DNA of 64,000 bases from Octopus sinensis (Eukaryota), in contig NC_043008.1 in assembly GCF_006345805.1 (NCBI RefSeq), positions 50,902,001 to 50,966,000 of the forward strand, read 5' to 3'. The notes under the pieces are model-generated. The model saw only the letters and a list, made by a program, of their open reading frames with translations. It did no database searches and had not been told where the DNA came from. Positions 1-64,000 of this stretch are shown here, piece after piece (within the stretch, counting starts at the first letter, position 1; each line of letters starts with the position of its first letter). Position numbers and translations under genes: made by a program.

Positions 1-84
1 AGATAGATATTGTTGTATATATAATGCATATGTAGATGTGTGTATGTATATATATACATATACATACATCTACGTTTATATACA

Positions 85-160
<76 letters not shown>

Positions 161-167
<7 letters not shown>

Positions 168-479
168 GAAAAGAATGGAGTCGAACGAAGATTTTAACAA
201 AATTCCTTTACTTTCGACATATGTTTCGAAGACTGCATGCTCTTAATTCCAAAGGAATGAAGGTTGCATTATGCCATCTTCTCATCAGGAAATACAAGGA
301 ACCTCTATCAGCCTCAAGACAAACAAGGCTGATAGAGGTTCCTTGTATTTCCTGATGAGAAGACGGCATAATGCAACCTTCATTCCTTTGGAATTAAGAG
401 TATGCAGTCTTCGAAACATATGTCGAAAGTAAAGGAATTTTGTTAAAATCTTCGTTCGACTCCATTCTTTTCATTTATT
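161..479. repeat. Near-perfect inverted repeat (154-bp arms, 11-nt spacer), probable Penelope-like pLTR derivative
   Basis: 161-314 is the reverse complement of 326-479 with about 2 mismatches; directly follows a (TA)n tract. Confidence 0.9.
339..437 (+). ncRNA. Minimal type-I hammerhead ribozyme motif (mirror copy on the - strand at ~203-301)
   Basis: CUGAUGA 352-358; stem II GAAGAC-g-GCAUA / UAUGC-a-GUCUUC; GAAA 413-416; palindromic stem III ACAUAUGU; GUC cleavage triplet 422-424; stem I UUUC/GAAA extendable to UUCCUU/AAGGAA. Confidence 0.75.
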
Positions 480-961
480 CATATAAAAAAACACACAAAT
501 TTCCACACACGAACACGGGGTTCAGCCCTTGGCATGTAACTTCAACCGTGTTTTACTGACGTGAATCTGCCACCCAGGTATTGATTAACTGAATTATCCA
601 TACTAGGATAATTCATTCATCTACTTAAATATATATATGTATATATATCATCATCATCGTTTAACGTCTGCTTTCCATGCTACCATGGGTTGGACGATTT
701 TAACCAGATGGCTGCACCAGGCTCCAATCTTGATCTGGCAGAGTTTCTACAGCTGGATGCATTCCTAACGCGAACAATTCCAAGAATGGTGTGGGTGCTT
801 TTTACATGCCACCGGCACGGGGGCCAGTCAAGCGGTACTGGCAACGACCTCGCTCGAATCTTTTTACAAATGCCACCGGCACAGGTACCAGTAAGGCAAC
901 GCTGGTAACGATCACGCTCAAATGGTGCCTTTTACGTGTCACCATATATATATATATATAT

Positions 962-1285
962 ACTAGAAGCTAAGCTCAATTTCACCGGTCTGTTTGGATG
1001 ATGTGGCTGTAAAACCTGCTGTGTGTAAGCATTTGACTTGTTTGGGCACGCTTATGTTAAAAAACAATTTTAGAATGACTTTTTCCTGTCAAAACGCTAA
1101 AAATAACTTACCCCCGCCCCCAAAAGACCGGCCAAGATTTAACCAAATCGAAAAATAAGCTGAAATACTAAGGAAAGATGAATCATCCCACTTCTATTGT
1201 GCGCGCACACCCACACATACACAAGCACACACACATACGCATGCACACACACAAGCATTCAGATACCTCCCTTTTACATACATAC
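962..1285 (-). mobile_element. Possible degenerate non-autonomous Helitron-like element
   Basis: CTAG-T terminus at 962-966, internal (CA) tract and an AT-rich opposite end, resembling the 56420-56809 element. The terminal hairpin is unclear. Confidence 0.3.
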
Positions 1286-1696
1286 ACATATATTCACACA
1301 GAGTTGAAATGCTGTTTGATTTATTTTTCAGCGTACAATTTTCACCATCCCACTACCAAGTATAACATCACTCCTTACTTCCTTATTCATCTATCACCCT
1401 TTCCTTTCTCATTCATAAACACAAGGGTATTATTACAGTAGACTATCTTGGTAACCATGGGAGCTATGAAAAAAATACAAAGCCCGGCAACACCACTGGA
1501 TCATTCTACACATCGGTGTAATTTTCCACGCAGTTCCACCCGCCCGTTTGACCGTGAATCCCAAGACAAGAAAGAATCGCCCATGTCAAATTTATATGTA
1601 TCCATCCATCCATCCATCCAGCCATACATACATACCTAACCCCCTCTCTCTGTCTGTTTCTTTTTCTCTGTCAATCTCTCACACTATCACTCACTA

Positions 1697-2085
1697 CAAA
1701 TGGCTGTGTGGTAAAAAGCTTGCTTCCCAACCACATGGTTCTGGGTTCAGTCCCACTGCGTGGCACCTTGGGCAAGTGTCTTCTACTATAGCCTCAGGTC
1801 GACCAAAGCCTTGTGAGTGGATTTGGTAGACGGAAACTGAAAGAAGCCCGTCATATATATGTATGTGTGTGTATGTTTGTGTGTGTGTTTGTCCCCCAAC
1901 ATCACTTGACAACCGATGGTGGTATGTTTACGTCCCCGTAACTTAGCGGTTCGGCAAAAGAGCCCGATAGAACAAGTACTATGCTTCCAGAGAATAAGTC
2001 CTGGGGTCGATTTGCTCGACTAAAGGCGATGCTCCAGCATGGCCGCAGTCAAATGACTGAAACAAGTAAAAGAGGGTAAAAGAGT
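1697..2085 (+). mobile_element. tRNA-derived SINE, family A (most abundant here)
   Basis: A-box TGGCTGTGTGGTAA, B-box GGTTCAGTCCC, internal (TG/TA) microsatellite, (AAAAGAGT)n-like tail. More than 12 related copies in the window. Confidence 0.85.
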
Positions 2086-2368
2086 ACAAAACGGTACTTA
2101 TACCGAATGTTCGCCAAGCTGAGTCATTATACACAGACGGAACAAGTCTACTGCTTACACCGTTTCCGGATCCAGTGACACGTTTTTTGTTGTTGATGTT
2201 CTCCAAATTTTGTTTTATTTAAATCTCATTATTATTATTTCTTCTTCCTCCCTTTTTGCTGACATGTGCCTACGTGTTCGTCTCATGCTCTTCGTGTTGT
2301 TGACATGAGCCCAGTAAACAATACACTGACTCTATAGGTTGTTTTTTCTAGTCATAATCTGTCAGAAA

Positions 2369-2393
2369 ATGGGTGTTTTGACCGTCAGAAGAG
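2369..2393 (+). CDS. GLT8D1: GLT8D-like coding exon 1 (MGVLTVRR)
   Basis: ATG in an aaaATGg context, strong donor AG|gtgagt, phase 1 matching exon 2. Gives a basic cytoplasmic tail before the TM segment, as expected for a type II Golgi protein. Confidence 0.7.
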
Positions 2394-2601
2394 GTGAGTT
2401 GATAAACAAATCAGTTTTTTAAAAAGAAAAATAAGGCGTTTCGCTTTTATAATTCTTTTTTTGTCAGCTGTTCCCTTTATTTATTTTGATGCCTGTCAAC
2501 AATGCCCGCGAACCCACGTAACTTTTTATGGAGCTGAGTCAAACTGTTATTAAATTATGTTTCTAACTTGCACCAAATGTGTTGAATGCCAATTTCATTA
2601 A

Positions 2602-2667
<66 letters not shown>

Positions 2668-4710
2668 TAGAAGTATTGGGGGTGATGTACAGATTTAATA
2701 CATATGAAAAGAAAAAGGTGTTCAGAATTCTGGATGGTTGTAAAAATATATATTTATTTAGTGATATGTAAATAAATATATATTTTTTACAACCATCCAT
2801 CATTCTGAACACCTTTTCCTTTCACACACACACATATATATATATATCAGTGGTTTTCAACCAGGGTTCCGCAAGAAGTTACAAAAATGCTAAAATCGAC
2901 AGTAATTTTTAATTCTCCTGTACAGATATGTGTGCATAAGACAATTAAATTATTGCATAGGGGTTCCTCGAGCCAGTGGAACGTTTCCTTGGGGTTCCGC
3001 TTCAGCAAAAACTTTTAAAAGCACTGATATATATGTATGTAACACCTTACATTTCTCTTTGTTCCTTGTACTTTCGTTCTTCCTCTATCTCTCCTCTTAT
3101 TTTTTACTTCTCTCTCTCATCTTTGTTTACTATAATCAGCCCATTCCGTCACAGTTCTTACGTTTATCTCTCTCCTTTCACACGTATTCCTAGACATAGC
3201 ATACAGACAACTTTAATAATGTTTATATGTCCGGACTTGTTACTTTTCTGCCGCCAGAACATACAAATTTCTGTTACTCACTCATTTACCACTCCCATAG
3301 ATAAACACAAAAAACTTATGCTAAACTTTTCCCCTACTCTTCAGCATTGAAACCGACTATGTCCGTGCCATATAATCTATCTGTTTTATATTCAAACTAA
3401 CCACATCTAAACCTCTAACACCTACCCTGCAACTCATTATAAAAATAAACAATCACATCATCGAAATCTCAACGCTACGAGATAATCCCTTCTACTCTAA
3501 GCACAAAGTCTGAAGTTCTTTTGGAGATTGTTAGTCAATTATGTCGACCATACTGCTCAACTGGTACTTAATTTACCGATCCTAAAAGGATAAAAGGCAA
3601 ATTTGACTCCAGCGGAATTTGAACTCAGGACATAAGACGGACGAAATGCCGCTAGGCATATTCTCCGGTCTGCTAACGATTCTTTCTACCAGTTCACCAC
3701 CTTAAAATTAAGAGATAATGCATGTTGAATCCACAACAATATGGGCAAATTAAGCATTATATTTGACCAAGGTGCTGTTTCTAGAAACTGAGTCCATGTG
3801 CTTAGCCAAGCAATTTCCCATTTAGTTTTAAATAAGGACCATTTGTCAGAAATCTTTGCACTTGGAAAGTCCTTCGTTTGGAATTCCCACCACTATATTG
3901 TTGACTCAGCTTCTTTCCGTGACACACCTATTAGAAGTACCATACAAAAACCATCCTAATTCTAGAAAATCTTCTCTCTCGTTTTATTTCTCTCTTTCAC
4001 CAAATTTTTCTCGCTGTGGTTTGTCTAAGTTTAGTCTTCCATCGCCGTGTCCCGAATATTTCGGTAAATGTGCAGAAATTACAGGGCGTAATTTGGAATA
4101 AATAAGGGACAGTGATGTGTCTCCCCACCATCCTATCTCCCAGTACTTTTTTTTTATACACCACAACAACGGAAACAAAATAATATTTATTATAGAAGTG
4201 TTGCAGCAATGATTGTTAACATCGTAGAAAGTCCATAATTGCTGTTGATTCCTCTCTTATGCACCATTGCATCTTAGATTTGATATGACTTTTTGGGGTA
4301 CTACTTAAGAAGGGTGGTCCCGGTTCGCGCACTCCCGTAGTCGCGCATCCGCGCCAGCTAGTCGTGACTAGTCGATCCTTACTTTGTATTTTTGTATTTT
4401 ATTTACTTTGTGTAAAAAAAAATTATATATTTTGTGTTTTATTTACCTTGCTAGGTAGTCGTTGTAGGATCGACTAGTCACGACTAGTTAGCGCCGATGC
4501 GCGAGTACACGAGTGCGCGCACCGGTACCACTCCTCTCAAGTCGTACCACTTTTTTTTATAAACGTTTTTTGTGATTAATTTTTCTCGTACCAATAATAA
4601 ACAACATTTCATTTTCGTTTCGGTATTTCAAATAAACTGTTTATATTTTTATAGATTCCTCATTTCTTCGAATTTACGACGTAATTCTTCACAGTTGCCA
4701 GAATTTCTTT

Positions 4711-4747
<37 letters not shown>

Positions 4748-7700
4748 TCTGAAGACGGCAGGAAATAATTGCAATAACATAAAGAAAATAAAAAGCCATG
4801 ACGGAAATTTTCCTTTGATGTTTCCTCCTCCTCCTCCACCCCTTGCTGTTAATATTTAAACTGTGACGTCACTGAGTAATTAACGAACTCTACATATTCT
4901 CATTATTCCTCTCTTTTTAAAGCGGTCTTTTGTTTTGTGCCATCGTTGTTTAACCTCGTCAGTTTTCACGATCAAATGCGATCCGGTCGTGACCATCGCA
5001 TCCTTTTCCCAACCCCCTTTGACTACATTACCCAGTATGTTATTGCCTAATATGGTAGAGTGACATTGAGGTTAGATATGGTTGCTATTTTTAGCAAGTC
5101 AAGCGACCACACACACAGCGGTTGGTTCCCACATTGGCTCATTATTATTATTGATTACTAAGCAGGCTTATAATTAAAGCCTCACCAGCTGTATACCAAG
5201 TTTTTTTTTTTACATTAAAGGGGAGGGGCAAAGCAAAATACAATCATGTCTGAAAATCAATATTAAAAAAAAAATGAGCAAAACGATATTTTCTGAACCT
5301 CATCTTTGTCTTTTTAGGACCCTAAAAATGTCTTTACGGGAGTGGTTAAAGTTGATGCTATTAAATGTGTTTAGCGAGTTCAAGTGCTGCCCAGGTCGAC
5401 TTTGTCTTTCATCCCTTCTGGGTGGATAAAATAAATACCAATTGAGAACTGGCGGAGGTGCAATGGCCCAGTGGTTAGGGCAGCGGTCTCGCGGTCGGAG
5501 TATCGCGGTTTCGATTCCCAGACCGGGCGTTGTGTGTGTTTATTGATCGAAAACACCTAAAGCTCCACGAGGCTTCGGCAGTGGGTGGTGGCGACCCCTG
5601 TTGTACTCTCTTTATTCCTGTTTCTTGAGTAACTCTGCGATGGACTAGCGTCCAGTCCAGCTGGGAGAACACATATGCCATAGAAACCGGGAAACTGGGC
5701 CCATGAGCCTGGCTAGGCTTGAAAAAGGCGCATAAATAATAAATAATAAATTGAGAACTGGGGGTTTGATGTAATCCACTAGGATACTTTGAGGCATCTT
5801 TTCTGGATTTTTATGCTGTAACAGTTTTATCAGCCCTAAAATAGCAGCCGTTCCTTTTGAATAACATCACTTGCTCACTCATGCTTTTGCTTGATGGGAG
5901 CCATCCTAGGTTAGTGGTCCCAGAAGCACCATCATGTGTAGAGCCATCCAGGTCCACCAGTGATTGTTGGCTGTCCCATGCCAGCCCCTCTGCATTCTTG
6001 TTAGTCTGGGGTCATGCATGGTCCCATTTTAATATTGAATACTTTAGTTTCTTCATGTTGGTGTTTTAACAAGTTGAAGTCCTGGGCAGGTTGCTGGTCC
6101 TTTGCAGAACAGTTGGATGATGGGGGCTGCCATATAGGTTCTGAGCCAATGTGCTGCAGGTCAGTGTTAGTCTGGAATCTCCCCAGGAGACTAGCCTGCC
6201 TAGGGTGGCCTTACCAGGAGCAAAGCTCCCAATGCTAATGCTCTCTCAGATCTGCAGAACACAAGCCTCCTTGCCATAACAAGGCCATATCCAGGAGTAG
6301 GAACAACATCAGTGGCATGATAATGATGATGGCAGTTTCTTCATATCTGAAGATCATGAGGAAGAGTGGCTCATCCTCAAGTGCTCATGAAAACCAACCC
6401 TTGATGCTTCAGGACTTTTCTTCCTCTCAGCACTGTGTAGTTTTATGGTGTGAGTCAATCCATGTGATCTGATCCAACTCAAGTTGTTCAGTTACCAGTC
6501 ATGTAATCTTGCCTAGGCCATCTTTTCCTTTCCTTTCAGGGTTGATAAACTAAAGCACCAGTCTAGCATTAGCTACACCCTCCCTCAAAATTGCTGGCCT
6601 TGTGCCTATGTTAGAAGCAATTATTATTATTATTACCTCTGCCTTAGCGAAGGTGGAGGTATTGTTTTCAGTCCTGTTTGTTTGTTTGTCCATGGACAAG
6701 ATATCTCAAGAACCACCAGATGGATTCAGATGAAACTTTCAAGGATGTTTGACCTTGTTACTGGCACATAGTGATTAGATTTTGGGATCGATCCTGTACC
6801 GGACAAGGATTCTGGATTTTTTTTTTTACTTAATTTTTGAGAGTGGTCGGGTTCATTTTTAGTATTCTCGTTTGTGAGAGCAGTCGAGTTCATTTAAGAT
6901 ATTCTCATCTTAAAAATCATCTCTGGCTAATCATTGAGAGGATGTTGGTACTGTCTTAGCAGAGGTTTGCACTCTCTGAGTGCCCTTATTATTATTATTA
7001 GGGGCTTGACATCAAGAATGTCATTAGGTGCTCACTACTCTTTACCAATCTGGTCATATGGTTGGCACCAAGTTCTATGGTAGCACTGTATGGAAACCTA
7101 CTGGTGGGTAAGAGTGATGATATTGTCACGTAAACTCTTGGCATTGGTGAAAATGAACTCCCTGGTTTATTTCAGACAACTTTTGGATCTAGTCCTACCA
7201 TAGATAACTTCCAGAAATTTTTGGCCTAGCAGTGTTACTGAGGAGCACTCCCATTCGGAGATAATCTCTACAAGCATGGAAGCGCTGTCAAGCAGGACTT
7301 TCCGAGACGTGCACAGAACGACAAAACCATTCTGCATACATCGTGCAGTGTCTGAGTTACGCTGACTTGTGGAGTTATGTCTAGCAAGCCTTGTGTCTAT
7401 AGTAGAAAGAAATCCTGAAGAAGTAAGTGCCGGTTGAGCACTGGGGCTGATGTACAGCAATCTCCCTCTTAAGTATGCGACTTGAACCCAACCGCTTGTG
7501 CGTACTTAGCAACAGTGGTAGCAAATAAGTTATGCAAATATACGTAGGCAGCCGTTCACAGCAAGGCTCTTGTATGCACCTGGTTTTGGATCATATTTGT
7601 GTTCTTTCCTGTCAGTTTTCTCCCTGATGTCAAGCAAAAATAAGGGGAAGCGTTTGGGTGAGCCATTTATTACCTATTTAGATGTTTGTTAATGTTACCG

Positions 7701-10700
7701 TAGAATAAATCGTTGATAAACTTGAAACTGGGATTCTTGGAGACTTTTGTGCGTACTTATCTGGGGTGGGTACTTGAACAGGGGCGTACTTAACTGAGAA
7801 GTTACTGTAATCACCTAGCATTCCTCCCCCAAATTTCAGGCCTTGTGCCTATAGTAGAAAACATTATTATTATTATTGAGTGAGAGAGCAGTGCATGCCA
7901 TCAAAGTGTCACAGGGGTAAAATATACGAAACCCAGTATACCTATCATGACTACCTATCTGATAAGGGTACACTAGGCACATGCATCACAACCAAATGTG
8001 CGCGACATGGTGATCTCATATCAAGAAAAACAGCGTATGACCTTGAAGGTGGGGCCCAGTTAGAATTTTTTTCTGGTCGAGTAACCCATCCCACTCAAAA
8101 GGTCCCTGAATAAGGATTGTTTAAGAATGTTGAATGAACCACCCATGTTTCCAAAGGTGAATTATCCAAACCTCTAAGAATTCCTTTCAGCACACGGCTA
8201 TGATGCTCCCCCACTACTTCTGCTCGTGATCAGAGATGCACATATCATCAGCCACTAAGGGACATGGTCAAACTAAACAGCGTATGACCTTGCAGGTGGG
8301 GCCCAGTTAGAATTTTCTTCTGGTCGAGTAGCCTATCCCACTCAAAAGGTCCCTGAATAAGGGTTGTTTAAGGATATTAAACGAAACATCCATGTTTCCA
8401 GAGGTGAATTATTCAAACCCCAAAGAATTCCTCTCAATACATGGCTATGATGCTCCCCCACTACTTCTGCTTATGATCAGAGATGCACATATCGTCAGCC
8501 TCTAAGGGACATGGTCAAACTAAACAGCGTATGACCTTGCAGGTGGGGCCCAGTTAGAATTTTTTTCTGGTCGAGTAGCCCATCCCACTCAAAAGGTCCC
8601 TGAATAAGGATTGTTTAAGGATGTTGAATGAACCACCCATGTTTTCAAAGGTGAATTATCCAAACCTCTTAGAATTCCTCTCAACACATGGCTATGGTGC
8701 TCCCCCACTACTTCTGCTCGTGATCAGAGATGCACATATCATCAGCCACCAAGGGACATGCTCAACTGGTTTTGGTCAAACAACTGACAAGCAAATCTGT
8801 GCTGTAGCCCATCTTTTATACCAAGACAAAACAATGTACATGATAGCACTTATTATTATTATTAAAAAACGAGGTGGTGAGCTGGCAGAATCATTAGCAT
8901 GCTGGGCAGAATGCTTAGCAGCATTTTGTCTGTCTTCATGTTTTGGTTTCAAATTCCACTGAGGTCAGCTTTGCCCTTTTTCCTTTCAGGGTCAATATAA
9001 TAAGTAGCCATAGAAGACTCAGGGGTTGATGTAATTGACTTACCCCCTCCTCCAAACTTGCTGGCCTTGTGCCAAAATTTGAAACAATAATAATAACGGT
9101 ACCTATTTATTTATTTATTTATTTTTGTACAGTTGGCTTTGGTATCTTTTTGGTGTGGTTGCTGACCCTGCTGTACCTGTGGTTCCCAGCAATAAAAGGT
9201 ACTAAAAGATGGCCTTGGATCAGCCAGAAAGGTAAACTGGATTCTCTTTATAAATGTCTTCTGGTGTAACAATATATATATTTATGTTTATTAAAGGGGT
9301 GTGTCTGTGTGATGGTGGTGGTGATTCGAGGGCAACATAGCTGCCCTTTGTTATTTTTGATGGTTGTGTGAATCTGTGTAAAGGCTCCTTTGGGTGGCTT
9401 GTGTGTGTGTGTGTGTGTGTAGTATGTACTTATGAATGCAGGTGTGTTTGTTACAGAAAGAGAAAGAGAGAGAGAAAGGGCAAAAGAGAGAAAGCCTTCC
9501 TTTGTCTTTGAGTGTCTTCCATCTTTCTAAAACTGACTGAAGGCAAATCATCTGTAAAAGTTGTTACTGAGTCTAAGCTCAGCCATGAGATTGGACAGAC
9601 TTATGATCAAAGGCCTTCCTGCCATGACCATCTCATCGTAGTTTCTGACACAATTTCTCCCTTCTCTTTTAAGATCAAGCAGGTTTGTATCCGAAGACTT
9701 AAAGACCAAACTTTAAAAGCAAACCCTTTTCATTCTTTGTTCATACGTTGCAATTTTCATTTATTTTATAGGTCTCAAGAGCTCTAAAATAAAATTGTCC
9801 CCCAACTTAACTAATGCTGTTCATGTGATATTGGCATCTGATGAGAACACAATAGGCGGGATGATTGCTACTATGAACAGTATTTACTCCAACACCAAAC
9901 ACAATGTTATGTTTCACCTTATTGTTTCTGAACATAGTGTTGATCACGTAGTGTAAGTATAACCTCCTTGTTTTTTTCTGTGTCCCTTTCTGTAGAAGAG
10001 CGTAGGCTCGAAACGTAAAAGACTTTCTATTCCTGAGTGTTATACTAATGCATCTGTTTGTTTTGTACACCACCCGTCTTCGTCTTTTGTTTTTTTCCAT
10101 AAACTCTCCCTATAACCTCTTACCTCACTTCCTTTATTCTTTTAAGGTTTGTACCACATAAAAAGGCATCCACGCTGGCACCATGTAAAAGGTACCCAGT
10201 ACACTCTGTAAAATAGCTGATGTTAAGAAGGGCATCCAGCTGTAGAAACCATGCCAAAAACAGACAATTGGAGCTTGGTGCAAGCCTCTGGCTGGCCAGC
10301 TTCTGTCAAACTGTCTAACCCATGCCAGGTTCCACCCCAAAGGCTGTAACCATGCTGGGGCACCACCATAAACCAATAAACATTTAAATTAGACATATCT
10401 GGCTCAGATATTCTATCAGTTTTTTTTAAGACTGGCCAGGTCTGGCCTCTCACACCTACCTTGCAATGTCATTCTAAAAACTAAACAATCACTTCTTTGA
10501 AATCTTAAAGCTGTGAGAGCAGGCATGATTAATTGAGAATAGTGTTAATAAGTAAGTGTTGCATTTAACAGAAATAGTAGTTTAAGGCGGCAATCTGACA
10601 GAAACATTAGCACACCAGGCGAAATTCTTAGCGGTATTTTGTCTGCTGTTACGTTCTGAGTTCAAATTCTGCCGAGGTCGACTTTGCCTTTCATCCTTTC

Positions 10701-13630
10701 GGGGTCGATTAAATAAGTACCAGTTATGCACTGGGGTCGATATAATCGATTTAATCCGTTTGTCTGTCCTTGTTTAGCCCCTTGTGGGCAGTAAAGAAAT
10801 AAGAAATAGTAGTTAAATCTTTCTGTCAAACGATGTTGGGGGGGAAAAAAAGAACACACAAACATATACACACACATACACACACACATATATGTATATA
10901 TATATATATATATATAACCTTTTTCAATAACAAAAATTACACATTTTACACAAGTGTGTGTGTGTGTGTGAGTATGCATAAACAAATGTGCATGCATGTG
11001 TGTGTGTGTGTACATGTATGTATATACAGGTGTACAATGTGGTTGAGTTTATATTATATCTGGATGTATATATGGGTGTGTATGATGATGTCGTTATTAT
11101 CATCTTTTTAATGTACATTTTTCTATAGTCACATTTTATGTACATACATACATATGAACTATGTGTGTGTGTGTATATAAATATATATTTTTTTTCTATA
11201 TTTAACGAGACGTGAGGCTGATCGTTAAATATAGAATAAATGTATTTATAATTTATAGCTCCTTATCGCTAAGATAAATATAGCTCACGCATCTCCCATA
11301 GATAGGCAAAATATCTCTCTCTCAAATTTAGGTATTTTATACCTACTAATAAGTATTTCTCTTCTGGGCCGTGACAGCTGAGGATATGCGTAAGCTTGCA
11401 AGAAATGAAGCCAGTATGCTCCGATGGATGTGTAATGTCAGTGTTCATAATCGTCAGAGTGTAAGTACTTTGAGAGAAAAGTTGAACCTAAGAAGTGTCA
11501 GTTGTGGTGTGCAAGAGAGACGGCTGCGCTGGTGTGGTCATGTGACGAGAATGGCTGAAGATAGTTGTGTGCAAAAGTGCTACACCCTAGCAGTTGAGGG
11601 AACCTGTGGAAGAGGTAGACCCAGGAAAACCTGGGACGAGGTGGTGAAGCACGACCTTCGAACTTTAGGTCTCACTGAAGGCCGAGTCCTATGGAAGTGT
11701 GCTGTGCATGAGAGGACCCGGCAGGACTAGTCAGGCCATATCCCGTGGCCCCTACCTGGGACGTAGCCGATCCACCTGTGCATACCTTCCTTCTTGTGAC
11801 ACTTGTGAAGACCTGCTGAGGCAAGTGAAAATCAATCAAAATAGATGAACATCAATGGAATTTGTATCTTTGTGGTACCAGTGCCTGTGGCACACAAGAA
11901 AACCATCCGAACGTGGCCGTAGCCAGTACCGCATCGACTGGCCTCCGTGCTGTGGGAACATGGTGGCACATAAAAACACCATCCGAAGACCCGGCAAGAC
12001 TAGTCAGGTCATAACCCGTGGCCCCTACCTGGGACGTAGTCAGTCCACCTGTACATACTTTCCTTCTTGTGACACTTGTGAAGACCTGTTGAGGCAAGTG
12101 AAAATCAAAAATCAAAACAAATCAAAATAGATGAACATCAATGGAATTTGTATCTTTGTGGTACCAGTGCCGGTGGCACACAAGAATCCATCCGAACGTG
12201 GCCGTAGTCAGTACCGCTTGTGGTACCAGTGCCGGTGGCACACAAGAATCCATCCGAACGTGGCCGTAGTCAGTACCGCATCACTGGCCATCGTACTGTG
12301 GCCGTTCGCCAGCCTCATCTAGCACCTGTGTCGGTGGCACATAAAAACACCATCCGAAGACCCGGCAAGACTAGTCAGGCCATAACCCATGGCCCCTACC
12401 TGGGACGTAGTCAGTCCACCTGTGCATACCTTCCTCCTTGTGATACTTGTGAAGGCCTGTTGAGGCAAGTGAAAATCAAAATCAAAATCAAAATCAAAAC
12501 AAATCAAAATAGATGAACATCAATGGAATTTGTATCTTTGTGGTACCAGTGCCTGTGGCACACAAGAATCCATCCGAACGTGGCCGTAGTCAGTACCGCA
12601 TCGACTGGCCATCGTGCTGTGGGCACATAACAAACACCATCCGATCGTGGCCGTTCGCCAGCCTCATCTAGCACCTGTGTCGGTGGCACATAAAAACACC
12701 ATCCGAAGACCCGGCAAGACTAGTCAGGCCATATCCCATGGCCCCTACCTGGGACGTAGTCAGTCCACCTGTGCATACCTTCCTCCTTGTGATACTTGTG
12801 AAGGCCTGTTGAGGCAAGTGAAAATCAAAACAAATCAAATCAAATCAAATCAAAACAAATCAAAATAGATGAACATTAATGGAATTGTATCTTTGTGGTA
12901 CCAGTGCCGATGGCACACAAGAAAACCATCCGAATGTGGCCGTAGCCAGTACTGCACCGACTGGCCTCCATGCTGTGGGCACGTAACAAACACCATCCGA
13001 TCGTGGCCGTTCGCCAGCCTCATCTGGCACCTGTGTCGGTGGCACATAAAAACACCATCCGAAGACCCGGCAAGACTAGTCAGGCCATAACCTGTGGCCC
13101 CTACCTGGGACGTAGTCAGTCCACCTGTGCATACCTTCCTTCTTGTGACACTTGTGAAGACCTGTTGAGGCAAGTGAAAATCAAAACAAATCAAAATAGA
13201 TGAACATCAATGGAATTTGTATCTTTGTGGTACCAGTGACCGTGGCACGTGGCACACAAGAAAACCATCCGAACGTGGCCATAGCCAGTACCGCATCGAC
13301 TGGCCTCCGTGCTGTGGGCACGTAACAAACACCATCCGATCGTGGCCGTTTGCCAGCCTCATCTGGCACCTGTGTCGGTGGCACATAAAAACACCATCCG
13401 AGCGTGGCCGTTTGCCAGCCTCGTCTGGCACCTGTGTCGGTGGCACATAAAATCACCCACTACACTCTCGGAGTGGTTGGCGTTAGGAAGGGCATCCAGC
13501 TGTAGAAACACTGCCAGATCTGACTGGACTGGTGCAGCTTTCGGGCTCCCCAGACCCCAGTTGAACCGTCCAACCCATGCTAGCATGGAAAGCGGACGTT
13601 AAATGATGATGATGATGATGATGATATATA

Positions 13631-13671
<41 letters not shown>

Positions 13672-13693
13672 TAATATTATATATATATATATA

Positions 13694-13743
<50 letters not shown>

Positions 13744-13884
13744 AATAATAATATATATAATATTATATATATATATATATATATATAAATAATAATATAT
13801 ATATATTATATATATATATAATATAATATATATATTATATATATATAATATATATAATATATATATATATATAAATAATATATA

Positions 13885-13915
<31 letters not shown>

Positions 13916-14001
13916 ATATAATATATATATATATAATATATTATATATATATAAATAATAATATATATATATATATTATATATATATATGTATGTATAAA
14001 T

Positions 14002-14043
<42 letters not shown>

Positions 14044-17000
14044 ACATATATGTAACGGGCTTCTTTCAATTTCCGTCTACCAAATCCACTCACAAGGCTT
14101 TGGTCGGCCTGAGGCTATAGTAGAAGACACTTGCCCAAGGTGCCACGCAGTGGGACTGAACCCAGAACACTGCACGTTATATCAGTATCATCTCCATCAG
14201 GGATTAAACAACTACAATGTCCCTTAGACGGGAAAAGGTTCAGGGGTTTAGTATTATTCAGGGAAGGAAAAGAAAATCGTGGTGTTTGTAATTTTTCATC
14301 TTTTGTGTCTTAATTGTTTCAGCCATTGGACCATGGCCACGTCAGGGCACTGCTTTGATGGGTTTTCATCTAACAAATCAACCCCAGTACATTTATATAA
14401 GCCTGGTACTTGACCTGTCGGTGTCTTTTACCTAACCTCTAAGTTATGGGGATGTAAACAAACCAATACCGGTTGTCACGCAGTAGTGGGGTTGGGGCAA
14501 ACACAGACGCACACGTATATCTAGACGACGGGCTTCTTTCAGTTTCAGTCTACCATATCTGCTCAGAAAGCTTTGATCGGCCCGGGGCTGTAGTAGAAAT
14601 CACTTGCCCAAGGTGCCGCGCTCTGGGACTGAACTCGGAAACATACGGTTAGGCAGCAAGCTTCTAAGCCATGTAATTTAGCCACGCCTGCGCCTCGTGT
14701 GTGTGTCACTAGGCGCTCAAGAATTGGTCTTTTGTTTAGAGTTACGTCCCTTGCGATGCTACAAGGGAGGTAACCTAACATCGTATGATTGCAATTAATA
14801 GAAGCTTCGTAGACTTTGGCATCGCTGATCGCAGTCGCACACCCGGTGACTTTGTCGTGGTTGGTGCGAGTAAAATTTTGACTCCAAATAGTAAACGATT
14901 AAATGAAGTTAACTGCTCTGTGTGTTTTTGAAGGGCCAGTGTGTGTGTCTTCTATTCTGAAATTGCTTTAGCTTCAACACATGATCTCGGAGCAAATCCT
15001 TTATCAGATAAATATGTTACACACACACACACACACACACACGTGTGCGTGTGTGTGTGTGTATGTATGTGTATGACACCATCCTATATTTTTCTCAGTT
15101 TTTTAAAAATCCCAGCTGAACATTTTCCCTTTTCTTTTTTCAACCTCGCAAGATGTAATTTGAGAAAAACTGAACTGCTATTTCTAGCATGTTGCACCAC
15201 CACGAACATAATTTTTCTTGTTGGATTATGATCCATTTATTCTGTGATTATTTCAAAAAACATTCCTTTTAGCTTCAAATTCGTTCATTTACTTTTACAT
15301 CCATTCTTTTCTACTTCTATTTTTCCATGCCAGCATGGGTTTGACAAATATTTTACTGAGGCATTGTTCTACTGTTGGATTGCCGTCCTGTCACCAACCC
15401 TTACCTGTTTGTCACATAAGGGATCTCTCCAAGTCAATCTCCTCCTCTGCATTGAGAGGTCTCACCTCCAGTACTACAGACATCATCATTTAGTGTCCTC
15501 ATTCCCTGTTGCCTTGGGTTAAATGGTTTAACTGGAACTGGTAAGCCAGAGAGCCGAACTGAGTTCCAGTCTGATCTTGGTCTGCTTTCTACCACTGGAT
15601 GCCCTTCCTAATGCCAACCACTCCAAGAGTGTAGTGGGTGCCTTTTATGTGTCAACTGCATGGGTGCTAAAAAAATGTCACAAGAGGGAAGAGTACCAAG
15701 GGTAGAACAAGATGGTTGGATATTATCCATAATCTGTGTCAGTCAAGCTTAGAAATCCAACTAGAGAGTGTAATAGCAGTTGCTTGTGATAGGGTCCTCT
15801 GGAGGAGGCCCCTGGGGACTCTACCCACTCAACCCTCCTAGGAATAATGGGTGGAGTAAATGGATGGATGGATCTCTTATTCCACAAAGTTTCAGTGCCA
15901 TGGAGTAAGTCGTTGACAGGAGAAGTGCTTACACCAACATCACTCAAATAAGTGAGTCCAGATGTGATCACCCACACATAGAAAATCTGCTTCAGTGTAC
16001 TCTACCCAACCCATGCCAGCATGGAAAACTAGATGCTAAATTGATAATAATAAAGATGATGATGATATATATCTTTCACCTTTTACCTGTTTCAGTCATT
16101 TGACTGTGGCCATGCTGGGGCATTGCCTTGACGTATTTCAGTCTAACAAATCGACCCCAGGATTTATTCTTTAAAGCCTGGTACTTATTCTGTTGGTTCC
16201 TTTTGCCAAACTGCTAAGTTATAGGGACATAAACACACCAACACCGGTTGTCAAGCGCCTGTGGGGGACAAACATACACACACACATAAATATATATGGC
16301 AGGCTTCTTTCAGTTTCTGTCTACCAAATCCACTCACAAGGTTATGGTTGAAGACACTTGTCCAAGGTGCCATGATGTGGGACTGAACCCCAAACCATAT
16401 AGTGGGGAAGCAAGTCTCTTACCTCACAGCCATGCATATATACCTGTGTATTTCTCTTTTCAGTGTTTGGTTAACAAAAACTAAACTGCAATTAACAAAC
16501 TATGAAGTGAGACCATTCCGCAAAGAATGGGTAAAAGACAAAATCAAAGTACATTCGGGGAGAAAGGAACTCTCTAACCCAGTGAGTATGAAAAACCATT
16601 TTATTTTTTGATTTTTTTCTGATATTTTTTTTTAAATGTCTTTGTTTTGGATTTTTGAGGTAATTCTATTCAATTATCTTAATACATATATATACACACA
16701 CACACACACACGTTTTATTTCTTCATTGCCCACAAGGGGCTAGATATAGAAGAGACAAACAAGGACAGACAAAGGGATTGAGTCAATTATATTGACCTCA
16801 GTGCGTAACTGGTACTTATTTAATCGACCCAGAAAGGATGAAAGGCAAAGTCGACCTCAGCAGAATTTGAACTCAGAATTTAGTGGCAGACGAAATACCT
16901 ATTTCTTTACTACCCACAAGGGGCTAAACACAGAGAGGACAAACAAGGACAGACAAACGGATTAAGTCGATTATATCGACCCCAGTGCATAACTGGTACT

Positions 17001-18932
17001 TATTTAATCGACCCCGAAAGGATGAAAGGCAAAGTCGACCTTGGCAGAATTTGAACTCAGAGTGTAGTGGCAGACGAAATACAGCTAAGCATTTCGTCTG
17101 GCGTGCTAACAATTTGGCCAGCTCACCGCCTTAAACACACACACGTTTGGTGGTCTGCTGCACAGTTTCAATCTACCAAATGCCATTCACAAAACCTGAG
17201 TTGAGATGTCTCCGAATACCTGGCAACAGACCAGTACCAGGCAGTGAATTATTTGGCACCGGGCCACTCAGAAAGAATAAATTTTAAAATTTCATTTCCA
17301 TTTTATTAACTGTCACACTCTACAGGTTGTTTTTGCATTAAGCATGTCGGGTATATGCAATCTATATGTATGTATTACATCCAGAAAAGTTCTAACAACC
17401 ATTAGTTGAAATTGAAATCAAATTCGATGACTGGCATCCATGCTAGTGGAGTGCTAAGAGCACCATCCGAGCATGATCGTTGTCAGGGCTGCTGACTGGC
17501 TCCCGTGCCAGTGGCATGTAAAAAGCACCATTCGAGCATCATTGTTCCCAGCGTCACCTTACTCGCACTTGTGCAAGTGGTACGTGAAAAACAATATTCA
17601 AGCAAGGTCGTTGCCAGTGCTGTCGGACTGGCTCCTGTGCAGTTGGCACGTAAAAAGCACCATTCGAGTGTGGCTGTTGCCAGTACTGCCTGACTGGCTC
17701 TGGTGCTGGTGGTATGTAAAAGCACCCACTACACTCTCAAAGTGGTTGGCGTTAGGAAGGGAATCCAGCTGTAGAAACTCTGCCAGATCAAGATTTGGAG
17801 CCTTGTGCAGCCATCTGGCTTGCCAGTCCTCAGTCAAACCGTTCAACCCATGGCAGCATGGAAAGCAGACGTTAAACGATGATGATGATGATGTACTTCA
17901 TTGTGATTTGTTATGTATGTGATCCTGTCTTCTGTGGAAAAATTGTCTGGCATAAGACCAGTCCATGGTGCAAAAAATGTTGATAATTGCTGTTCTAGAT
18001 TACATTAATTAATCTAAGATTCTTACCCAAAGTATTGTCACTTATTATCTCGACAGATTTTATATAGAAGTTATAGCCATATTCAATAATGTTACACCAC
18101 TATAATCAGTGGACCTGGCTGAAACCGGCTCTGGCTCTGAGTACAAATGTCTTGTTTTCATAAGTTTTGAATTAAAATCTTCCACCAAACCTTAGTCACA
18201 ATTTATGTTCCCAACACTAGCTGAATGATAATTAAGTTATTTTACTAAATTCCTTGTTATATTTAAAATTAATTGAAAGAAACACAGAGCATCTCAAAAT
18301 AAATACAGTAAGGAAAGGGTTAAAGCAATGTGTTTGGAGGAGCAAAAACTCCTGAAATATGGAGTATACGCCTTTAATCCATTTTCCATCTTTGATCTTG
18401 TTTACATCTGGCATCTCAGATATGAAACATCGTAACAAAATCAGTGTTGGCTATAATTTCTATAGAAAATCTGTAATGACTGATGTAAGAGCACTGCTAA
18501 CACAGTAGAACGCAGTATTGACTTATATGAACATGTAATATACTCTGTAGTGTATTACAATTGCACAATGAAATACAGTGTCCCCACAGGTCATTAATAT
18601 CCACAAGTATTGTGATGTGATTTGAAACTATTTGGTTACATAACCTACTCAATCACTTGATAGTTATTTAGAAATGAATATTGAATTTAATTATTGATTA
18701 CTTGTGATTCCAATTGATAGTTTGTTATATTTTGGTAAACATTTCTCTGATCTTTGTCAGTTTGATACGAATGCATTTGTCCAGTGATTGACTGTTTTTA
18801 TCTTTTTAAAATTTTCAGCTCAATTATGCCCGGTTCTACCTGCCAAAACTGTTTCCGAATTTGAAGAAGCGTGTTATTTATATAGATAGTGATTGCATTG
18901 TACAAGGTAAGATCTCTCTCTCTCTCTCTCTG

Positions 18933-18998
<66 letters not shown>

Positions 18999-19800
18999 TA
19001 TATATATATATATCTGTGTGTGTCTATGTAAGGTGGTTGGAAGGGCACCCAGCTATAATACCCCTATAATACCAAAACAGATAATGCAACCTGGTGCAGT
19101 CTTTTGCATAGCCAGCCCCTGTCAAACCGTCCAGCCCATACCAGCATGGAAAATGGACATTAAATGATGATCATGATGAGAACGATGATATATCTATTTT
19201 TATATATATTAGGTTGTCCCAAAAGTTCGTAAACACTTGCGAAAATTGAATTTTTACTCGCCAAGTACTAACAAAAACAACAAAAATTATTCCTCAAAAT
19301 AAAGACCATTATTTTCCAAGACTTTCTACGAACTTTTGGGACAACCTTATATATATATATGTATATATATATATATAGGTATGTGTGTACGTATATATAT
19401 ATATATGAAAATTTTTTTTTTCCATAATGAGATAAAAAGCCAAGGGTGTGTAGATTCTAGAACATTTATAAATAGAAGGTCTTACAGCTGTTTCTAGGAT
19501 ATTTATTATATCCCTTCATCGGAGATGGTATGAGAAGTTGGTTAAGCAATAGTTAATTTAGATAGCACTTATTCAGCATTACCTGACACATTTGGGTCTC
19601 ACTGGCACCTTTACCTCTCATAACCAATCTCTTTCTCTCTCTCTCTTTCTTTTGCCACAACTTTCTCTCAATCTTTCTTCTGTTGGCCTGCTCGCTTAAC
19701 CAGCAGGGTGGCATCATTTGAAAGCTAAAATAATGCGAAGTGCATTGTGATCAGCGATGCGGAGCAACATCTGATAGCCTGGTCAGTCACGGTGATCACA

Positions 19801-19831
<31 letters not shown>

Positions 19832-20947
19832 CTGTATATATATATCTGTATATATATAAGGCAAGATGTGTGTGTGTATGTGATTGTAGTTTATGCACAT
19901 CCACAAATTAGCATGCATGTTGCTCAAATTTTAGGAGGACATTCGTCAACATCCTATCTGGGTTTTATCAACTTATTTTTTTCCCAAGGCACTCGCGGAT
20001 AGCGGTAAAAATCTATTTTCAGCCATAGCTTTTTGACGGCGTCTAACAAAAAAAACAAACAAGATAAAGAAAAGTGGAAGAGAGTTTCACGGCTTCTAAA
20101 TAAAAATAAGGGAGAGACAAAGTGAGAGAGAGAGAGAGAGTAAGTGACAACGTTCATAACATATAAAATGTAAAACTGAAAGAAGCCTGTCGTATATATA
20201 TGTATGTGTTTGTGTATCAGTGTTTGTTCCTCTGACATCGCCTGACAGCCGATGCTGGTGTGTTACGTCCCCGTAACTTAGAGGTTTGGCAAAAGACTGA
20301 TAGAATAAGTACTAGGCTTACAAAAAATAAGTCCTGGGATTAGATTTCCTCATCTAGAGGTGGTGCTCCAGCGTGGCCACAATCAAATGACAAAGAAGTA
20401 AAAGAGTATGTATATATGTGTGTGTGTGTCTTTGTGCTTTAAGTTCACATAAGTATATATCTATATAAATATGTAAAGATGTACAGGTGTCAATTCATTT
20501 AATTAATTAATGACACCTGTACGTGTTTGTTACTTATTTATAGTCTGCACTTCAGAAATACTATAGAGAGTACCTTTATATAAAAAGTACATGACTGAAT
20601 TATCAAGAGTGGACATGTTCACTTAGTTGAGATGTATGGTCTATACCAAACTAGCAAGGGACCTCAATTTAAGTACTTAATTAAAATTATTGTGTGGTGT
20701 TATATAAATTCACTGACTCGAATTTGATGTTGTTCTCTAACCAATGTTTATATATATGTGTCCTCGTGAGTACCACTGGCGATTTTTTTTCCTCTGTCTT
20801 CCCTTCTCGGGATCTTTCCTTCACCTATGTTTCCGACGAAGAGCTCCGCTCGAAACGTTAAACCCTCCTTCTTTCCTGAGCGTCCAATAATACTTTATTT
20901 GTTCCCCGTCCTTGTGTTGTTGTGTTTTTTTGTTTTCTTGTTTGGAT

Positions 20948-21003
<56 letters not shown>

Positions 21004-21042
21004 ATATACATACATACATACATACATACATACATACATACA

Positions 21043-21088
<46 letters not shown>

Positions 21089-22140
21089 CTTGGTTGGAAA
21101 ACTTAGCATCTGTAGCTATGAGTAGCTGATTTCTCCTTTTTTTTTGTCCTTTTATTCATTCCATTATTCATTCATTTCTCTTCCATTTCTCATCCATAAA
21201 TTCCTTCTTCATTCATTTTTGTTTCTTTTCTCCCTTTTCTCCCCTCTTCCATATTTCCTTTCTTGTTTCCTTTCCAAATTCTGCGTTTTTGCTCTCTTTT
21301 AAGTCACTTCAGGAAACTACCTTGATTACCTCCCTTGCACTCATAGAGAAACTCTGAAACCTCTTCCCCCTCCCCCCAACCTCCTTTAGCAATTTTCTTG
21401 GTCGCAGATTTTTTTTTTTTTTTTAAATTTGAGCTCGTATATTTTCGCACTACTTCTCCTGCTATTACTCTCCATACCCAAAAGCAACATCATTATGTTC
21501 TTTTATAATAATAATAATAATAATGATATTAATTAGCCTTTCTATTAAAGGCACAAGGCCTGGAATTTGGGGAAAGGGGACTAGTTGAACACATCGACCC
21601 CGGTGTTTTACTGGTACTTAGTTTATTAACTCTGAAAGGATAGAAGGCAAGGTCGACCTTGTTGGAATTTGAACTCAGAACGTAATGACGGGCAAAATAC
21701 CGCCAAGCATCTTGGCTGGCATGCTAACGATTCTGCCAGCTCGCTTCCTTTATAATCATCATCATCATCGTTTAACGTCCGTTTTCCATGCTAGCATGGG
21801 TTGGACGGTTCGGCCGGGATCTGGGAAGCCAGGAGGCTGCACCAGGCTCCAGTCTGATCTGGCAGTGTTTCTACAGCTGGATGCCCTTCCTAATGCCAAC
21901 CACTCCATAATAATAATAATAATAATTCTTTCTACTAAAGGCAGAGGGCCTGAAATTCGGAAGGAGAGGACCAGTTGATTGTATCAACTCTAGTGTTTCA
22001 CTGGTACATAATTTATTGACCCTGAAACGATGAAAAGCAAAGTTGACCTTGACGGAATTTGAACTCAAAACGTAAAGACAGACGAAGTACCTTTAAGCAT
22101 TTTCTCTGGAGTACTAACAATACTACCAGCTCACCACCTG

Positions 22141-22173
<33 letters not shown>

Positions 22174-24927
22174 CCTTTCTACTATAAGCACAAGGTGTGA
22201 AATTTTATGGGGAAGGACTGGCCTGGTGCAGCCTTCGGGCTCCCCAGACCCCAGTTGAACCGTCCAACCCATGCCAGCATGGAAAGCGGACGCTAAATGA
22301 ATGATGATGATGAAGTCAAGACAAGGAGATGGTGACACACATTCGCACGTGCACAGACACAAATATGTAATCAAATTGTATTCTGTATTTTCAGGCGATA
22401 TTCATCAGCTGTATTCTATGAAGTTAAAACCAGGCCACATTGCTGCTTTTTCTGAGGATTGCTCGGGTATTTCAAAGAGACTTACTCTGCTAAAGGTTTG
22501 TTTCCATTTAATGTCAACTTTTGTGAACAAATTTGTGCCATTGAAATTTATTAGTCAGAGAAGGAAAGTGCAGCCCCCTCACTCTCGCCCCTGTATATGG
22601 GGCCTCCAGGTTAGGAAGAACAAGAAATGTTCTAATGGATCTACCTGTATGCATGTATTAACACATTCCACATCTGTGCCAGCCGCCTTATGCCAGCGGC
22701 CTTATGCCAGCGCCGCCTTGACTGGCTTCCGTACCGGTGGCACGTAAAAAGCACCAATCCGATCGTGGCCGTTGCCAGCCTCACTTGGCATATAAAAAGC
22801 AGCCACTACACTCATGGAGTGGTTGGCATTAGATAGGGCATCCAGCTGTAGAAACACTGCCAGATCAGACTGGAGATTGGGGCAGCCAGCTGGCTTCCCA
22901 GATCCTGGTCAAACTGTCCAACCTATGCTAGCATGGAAAACGGACATTAAATGATGATGATAATGATGATATCATTACGCTTGGATACTGTGAATGTTTT
23001 ATCCGGTTTGTTCATGCTGAATTTTGCCTTTGTTAATAGGTTCTTTAGGTTATGTGGTTGCCTTTTGCTTAAGATAAGTGTCTAATTAGTTATGTTTTTT
23101 AATTTTTATCACCTTGTTTCATGATTGGCAAATTTGTTTTGATGATGTTAAAAATGTTCTGGTGATGCGGATTGTGTGTTACTAGGAATGGTATTGTGTT
23201 CCGTTGATGGGTTCATCTTTCTTGTGTTGCCTTAAGTTGTTCTATGGGTATCTCTTTTGCTTGTTGTATGCTATTTTTTACAAGTAGGAGAAGGTATTTT
23301 TGCTTGAGCAGAAATGCTTTGAGTCTTATAATTCATATGTTCCTGTAGTACAAATTTTCCTGGCTAGGCAGTATGGGATGTTGCGTTTTGTGTGTGTTGG
23401 GTAGCATGATTTGAAGTTTAGGTACTGGTGTGTATCTGTGCTTTTGTAATAAATATCAGTTGTGATTGTGGTGTTGTTTTTAATTACCATTATGTCAAGA
23501 AATAAACTGAAATAAACTCGACTGCTCTCACAAACAAGAATAATAAAAATGAACCCGACTGCTCTCAAAAATTAAGTAAAAAAATAGGTAAAATAATTCA
23601 GAATCCTTGTCCGGTATTGGATCAATCCCAAAATTTAATCAGTTTGTGCCAGTCACAGGCCAAACATCCTCAAAAGTTTCATCTGAATCCATCCAGCAGT
23701 TCTTGAGATATCTCGTCCACAGACAAACAAACAAACACAACTGAAAACAATACCTCCACCTTCACTAAGGCGGAGGTACTACTACTACTACTACTAATAC
23801 TACTCATCATCATCATCATCATCATCATCATATGTTTATATATTTGTTTTGCAAAATTTTTGATGTGAAATTGTGTGTTGAAAGAAGAAAGCAAAGGACC
23901 ACTGATGAGGTCACAGGAGTGTGACGAAAGATCTCTGGCCGAAATAAGATTAAGATTAATGTTAAAAATGAATAACACTGAAGCAAAGTAACACCAAATA
24001 TATAGTGCGTGTGTTTTTATTGGCTGAACTAGCAAAATGACCATTTCCTAAATACAACAATAATAATAATAATAATAATAATGTTTTTTTGTCTTTTTGT
24101 AGAACAATTATGTTGAATACATTGACTTCAAGAACAAACATATACAGAAGCTTCACCTAAACCCCAAAGCCTGTTCGTTCAACACTGGACTAATGGTGAC
24201 AGAACTGGGGCTTTGGAAGAAGAACAACATTACTGCACGGCTAGTGTACTGGATGACCCTCAACACTAAGTAGGTATTCTTGGAGTGTGTGTGTATATAT
24301 ATTCTTTTATTCTTGTATTTGTTTCATTCATTTGACTGTGGCCATGCTGGAGTGCCGCCTTTAATCGAGCAAATCGACCCCAAGACTTGTTCTTTATAAG
24401 CCTAGTACTTATTCTATCGGTCTCTTTTGCTGAACTGCTAGGTTACAGGGATGTAAACACACCAGCATCGGTTGTCAAGTGATGTTGGGGGGACAAACAC
24501 ACACACACACATATATATACATACATATGACGGGCTTCTTTCAGTTTCTGTCTACCAAATCCACTCACAAGGCTTTGGTTGGCCCGAGGTTATAGTAGAA
24601 GACACTTGCCCAAGGTGCCATGCAGTGGGACTGAACCTGGAACCATGTGGTTGGTAAGCAAGTGACTTACCACTCAGCCATGCTTGCATCTGTCAGTCTG
24701 TAAATGGTATAAAAAGTATGGTCCCTGTGCAAACTCTAATGATTTGAAGTGCAAGAGAAAATCTGTTGGTTTGTTCACATCCCCATAACTTAGCAGTTTG
24801 GTAAAAGGGACTGCTATAATATCTACCAAAGTTAAACTAAGTCCTGGGGTTTAGTTTGTTTGACTAACACAACAAAGTATTGAACCAGCATGGCTGCAAT
24901 CCAGGGACTGAGACAAGTAAAGAAATA

Positions 24928-24960
<33 letters not shown>

Positions 24961-27900
24961 GTACGTGTGCATGTGTATGGCCACATGTGTGTATCTATTT
25001 GTGTGTATGCAATATATTTATATGAGTGAGTGTGTATGTTTTGGATAATGTTTGTTAGTGTGTGTGTGTGTGTGTGTGCACATATATATTATCATCGTCG
25101 TTTAACATCCACTTTCCATGCTGGCATGGGTTGGACAGTTTGTCCGAGGACTGGTGAGCCAGAAGGCTGCACCAGGCTCCAATCCGATCTGGCAGAGTTT
25201 CTACAGCTGGATGCCCTTCCTAACACCAACCACTCCCAGAGTGTAGTGGGTGTTTTTATGTGCCACCAGCATGAGGGCCTGCCTGTGGCGGTTCTGGCAA
25301 AGACCCTGCTCAAAAGGTGTTTTTTATGTGCTACGTGCATGGGAGCCAGTCCAGTGGCACTGGCAATGACTACACTCGAATGTTGTTTTTTCACGTGCCA
25401 CCAGCATGTGCTGGTAAGGCGACGCTGGCAATGATCACACGAATGGTGCTTTTTACATGCCACTGGCACAGGAGCCAATCTGTGGCCCTGGCAACGATCA
25501 CGCTCAGATTGCTTAAAACATTCCACTGGCACGAGTACCAATCAGGCGGTACTGCTGTTGGCCACATCAGCGATTTTGATTTGATCAATGGAAATCGATC
25601 AACGGAAATTGCAGATGTGTTACCAGTGCCGGTGGCATGTAAGAGAACCTTCCGTTTCGCGACCGTTGCCAGCCTTGCCTGGCCCTCGTGCCGGTGGCAC
25701 ATAAAAAGCACCATCCGTTCGTGGCCGTTTGCCAGCTCTGTCTGGCACCTGTGCGGGTGGCACGTAAAAAGCACCCACTACACTCACGGAGTGGTTGGCG
25801 TTAGGAAGGGCATCCAGCCGTAGAAACACTGCCAGATTTGACTGGGCCTGATGAAGCCTTCTGGCTTCACAGACCCCAGTAGAACCATCCAACCCATGCT
25901 AGCATGGAAAACGGACACTAAACGATGATGATGATGATGATGAAATTAAGTTTGGTGATGCAGACAACAAAAATGGAATACAAGAAATGAGTGTATGTAT
26001 ATTTCTTTTATGAATATTTAGCAGAATTAACAGAGTGACTCAGGGGCTGAGTGTTTCGTGCATTGACACCTACCAGACTGATAAAGAACAGTACACAAAA
26101 CTATAAAATACTAATCTAATGATCACAGAGAAAAGAAATAAATGTGAAAGAAGAACATTGAGAAAGTTCTACAGTTGGATGTTATAAAGCGAGTAGATGG
26201 AAACTGAGCAGCAGACCATCAAATGCGCATGTGTGTTTAAGGCGGCGAGCTGGCAGAAACGTTAGCATGTCGGGCGAAATGCTTAGCGGTATTTCGTCCG
26301 TCTTTACATTCTCAGTTCAAATTCTGCCGAGGTCGACTTTGCCTTTCATTCTTTTGGGATCGATAAATTAAGTACCAGTTACGCACTGGGGTCGATGTAA
26401 TCGACTTAATCCCTTTGTCTATCCTTGTTTGTCCCCTCTGTGTTTAGCCCATTGTGGGTAGTAATGAAATAGGTATTTCGGCTGCTGTTATGTTGTGAGT
26501 TCAAATTCTGCCGAGGTCGACTTTGCCTTTCATCCTTTCGGGGTCGATAAATTAAGTACCAGTTACACACTGGGGTCGATGTAATCGACTTAATACCTAT
26601 GTCTGTCCTTGTTTGTCCCCTCTGTGTTTAGCCCCTTGTGGGTAGTAATGAAATAGGTATTTCGGCTGCTGTTACGTTGTGAGTTCAAATTCTGCCGAGG
26701 TCGACTTTGCCTTTCATCCTTTCGGGGTCGATAAATTAAGTACCAGTTACGCACTGGGGTCGATGTAATCGACTTAATACCTATGTCTGTCCTTGTTTGT
26801 CCCCTCTGTGTTTAACCCCTTGTGGGTAATAAAAGAAATAGTTATAAAGCGAGCCTGGGTCTGTATGTGTGTGTGTGTGTGTGTGTGAGATAGTTTTTGC
26901 CTTCTGTGTGTCCTCTGTCACAGCTGTCCTTTTGACTAGAAGACAGACTGATGGATCACAGCAGCCTGTTGACCGTCACAGCTGTTCCCTTGATACGTGT
27001 GTGACAGACATAGAACCTACCTACATACGGGAATTGATTTTATAGAACTCAATGAGAAATTTCTAGAACTTTTAATAAACAGCTCTTTGTCGTCCTCACT
27101 CTGCACCTCTTCACATCGAGACAGAGCGGAGGCTTCTGTGTGACCACTCAATATGCTAGAAGTACCAGCTGAATCAACTTTGAATCAGCTGCCTTGAAAA
27201 AAAAAAAAAAAGATATGTTAGTGTGATCCTGGGAGTCTGACCAAATGCCATGCAGCAGTATTTGTTCAGGTCCTTCATGTTTTGTTTTCAAATCCTACTT
27301 AAGGGTCAATGAAATTTAGTGCCATTCAATTTTGAGGTTGATTTCATTACTCTGCCCTCAAAAGACAAAAAAGCAAAAAAATATTACTGGACTTTGTGCT
27401 TAACCCTTTAGCATTTAAACCGGCCAAAAGTATTCTACCTGCTTTATGTTCAAACTGGCCAGATCTGGTCTCTCACACCAACTCTACAATATCATTCTAA
27501 AAATTATTGGCGTTAGGAAGGGCATCCAGCCGTAGAAACACTGCCAGATTTGACTGGGCCTGATGAAGCCTTCTGGCTTCACAGACCCCAGTAGAACCAT
27601 CCAACCCATGCTAGCATGGAAAACGGACGCTAAACGATGATGATGATCTCATCAAAATCTCATAGCTACAAGATAATGCTTGATTAGTTCAAAACAATAT
27701 GGATAAAAAAAGCATTAATTTTGGTAGAATAATGTGAACACTAAAGGGTTGAATAAGAAATGGAATGTTAGAAACCGTTATTATAGTTTATTATTGTATT
27801 TTATTGTTGTATTTTTCTGTTGATAGGGAAGAAGTGTACGGGAATGAGAAAGGAGGAGGTGGATCTCAGCCCCCAATGATGATTGTCTTCTATCAGAACT

Positions 27901-27998
27901 ACACCCACATTGATCCAGAATGGCATATCAGACATCTGGGTAAGTACAAAGCATCTGCAATCAACTGCATTCACAAGGAATTTGCAGGCTGCACAAAA

Positions 27999-28044
<46 letters not shown>

Positions 28045-29105
28045 TCTTTCTTTTTCTCTCTCTCTCTCTTTTTTCTGTATTGTTCCAGAAATAACTTTAT
28101 TAAAAGACACACTGCAAAGTGGTTGGCATTACAAAGAATATTCAGCCATAGAAACCTTAACCCAATTCTAACATGGAACACAGTGCCACCTTGTGGCTCA
28201 CTGGACCCTATCAAACCATCAAACTCCTACCAGCATGGAAAAATGGATCTTAACCCTATTGTCACCATATTTATTTTGAGATGCTCTGTGTTTCTTTCAA
28301 TTAATTTTAAATACAACAAAGAATTTTATAAAATAACTTAGTTATCATTAAGTTAGTGTTAGGAACGTAAATTGTGACTAAGGTTTGGTGGAAGATTTTA
28401 ATTCAAAACTTATGAAAACAAGACTTTTGTACTACAGAGCCAGGGGCGGTTTCAGCCGGGTTGGTATCAAAAGGGTTAAACACACCTCTACATTTGGGCT
28501 GATGCACATTAGAAGCAGTTGGAAGGGTGTGGATTGAAGGAAATTTAGGCTATTATTTCTAGCATATAGAGTGACCACACTGAGGTCTCCTTCTCTTATG
28601 TCTTCTGTTGATTATTTTTCTTATCAACCCTTTTGTTACCATATTTCTTAATTTTCATTTTTAGCTGGTGTTAGGAACATAAATTGTGACTAAGGTTTGG
28701 TGGAAGATTTTAGTTCAAAACTTATGAAAACAAGACATTTGTACTTAGAGCCAGAGCTGGTTTCAGTTGGGTTGGTAATGAAAGGGTTAAGAGATGATGA
28801 TGATGATGATGACATCTGATCCTTTAATCTTACTACATTGAAATTGCATTAAAACAAAAATCATAGTCAAATTCTCTTTTTTGATATTTTTGTCTTTTTT
28901 TTCTTTTTCTTTCTTTAATTCTCTAGGTATGACAGCTGGAACAAGTTACTCGAAACAGGTTGTCCAGCATGCCAAGTTATTGCATTGGAGCGGACATTTT
29001 AAACCCTGGAATCGCTTGGCTCAACATTCTGATATCTGGGACAAGTATTTCTTGCCAGATCCAACCCACAAATTTAAACCTATCCGCAGAGCCACCACTG
29101 TGTAA
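2369..29105 (+). CDS. GLT8D1: Glycosyltransferase family 8 domain-containing protein (GLT8D1/GLT8D2-like), 9 coding exons, ~356 aa
   Basis: Hand-spliced join(2369..2393,9133..9231,9772..9952,16464..16581,18819..18906,22395..22495,24103..24269,27827..27939,28927..29105) = 1071 nt. All introns are GT-AG with compatible phases. Motifs: TM segment, [77 protein letters not shown]8D1 versus GLT8D2 orthology cannot be resolved by eye. Confidence 0.92.
2848..3030. mobile_element. hAT-like MITE remnant
   Basis: CAGTG...CACTG termini inside a (TA)n context. Confidence 0.45.
4297..4548. mobile_element. Mutator-like MITE with ~85-bp GC-rich TIRs
   Basis: GGTACTACTT...AAGTCGTACC TIRs and imperfect 9-bp TSD (actttttgg/acttttttt); same family as 59299-59973. 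Confidence 0.75.
5453..5750 (+). mobile_element. tRNA-derived SINE (head 1 plus V-domain-like body)
   Basis: A-box TGGCCCAGTGGTTAGG, B-box GTTTCGATTCC, CTGCGATGGACTAGCGTCC segment, (AAAT)n tail. Related copies at ~35190-35440 and 61105-61400. Confidence 0.75.
5783..6300 (-). mobile_element. 5' end of an RTE-clade LINE (degenerate)
   Basis: The minus strand CCTTGTTATGGCAAGGAGGCTTGTGTTC...GGGAGCTTTGCTCCTGGTAAGGCCACCC resembles the conserved RTE 5'-UTR, followed by a decayed leader ORF. Confidence 0.5.
6632..6986 (+). mobile_element. Helentron-associated (HINE/DINE-1-like) non-autonomous element
   Basis: Sub-terminal inverted repeats ACCTCTGC/GCAGAGGT, (GTTT)n tract, 3' hairpin GCACTC-TCT-GAGTGC, T-rich flanks. 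Partial inverted copy at 23515-23778. Confidence 0.65.
7874..8851 (-). mobile_element. Non-autonomous retroposon-like element with (TAA)n tail and three internal 247-bp tandem units
   Basis: Unit marker CAGCGTATGACCTTG at 8031, 8278 and 8525; (ATT)n on both flanks. Confidence 0.65.
9133..9231 (+). CDS. GLT8D1: GLT8D-like exon 2 (transmembrane anchor [20 protein letters not shown])
   Basis: Acceptor ttttgtacag, donor aaag|gtaaac, 99 nt, phase 1-1, hydrophobic segment. Confidence 0.8.
9772..9952 (+). CDS. GLT8D1: GLT8D-like exon 3
   Basis: ttttatag| ... |gtaagt; encodes [36 protein letters not shown]. Confidence 0.92.
9965..10113 (+). mobile_element. Short Penelope-like pLTR-type element with variant hammerhead core
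   Basis: CUGUAGA-A-GAGC-guag-GCUC-GAAACGUA with stem I CUUU/AAAG; near-identical copy on the - strand at ~32935-33075. Confidence 0.55.
10584..10810 (+). mobile_element. tRNA-derived SINE with Meta-domain-like core (family M)
   Basis: B-box GAGTTCAAATTC and core GCCTTTCATCCTTTCGGGGTCGAT-AAA-TAAGTACCAG. Many copies, e.g. 3530-3700(-), 8870-9085, 21540-21750(-), 45212-45660, 61425-61620, 63120-63990. Confidence 0.8.
11365..13625 (+). mobile_element. 5'-truncated RTE-clade LINE: RT C-terminus plus tandemly multiplied 3' region
   Basis: ORF 11371-11730 MLRWMC...[11 protein letters not shown]...GRGRPRKTW is typical of an RTE C-terminus. The 3' unit is repeated at 11715, 11988, 12359, 12708 and 13064, and ends in a (GAT)n tail. 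Confidence 0.85.
13625..14052. repeat. Long interrupted (TA)n microsatellite
   Basis: About 430 bp of almost pure A/T dinucleotide repeats. Confidence 0.95.
16075..16435 (-). mobile_element. SINE family A, ending just upstream of the exon 4 acceptor
   Basis: Reverse-complement match to 1697-2085. Confidence 0.8.
16464..16581 (+). CDS. GLT8D1: GLT8D-like exon 4
   Basis: tcttttcag| ... |gtgagt; encodes [39 protein letters not shown]. Confidence 0.88.
16715..17133 (-). mobile_element. SINE family M dimer
   Basis: One head plus two bodies joined at GAAATACCTATTTC (16892-16905). Confidence 0.8.
17410..17893 (+). mobile_element. Non-autonomous element sharing the RTE-associated 3' module
   Basis: Repeated GTGCC-GTGGCA-GTAAAAAGCACC sub-units, then GGTTGGCGTTAGGAAGGG...AACCCATG...(GAT)n. 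Related copies at 650-940(-), 22670-22970, 25090-25580(-), 25590-25945, 29735-30037(-). Confidence 0.75.
18819..18906 (+). CDS. GLT8D1: GLT8D-like exon 5 (DxD motif)
   Basis: attttcag| ... |gtaaga; encodes [29 protein letters not shown]. Confidence 0.95.
19209..19349. mobile_element. Mariner-type MITE (~140 bp)
   Basis: Perfect 21-bp IR AGGTTGTCCCAAAAGTTCGTA with TA flanks; TIR resembles that of the mariner at 31196. Confidence 0.8.
19405..19610 (-). mobile_element. Penelope-like pLTR-type fragment with degenerate hammerhead
   Basis: Minus strand CCGAUGA-AGGGAUA...UAUCCUA-GAAAC-AGCU-GUA; same family at 53430-53750. Confidence 0.55.
20455..20952 (+). mobile_element. Penelope-like pLTR-type element with minimal hammerhead variant
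   Basis: CCGACGA-A-GAGC-ucc-GCUC-GAAACGUU at 20833-20859 with stem I GUUU/AAAC; ends in (TA)n. Confidence 0.5.
22395..22495 (+). CDS. GLT8D1: GLT8D-like exon 6
   Basis: tattttcag| ... aag|gtttgt; encodes [34 protein letters not shown]. Confidence 0.92.
22975..23505 (-). pseudogene. Penelope-like element (PLE) RT thumb/linker fragment
   Basis: FLDIMVIK...[36 protein letters not shown]...; downstream IPFLVTHNP and [16 protein letters not shown]; interrupted by stops. Confidence 0.8.
24103..24269 (+). CDS. GLT8D1: GLT8D-like exon 7
   Basis: tttttgtag| ... |gtaggt; encodes [10 protein letters not shown]...[33 protein letters not shown]. Confidence 0.93.
26239..26841 (+). mobile_element. SINE family M trimer (one head, three ~184-bp bodies)
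   Basis: Junctions GAAATAG|GTATTTC at 26472/26473 and 26656/26657. Confidence 0.85.
27827..27939 (+). CDS. GLT8D1: GLT8D-like exon 8
   Basis: ttgatag| ... |gtaagt; encodes [37 protein letters not shown]. Confidence 0.93.
28254..28475. mobile_element. piggyBac-like MITE
   Basis: TTAA|CCCT...AGGG|TTAA. Deleted copy at ~28628-28786, inverted partial copy at ~18110-18320, and another TTAA-type element at ~27400-27750 interrupted by a retroposon tail. Confidence 0.7.
28927..29105 (+). CDS. GLT8D1: GLT8D-like exon 9 (last coding exon)
   Basis: ttctctag|; encodes [28 protein letters not shown]...[18 protein letters not shown], stop TAA at 29103-29105. Confidence 0.95.
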
Positions 29106-31195
29106 CACCACCACCACCACATCACCACTACAGCTGCTATTACTTCTGCAACACCCCCTACACCAACACTTAAACAAGATTCTCCACCCCAGCCCCACCA
29201 TCACCACTCCAATACTGCTTTACATCAAAACAAAAATTCCTTTCTTCTATGTCTGCTGAAAAACATACTCAAGATTGTTTAAAAATGATTTTCAATTTTT
29301 TTTTTTTGCCAAAAAATTTAATTAATATTATCTCTTTTTCTAAAAAAAACCCCAGAAATTTGTTGTGTTTTTGTTATTTTATTCTTATATTTCCTTGTTC
29401 ATGTTTTTTTTTTTGTTGTTTTGATTTTTCTCTGGTTTCTGTCTTTGAGCTGTGGTTATATTGGGACACCACCATCTTCAGTAGTTTTAGCTGATTATAT
29501 TCACTTTGGTACGGCTGCGAAATGCGTAGCCGTATTTCATCTGCTGTTACGTTCTGTGTTCAAATTCCGCCGAGGTTGACTTTGCCTTTCATCCTTTCGG
29601 GGTTGATAAATTAAGTACCAGTTACGCACTGGGGTCGATGTAATCGACTTAATCCGTTTGTCTGTCCTTGTTTGTCCTCTCTGTGTTTAGCCCCTTGTTG
29701 ATAATACAGAAATAGGTATTTTGTCTGGTAATTTTATCATCGTTTAACGTCGTTTTTCCATGCTGGCATGGTTTGGACGGTTCGACTGGGATCTGGGAAG
29801 CCAGGAGGCTGCACCAGTTTCCAGTCTGATCTGGCAGTGTTTCTACAGCTGGGTGCCCTTCCTAACGCCAACCATTCCGAGAGTGTAGTGGGTGCTTTTT
29901 TTATGTGCCACCGACACAGAGCCAGAGGGGATGGCATCGACCATGATTGGATGGTGCTTTTTACATGTCACCGGCACGGAAGCCAGTCAAGGCGGCGCTG
30001 GCATCGGCTGCATTCGGGTGGTGCTTTTTACGTGCCAAAGTAAGAGCAGGAAAAAATTACATAAAAAAAATCATCACAGAATATATATGTCCAAAATAAT
30101 ATTGAATTAATAATAGATTGATGTATAAATATATAAAGTATGTTTATTTAGGCTGTGTGGTAAGTAGCTTGCTTACCAACCACATAGTTCTGGATTCAGT
30201 GCCACTGTGTGGCACCATGGGCAAGTATCTTCTACTATAGCCTCAGGCCGACCAAAGCCTTGTGAATAGATTTGGTAGACGGAAACTGAAAGAAACCCGT
30301 CGTATTTCTGTGTATATATATGCGTGTGTGTGTTTGTGTGTCTGTGTTTGTCTCCCCAACAACCGATGCTGGTGTGTTTACGTCCCCGTCTATTAGCGGT
30401 TCGGCAAAAGTGACTGATAGAATAAGTACTAGGCTTACAAAGAATAAGTCCTGGGGTCAGTTTGCTCGACTAAAGGCAGTGCTCCAGTATGGCCACAGTC
30501 AAATGTTACGCGATTCTCTGAATTCATATATTACTCTACATATGTGCATGTATGTATATATATAAAAAAGGGTAAAATTATTTAATCAATTTATGATTAA
30601 TAATCTTACCAAGTAGTTCGGTATGTTAAAAGAACCATTATCGGTAAACTTATACAAAAATTATTATAATTATAAACTTAATTATAATTAGGGCTTAGCC
30701 CTAATATATATAATCAAGAGTAGGACAGACAACACAACAAGCAGAAATTCAACAAAACACACCATGCGGAAAAATAGACAATAACATAACAAACAGTAAA
30801 CAGGACAAAAACAAGATACACGGATCATTCACAGCCGATTTCCTCTTTGGTCAGTGTCCAGAAAGTCCTTGCAGTTTCTCACTTTTTTTTTTTTTATTAC
30901 CGAGACTGCTCGAATCTGGCAAGTGCCAGAACATTAAGCGTCTGGGAAAAGGAAACGGATGTATACAAGGAGGGAAACAAAAATAAGGAAGCTAGAATTA
31001 TACCTATACAACAGACGAACGCTTTTCGGCTAAGGAAAATAATTGTACATTTACAAATACAAATAAATAAATATCGGAAAAAGGGTCTTTCGTCTATCGG
31101 ACGAACGTAACGCTATGAAATAATAATGCAAGTGCAACAGAAAAAGAATTATACAATGGGCCTTTCGGGTATACAACAACAGGAAAATAATTGTA

Positions 31196-31761
31196 TTGGG
31201 TTGTCCGGAAAGTTTGTGCCGATTTATAGTAAGTTACCTTTCGACTTATTTTAGAACATGGTTGAGTCCATAAAATGGGATTTGACTACACCTCCATTTA
31301 GAGCACAGTTTAAGCTATCTTTTCGTGGATGAAGGTTTATGTTCCTGTAACCTGTGTTAATTCTGTAACCCTTTAAAATGGAAGATAAGAAAGTTCATTT
31401 TTCGGTACTTGATGCTTTGGGAACCAGACAAAAATTGCTGCAGCTCGGCTGGGATGTGTTACCCCACCCTCCATATTCACCCGATATCGCTCCTTCGGAT
31501 TTCCACTTATTCAGGTCTCTGCAGAATAGTCTTAATGGTAAAAATTTCAATTCCTTGGATGACGTAAAAAGATACCTTGATGAATTCTTTGCCATGAAAC
31601 CACCTCAATTCTGGGAAGAGGGTATTTTCAAGTTAAGGAAAGATGGAAACGCATTGTGCAACAAAATGGTTCATATTTGGTTGATTAAAAATGTAATGGC
31701 GAGTATTTATTGACCTTTTTCCTTCCTTTAAAAATCGGCACGAACTTTCCGGACAACCCAA
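31196..31761 (+). mobile_element. Internally deleted mariner transposon (mellifera-subfamily-like)
   Basis: 30-bp TIRs TTGGGTTGTCCGGAAAGTTYGTGCCGATTT (1 mismatch), TA on the left. ORF 31378-31713 fuses the N-terminus MEDKKVHF to LGWDVLPHPPYSPDIAPSDFHLFRSLQN; a frameshift hides KERWKRIVQQNGSY. Confidence 0.92.
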
Positions 31762-31984
31762 AGCAATCACAGCATGAAAACAGAAAGGGTCTTTCGACTA
31801 TAGACGAACGTAGTAAGCTGGCACAAGATAGAGATGAGTATAGTAAAACGAGTGAGTCGCCGCATCGAGTATAAAAATCATTTATTCTCTACGTTGGAAA
31901 CTGTTTCCCTGGCTTCTGACGTGCAACTCAAATTTGATGGTATTTCTTAAATTTCCCGATCTGTATTAGATAATGGAATAAGGT

Positions 31985-32359
31985 GGAAGCACTCTGTCGG
32001 TTACGACGATGAGGGTTCCGGTTGATCCGAAATCAACGGAACAGCCTGCTCGTGAAATTAACGTGTAAGTGGCTGAGCACCCCACAGACACGTGTACCCT
32101 TAACGTAGTTCTCGGAGATATTCAGCGTGACACAGAGAGTGACAAGGCTGACCTCTTTGAAATACAGGTGCAACAGAAATAAGAAGAAAGAGTGAGAGAA
32201 AGTTGTGGTGAAAGAGTACAGCAGAGATCACCACCATCCCCTGCTGGAGTCTCGTGGAGCTTTTAGGTGTTTTCGCTCAATAAACACTCACAACGCCCGG
32301 TCTGGGAATCGAAACCGCGAGTCCGCTGCCCTAACCACTGGGCCATTGCGCCTCCACTT
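31985..32359 (-). mobile_element. Full-length tRNA SINE (head 1 plus body B) with 16-bp TSD
   Basis: TSD GATAATGGAATAAGGT at 31969-31984 and 32360-32375. Confidence 0.88.
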
Positions 32360-32845
32360 GATAATGGAATAAGGTACACGGAAAGGCCAACTGCCTTGTA
32401 ATTTATGTAGTCGTGAGTCCCACGGTGTATTGCTTGAGAATGGAGGCCGCTAGAACGGCAGGACAATATGCGAATGGGAGCTGATGTTACAAGCTTTGCT
32501 TGGCGAAGAAGAGAAACATTCTAGAACATTCACACAATCCGAGTGCTTTCCTAAAATCAAAACGTTTATTATTTCGTTGCTGCCCTTACGAACGGAAATT
32601 CGTTTTGGCAAGGCGGTCGTCCCCCATTTTCGGACTAGAGAACGATAGATATGTAAACACGTACACACAGATGACATCGGTCCATGGGCGGCAATCCCTT
32701 TTCTCGAAAAACGTTATTTTTCAACGCATTTCTTTCCCATTCTTCTTACCAACAACGAGAAAACCAGGGACATATATATATATAACGGGAAGCTTTATGA
32801 AAATAAACAAAAGACGAAGGCAGGTGGAAAACAAACGAACAATTG

Positions 32846-32890
<45 letters not shown>

Positions 32891-33616
32891 ATATATATGT
32901 GTGTGTATCTCTCTCTCTCTCTCTCTATGTATATATAGAGGGAGAGTTTACGAAAAAAAGAACAAAAGGCGTACAAAACAAACAGATGTATTAATATAAC
33001 GCTCAGGAATAGAAAAAGTATTTTATGTTTCGAGCCTACGCTCTTCTACAGAAAGGGACACAGAAAAAAACAGGGAGAGAAAAAAATGTGTGTAGTGGCT
33101 AACGATCTATCATGGCGATTATATATATATATATGTGTGCGCGTGTATGTATGTATATATATAAATATATATATACACACACACACATACGATGGGGTTT
33201 TGTAAAGTTCCTGACTTTGGGGAGAAAATACAGGAGGATCAGTTATGATTTTATTCAACATATACCCTTCTCAGAATCACATATACTAAAGGACCATTGC
33301 AGTGGCCCTTCAGTTTTTATAACCTTTATTAAAGAAATCAGAAGGTCGGGCCTCCAACCAGGTCTTTCGTGATACCCTGAAAACCAAGCACTTTTCAGCG
33401 ACCCCTCGTATATGAGTGTGTGTGTGTGTGTGAAGCTATACGCTTGCTTCCGTCCAGCATGTCAGAAGTGTCGTCAATAGTCGGTGCGAAACCTACGGTA
33501 ACATTTTTAACAATTATGTCATAACCTGTAATATACTGCACGATGATATGTAAAAATATAACCGTTTAATTTTTCTGTTAGAGTGCTTTGTTTTCTGAAA
33601 TATGGACGGCTAAGTG

Positions 33617-33663
<47 letters not shown>

Positions 33664-33741
33664 GGTCCCGGGTTGATTCGGGGTTAACCACAGTAAATAA
33701 GGTATTCAATACATAGCAGAGTAAATTAATTTATTATATAG

Positions 33742-33847
33742 AAGGAGCTTCTACAGGACTAGAACTGTTTCATTCAAGAGAAATCATCAGGAAGCTTCCT
33801 GATGATTTCTCTTGAATGAAACAGTTCTAGTCCTGTAGAAGCTCCTT
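33742..33847. ncRNA. Perfect 106-bp palindrome encoding a type-I hammerhead motif on each strand
   Basis: Centre GAAG|CTTC. CUGAUGA 33799-33805; short stem II UUC-ucuu-GAA; GAAA 33818-33821; stem III ACAG/CUGU; GUA cleavage triplet ending 33837; stem I AGCUUC/GAAGCU. Lies in a ~290-bp element flanked by (TA)n. Confidence 0.7.
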
Positions 33848-33945
33848 ATATATATATAATTTTAATCCAAACGGGAAAACAAAAAAACAACAACAATGGA
33901 ACAATTACAGTATTATTATTAATAGGCGCTCAGGAAATGGAAGCA

Positions 33946-33995
<50 letters not shown>

Positions 33996-34321
33996 CGAAA
34001 ACTGAAAGAAGCCCGACATATATATACACAGATACAAACATATACACATACATACATACATACATAGCCTTGTGAGTGGATTTGGTAGACGGAAACTGAA
34101 AGAAGCCCATCGTATATATATATATATATATATAGGCTTTGGTCGGCCCAAGGCTATAGTAGAAGACACGACACTTGCCAAGATTCCATACAGTGGGACT
34201 GAACCCGGAACCATGTGGTTGGTAAGCAAGCTAATATACATATATATATATACACACATACATACACGCACGCACACGCACGCACACACACACACACACT
34301 TTCACTCTCTCTCTCTCTCTC

Positions 34322-34360
<39 letters not shown>

Positions 34361-35689
34361 GTAGATGTACGCGTGTGCGTAGTTGTGTATGTCTATCTGT
34401 ATTCGTGTGTATATGAATGTGTTGTGCGCATGAATGACGTAGGTTTGCGTGTATATCTGTGTGTGCATGCGTTCAGGTAAGCCCGCGCATGTGTACGAAT
34501 ATATGCGTGTGTGTGTGTGTGTGTGTGTGTTCGTGTGCATCCGCATGTCCTACAAAAAACTTCTCCCCCCCCACCCCCACCTCCATACCGGAGCCAAACT
34601 CATTTTACGCATCAAATGTTGAATGAATATTTAAATAATATTTTGAGAAGAGTTTTCTAATTAAGTTGTGTCAACTGAAGAGCATGATTCGAAGACGTGG
34701 TGCAGAAACGCACATCGATGGCCTTAGGCAAGTCTTTCACTATCTGCTCATGTGTTCATTGTTTGTTTTTTGCTGTTGTTGTTCTTCTTGTTGTTTTAGT
34801 GCTAGGTGAAATGTGATTATTAAAAGCTCCCCAACCATGACATTCACACTCTGTTTTTGTCGTTTTTTTTTTTTGTTCTTTAGCACCAGGTCAAAATTGA
34901 TTTACAAGCATCGAAGTTCAAATGTTTTTCATCAATTATCATCCAGGTGCATGACTCAGTGGTTAGACTGTTGGACTCACGATCGTAAGACTGTGGTTTC
35001 GATCCCTGCATCGGGCAATCCATTGTGTTCTTAAGCAAGACACTTCACTTCAGGTTGCTCCAGCCCACTCAGCTATAGAAATGAGTTTAGCCTGAAGTGG
35101 GGTGGGTCCCACCAGGCTTTCCTACCCATGACACGCTGCATGGCTGCAGCGCCCCAACGACCCCCAAGGAATTAAGGACTTGTTACTGGTATTCCCAGAC
35201 CGGGCGTTGTGTGTGTTTATTGAGCGAAAACACCTAAAGCTCCACGAGCTTTAGGTGGTGGTGGCGACCCCTGCTGTACTCTTTCGCCCCAACTTTCTCT
35301 CACTCTTTCTTCCTGTTTCTTGGGTAACGCTGCGATGGACTGGCGTCCCGTCCAGCTAGGGTTGGGGACACAAACACGCCACAGAAACCAGGCCCATGAG
35401 CCTGGCTAGGCTTGAAAAGGGCGCATAAATAAATAAAAAATCAAATTTGATCATCATGTGTTCTCCAGCCGTGACAATTACCTTTGATAATCATTAGTTT
35501 TCACCATCCTCAGGTTAAAATTGATTGGCAAAGATCAAAGTTCAAATCGTTTCCAACCTTCTCCGTCAGCCTGTTGACGCCAGGTAAAAGCGAATCATCA
35601 ACGGCTCTCCAGCTAAGACTATCACCTCTGGTCTTCTTTTTTTCGTCTCAGGTGAAAATCGATTCATAAATATCGAAGTAATGCAGTTG

Positions 35690-36135
35690 TTGATCCTGGT
35701 GGTGGTGGTGGTGCTGGCGCTGGGTGGGAGTGGGGGTTGAACTTGGTGGCGTTCGTTGTAATGGTGGAGATGGCTGTGGAGATGATGATGACGGTGATAG
35801 TGATGGTTGTAGTGATGTTAGCTGAAGTGGTGGCAGAGGTGGTGGTGGTAGTGGTAATCGTAGCGTCAGCGATGCTTGTAGTGACTGTCATGGTTGTATT
35901 GGTGGTGATGGTAACGTTGTTGTTTGTAGTATTGGTAATGGTTGTAGTGGTGGAGGTCATGATTGTGGTGGTGGAGGTGGAAGTGATGATTGTGGTGGTG
36001 GAGGTGGAGCTGATGGTTGTGGTGGTGGAGGTGATTGTTGTAGTGGTTGATGTGGCAATGGCTGCGTTAGCAATGCTGATCGTGATGTTAGTGGTGATGG
36101 TCGTGGTCAGGTTGGCGGCGATAGCGACGGTGGAG
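35690..36135. repeat. Degenerate (GTG/GTA/ATG)n trinucleotide tract
   Basis: Cryptic triplet repeat that produces spurious poly-V and poly-T ORFs. Confidence 0.8.
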
Positions 36136-36289
36136 GCTTTGAAGTTCTGTAGAACTTAGATTCCTTAAGGCAAGAATTGTTACAAGTATCTGGCACAGCA
36201 GCAAGATTTTAATACACCTTAACACTTGGTTAATAATTCTTACTTATTTGGGCATTGGGCCAATTGTTGCAAAGGAAAAACGAAGGGAT

Positions 36290-36620
36290 CTCTCAACAAT
36301 ACAATCGCGAACGCCCTCGTTGTAGCCCAACGGAAAATGGAACGAACTATGTTCAGCATCACACTGCGGGGAAAGAAAACCAGCGCCTGGATTCGATAGC
36401 ACTCGTGAGTCAACAACATTCATAAGAACCATCAAAGACAACAAATCGTGCGACTGGAGGACAATTAAGAGTGGCGGAATTAACATGAAGACAATGGACG
36501 ACAAGATTAAGAGGCTGACCAAAAGATAAGATGGCGAGATGATCTCACACGCTAACTGGGGCCTACATGAACCCGACTGGCCAGAGACAGATAGCGGTGG
36601 TAGAAGCCCAGGGAGTCCAT
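36290..36620 (+). pseudogene. Degenerate RTE-clade RT C-terminal fragment
   Basis: Translates to LVVAQRKMERTMFSITLR...WIR...WRDDLTR...RLARDR with stops. Confidence 0.6.
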
Positions 36621-36719
36621 AACATTGATGCTATCGTATTTCTTTGCATCACAGCAAGATGAAAAAGACAGCCAACCCGAATGAGTCATGAACTTACAAC
36701 TTATAGAAAAGCTTAAAAT

Positions 36720-37071
36720 CAGGGGTTCTCAACCATTTTTTTTTACCTCTGGGCCCCTTTGATTGTAATTTTATTCTGGTGGGCCCCCATAGCCATTCCG
36801 TATTTAAAAACTAGTTTTGTAGAAACTTCCTTCGAAATCCCTATTTTGTTTTTCACAAATCAACTTGTGTTAGTTGAACAATATAAAATGTTAGAGAAAG
36901 AAAGCTCCCTGTTTCTTGTAATACGTCCCAATACATACATCCAAAGCAAAGTTTTTTCAGGGGCCCTTAAAATACTATTTTGGGTCCTCAATTTACTATT
37001 TTGTTCCGTGGACCCCCCAAAATTTTATATGAATCTTCAGGGACCATACGGACACCGGCTGAGAACCACTG
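36720..37071. mobile_element. hAT-like MITE
   Basis: CAGGGGTTCTCAACC...GGCTGAGAACCACTG with near-perfect 8-bp TSD cttaaaat/ctttaaat. Relatives at ~46544-47236 (split by a SINE) and ~51950-52303. Confidence 0.75.
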
Positions 37072-37299
37072 CTTTAAATAAAATTCTGTTCGTTGAAATG
37101 GCAGTAGGGAAAGTGGCGTAGTTTGAGTGTCTGCCGCCCGAGATAGCCCTTTGGTTTGTCGACCCCATAGGGCCCCCAAGACTATGCAACCTTATACAGC
37201 AGGCTCCAAAAATGCCTTCATACAAGAACATCGTTCCCCTCGAACTGAACTGTATCATTTAAGCTAATTGAATTATACTTGAATCCAATGTTTTACCTT

Positions 37300-37755
37300 A
37301 CTCTTTACTCTTTTACTCTTTTACTTGTTTCAGTCATTTGACTGCGGCCATTAGTCGAGCAAATCGACCCCGGGACTTATTCTTTGTAAGCCCAGTACTT
37401 ATTCTATCGGTCTCTTTTGCCGAACCGCTAAGTGACGGGGACGCAAACACACCAGCATCGGTTGTCAAGCAATGCTAGAGGGACAAACACAGACACACAA
37501 CACACACACAAACAACCAGAACACACACACACACAACACACACACACATTATTATATATATATTATATATATATATATATATACATATATATACGACAGG
37601 CTTCTTTCAGTTTCCGTCTACCAAATCCACTCACAAGGCATTGGTCAGCCCGAGGCTATAGCAGAAGACACTTGCCCAAGATGCCACGCAGTGGGACTGA
37701 ACCCGGAACCATGTGGTTCGTAAGCAAGCTACTTACCACACAGCCACTCCTGCCT
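37300..37755 (-). mobile_element. SINE family A
   Basis: Full-length reverse copy. Other copies at 24300-24685(-), 30150-30505(+), 46735-47150(-), 51065-51535(-), 52972-53422(-), 57500-58185(-). Confidence 0.85.
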
Positions 37756-38154
37756 CATATTTTTTTCATGGTATTTTACCTCACAACTTTTTTGATACCA
37801 ATTTTTGTTACCTGGGACCAAAACTATGAAACTCTTCATGCTTTCTTCTATCATTGAAGCTAAGATAAATATATTTTGTTTTTGAAATAAAAAGTTTGAT
37901 TAGAGGCGCTACTTACTCTACTATAAACGTTGCTACAAATTTTGATGTGAACTTTTTTTCTGCTGGATCAAATCCCATTTTTTTAATGCCAAAATCTAGC
38001 TAGGGACCAGCCCGATCTGTCCGGGCTAAAGGGCGGTGCTCCAGCATGGCCACAGTCAAATGACCGAAACAAGCAGAAGAATACATACATACATACATAC
38101 ATACATACATACATACATACACACATACATACATACATACATACATAAAAAAAA

Positions 38155-38468
38155 GACTCCGCCGGTTACGACGACGAGGGTCCCAGCTGATACGATCAAC
38201 GGAACAGCTTGCTCGTGAAATTAACGTGCAAATGGCTGAGCATTCCACAGACACGTGTACCTTAACGTAGTTCTCGGGGATAATAGCGTGACACAGAGAG
38301 TGACAAGGCTGACCCTTTGAAATACAAGTACAACTCATTTTGCCAGCTGAGTGGACTGGAGCAACGTGAAATAAAGTGTCTGCTCAAGGACACAACGCGT
38401 CGCCGGGAATCGAACTCACAACCTTACGATCATGAGCCGAATGCCCTAACCACTAAGCCACGCGCCTC
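38155..38468 (-). mobile_element. tRNA SINE (head 2 with CORE-like segment plus body B)
   Basis: GGCGCGTGGCTTAGTGGTTAGG...GAGTTCGATTCC...TGTGTCCTTGAGCAGACAC head; 3' body shared with 31985-32165. Confidence 0.75.
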
Positions 38469-38636
38469 ACACATACATATACATACATACACACACACAC
38501 ATACATACACACATACATACATACATACATAACACATACATACATACATACATACATACATACAATACACACACACACACATACATACACACATACATAC
38601 ACACATACATACATACATACATACATACATACATAC

Positions 38637-38669
<33 letters not shown>

Positions 38670-38785
38670 TACATACATACATACATACATACATACAGAA
38701 ATATATGAAAACACACACATGTATGTTTACAAAGAGAGAGAGAGAGAAAGAGAAAGACAGAAATATGTGAACGCACTCTTTCACC

Positions 38786-38820
<35 letters not shown>

Positions 38821-39155
38821 ACTCTCTCTTATTCTTTCTCTCTCTCTATATATATATATATACGCATATACGCTCACACACGCACAGGTATTTCTGTGGT
38901 GCAGTTACCATCTTGATGCTGTCTTCACACAACATTCCACGCCAATAGCGTTGAAGAACTCTAATTATCCATGCATGAACGATTCTCTTCTCGACTGAGT
39001 ATAATTCGAAATACAACACAATGTTGCACATCGTGTGTGCGTGCGTGTGTGCGATCGTGTGTGTGCGTGTGTGTAAACCTGTTATTTTACAGATACGTAA
39101 CGTACTTCTATAATCTTTTTATATAGTTATTCTTCACCTTATACTTACATACAAC

Positions 39156-39633
39156 ATGCCCAACCACCTCCCAAAAACGGTCAATGAGAAAACCCTACTA
39201 GTATCCTTCGACGTGATTAACCTATATTCAACGCCCCACAATCACATTCAGGTTAGACAACTATACCAATGAACTCCCCTCTCGCACCAAAAAAGAACTC
39301 ATAATAGAAGGACTAAGATTTATCCTAGAGAACAATTATTTTATATTTAATAATGACTACTTCCGACAAAAATCGGGGACAGCAATGGGAACACGGACTG
39401 CACCGTCTTTTGCAAACCTGGTAATGGGCTATCTCCAAATTAAACAATACCAGAAAACACTCGAGAAATATGGAGACTCCTTTTCAACCTGCATTCAAAG
39501 CAACTAGAAAAAATATCTTGATGACTGCTTAATCCTCTGAAATGAAAGTGTAAAAAGGCTTAATGAATTCACAACACTTCTCAATGGAATAAATGAAAAT
39601 CTCCAATATACGATAGAGTATAATCAGGAACAG
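39156..39633 (+). pseudogene. Penelope-like element reverse transcriptase core fragment
   Basis: LLVSFDVINLYS...FILENNYFIFNNDYFRQKSGTAMGTRTAPSFANLVMGYL...KYLDDCLIL...LNGINENLQYTIE, with stops and a frameshift. Confidence 0.88.
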
Positions 39634-40764
39634 GAGAGTCCATCATCGTTTGGAAGCATCATTAGAGCGTTGAAAAAATTGCTTCCCGGTATTCCCTCCT
39701 CGCTACATTCTGAGTTCAAATGCCGCTGAGGTCAAGTTTGTCTTTCATTTTCTCAAGATCGATCATCTCATATGTATTCTTTTCAGCACAGAAGCCATCA
39801 TTTTCTTCTGGAGTGTTCGTTTCTCACAAACAATTTTCTGAAGAAATATTTGTACTGTAGTGTTTGCCCTCTCAAGCAGGATATCCTTTTCCATTAAATT
39901 CATTTCTCATGTCGCACAGTTGATTTTCTTTTATTTTCTTTTTCCTGTTGATTTCGCGTTCGAAATTAACCAGCCTCTACCTGTCCTAACTTCGCTACAG
40001 TTTATCATTTCGCCATTTCATCATATTATTGTTTTCCAACATCACCTTCAAACAAAGTTTCTATCAAATTTTCCTCCTTGTAGCTTAAGCAGATAACATT
40101 ATTAATACCGCAGAGAATCTATATTCGTTTCCTTTTCCTAAATTCAGTTTATTTGCCTTTTTTTTGAAAGCCCTATTCGATTGAAACCAATGCTGGAACC
40201 GAAGTTATCTCCATGTTTGTTTTACCATTGAGCGGAAGTCACTCTAGCTTCCGGTTTAATAAAACTATGGCGGAAGTTTAGGAGAAAGATACACAATATA
40301 TTATTGTTGAGCCATAAAAAAAAACAATTCTTTGGAATAGCTGTGATGGGAACGGAACGTGTGTGTGTGTGTATGCGTGCATGAACGTATTTATGAATGT
40401 GTGTGTGTGTCTGTCTGTCTGATTGTCTACATGTATGTGTGTATGCATGAAAATGTGTCTGTCTGCATTTATATGTGTATGTATGCATGTGTATGCGTGC
40501 ATATGCGTGCATATGCATATATATATATATATAAGTATATATATATATGTATGTGTGTGTGTATGCATGTAAGTATATTCTTTTATTCTTTTACTTGTTT
40601 CAGTCACTTGACTGCGGCCATACTGGAGCATCGCCTTGAAATATTTGGGCTCGTTCATATATTTATGACTTTATTGTTTTTATTAGAGTTCTCATAGAAT
40701 AAGGAAACTGGTTTCTAACAAAGAAATAGAAATTCCATCGCTGGAATCTGGACAGCAACAATGA

Positions 40765-41090
40765 TGATAATTGTCACGAATTGAACATTAAGAGAGTCTT
40801 GCATGTTTTTATTGTACCACTTACAGATTGTATTAGTAAAGTATATGTTGGTCTCTCTCTCTCTTTGCTTGAAGACCCTAACTTTTCTAAATTGTCCTTT
40901 ATACATTTATTAACAAATCCACGTGCGCCAATAATTATTGGTATAAATGTAAATTTATAATCAGAGTAGAGGGCGTACAAATTTCGACGCAGTTGTAAAG
41001 GGCAGCTAACTGCTATGACAGTGCGCGACTTATTTTTCTGTCTCTAATAACTATGTCAGGTCTTTTATGTTTGCACCTACTAAAGGCTGT
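40765..41090 (-). pseudogene. Restriction-like endonuclease C-terminus of an R4/Dong-like non-LTR retrotransposon
   Basis: CKHKRPDIVIRDRK (PD motif) ... YKFTFIPIIIGARGFV...NLEKLG...SVSGTIKTCKT. The clade assignment is tentative. Confidence 0.65.
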
Positions 41091-41718
41091 CATGAAAATA
41101 TGGAAATATGCCACAAATATCTGTCCGTCCGTTCGTACGTTTGTCTCTGTGTGTGTTGTTGTATGTACTGATATGTCCTCTCCTATTTTTAATAATTTGA
41201 ATTCTACAAGGAAGGAACTGGTTTCTGAGAGAATTACAAAGGCCCATTGCTGGGATATAAATAGCAAAGAAAAGAAAAAAGCTACATTTTGACCTTGAGA
41301 AAAGTCATGCATACTTTCACTGCTCCGCTAAGGATTGGACGTCTTCTATCTTTTCTCTTTCTAAAGAAAATCTTTCTCCCAGCGTTCACCATTTTCCTTT
41401 CGTCCTGGTCTAACGACCTTCCATGTTTGTTTTTGTTCGGTTTCCTTGTATGTCTCCACTGTCTTGTTTTTGTTCCCATCTTTGACCATTCGCAAATCCA
41501 AAATTTTATTTTGGAATTTATGGGAGCAACTGTTTTCGAAGACCCAGACTGTCATTTTTAAATGCTCGAAATGAGGAGGAGATAGACAGCCGACAACTGA
41601 TGAAGGGTTGTTATCTATGTTACTTATCCTGTTTTCCAATTTTTCTCTCGTTGTTTGCGTATTTAACTCGTTTGTCTTCGTACTTCATGTTGTTTACAAA
41701 ACTGGTGACGTCCGGTAC

Positions 41719-41807
<89 letters not shown>

Positions 41808-41890
41808 GTGGCTAATAAAGAAACACACACACATATATATATTTATATATACATATACATATATATATGTGTATGTGTGTATATATATTT

Positions 41891-41939
<49 letters not shown>

Positions 41940-42637
41940 GCACATATATATGCACATATATATGTATACATACATACATACATCCATACATACACTCTTC
42001 CTCACACACACATATGTACATATCTACAACATACCACAATGACATACACACTACACACATCTCATACACACTCTGATTGGCAGATATCGGCTTAATTTCT
42101 CCTTCTCCCAAAGAAATACGAATAACGCCATCTGTTGACGGATTAGTAACAGTAGATTAGCGATATCCGCTATAGCCGTAGAAGATATCAGTTTTCATTA
42201 GAAGCTCCAATGATTGCTAAGCTACTTTAAAAGTCCTGATTAGAATGATTACAAAGTTGTATTAATAGTAACTCTAATTAACAGATCAAAGCTAGGCATC
42301 ATTAATTTGTATATCATCAGGACGAACCCAACCATGCCATCTCCTCCTTACTCACCCTCTCCACCCAGAGTTCCGCATCTACCATCTACCTCTAGAGAGG
42401 TCTATCTCTTTGTGTGTGTGTGTGTGAGTGTGTGTGTGTGAGTGTGTGTGTGAGTGTGTGTGTGAGTGTGTGTGTGAGTGTGTGTGTGTGTGTATGTGTG
42501 TGTGTGTGTGAGTGTGTGTGTGTGAGTGTGTGTGTGTGTGAGTGTGTGTGTGTGAGTGTGTGTGTGAGTGTGTGTGTGAGTGTGTGTGTGTGTGTGTATG
42601 TGTGTGTGTGTGTGTGAGTGTGTGTGTGAGTGTGTGT

Positions 42638-42675
<38 letters not shown>

Positions 42676-42930
42676 GTGTGTGTGTAAGCTGGTTTGTCTT
42701 TCCCTGGGTCCTTTCTAACGAAGATTACCAAAGTTGACAAATGCACTGTTCATTGTATTACCGAAACACGTATATGCACACATATGCATTCGCTTGCACA
42801 CACACACGCACACGCGTATATGCAGCTGTATACTCTTATGCAGCATTTGTGTGCATATGTATGTATGTATGCATGTATGTAATAAAAAAATGATGTATGT
42901 ATGTATGTATATATATTTATATATATATGC

Positions 42931-42993
<63 letters not shown>

Positions 42994-43583
42994 GTATGTA
43001 TGTATATATATTGTATTACCTTCGATAATGATAGCAATATTAATATCTTATGAATATTCTCGTCTGGATATTTTGCAGCTGATTAATACCTTTCACAAAG
43101 AGGCTGCCCGAATTTCGGCGCTGCATTATAGGAACGAAAACAAAGCATCACCGGTTGTCAAGCGTCGGTGGAGACAAACGCATGCACGAAGACACACACT
43201 CACACACACATTTATATAGGACAAGCTTCCACACAGTTTCTTATTTCTTTACTGACAACAAGGGGGCTACACACAGAGGGGTCAAACAACCCTTCTTGCA
43301 CACGGTTTCTATCTACCAAATTCACTCACAAGGTTTTGGTCTGCCCAGGGGTTATAGTAGAAGGCATTTGCTCCGGGTGCCATGTAATGGGATTGAACCC
43401 GTGGCTACGTGGCTACGTGGCTACGTGGCTACAAAGCGAGTTTCTTAAACACACAGCCACACCTGAACCCAATTAAGGTGTCTACAAGGTGAAGGAACTC
43501 TATAATGCTATTTCAATTAGTTTTGTTTTTGTTGCTGTTGTTGTTAGGTTTGTTAAGATTTTTGCCCTCGTTTCAGATTTTGG

Positions 43584-43669
43584 AGATTTCGTAGAGATTT
43601 CGTAGAGATTTCGTAGAGATTTCGTAGAGATTTCGTAGAGATTTCGTAGAGATTTCGTAGAGATTTCGT
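43584..43669. repeat. 11-bp minisatellite (AGATTTCGTAG) x ~8
   Basis: Direct inspection. Confidence 0.95.
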
Positions 43670-43809
43670 TGTAGATCAGTCATGCGCAAAATGCGGCCCG
43701 CGGGACTTTCTGAATGGCTCGCCTAACGAAAAATTAGCCTGAATTTTTTTATGGTGCAGCTCGTCTGATTATGAGACATGTCGCGAGCGGCGATTTTCTC
43801 GAAAAAAGT

Positions 43810-44007
43810 TGCTCCTTGGGCTTAAGTACTCCTGCTCCTTGCTCCTTGGTCTTGAGTACTCCTGCTCCTTGCTCCTTGGTCTTGAGTACTCCTGCTCCTT
43901 GCTCCTTGGTCTTAAGTACTCCTGCTCCTTGCTCCTTGGTTTTAAGTACTCCTGCTCCTTGCTCCTTGGTCTTAAGTACTCCTGCTCCTTGGTCTTAAGT
44001 ACTCCTG
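43810..44007. repeat. 30-bp minisatellite x ~6 (GCTCCTTGCTCCTTGGTCTTRAGTACTCCT)
   Basis: Direct inspection; produces the (LVLSTPAPCS)n pseudo-ORF. Confidence 0.95.
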
Positions 44008-44187
44008 TCTGTCACGTAGGAGACCGGCGTTCGATTCCCATCTCCACCTCGAGGAGACACATTACAAAATGTGTCTCCATTACAAAATGTGTCTCCCCGT
44101 CCGAGGTGGGAGACACGTTTTGTAATGGCGGTGCCCCAGCATGGCCAGAGCCTCTAGCTGAAACTGATTATAAGATAACAGAATAAT
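43985..44187 (+). mobile_element. tRNA-Asp(GTC)-derived SINE-like element
   Basis: AGTACTCCTGTCTGTCACGTAGGAGACCGGCGTTCGATTCCC resembles the tRNA-Asp anticodon and T arms. The tail GGCGGTGCCCCAGCATGGCC is shared with family A. Confidence 0.6.
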
Positions 44188-44564
44188 GCCTGCCCTAGAT
44201 TTTGGTGAGTGCAGCGCTTCCTTCCGGCCATAATTGTTTTCTGGGTGTATGTTTGTAATTTTTGTCAAGTTCTGGCGTTTTTGGACGTTTTTCAAATTGA
44301 TATTATTGCTAGCTGACCCGTGAGCGTGTGCGTATGTCATGCGTGCGTGGGTGTATACTATATGTATGCTATGTGTGTTTTAAATGGTTGTTTTAGTACA
44401 GCAGAGCAGATATAACTTTCCAAGTTTGGTGCTGTTGGTGTTGTAGGTGGCGTTGGCGTATGCCTGGTAGCAGCAGATGTTGGTTTGAAGCAGTTTAATG
44501 ACTAACACGTGTCTGGTTGTGAGTGAGGCTGTGTGGAAGTGTAAACATGACACAGCCAACCATG

Positions 44565-44965
44565 TGTGTGTATGTATGTATGTATGTATGTATGTATGTA
44601 TGTATGTATGTATGTATGTATGTATGTATGTATGTATGTATGTATGTATGTACGTACGTATGTATGTATGTATGTATGTATGTATGAATATGCGTATGTA
44701 TGTATGTATGAATGCACGTATGTATGTATGAATATGTGTATGTATGTGTGTATGTATGTATGTATGTATGAATGTATGTATGTATGTATGAATATGCGTA
44801 TGTATGTATGTATGTATGTGTGTATGTATGTATGTATGTATGTATGTATGAATATGCGTATGTATGTATGTATGTATGTATGTATGTATGTATGTATGTA
44901 TGTATGTATTTATGTATGTATGTATGTATGTATGTATGTATGTATGTATGTATGTATGTACGTAT
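44565..44965. repeat. (TATG)n microsatellite
   Basis: Direct inspection. Similar tracts at 38470-38700 and 60325-60460; (TG/AG) tract at 42411-42685. Confidence 0.95.
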
Positions 44966-47236
44966 GCATGCGTGAGTGTGTGTGATTATATGATGTGTAT
45001 TGCAGGCAATGTGTATAGAATGAAAACATCTGCCCGGTGAAGAGGTGAAGCGAATGCTCTTCATCGACTGCAAAATGCAACAGATAAATAAACAAAACGT
45101 ATTAAAATAAATAAAATAAATACGAAAGTTTAAAACATGAAATTTACCAGTCACGTGATGTGAACTGACCTGAATAATGGTTTTGCCGCGTTGTTATTAT
45201 TGTTACTGTCATAAGGCGGCGAGCTGGCAGAATCGTTAGCACGCCGGGCGAAATGCTTAGCAAGTATTTCGTCTGCCGCTATGTTCTGAGTTCAAATCCC
45301 GCCGAGGTTGACTTTGTCTTTTATCCTTTCGGAATTGATAAAACAAATACCAGTCAAACACTGGGGGTCAATATAATCAACCTACCTCTCCCCGGAAATT
45401 GCTTGCCTTGTGCCAAAATTTGAAGCCAATATCTTCGTAGTCATAAAGATTGGCCGAATCGTTAGCATCCCGGACAAAATGCTTTGCAACATCACCGAGG
45501 TATTTTATAGAACCTTCTTCCAGAATTCCTATTGTTTTCTCCCCATTTACTTGTTTGCCTTTCATCCTTTCAGTGTTGATAAAATAAGTACCACTTGAGG
45601 ATTGGGGTCGATGTAACCGACTAAGCCCCTCCCCTCAAAATTTCAGGTCTTGTGCCTATAGTTGAAAGCGTGAGTTATGGCTGTTGTTTAAGCCTTGGTC
45701 AGCCTTCCTCCAGCAGACTTAGATCAATGGAGCGGCGTTGTTCCAGAAATATACAGCATATTGTGCAGAGACCCAGAAGCGCCGGCCCCCGTAAAAGCGT
45801 CACCCAGGGTGGACCGCCTTAATTCTATAACAATACAACTGAATCCGTAGTTGTCCAACCATGACAGTGTCACCTTGGTACGTGGTACTTCCGACTCGCA
45901 GTACTGAGCTTAGATGGAAAGAGTTCATGGCATATTCCACTTGTACTGCGTCTCTTTTACGACTCGAATTATATATACATCTTGGCTGGAGGTCTTCCAG
46001 GTTTTGAGAACTTAGGTTTAAACCTGTCAAGCATACAGGTAAATCCGGCATTGTCTATCCAGGATTATTGTATCCAATGTGCCCTCATCCCATTTTATAA
46101 ATCTTGCATAGCTTAGCTATTCGTCTCTTGGTCGTCCTGAGATAAGTCTGTCTTAGGATTTAGGTTTCTCATCAGTCCTAGGGCTTATGATGCTTGAGGT
46201 TAACTCGGTTTCCGAAGTGAGTAAGTAACAAAGGTTACAACAGTCCCACCACTCGTGAACGGAGCGCCGATCCATTGCCGGGTGAACTTTCCCAGTTGCT
46301 ATAACAACTCATTTACAGTCGAGTGGACTGTAGCAACGTCAAGTAAAGTGCTTGGCTCAAAAACACAACGTACCACCCGGTCAAGGAATCGAACCAACAG
46401 TCTTACGGTCGTGAGCGCAACACCCTATCTGCAAGGTGTTCATACCCCTACTTCTACAGGACTTACAGGAGTCAAAGCAGCGTAAAGGCCACGCGGTCAG
46501 CTCTATTGATCAGGCTATTCTGGCACGGGTGTGACAAGAACTTCAGTGGTTCTCAACCATGCAGCAAAATAGTAGACTGGGGATCCACACTAGTATTTTA
46601 AGGGCCCCTGAAAAAAAAAAATTACTTTGATGTATGCATTGGTATGTATATATAGCAAGAAACAGCTGGGTTTCTTTTTCTAACATTTTACATGGATCAA
46701 CCTACACAAGTTAACGGGGAGAAAACAATAGGGATTACTCTTTTACTCTTTTTACTCTTTTACTTGTTTCAGTCATTTGACTGCGGCCATGCTGGAGCAC
46801 CGCCTTTAGTCGAACAAATCGACCCCGGGACTTATTCTTTGTAAGCCCAGTACTTATTCTATCGGTCTCTTTTGCCGAACCGCTAAGTGACAGGAACACA
46901 AACACACCAGCATCGGTTGTCAAGCAATGTTAGGGGGACAAACACAGACACACAAACCCACACACACATATATATATACATACATATGACAGGCTTCTTT
47001 CAGTTTCCGTCTACCAAATCCACTCGCAAGGCATTGGTCGGCCCGGGGCTATAGCAGAAGACACTTGCCCAAGATGCCACGCAGTGGGACTGAACCCGGA
47101 ACCATGTGGTTGGTTAGCAAGCTACTTGCCACACAGCCACTCCTGCGCCTGGATTCTGGAAGAAGGTTCTATAAAACTAGTTTTTAAACATCGAAAGGCT
47201 ATGGGGACCCACCCAAGTAAAATAGTAATTAAAGGG

Positions 47237-47934
47237 GTCCCCAAAAGTCAGTGATGGGTCTCAATTCTTAATAACTTCCTTAACTTTACAAATAAATGCA
47301 TGAAATTTTGATACAATATGAAGGACATTGTGGTTATTAATATGCGCAAGTCAAATTTTGAAACACTACTGCATCACACATGAAAAATGATATCGCTTAA
47401 ATGGCAACCATTTTTGGCTTCTCACACCCGTGCTCTTTCCAAAAGTTGCACCATAACACCCCCAAGAGTTTCAGACCCCAACTCTCTGATTTGACTTCGC
47501 TATTAATATTCTCCTTCAGTTGCACCAGGGTCTCCGGTTTGTTGATGTAAACCCTCTCTTTCAGGTATCCCCACAAGAAAAAAATCCGATCTAGTCAAGT
47601 CTGCGGAACGTGAAGGCCAGTTGACATTATTCTCTCAACAAACCGGAGACCGACCCTGGTGCAACTGAAGGAGAACATCAATAGGGAAATCAGAGAAGTG
47701 GGGTCTGAAACTCTTGAAGGTGTTATAGAGAAAGTTTTGGAAAGAGCACGGGCGCGCGAAGCCGAAAATGGCTGCGATGTCATTTGTCATATGTGATGTA
47801 GAGGTTTTGCAAAATATGGGCAGATTAATTTCCATTGTGTCCTTCATATTGTATCAAAATTTCACGCATTTATTTGTAAAGTTAAGGAAGCTATTGAGAA
47901 TTGAGACCCATCACTGACTTTTGGGGACACCATG
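47237..47934. mobile_element. Foldback element made of two inverted 3' ends of a Tc1/mariner-superfamily (maT/rosa-like) transposon
   Basis: Minus strand NWPSRSADLTRSDFFLWGYLKERVYINKPETLVQLKENI; plus strand LVQLKENINREIREVGSETLEGV. Arms are ~300 bp and diverged; the right end is GGGGACACCATG|TA. Confidence 0.75.
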
Positions 47935-47961
47935 TATAGAGTGAAAGCTGATGAATGGAGC

Positions 47962-48556
47962 TAGTAGTAGTAGTAGTAGTAGTAGTAGAAGTGGTGGTGG
48001 TAGTAGTAGTAGAAGTGGTGGTGGTGGTGGTGGGGTGGTAGTAGTGGTAGAAGTGGTGGTGGTGGTAGTAGTAGTAGTAGAAGTGGTGGTGGTGGTGGTA
48101 GTAGTAGTAGTAGATGTAGTGGTGGTAGTAGTAGTAGTAGTAGTAGCAGCAGTGGTGGTGGTGGTGGTGGTGGTGGTGGTGGTGGTAGTAGTAGTAGTGG
48201 TAGTAGTAGTAGTAGAAGTGGTGGTGGTGGTGGTAGTAGTAGTAGTAGATGTAGTGGTAGTAGTAGTAGTAGTAGCAGCAGTGGTGGTGGTGGTGGTGGT
48301 GGTGGTGGTGGTGGTGGTGGTGGGTGGTGGTAGTAGTAGTAGTAGTGGTAGTAGTAGTAGTAGAAGTGGTGGTGGTGGTGGTAGTAGTAGTAGTAGATGT
48401 AGTGGTAGTAGTAGTAGTAGTAGCAGCAGTGGTGGTGGTGGTGGTGGTGGTGGTGGTGGTGGGTGGTGGTGGTAGTAGTAGTAGTAGTAGTGGTAGTAGT
48501 AGTAGTAGAAGTGGTGGTGGTGGTGGTAGTAGTAGTAGTAGTAGTGGTAGTAGCAG
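47962..48556. repeat. Compound (GTA)n/(GTG)n microsatellite with higher-order block duplication
   Basis: The same order of GTAGAA / GTAGAT / GCAGCA interruptions recurs about three times. Confidence 0.9.
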
Positions 48557-48648
48557 CACTATCGTAAATTGCCATGTGTTAAGACTAAACGACTCAAGTT
48601 ATATAACGAAAAGTAAAGCGAGAGGAGGGGTAAGAGGCGAGTGTTGGT

Positions 48649-48686
<38 letters not shown>

Positions 48687-48765
48687 TGTAATTGATGAGG
48701 GAGGGAAGGAAATTAAAGAGGAGTGAGAGAGCGCGCTGACACAACAGTGCAGGGAGCGAGCGAGC

Positions 48766-48819
<54 letters not shown>

Positions 48820-49624
48820 AAGGAGAAGTAGTGGGGGATGCGTTGGTAAAGGGAGGGATAAAGAGAGAGAAAGCAGAAGAATTAAAAGGAGGGCAAGGGA
48901 GAGAGAAGCTAATAAATGGAAAACAGTGATTGACAGATGAGAATAATAAAGAAAGAGAAAGACAGAGAGAAAAACAAAGAGCGAGTGAAAGGGTAAGAGA
49001 GAGAGAGAGAGAGACAAAAGAAAGAAAGAAATATGAGAGGGAGAGCGCAATGATAAAGGGAAGAAAAGACAATAAAAGGGAAAAACAGTTTGATTGACAG
49101 TTGACAGAAAAAAAAACCCAAGAAAACGAAAGCGAGGGACAGAGAGCAAAAGAAATAGAGAAAGAGAGAGAGAAGAGAGAGAGAGAGAGAAGAGAGAAAA
49201 GAGAGAGAGGGGGAGAGAGAGAAAAAGCGGAGACAGAGTGTAAGAAAGAATAAAAGAAATGAGACAGTGAGAGTAAAGGATGGAAAGTAGGTGGAGTATA
49301 CATCAAAAAGTAGGAGGAGAATACTAAAAGGTAGGTCGGTATAACAACTCTACCTCTTTCCTCCCCGTCACTCATTATTTTACCTCCCACCATCTCCCTC
49401 ACACTCTTATTACCATATCTCTCTTTATCATTCATTTACCCTCTCTCACTCATCTTTACTCTCTCGCACCCTCTCACACTATTTATTATTCTTTCTTTTT
49501 TTAATCCTTCCCGGTCGTCTTTTTACGCTCATTCCATTAAATAATCTCTCTCTCTCCTCTTGCGTTTGTCTTTCGCAGCCATTTCTTTATTTATTCTTAT
49601 TGCTTTCTTTGTATTCAAGTTTAC

Positions 49625-50900
49625 TTTCATTCCGCCTGCGCTCGTCCAGTGTCCGGATTTTGCCGACTTGTGGCGCTTTTGTCGAACAGCTGTTGGCACG
49701 CGTGTTGGACGGATCCAGTCACCTATTTCTTTATTACCCACAAGGGGCTAAACACAGAGGGGACAAACAAGGATAGACATAGGTATTAAGTCGATTACAT
49801 CGACCCCAGTGCGTAACTGGTACTTAATTTATCGACCCCGAAAGGATGAAAGGCAAAGTCGACCTCGGCGGAATTTGAACTCACAACGTAACGGCAGCCG
49901 AAATACCTATTTCATTACTAACCACAAAGGGCTAAACACAGAGGGACAACAAGGACAGACATAGTATTAAGTCGATTACATCGACCCCAGTGCGTAACTG
50001 GTACTTAATTTATCGACCCCGAAAGGATGAAAGGCAAAGTCGACCTCGGGAAATTTGACTCACAACGTAACGGCAGCCGAAATACCTATTTCATTACTAC
50101 CCACAAGGGGCTAAACACAGAGGGGACAAACAAGGACAGACCGAGGATTAAGTCGATTACATCGACCCCAGTGCGTAACTGGTACTTAATTTATCGACCC
50201 CGAAAGGATGAAAGGCAAAGTCGACCTCGGCAGAATTTGAACTCACACGTAACGGCAGCCGAAATACCTATTTCATTACTACCCACAAGGGGCTAAACAC
50301 AGAGGGGACAAACAAGGACAGAGACATAGTATTAAGTCGATTACATCGACCCCAGTGCATAACTGGTACTTAATTTATCGACCCCGAAAGGATGAAAGGC
50401 AAAGTCGACCTCGGCAGAATTTGAACTCACAACGTAACGGCAGACGAAATACCTATTTCATTACTACCCACAAGGGGCTAAACATAGAGGGGACAAACAA
50501 GGATAGACAAACGGATTAAGTCGATTACATCGACCCCAGTGCGTAACTGGTACTTAATTTATCGACCCCGAAAGGATGAAAGGTAAAGTCCAGTTACCGG
50601 CCGAATTCAACGTGTGTGTGAATCGCCCTGCCAACTCCTTTTGGCCGGGGAAAGGCAGGCAGTTTTCCTTCCTTCCTCTGATGGCCATGGCGAAAGAGGA
50701 AGTGTGGTGGACAAGGTTGAAAGGACTGAAGACAGATACTTTCCTCTTCGGCCAGGCCCTCATTAACAGTTTTAAGTCCCACTTGAAACGGAAAGTGAGG
50801 GCGAAGGGGAAAGTGCTACACCCCACCCACAAGTATTTTTGCTGAAGGGTGGGCGAATGTGGCGAGGATGGCCTGTGTAAATGGGGCCTACATTGAACAT
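49625..50900 (+). pseudogene. 3' fragment of a Tx1/L1-like LINE ORF2, split by the SINE array
   Basis: ALVQCPDFADLWRF (zf-RVT-like) before the array and AMAKEEVWWTRLKG...FKSHLKRKVR after it. Confidence 0.55.
49724..50588 (-). mobile_element. Headless SINE family M pentamer flanked by a 10-bp TSD
   Basis: About 181-bp period; TSD TCCAGTCACC (49714-49723) / TCCAGTTACC (50589-50598). Confidence 0.8.
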
Positions 50901-51847
50901 ATTCCTGTAGGCCGGATGGGATGAAGAGAGAAGTGCCTGCCTAGGGGTGTCCTTAGCGGTCGAAGTGACCAGGATGTGTGGAGTTCCTTGGTTGGCCTAG
51001 GGTGGAACTCATACCTTTTAGGGAATTGTTTTTTTGTTTAAATTTTGCTTTTGATTTTTCTACATGTTTCAGTCATTTGACTGTGGCCACGCTGGAGCAT
51101 CCCCTTTAGTGGAAGAAATCAACCCCAGGACTTATCCTTTGTAAGCCTAGTACTTATTCTATCGGTGTCTATTGCCGAACTGCTAAGCTCCGGGAATATA
51201 AACACACCAACATCGGTTGACAAGCGATGGTGGGGCGACAAACATAGACACAAAACACACATACATAAATATATATATAATATATATATACATACACACA
51301 CACACATATATATATAAATATATAATATATATATATATATATGTATGGATATATATAATGTGTATATATATATGTATGTATGTATATATATGTATATAAT
51401 ACACACACACACACATATTATATATACACGACGGGCTTCTTTCAGTTTCCGCCTACCAGATCCACTCACAAGGCTTTGGTTGGCCCGAGCCTATTGTAGA
51501 GGTTACTTGCCACGCAGTGGGATTGAACTCGAAACTGCATTGTCTACATTGTTATTGGTTTTGTTGTATCCATGTGTTTTTGTGCTACCCCCACCCACTT
51601 GTCCCCTGCTTTGTATTGCCCTTGTTTGCTTTGTATTCGGCCCTTGTGGCCAATAAGGGAGAGATTATTTATCTCCCTCAAGGTGGCTTGCTGGTAGAAG
51701 CGTTAACCACGACGGACGAAACGTTTAGCGACATTTCTTCCGTAATTGACTAGTTACCTTTCCCCTAAAATTTGGGGCCCCGCGCCTATAGTAGAAATAA
51801 TTATCACTCTCCGTCTGTCTGTCTGTCTGTCTGTCTACTTATCCCTC

Positions 51848-51890
<43 letters not shown>

Positions 51891-52833
51891 TCTCTCACCA
51901 TCTGTCTGCCCATCTATCTATCATGTTTGTCCATCTGTCTAGCTCAAAAGTTCTCAATCATTTTTTTTTATCTCTAGACCCCTTTCATTACTATTTTATT
52001 CTGGTGGACCCCTATAGCCATTCCATGTTTAAATGCTAGTTTTATAGAAACTTCTTTCAAAATCCCTATTTTGCTTCCCCCCCCCATTAACTTGTGAAGG
52101 TTGAACTACGTAAAAATGTTAGTTAGACAGAAACCCCGCTGTTTTCTTGCAATAGATACCAATAAATACATCTAAAACAATTCTTTTTCAAGGGGCCTTA
52201 AAATAATATTGTGGATCCCTAAATTGCTATTTTGCTGCATGGACCCCAAAAAAATCTCATATGTCCCCTAAAGGGCCATACGGACCCCGACTGAAAACCA
52301 CTGGTTAAGTTCAAGCAACTTTTTAAAATTCCTACCTCGCTAGCGTACACACACACACACATACACACACACACACATACACATACACATGCGCCTGCGC
52401 ACACACAGATAGGCATACGCCTACACTCACATACATAACGCTCACACACACACATGTCAACACATTAACACATTTTCCTCCCCGCACTCCGTCTTTCAGA
52501 CACCGAACACATAAACACGCCCATTTACCTCCTCCCTCTTGCAATCACTCACTCCGTCTCTCTATCCCTTCCTCCCTCACGTCACTACCAACTTTCAAAT
52601 TCTCTCGCACTTACACCACTCCCTTTCTCTCTCTCTCTATTACTCTCTCTCTCTCTATTACTCTCTCTCTCTCTCTCTCTCCCTCACTTTCTTTCTTCAC
52701 CCTCTCTCTCTGTCACTACTAATCTATTTCGCTCACATTCTTCTTACATACTTCTACATACTCCCACTTTCTCTCCTCTTTGTTATTTTGTTTTCCAGTT
52801 TCTCTTTTACTTTTCAACTTTCTACACACACAC

Positions 52834-52875
<42 letters not shown>

Positions 52876-53203
52876 TCTCGTGGTAATACACACACACACA
52901 CACACACGCCATACACACTCGTGCTAACACAGTGCATGTATGTGTGCATGAATGTATGTTTACGTATATAACCTTTACTCTTTTTACTCTTTTACTTGTT
53001 TCAGTCATTTGACTGCGGCCATGCTGGAGCACTGCCTTTTCTTTTTAATCGAGCAACTCGACCCCGGGACTTATTCTTTGTAAGCCCAGTACTTATTCTA
53101 TCGGTCTCTTTTGCCGATCCGCTAAGTGACGGGGACGTAAACACACCAGCATCGGTTGTCAAGCAATGCTAGGGGGACAAACACAGACACACAAACATAC
53201 ACG

Positions 53204-53259
<56 letters not shown>

Positions 53260-53876
53260 CGACGGGCTTCTTTCAGTTTCCATCTACCAAATCCACTCAC
53301 AAGGCTTTGGTCGGCTCGAGGCTATAATAGAAGACACTTGCCCAAGGTACCACACAGTGGGACTGAACCCGGAACCATGTGGTTGGTAAACAAGCTACTT
53401 ACCACACAGCCACTCCTGCGTCTATATATATAATTTTTTTCCGTAATGAGATAAAAAACCCAAGGCTGTGTAGATTTTAGAACATTTATAAATAATATAA
53501 GGTCTTACAGCTGTTTCTAGAATATTTATTATATCACTTCATCGGAGAAGTCCTTAGTTTTGGTAAGGAGGAGGAAAGTACAGCCTTGGTTTTTTAATCT
53601 CATTACCGAAAAAATTTTTTTTATATACACACGCTGACATATGACCTAAGTTGGACCCCTTATTCGCATAATCACCGAACCTGGAACTTAACTATGGTCT
53701 GTCTATAGCACTTATTCAGCATTACTTGATACCTTTGGGTCTCAATGACATTACATCTTAACCCTCTCTCTCTCTCCTCTCTCTCTCTCTCTCCCTCTCT
53801 CTCGCTCTCTATATAATATATGTTGTGTGTGGTGTAAATGTAATATACATATTACATAATATATATATATATATAG

Positions 53877-53908
<32 letters not shown>

Positions 53909-53935
53909 ATGTATATATATACCATATATTACATG

Positions 53936-53988
<53 letters not shown>

Positions 53989-54104
53989 CGCATACACTCG
54001 TATAAGACCCAAACCCGTGTCACATCGGAAGGTGAGACGACCAAAAACCAACTACGCTTCAGGTTTTAACTAGGGTAACGTGTCTCACACACCCGGTAAA
54101 GTGA

Positions 54105-54360
54105 AGGCTAAAGTTACCTTCTCGAGTCATAGCGACTCATAAGGGCCGGTTTCCCAGTTTCCATGGCCTATATATTCCCCACCTGGATGGGACACTGGTC
54201 TGTCACAGGGTTACCCCTCTTGCCAGCTGAGTGCACTGGAGTGGCGTGAAATGATGTGTCTTGCTCAAGAACACAACGCATCGCCCGGTCCGGGAATCGA
54301 AACCGCAATCTTCCGATCATGAGTCCAACACCCCTAACCACTAAGCCTAGCGTCTCCACT
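54105..54360 (-). mobile_element. tRNA SINE (head 2 plus V-domain-like body)
   Basis: GGCTTAGTGGTTAGG / GTTTCGATTCC boxes, TGTGTTCTTGAGCAAGACAC, then CTGTGACAGACCAGTGTCCCATCCAGG. Confidence 0.7.
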
Positions 54361-55059
54361 TTCACTTCTAGTGGTTCATATGCTATTTAACCCAGAGCTG
54401 GGGCCCTAACTGGTTCTACTATTCCGGGTTAGAATGGACATAGGAACAACAGAGCCTGAGAGATGTTTCCACACTCTTCAAAACCAGGGCCTCGCTACCG
54501 GATGCAGCTTAAAGTTATAGTCAGGACATACATACATACATACATACATACATACATACATACATACATACATACAACATACATGCATGGAAGACGGACG
54601 TTAAACGATGGTGGTGATGGTGATGATGATGATAATGATGATGATGAGGTTAAAGTAGTGCAGAAAGGCAAGCGATTAGGTAAGACATGACAAGGATATT
54701 TAATTTAATTTAATCCGATCTAATTTAGCTACATAACGAATGGTAAAAAATTAGTCAAAAATAGTCCCTGACAGCTGTTTCTGGGATATCCCAGGTATTG
54801 GAGCATCGCGTCGAGGAAATACTCTGTAAGTTAGGTAAGACGTCATCGGAGAGATACAGGTTAGACAATAGGAGAAATTTCCTCATCAATAATATTTGTT
54901 GTGGTTCATTATGTCCTTGATGGTCGAAGGCAGGCACGACCAGTCAGTAATTACTCAGGGTAGGCAGTTGGTGACGTTTATGTAGTAAAACACGCAATAT
55001 ATATATATGGACAGGCGTTAACATAATAAAATCACAGCAATAATAAACGAATCAAGAAA

Positions 55060-55090
<31 letters not shown>

Positions 55091-55380
55091 GTGTGTGTGA
55101 GTGTGTTTATTTGGCAAAAAAAAATAATGAATAACATGAAGGAATCTTGTAAAACGAATTGATATATATATATAATCAATATATATATATATATATATAT
55201 ATATGATCAAGATTAATCAGCCGAAATTGCGAGGATGATCCTGTTCTTGACTGAAGATTGAAGGCTTCGAATGTCCCCGTCCGTGTTTTTTGTATCGTCT
55301 TCTAAATGCTTTGCGTTCTTGTCCCAGTTTGTATTTTTTTACACACACACACACATACACACATATATATAAATAAATTT

Positions 55381-55417
<37 letters not shown>

Positions 55418-55998
55418 TATATATATACACACACACATATATAATGCTATTATGTATGTATATATACATAAATAAATCAATACGTGCAAACATGCACGCA
55501 CACACACACACACACACACCACACACACACAAACGTATCCTTTTTCGTAACTCTGCCCCATTAATTTCTTATAAAAAAAATTCCTTCTCCTACCACCTCT
55601 CTATCTCTCTTCTTTTCTAACTGCCTCCCCTCTTTCTCTTTCTTCATTCTTGCCCCACACTTTAATTATATCTCCTTTCCCGCATTCTTCCTCATCCTCT
55701 TTCATTCACACAGTCTATCTGTCTCTCTCTTTCACCCCCTCCCCCTCATGTCTTTCTCCTTCCTTTACTTCGCCGAATACCTCTCCCTTACTTCTCATAC
55801 CTCATCCCACTCCTCTCGCTCGTTTTGTAATCAACAGACGACAACGTGCTGTTGTCATTGTGAGAATTGCAGACGACATTGTTGCCACACGTCAACCACT
55901 TATCGTCTGCTCCATTCTGTTCATAACAACTCTATTGTACAATCTGTGTGTGTGTGTGTGAGTGCGCGCGTGTGTATGTATGTGTGTATATGTGTGCA

Positions 55999-56038
<40 letters not shown>

Positions 56039-56188
56039 TATATCTGTCTGTGTATGTGTACATGTACATATGTGTCTACGTATGCTATATGCACACGCGC
56101 ACGCACACACAAACACATATACACACTTATGTATGCATATATATATTCCCAAAGGAAGAGGCGCCCTCACAAAAGACGCACCACACAC

Positions 56189-56230
<42 letters not shown>

Positions 56231-56419
56231 TATATATATAGATTATATATATATATATATATATCATATATATATATAATATATATATATAAGTGCACAG
56301 ATACGAGTTGATGTGATTCTAATTGTCATCCTTTGAAGTTTATTTAAGCAGTAAGCAAAGTAAAAAATTGGTAAAAAATTGTCTGAAATCATGAACTATT
56401 GATACGAGTTTAATAATAT

Positions 56420-56809
56420 CTAGCAGCATCGCCCGCGTTGCTCGGGTTTTTTCGACCCTTTAGAATTGGAATTTTTGAAAAGTAAAAATATTGCATTATG
56501 TAGCTTGTTATTCTCTTTAAGTGAACATTTTCTGGTTTGTTGAATACACCGAAAAATGGCGAACAGCAGTAAAAAAATCGTAAAAATAGGGATTTTCATA
56601 GAAAAAAAGCACCTTTTTGATGTAAATAATTTTTGGTGTTAACATGGTCTGATTTGAATTTTTTCTTCAACGGAAGGAAGATCAAGCCTTCTTCTATCAT
56701 ACTCTCAATTTTGGTCAATTAGCGTCGCAGGGTCTCGGAGGAGATAGTGTTAGTTGAAGGCTACCAAACCTACCATTCACAGACAACTTCAGCTTTATAT
56801 ATAGAGAGA
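56420..56809 (-). mobile_element. Non-autonomous Helitron
   Basis: The minus strand begins A|TCTCTCTATATATAAAG and ends with hairpin CCCG-agcaacg-CGGG about 9 nt before CTAG. Confidence 0.75.
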
Positions 56810-58497
56810 TAACGACTTGATGTCAGACTGTCCGTTGTAAACTAAATTTCATGGAGTTGGAAAGTTTTGAAATTGAATACACATTGTGTGAAAAATATAG
56901 CATTAATAGTATTTAATTCTGTGTCACGCTGAATCACCCTGAGAATTATGCAAAGGGTACACGTGTCTGCGGAATGCTCAGCCACTTGCACTTCCAATTT
57001 CACGAGCAGGCTATTCCGTTGATCGGATCAACTAGAAAACTCATCGTCGTAACCGACGGAGTGCCAGTATGATTTTAAGTAATCTACGTTGTTTGTAAAA
57101 CGGGCGGCGAAGTCGTAGAACCATTTGCACAAAATGCTAAGACGCAATTCTTTCGACCCTTTATGTTCTGAGTTCAAATTTGGCCGAGGTCAACTTAGCC
57201 TTTATGAATAAAAATAATGTACCAGTCAAATACTGGGGTCAATGAAATAGATTTGCCTTCTCCCTTTAAAATTGCTGGCCTTGAATTCTGCCACGGACCA
57301 GCATCCCATTCCAAGGTAATGTCGTGATTTTGGTAACTTATAAGCTATGGAAATCGGATAAGGAACCTTATGAGTCCGACAGCTCGGGAAAAAAGAAAAA
57401 CAAAAAACAAAAAACAAACAAACAAGAAAAAAAAAAACAAAACAAAAAGACAACAAAAAATAAAAAAACAAATGTAGGATTATCTTTTCTCATTTACTGG
57501 TCTTAGTCATTAAACTGCGGCCACGCTGGGGCACCACCTTGAAGAATTTTAGTCGAACGAATCGAACTCAGTGCTTCTTTTCTTTTCTTCTGTTTTAAAG
57601 CCTAATACTTATTCTATCAGATTTTTGCCGAACCGCTAAGTTACGAGTTCGTAAATACACCAACACAGGTTGTCAAACGGTGTGGAGGACAAACACAGAC
57701 GCAAAAATCCAAATACACACACACACAACACACACACACACCACACACACACAACATATATATATGTAAAGAGATATTTGATGAACTGTGTGAAATATAT
57801 ATATATAATATAAATAAAGTATATAAATATATGCATATATACATACATATATGTACATACCTACATCTATATGTATATATACATGCATATATGGATACAG
57901 GACATAAAAAAAGCATTGAACACAATGAGAAACGAAAGCATAAAAGCAAAAACAGAAACAAACTTGTTTTTGGAACAACGAAAAAACAGAGAAACGAGAC
58001 ATGCAACATAATGAATATTCCAATATATATATATATATATACGACGGGTTTCCTTCGGTCCACTCACAAGGCTTTAGTCGGCCTGAGGCTATAGTAGAAG
58101 ACACTTGCCCAAGGAAGGTACCACGTAGTGGGATTGAACTCGGAACCATGTAGTTGGGAAGCAAGCTTCTTACCACACAGCCACAGAGTGCACGGCATGG
58201 CAAATCACAGGACAAAATGGATTAATTACTACATTTAATTTCCTACGTTTAATTATTGTCAAGACTGTCTTTGTCTTTTATCTTCCAGAGGTCGATATAT
58301 ATATGATCAAGTACCAGCCAAGAACTAAGATCCATATAATCAACCGTCTCTTCTTCCAAAATTTTTAACCTTGTACAAATTGACTCTTTGCGTGATTAAA
58401 TTTCATGCTCATTTCTGTTTCAATGTTTATTAGCCTCAAATTAAAAAGAAAAATGTTTTCTGCTCCTGTAATACATTTTCAATATCTCCAGTAGGTA

Positions 58498-58952
58498 CTT
58501 AAATCCTCGAGTATAATCCGCATTTTTTCCCTTAAATTAAAAGGTCAAAATCCCTAGTGCGTACGATATACGAGGTTAAAAATGAAAAATATTTTCTAAG
58601 CAATGGCCGAGTCTCTATTTGCTGTCCGGCAATGTTTATTCAGATGATTTTGTGAATCATTCATAACTTGCAGTAAACAACATTTATTAAACATTATTAC
58701 TGTTATTTCTTTATTTTCTACAAACAAAAGGCACAAAAAAGCTACACGTTTGCATTATGTTATATATACAGTAATAATAAAGGACGTTACCGTATACAGT
58801 TTTACAAACCAAGGACGTTATATAGACCTCCTTGACTCAAGTTAGAGAAGGGGTGCGTATTATACACAAGGTTTAGGTTTTTCAGAGGTACAGCCCCCTA
58901 AAAATCCCTTGCGTACTATACTCAAGGGCGGACTATACTCGAGGATTTACAG
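58498..58952. mobile_element. Tc1/pogo-type MITE
   Basis: IRs TAAATCCTCGAGTATARTCCGC at both ends, TA flanks. Confidence 0.7.
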
Positions 58953-59298
58953 TATGGTTTTCATATTCACCGCAAAAAGTATTTGATTCTTGCTCTGTAA
59001 AGAGATATTTGATGAAATGTGTGAAAAAAAAATTAGGAAAAATCTAAAAAAAAAATTGTCTTCTTGCAACACGAGGAGACGCTTTTCCTCCATCGAAGCC
59101 ATGGGTAAAACCATTTTCCGTAGTTAACGGCAATAAACCTTTGAGCGGATAAAACTGCTTTCCTAGTCCAGAGCGTTAATATTGTAACACAATCAATTTT
59201 ATAATTATCTCGGTCAGACAGTAAAATATAGCATCACCGATCCGTATTTGGATTTGTGTCTACGAATAGTGACATGAGCAAATGTGTATATCTAAATG

Positions 59299-59973
59299 GG
59301 TACTACTTAAGAAGAGTGGTCCCGGTGCGCGCACTCGCGTACTCGCGTACTCGCGCATCCGCGCGTGCTAGTCGTGACTTGTCGATCCTTACTTTATGTT
59401 TTTGTTTTACTCTTTACTCTTTTACTCTTTTACTTGTTTCAGTCATTTGACTGCGGCCATGCTGGAGCACCGCCTTTTTTCGAGCAAATCGACCCCGGGA
59501 CTTATTCTTTGTAAGCCCAGTACTTATTCTATCGGTCTCTTTTTGCCGAACCGCTAAGTGACGGGGACGTAAGCACACCAGCATCGGTTGTCAAGCAATG
59601 CTATGGGGACAAACACAGACACACAAACACATACATATACATATATATATACATATATACGACAGGCTTCTTTCAGTTTCCGTCTACCAAATCCACTCAC
59701 AAGGCTTTGGTCGGCCCGGGTCTATAGCAGAAGACACTTGCCCAAGATGCCACGCAGTGGGACTGAACCCGGAACCATGTGGTTGGTTAGCAAGTTATTT
59801 ACCACACAGCCTCCTACGCCTATTTATTTACTTTGTGTAAAAAAATTATTTATTTTGTGTTTTATTTACTTTGCTAGGTAGACGTTGTAGGATCGACTAG
59901 TCACGACTAGCTAAGCGCGGATGCGCGAGTACGCGAGTGCGCGCACCGCGACCACTCTTCTTTAAGTAGTACC
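59299..59973. mobile_element. Mutator-like MITE with a nested family A SINE (~59407-59820, - strand)
   Basis: Perfect 9-bp TSD ATCTAAATG (59290-59298 / 59974-59982), GG...CC termini, long GC-rich TIRs. Confidence 0.85.
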
Positions 59974-60523
59974 ATCTAAATGTGTATGTTTGAATGTGCC
60001 AGTATGCGAGTGAATGTGTGTGTGTGTGTGTGTGTGTGTGTGAGAGTGAGTGTGTGTGTGTGAGTGTGTGTGTCTAGGGTAAGTCTGTGTTGTATGCGTG
60101 TGACTGCGTACGAAGGCGTACAGTTTATTATTAAGAGATCGTTAGCGATAAAAACCAAAAGTCGTTCTTCAGATTGTGGGACGCCATGCTGAGTGTGAAG
60201 TTGCGTAGGCCAGAATTTTATCAGGCTGAGAACGCTTTTTCTTTTACGCTTTACATGAAGAAAAGAAATGTCAGTCGACGATAGAATTGTATACACAGAC
60301 ACGCACACATTCACACACACACACGTATGTATGTATGTATGTATGTATGTATGTATGTATGTATGTATGTATGTATGTATGTATGTATGTATGCATGTAT
60401 GTATGTATGTATGTATGTATGTATGCATGTATGTATGTATGTATGTATGTATGTGTGTATATAAATATATATATATGCATATACATACATGCATAATATA
60501 TAACTATATATATATATTATATA

Positions 60524-60561
<38 letters not shown>

Positions 60562-61622
60562 CATATAGGGTACAGGACGTCACCAACAGTAAACACATGA
60601 AATACGAAAACAAATGAGTTAAATACACAAACAACGAAAGAAGAAATGGAAAACAGGGCAAGTAACACAAAGAACGACCCTTCATCAGATATATACACAC
60701 ACACATGTATAGACACACATATGACATTAAATAGACGTAGTAATTAAATAAACAACACCATTAGCGTGCAGTTGTTTTTGCTATTAGACGCAGTCTACTC
60801 AAACAGAGAACCTGTGTCTCGCTTTATAACCCCATAACTTCACCAGAGCTCCGACGAAGCTATAAGGTGATGCACAAGCACTCATGTCTGAGTGCACTGC
60901 GTCTTGCAGCAGAAACAGCCGTAGGCCAATGTCATCGTTTACGTAATTCCTGTTCCATTGTAATTCATTTAATTTCATATTATGCTTTGTACTAGCTTTG
61001 CGTTTTATTCTGGAACATGTGTATATTGTGTTCCAGGTTATTAGTATCACTAATCCTTAGCGAAATAAGAAAAATATAATATAATATAGCATGATATAAT
61101 ATCGTAGAGGCGCAATGGCCCAGTAGTTAGGGCGGCGGACTCGCGGTCGGAGGATCGCGGTTTCGATTCCCAGACCGGGCGTTGTGTGTGTTTATTGAGC
61201 GAAAACACCATAAAGCTCCACGAGGCTCCGGCAGGGGGTGGTGGCGACCCCTGTTGTACTCTTTCGCCCCAACTTTCTCTCACTCTTCCTGTAACGCTGT
61301 GATGGACTGGCGTCCCGTCCAGCTGGGGGGAACACATACGCTATAGGAACCGGGAAACCGGGCCCATGAACCTGGCTAGGCTTGAAAAGGGCGCATAAAA
61401 AAATATAATATAATATCACGTGTAAGGTGGTGAGCTGGCAGAATCGTTGGCGCGCTGGACGAAATGCTTAGTGGTATTTCGCCCGTCGCTACGTTCTGAG
61501 TTCAAACTCCACCAAGGTCGACTTTGCCTTTCATCTTTTCGGGATCGATAAATGAAGTACCAATTGAGTACTGAGGTTGATGTAATCGACTTAATCCCAT
61601 GCCCACAAATTTGAAGCTCAAA

Positions 61623-61722
61623 NNNNNNNNNNNNNNNNNNNNNNNNNNNNNNNNNNNNNNNNNNNNNNNNNNNNNNNNNNNNNNNNNNNNNNNNNNNNNN
61701 NNNNNNNNNNNNNNNNNNNNNN
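61623..61722. other. Assembly gap (100 N)
   Basis: Run of 100 N; contiguity across it is not guaranteed. Confidence 1.
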
Positions 61723-62002
61723 TAATCAAGCAGCCACGTCTGCTTATTATTTGAACGTCTTGCGTTCAAATCCCGCCAAAGACAACTTTGCCCTTTATCT
61801 TTTGACAGTTGATAAAATAGAGAACCATGTGAGTGCTAGGGTCGATGTAATCGATTTATCTTCTCTGTGATATTGCTGCCTTTCTGCTGATTTGGATACG
61901 AATACCAATAAAAGATTTATCCTACCCTCTCAGACCTGGGACCCTGTGTCTAGCTTTACCTTCAACCTTGGCTCTAGAGCATAAAATAAATTATAGTTGT
62001 AT

Positions 62003-62407
62003 ATATTTCTTTACTACCCACAAAGGGCTAAACATAGAGGGGACAAACAGATTAAGTAGATTATATCGATCCCAATGCGAAACTGGTACTTTATTTATCG
62101 ACCCCGAAAGGATGAAAGGCAAAGTCGACCTCGGTGGAATTTGAACTCAGAATGTAGCGACAGACGAAATACCTATTTCTTTACTACCCACAAGGGGCTA
62201 AATACAGAGAGGACAAACAAGGACAGACAAACGGATTAATTGACGATTATATCGACCCTAGTGCGTAACTGGTACTTAATTTATCGACCCCGAAAGGATG
62301 AAAGGCAAAGTCGACCTCGGCAGAATTTGAACTCAGAACGTAACGGCAGACGAAATACGGCTACGCATTTCGCCCGGCGTGCTAACGTTTCTGCCAGCTC
62401 GCCGCCT
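62003..62407 (-). mobile_element. SINE family M dimer
   Basis: Junction GAAATACCTATTTC at 62166-62179. Confidence 0.8.
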
Positions 62408-64000
62408 CATAAAATAAATAATAGTTGTATATACAGCTCAGGAGTAATGGACAAGCAAAGTACTCGACAAAATCAGCTGCATCTTCTACTCGTGTTGTTC
62501 ATTGAAATTTAACATATTCTAGCTATAGAGGGAATACGGCGTGACACGATTAAGCTGGTGAACTGGGAGAAGCTTTTGCGCGTCGTACAAGATGCTGACC
62601 GTACCCAGTTTCCTTCACAAGGATTGAGCCTATTCAAATTTAAGGTAAAAAACACTTGCTTGAAATTCCACACAGTGAAAACGATCCTGGACTCCACACC
62701 GTGGTTCTGGCGTGAACTTATTTCAATCTCATAGTCATATCAACCATACTAAACCATACCAATTCACAGAAACAATTGAAGCAATACTGACAAAGTAGTA
62801 TTGTCGGAAATCATGGGCAACCTTCCAAAGCATTTGTCACACGAAATCACTTGTTAACCGGAAATCTAATCGATCATTGTGCAAAAACATATAAATATAA
62901 AAGTTCTGCTTCATATACACTGGCCACCATTTCATTACGAGTCTAATTTTCGACTTACGACCGTAATTTGAATTTCACGGTTTCGTACGCAGACGACAGT
63001 TTTCTATCTATGTAACGGATCATTTACTTGCGACCATACACTTTCAAGTAATAAACCAGAAACGAAACACAACGGATAAATTAGCGGTCTTATTAGGTGT
63101 TATTATTAATGAAAAGTAGAAGGCGGTGAGTTGGCAGAATCATAAGCACGCCAGACGAAATGCTTAGTGGTATTTCGTCCGTCTTTACGTTCTGAGTTCA
63201 AATTCAACTGGGATCGACTTTGCCTTTGATCCTTTCAGGGTCGATGTAATCGACTATTCCCCTCCCCCAATTTCAGGCTCTGTCCCTAGAGCAGAAAGGA
63301 TTATTAACGAAAAACAGGAGGCGGCGAGCTGGCAGAATCGTTAGTGCACTGGGCGAAATACGTAGCCGTATTTCGTTTGCCATTACGTTCTGAGTTCAAT
63401 TTCCGCCGAGGTCGACTTTGCCTTTCATCCTTCCGGGGTCAATAAATAAGTACCAGTTACGCACTGGGGTCTGTGTAATCGACTTAATCCGTTTGTCTGT
63501 CCTTGTTTGTCCCCTTTGTATTTAGCCCCTTGTGGGTAATAAAGAAATAGGTATTGCGTCTGCCTCTACGTTCTGAGTTCAAATTCAGCCGTGGTCGACT
63601 TTGCTTTTAATCCTTTCGGGGTCAATAAAAGAAGTACCAGTCATGGACTGGAGTCGACGTAATCGAGTTGCCCCTTTCCCCAAAATTTCAGACCTTATAC
63701 TTATAATAGAAAGAATTATTATTGAAAGGTGTAAACAGTGAGCTAGTAGAGTTGTTAGCACGCCGGGCAAAATTCTTTGCGTTATTTCGTTCGTCTTTAC
63801 CTTCTGGATTCAAATGCGACCATGGTCGACTTTGTCTTTTATCTTTCGAGGTCGATAAAATAAGTACCAGTTTCACACTGGGGTTAATGTAATTGACTTA
63901 TACCCTCCTCTCAATAACTGCTTGCTCTGTGCCAAAATTTGAATTTGGATTCATTATTAAGGAAAAGGTTTAAAGCGAAGAATTGGCAGAGTTGTCAATG

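Follow-up and report, generated by a model that had tools for sequence, protein, structure and literature searches.

A loop-less double-hammerhead palindrome in Octopus sinensis marks a recurrent head-to-head junction of a Penelope-like retrotransposon at its inferred RNA start

Near the middle of the window, the 64,000-nucleotide stretch of Octopus sinensis DNA analysed here, positions 33742–33847 form a perfect inverted repeat with 53-bp arms (33742–33794 and 33795–33847) and a loop of zero, one of three non-simple perfect inverted repeats found in the window with arms of at least 15 bp and a loop of at most 15. Its axis, between AAG and CTT, lies 4 nt 5′ of a CTGATGA core (33799–33805), and the mirror core occupies 33790–33784 on the minus strand; in all of this an earlier note on the sequence was exact. 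That note had treated the palindrome as the whole element; the minus-strand arm, however, extends 82 bases past it, to 33660, and the palindrome is the centre of a 188-bp insertion, 33660–33847, lying within (TA)n. Further long inverted repeats in the window lie at 13653–13979, 21751–22971, 47234–47931 and 61425–63846.

We number the element from the A of AGCT as +1. By its match to an open reading frame (ORF)-bearing copy, L061, the long arm (33660–33796, minus strand) runs from +1 of the pLTR, at 33796, through the hammerhead to the distal end of the ‘tail’ at +138; native sequence beyond that point continues to +141 with ATAT-like bases and then enters the ORF. The short arm (33793–33847, plus strand) runs from +1 of the pLTR, at 33793, to +55, while the short arms of other copies end mostly at +63 to +72. 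Both arms contain the self-complementary AGCT at 33793–33796, element +1 to +4 and the start of stem I, which would be the first bases of the element RNA. An AT-rich run at 33729–33741 on the minus strand, +56 to +68 of the long arm, is part of the element rather than of the flank, and is a candidate second start site for the reverse transcriptase (RT). The real left side of the microsatellite target is (TA)20 at 33620–33659 and the right side is (AT)n at 33848–33858; these (TA)n flanks mask any target-site duplication.

Each strand of the palindrome carries a type I hammerhead motif, at 33793–33843 on the plus strand (predicted cut after A33837) and at 33746–33796 on the minus strand (predicted cut after 33752); the earlier description of exactly two back-to-back hammerheads thus holds for the motif on each strand, but the two are not simply abutted, as they share the 4 nt of AGCT, 33793–33796. 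The elements of the type I core, CUGANGA, GAAA, UH and three stems, are present: on the plus strand, a 6-bp stem I, AGCTTC/GAAGCT (33793–33798/33838–33843), CTGATGA, GAAA (33818–33821), a 4-bp stem III, ACAG/CTGT, and a GTA ending at A33837. Stem II is weak, a U-U followed by UUC/GAA, and these parts all read as the note had listed them. The pair 10.1-11.1 that closes stem II, usually G-C, is absent, with U-U in 118 of 119 arms, and Rfam returned no match at gathering score anywhere in the window. CTGANGA by itself is barely enriched there (36 occurrences against 25.9 ± 5.3), so support for the motif comes from its full anatomy and from how it varies across the family. Among the 119 arms, a sample partly chosen on an exact core, the frequent variants are those at N7, loop II and loop III, a pattern that suggests a hammerhead under selection in the source elements; no compensatory pair changes were seen in the stems of these arms. 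The 51-nt hammerhead RNA has a predicted active-fold share of 0.036, and its fold is predicted at −7.3 kcal/mol against −93.7 kcal/mol for the palindrome hairpin. A read-through RNA of the locus is accordingly predicted to fold into a 53-bp hairpin that locks both hammerheads, so this copy is likely inert. Both arms of the insertion also cross the predicted cut site, which argues that the template RNA was uncut at this hammerhead.

Searching with one arm produced 898 candidates; 40 of these were scored, and the matches were mostly mirror pairs. At all 21 distinct loci viewed, a short arm, AGCT and a long arm follow one another between (TA)n on either side. Copies with a different base before AGCT (216 matches) ran on into native upstream sequence and led to L061, which has a pLTR, a tail, an ORF starting at +184 with two frameshifts, a second, direct pLTR 5,388 bp further on, and an inverted copy. 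Other copies have open frames of 539–688 aa (natural frames, with motifs judged by eye); none of the copies read holds a complete intact ORF. The ORFs carry an RT-type YRDDG, a CxCx5C linker and a C-terminal LVY..YIG, and so combine RT with an endonuclease of GIY-YIG type at the C terminus in one frame as EN+ Penelope-like elements do, at the level of motifs; the partial tandem arrangement of pLTRs in L061, the adjacent inverted 5′-truncated copy and the one-sided tail are likewise those of EN+ elements. Hydra-type motifs comprise RWR, DKT, CNCPDKTTC, CDLC and CMH, with one Cys only within the LVY..YIG core; together with the (TA)n target these agree with the Hydra clade, with RWR in place of RWK. 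Atlas neighbours at 0.95–0.99 include GIY-YIG in part of their members; Pfam gave only sub-threshold, unrelated matches to four ORF pieces, and PDB sequences gave no match at E 10. Judged by these sequence features, the 188-bp insertion derives from a Penelope-like retrotransposon that carries Hydra-clade motifs, and represents its pLTR end.

The family is abundant, with 3,517 exact genome matches to a 20-mer of the core and 3,245 to a 24-mer of the tail, which is about 73 nt long. In L061, L031, L042 and L050 the 3′ part of the parent is a microsatellite-rich segment of about 3 kb that travels with the element, and where long inverted arms stand apart, this segment occupies the interval. There are at least two related families, at 46–48% identity and with many open frames above 700 aa, which are probably younger.

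The earlier note had proposed that such junctions recur, and they do. The exact AGCT-centred junction is present at 251 loci with CTGATGA in both arms and at 235 with CTGAAGA in both, so that the arms agree at the N7 base at 486 loci and are mixed at 4; three of the mixed loci differ at N7 alone and the fourth at three bases. Among 38 fetched loci, the exact junction occurs in five concordant N7/loop II variants, four of which also occur with native upstream sequence, so the junction was made more than once, from different source elements; by the same sequence comparison, both arms of one locus nearly always come from the same source. Arms are identical at 15 of the 38 loci, and none of the 38 has two long arms. 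Insertions drawing on two different RNAs were considered and set aside, 4 mixed loci of 490 being not above a possible mutation level; L016 is one further candidate for such an insertion. The junction also stands in 19 contigs of a separate public run, X16, which leave the pLTR at +1 and continue as mirror sequence, although this run may be the source sample of the assembly.

To locate where copies stop, we used the first 100 of the 3,245 tail matches, which cover the first 83 Mb of contig C1, and aligned each of the 100 tail-anchored arms to five variant references; the 100 include three likely duplicate pairs (L242/243, L293/294 and L261, present twice). The 5′ ends of these long arms lie beyond −100 in 35 cases, at −99 to −31 in 3, at −30 to −1 in 3, exactly at +1 in 17, at +2 to +12 in 22, at +13 to +45 in 13, and at +57 or later in 7. 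The 17 ends at the single base +1, against 6 across the 99 bases upstream, give a binomial p of ~1e-29 and a 5′ pile-up at the edge of stem I; a single-reference count had given 19 at +1, two of these arms proving to carry the native upstream sequence of a sister variant. An adjacent inverted arm is present for 53 of the 100 long arms. Of these inverted arms, 19 start at +1, 3 upstream of it and all others downstream. Their other ends fall at +63 to +72 in 51 cases, at +68 in 25 of these, and at +141 in none. The exact AGCT junction accounts for 6 of the 100 long arms, and a junction with one arm starting at +5 for 8. A native palindrome longer than AGCT, GTTAAC at −7 to −2, is central in 2 of 50 junctions read with both arms at +1 and a short spacer, and microhomology on its own was therefore rejected as the cause of the site.

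The wall at +1 lies close behind a promoter-like motif. In 70 of 77 native arms [TC]ATAAAT[GA]C stands 29 nt before +1, and in the other 7 it stands 27–28 nt before it; the spacing is kept over five variants that differ in the intervening bases. A TATA-to-start distance of this size is usual for RNA polymerase II. The bases next to the wall carry a second mark. Both arms begin at +1 with a spacer of 0–14 nt at 111 loci; in the 50 of these that were read, G occupies −1 on 64 of 100 arm ends, and on both arms at 27 of the 50 loci, in contrast to 0 of the 77 native arms. One copy, L238, is native-like as far as −25, yet has G at −1. Counting against a cap origin, the 39 arms joined straight to AT-rich DNA have G at −1 in 12 cases but C in 10, with T in 11 and A in 6, so that C is raised as well. 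Reverse transcriptases can add C without a cap; in the solo arms with C at −1 (10 of 39, such as L135, L149, L151 and L153) this base is non-native for most of their variants. Spacers are often short templated pieces of +5 to +13, sometimes repeated (L036/L037), as if the RT had re-primed several times at the end of the RNA. Together, the TATA spacing and the non-native G make the wall fit the 5′ end of an RNA: +1 would be an RNA polymerase II start, with the transcript beginning with stem I, and the G a copied cap, in analogy with the extra G that marks the mRNA cap at full-length L1 insertions (PMC11702581, in the part available). The junction at 33660–33847 has no G, and trimming or a G-less copy has to be assumed for it. 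The promoter of D. virilis Penelope is described as internal and TATA-less (PMC2377424, available in part), so this promoter type is not general.

We infer that a loop-less AGCT centre, and likewise the single base that separates two G-marked arms at 4 of the 50 spacer loci, cannot be a priming hairpin, which counts against the self-priming or fold-back at stem I that the earlier note had suggested. Short arms, moreover, are also found singly, and one closes a full copy at its 3′ end, so that +68 is a primary end. Accessible parts of the work on the Anolis Penelope-like protein report that it cuts and extends both strands in vitro from two internal starts, and that it is a predicted dimer using unprocessed RNA (PMC11167929). 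Taken together, the centres without a hairpin, the primary end at +68, the lack of paired long arms among the 38 fetched loci and the behaviour of the Anolis protein favour two cDNAs annealed through AGCT. In the scheme that we regard as the best explanation, and as probable, RNA polymerase II would start at +1, giving a transcript that begins with stem I; the protein, predicted to prime on both cut target strands, would use a different internal site for each strand, +141 and about +68, with one RNA or several RNAs from one source as template; both cDNAs would run off the capped 5′ end of the uncut element RNA; and their ends would be joined through the 4-bp microhomology of the self-complementary AGCT. 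The axis of the palindrome would then lie in stem I for the sole reason that the RNA of this family starts there.

The most serious competitor, which we nevertheless think unlikely, has one cDNA run off at the RNA 5′ end, snap back and be copied until the AT stretch at +68 anneals to the target. In its favour, arms share diagnostic bases at 486 loci and differ at 4, a concordance that the scheme of two cDNAs takes as one source for both arms but that also fits fold-back or later gene conversion; the short +5 to +13 copies in spacers are what a snap-back would leave, many junction variants, such as those starting at +5, are fitted as well by it, and the explanation published for palindromes of this kind is self-priming (PMC3846280, as far as its available parts go). 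Against it stand the same two features that favour paired cDNAs, the centres with no loop or one base and the short arms found singly or closing a full copy.

That the hammerhead itself ties down the breakpoint, as the earlier note had proposed, its fold or its cleavage stalling the RT or priming it at stem I, seems to us very unlikely. The wall and the 5′ edge of stem I do fall on the same base, and the motif looks selected, with its variants at N7, loop II and loop III. At the predicted cleavage product, +46, however, none of the 153 arms (100 long and 53 inverted) has its 5′ end. Copies with another base after GTA number 48; of the 30 read, a single one has a clean break at that point and three have a break through TA/TGTA microhomology, whereas all others carry point changes. 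Folding is not supported as the cause either: an RT moving 3′ to 5′ on the RNA would already have opened stem I by the time it reached the wall, and a ribozyme leaves the G and the TATA spacing unexplained, both of which fit an RNA 5′ end instead. One copy, L296 (= L167, at C1 ~1599700), stops precisely where the cut is predicted and continues in the T-rich run upstream in the element, possibly a single trace of cleavage.

The 161–479 palindrome, which the note had called unrelated in sequence and yet of the same architecture, bears on this too. It does belong to a different family, with 56 exact matches in the genome, and from 161 to about 700 the window holds the inverted end of this second hammerhead-bearing family. 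Among 32 arms, 16 have ends scattered over 13 positions from 81 to 17 nt upstream of the core, none of them in its stem I. The remaining 16 run further upstream and were left out as ends: one is the reference itself, and in the other 15 the alignment breaks off at −130 to −155, for the most part in an A/T tract whose length varies. With its ends spread outside stem I, this family does not share a ribozyme-tied axis as a rule. Many of its 5′ ends lie about 12–30 nt behind an AT-rich, TATA-like stretch. At L117, a short arm of the octopus Penelope-like family adjoins a copy of the 161–479 family in one (TA)n tract.

An end at +1 produced by other RNA processing or by a DNA cut, such as a splice acceptor whose TAG ends at +2 or a nuclease site, is to our mind highly improbable. 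The main variant has a pyrimidine run and a TAG ending at +2, and in D. virilis the 5′ end of helix I coincides with an intron end (PMC4209133, in the part available); but the wall retains at +1 and +2 the AG that would be lost in splicing, two variants lack the TAG and show A or C at −1, and again the TATA spacing and the G would go unexplained.

We give very little credence to a single palindromic mini-element, similar to a MITE or a retrozyme, that spreads as a unit. A centre common to 486 loci and identical arms at 15 of the 38 fetched loci are what it would predict; the junction, however, comes in five variants, four of them also found with native upstream sequence, short-arm ends vary, the exact form is but one among a range of junctions, and the units are not tandem. 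A MITE or other DNA transposon was rejected since it needs fixed terminal inverted repeats, while the ends here are unequal and the short one falls at +55 to +72; a non-LTR retrozyme was rejected since it consists of direct repeats in tandem that each carry a type I hammerhead (10.64898/2026.07.22.740005, in its accessible part), while the units here are dispersed and inverted. Perfect palindromes can arise in amplification or assembly, but a fold-back artefact of library or assembly has next to no probability, given that the arms are unequal and end at sites specific to the element, that the flanks differ among hundreds of loci, and that the contigs of run X16 show the junction.

Head-to-head Penelope palindromes are already in print, and the structure is ordinary for Penelope-like elements. 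EN+ Penelope-like insertions regularly have inverted 5′-truncated copies, a tail on one side and (TA)n as target (PMC8557442), and palindromes at the inverted junction in Adineta were ascribed to self-priming on an antisense template (PMC3846280); as far as the available parts of these two sources show, their units have the head-to-head truncated copies, the pLTR hammerhead and the microsatellite target of the octopus family. In the octopus, unlike in those published units, hundreds of loci have the junction at one and the same base, and the tail is about 73 nt where 30–40 is usual in Penelope-like elements. The octopus evidence also points to a capped sense RNA and two cDNAs, in contrast to the antisense self-priming proposed for Adineta. 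With the Hydra clade, in what we could consult of PMC8557442, the family shares RW[K/R], DKT, the CxCx5C linker, CxxC and CxH around a conserved E and N, the (TA)n target, a hammerhead of canonical type and the lack of CCHH; the clade has RWK where the octopus has RWR, and the assignment is one by motifs.

Comparison with better-studied systems, again from partial views of the sources, gives both parallels and differences. PAc, the Poseidon element of Anolis (PMC11167929), cuts and extends both strands, has two internal starts that define its tail and does not need hammerhead cleavage; it belongs to a different clade, however, the account consulted takes up neither the 5′ junction nor inverted copies, and the octopus ORF starts at +184, after the hammerhead and tail. 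Truncated Schistosoma PLEs likewise yield opposite-strand hammerhead pairs of low predicted activity (PMC4209133), but those pairs lie 100–700 bp apart whereas the octopus pair overlaps by 4 nt; the octopus motif has a 4-bp stem III but U-U at 10.1-11.1. Twin priming in L1 (PMC11702581) resembles the proposed scheme in its second primer from the other target strand, its microhomology join and its extra G; L1 cDNAs copy adjacent parts of the RNA, however, while the octopus pair would both copy the 5′-terminal 55–68 nt and reach the end. Literature searches, chiefly outside subscription papers, turned up neither a G derived from the cap nor a wall at the start site for insertions of PLEs. What gives the octopus family its value is the sharp, G-marked wall at a putative start site.

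For head-to-head Penelope palindromes in general, we lean slightly towards double priming by one complex on uncut, capped sense RNA, with both cDNAs reaching the cap and joining ends. If this is true, double priming would be the equivalent of two strong-stop DNAs and would replace the antisense self-priming proposal, and the stubs left in the genome would map the element promoter to the base and show that the template hammerhead was uncut. How the inverted ends form and what the hammerhead does in PLEs are both stated to be open in the available parts of PMC8557442 and PMC11167929; with hundreds of natural junctions in which the wall is one base wide, the TATA spacing is conserved and an additional G occurs, the octopus family provides a record on which both questions become directly testable.
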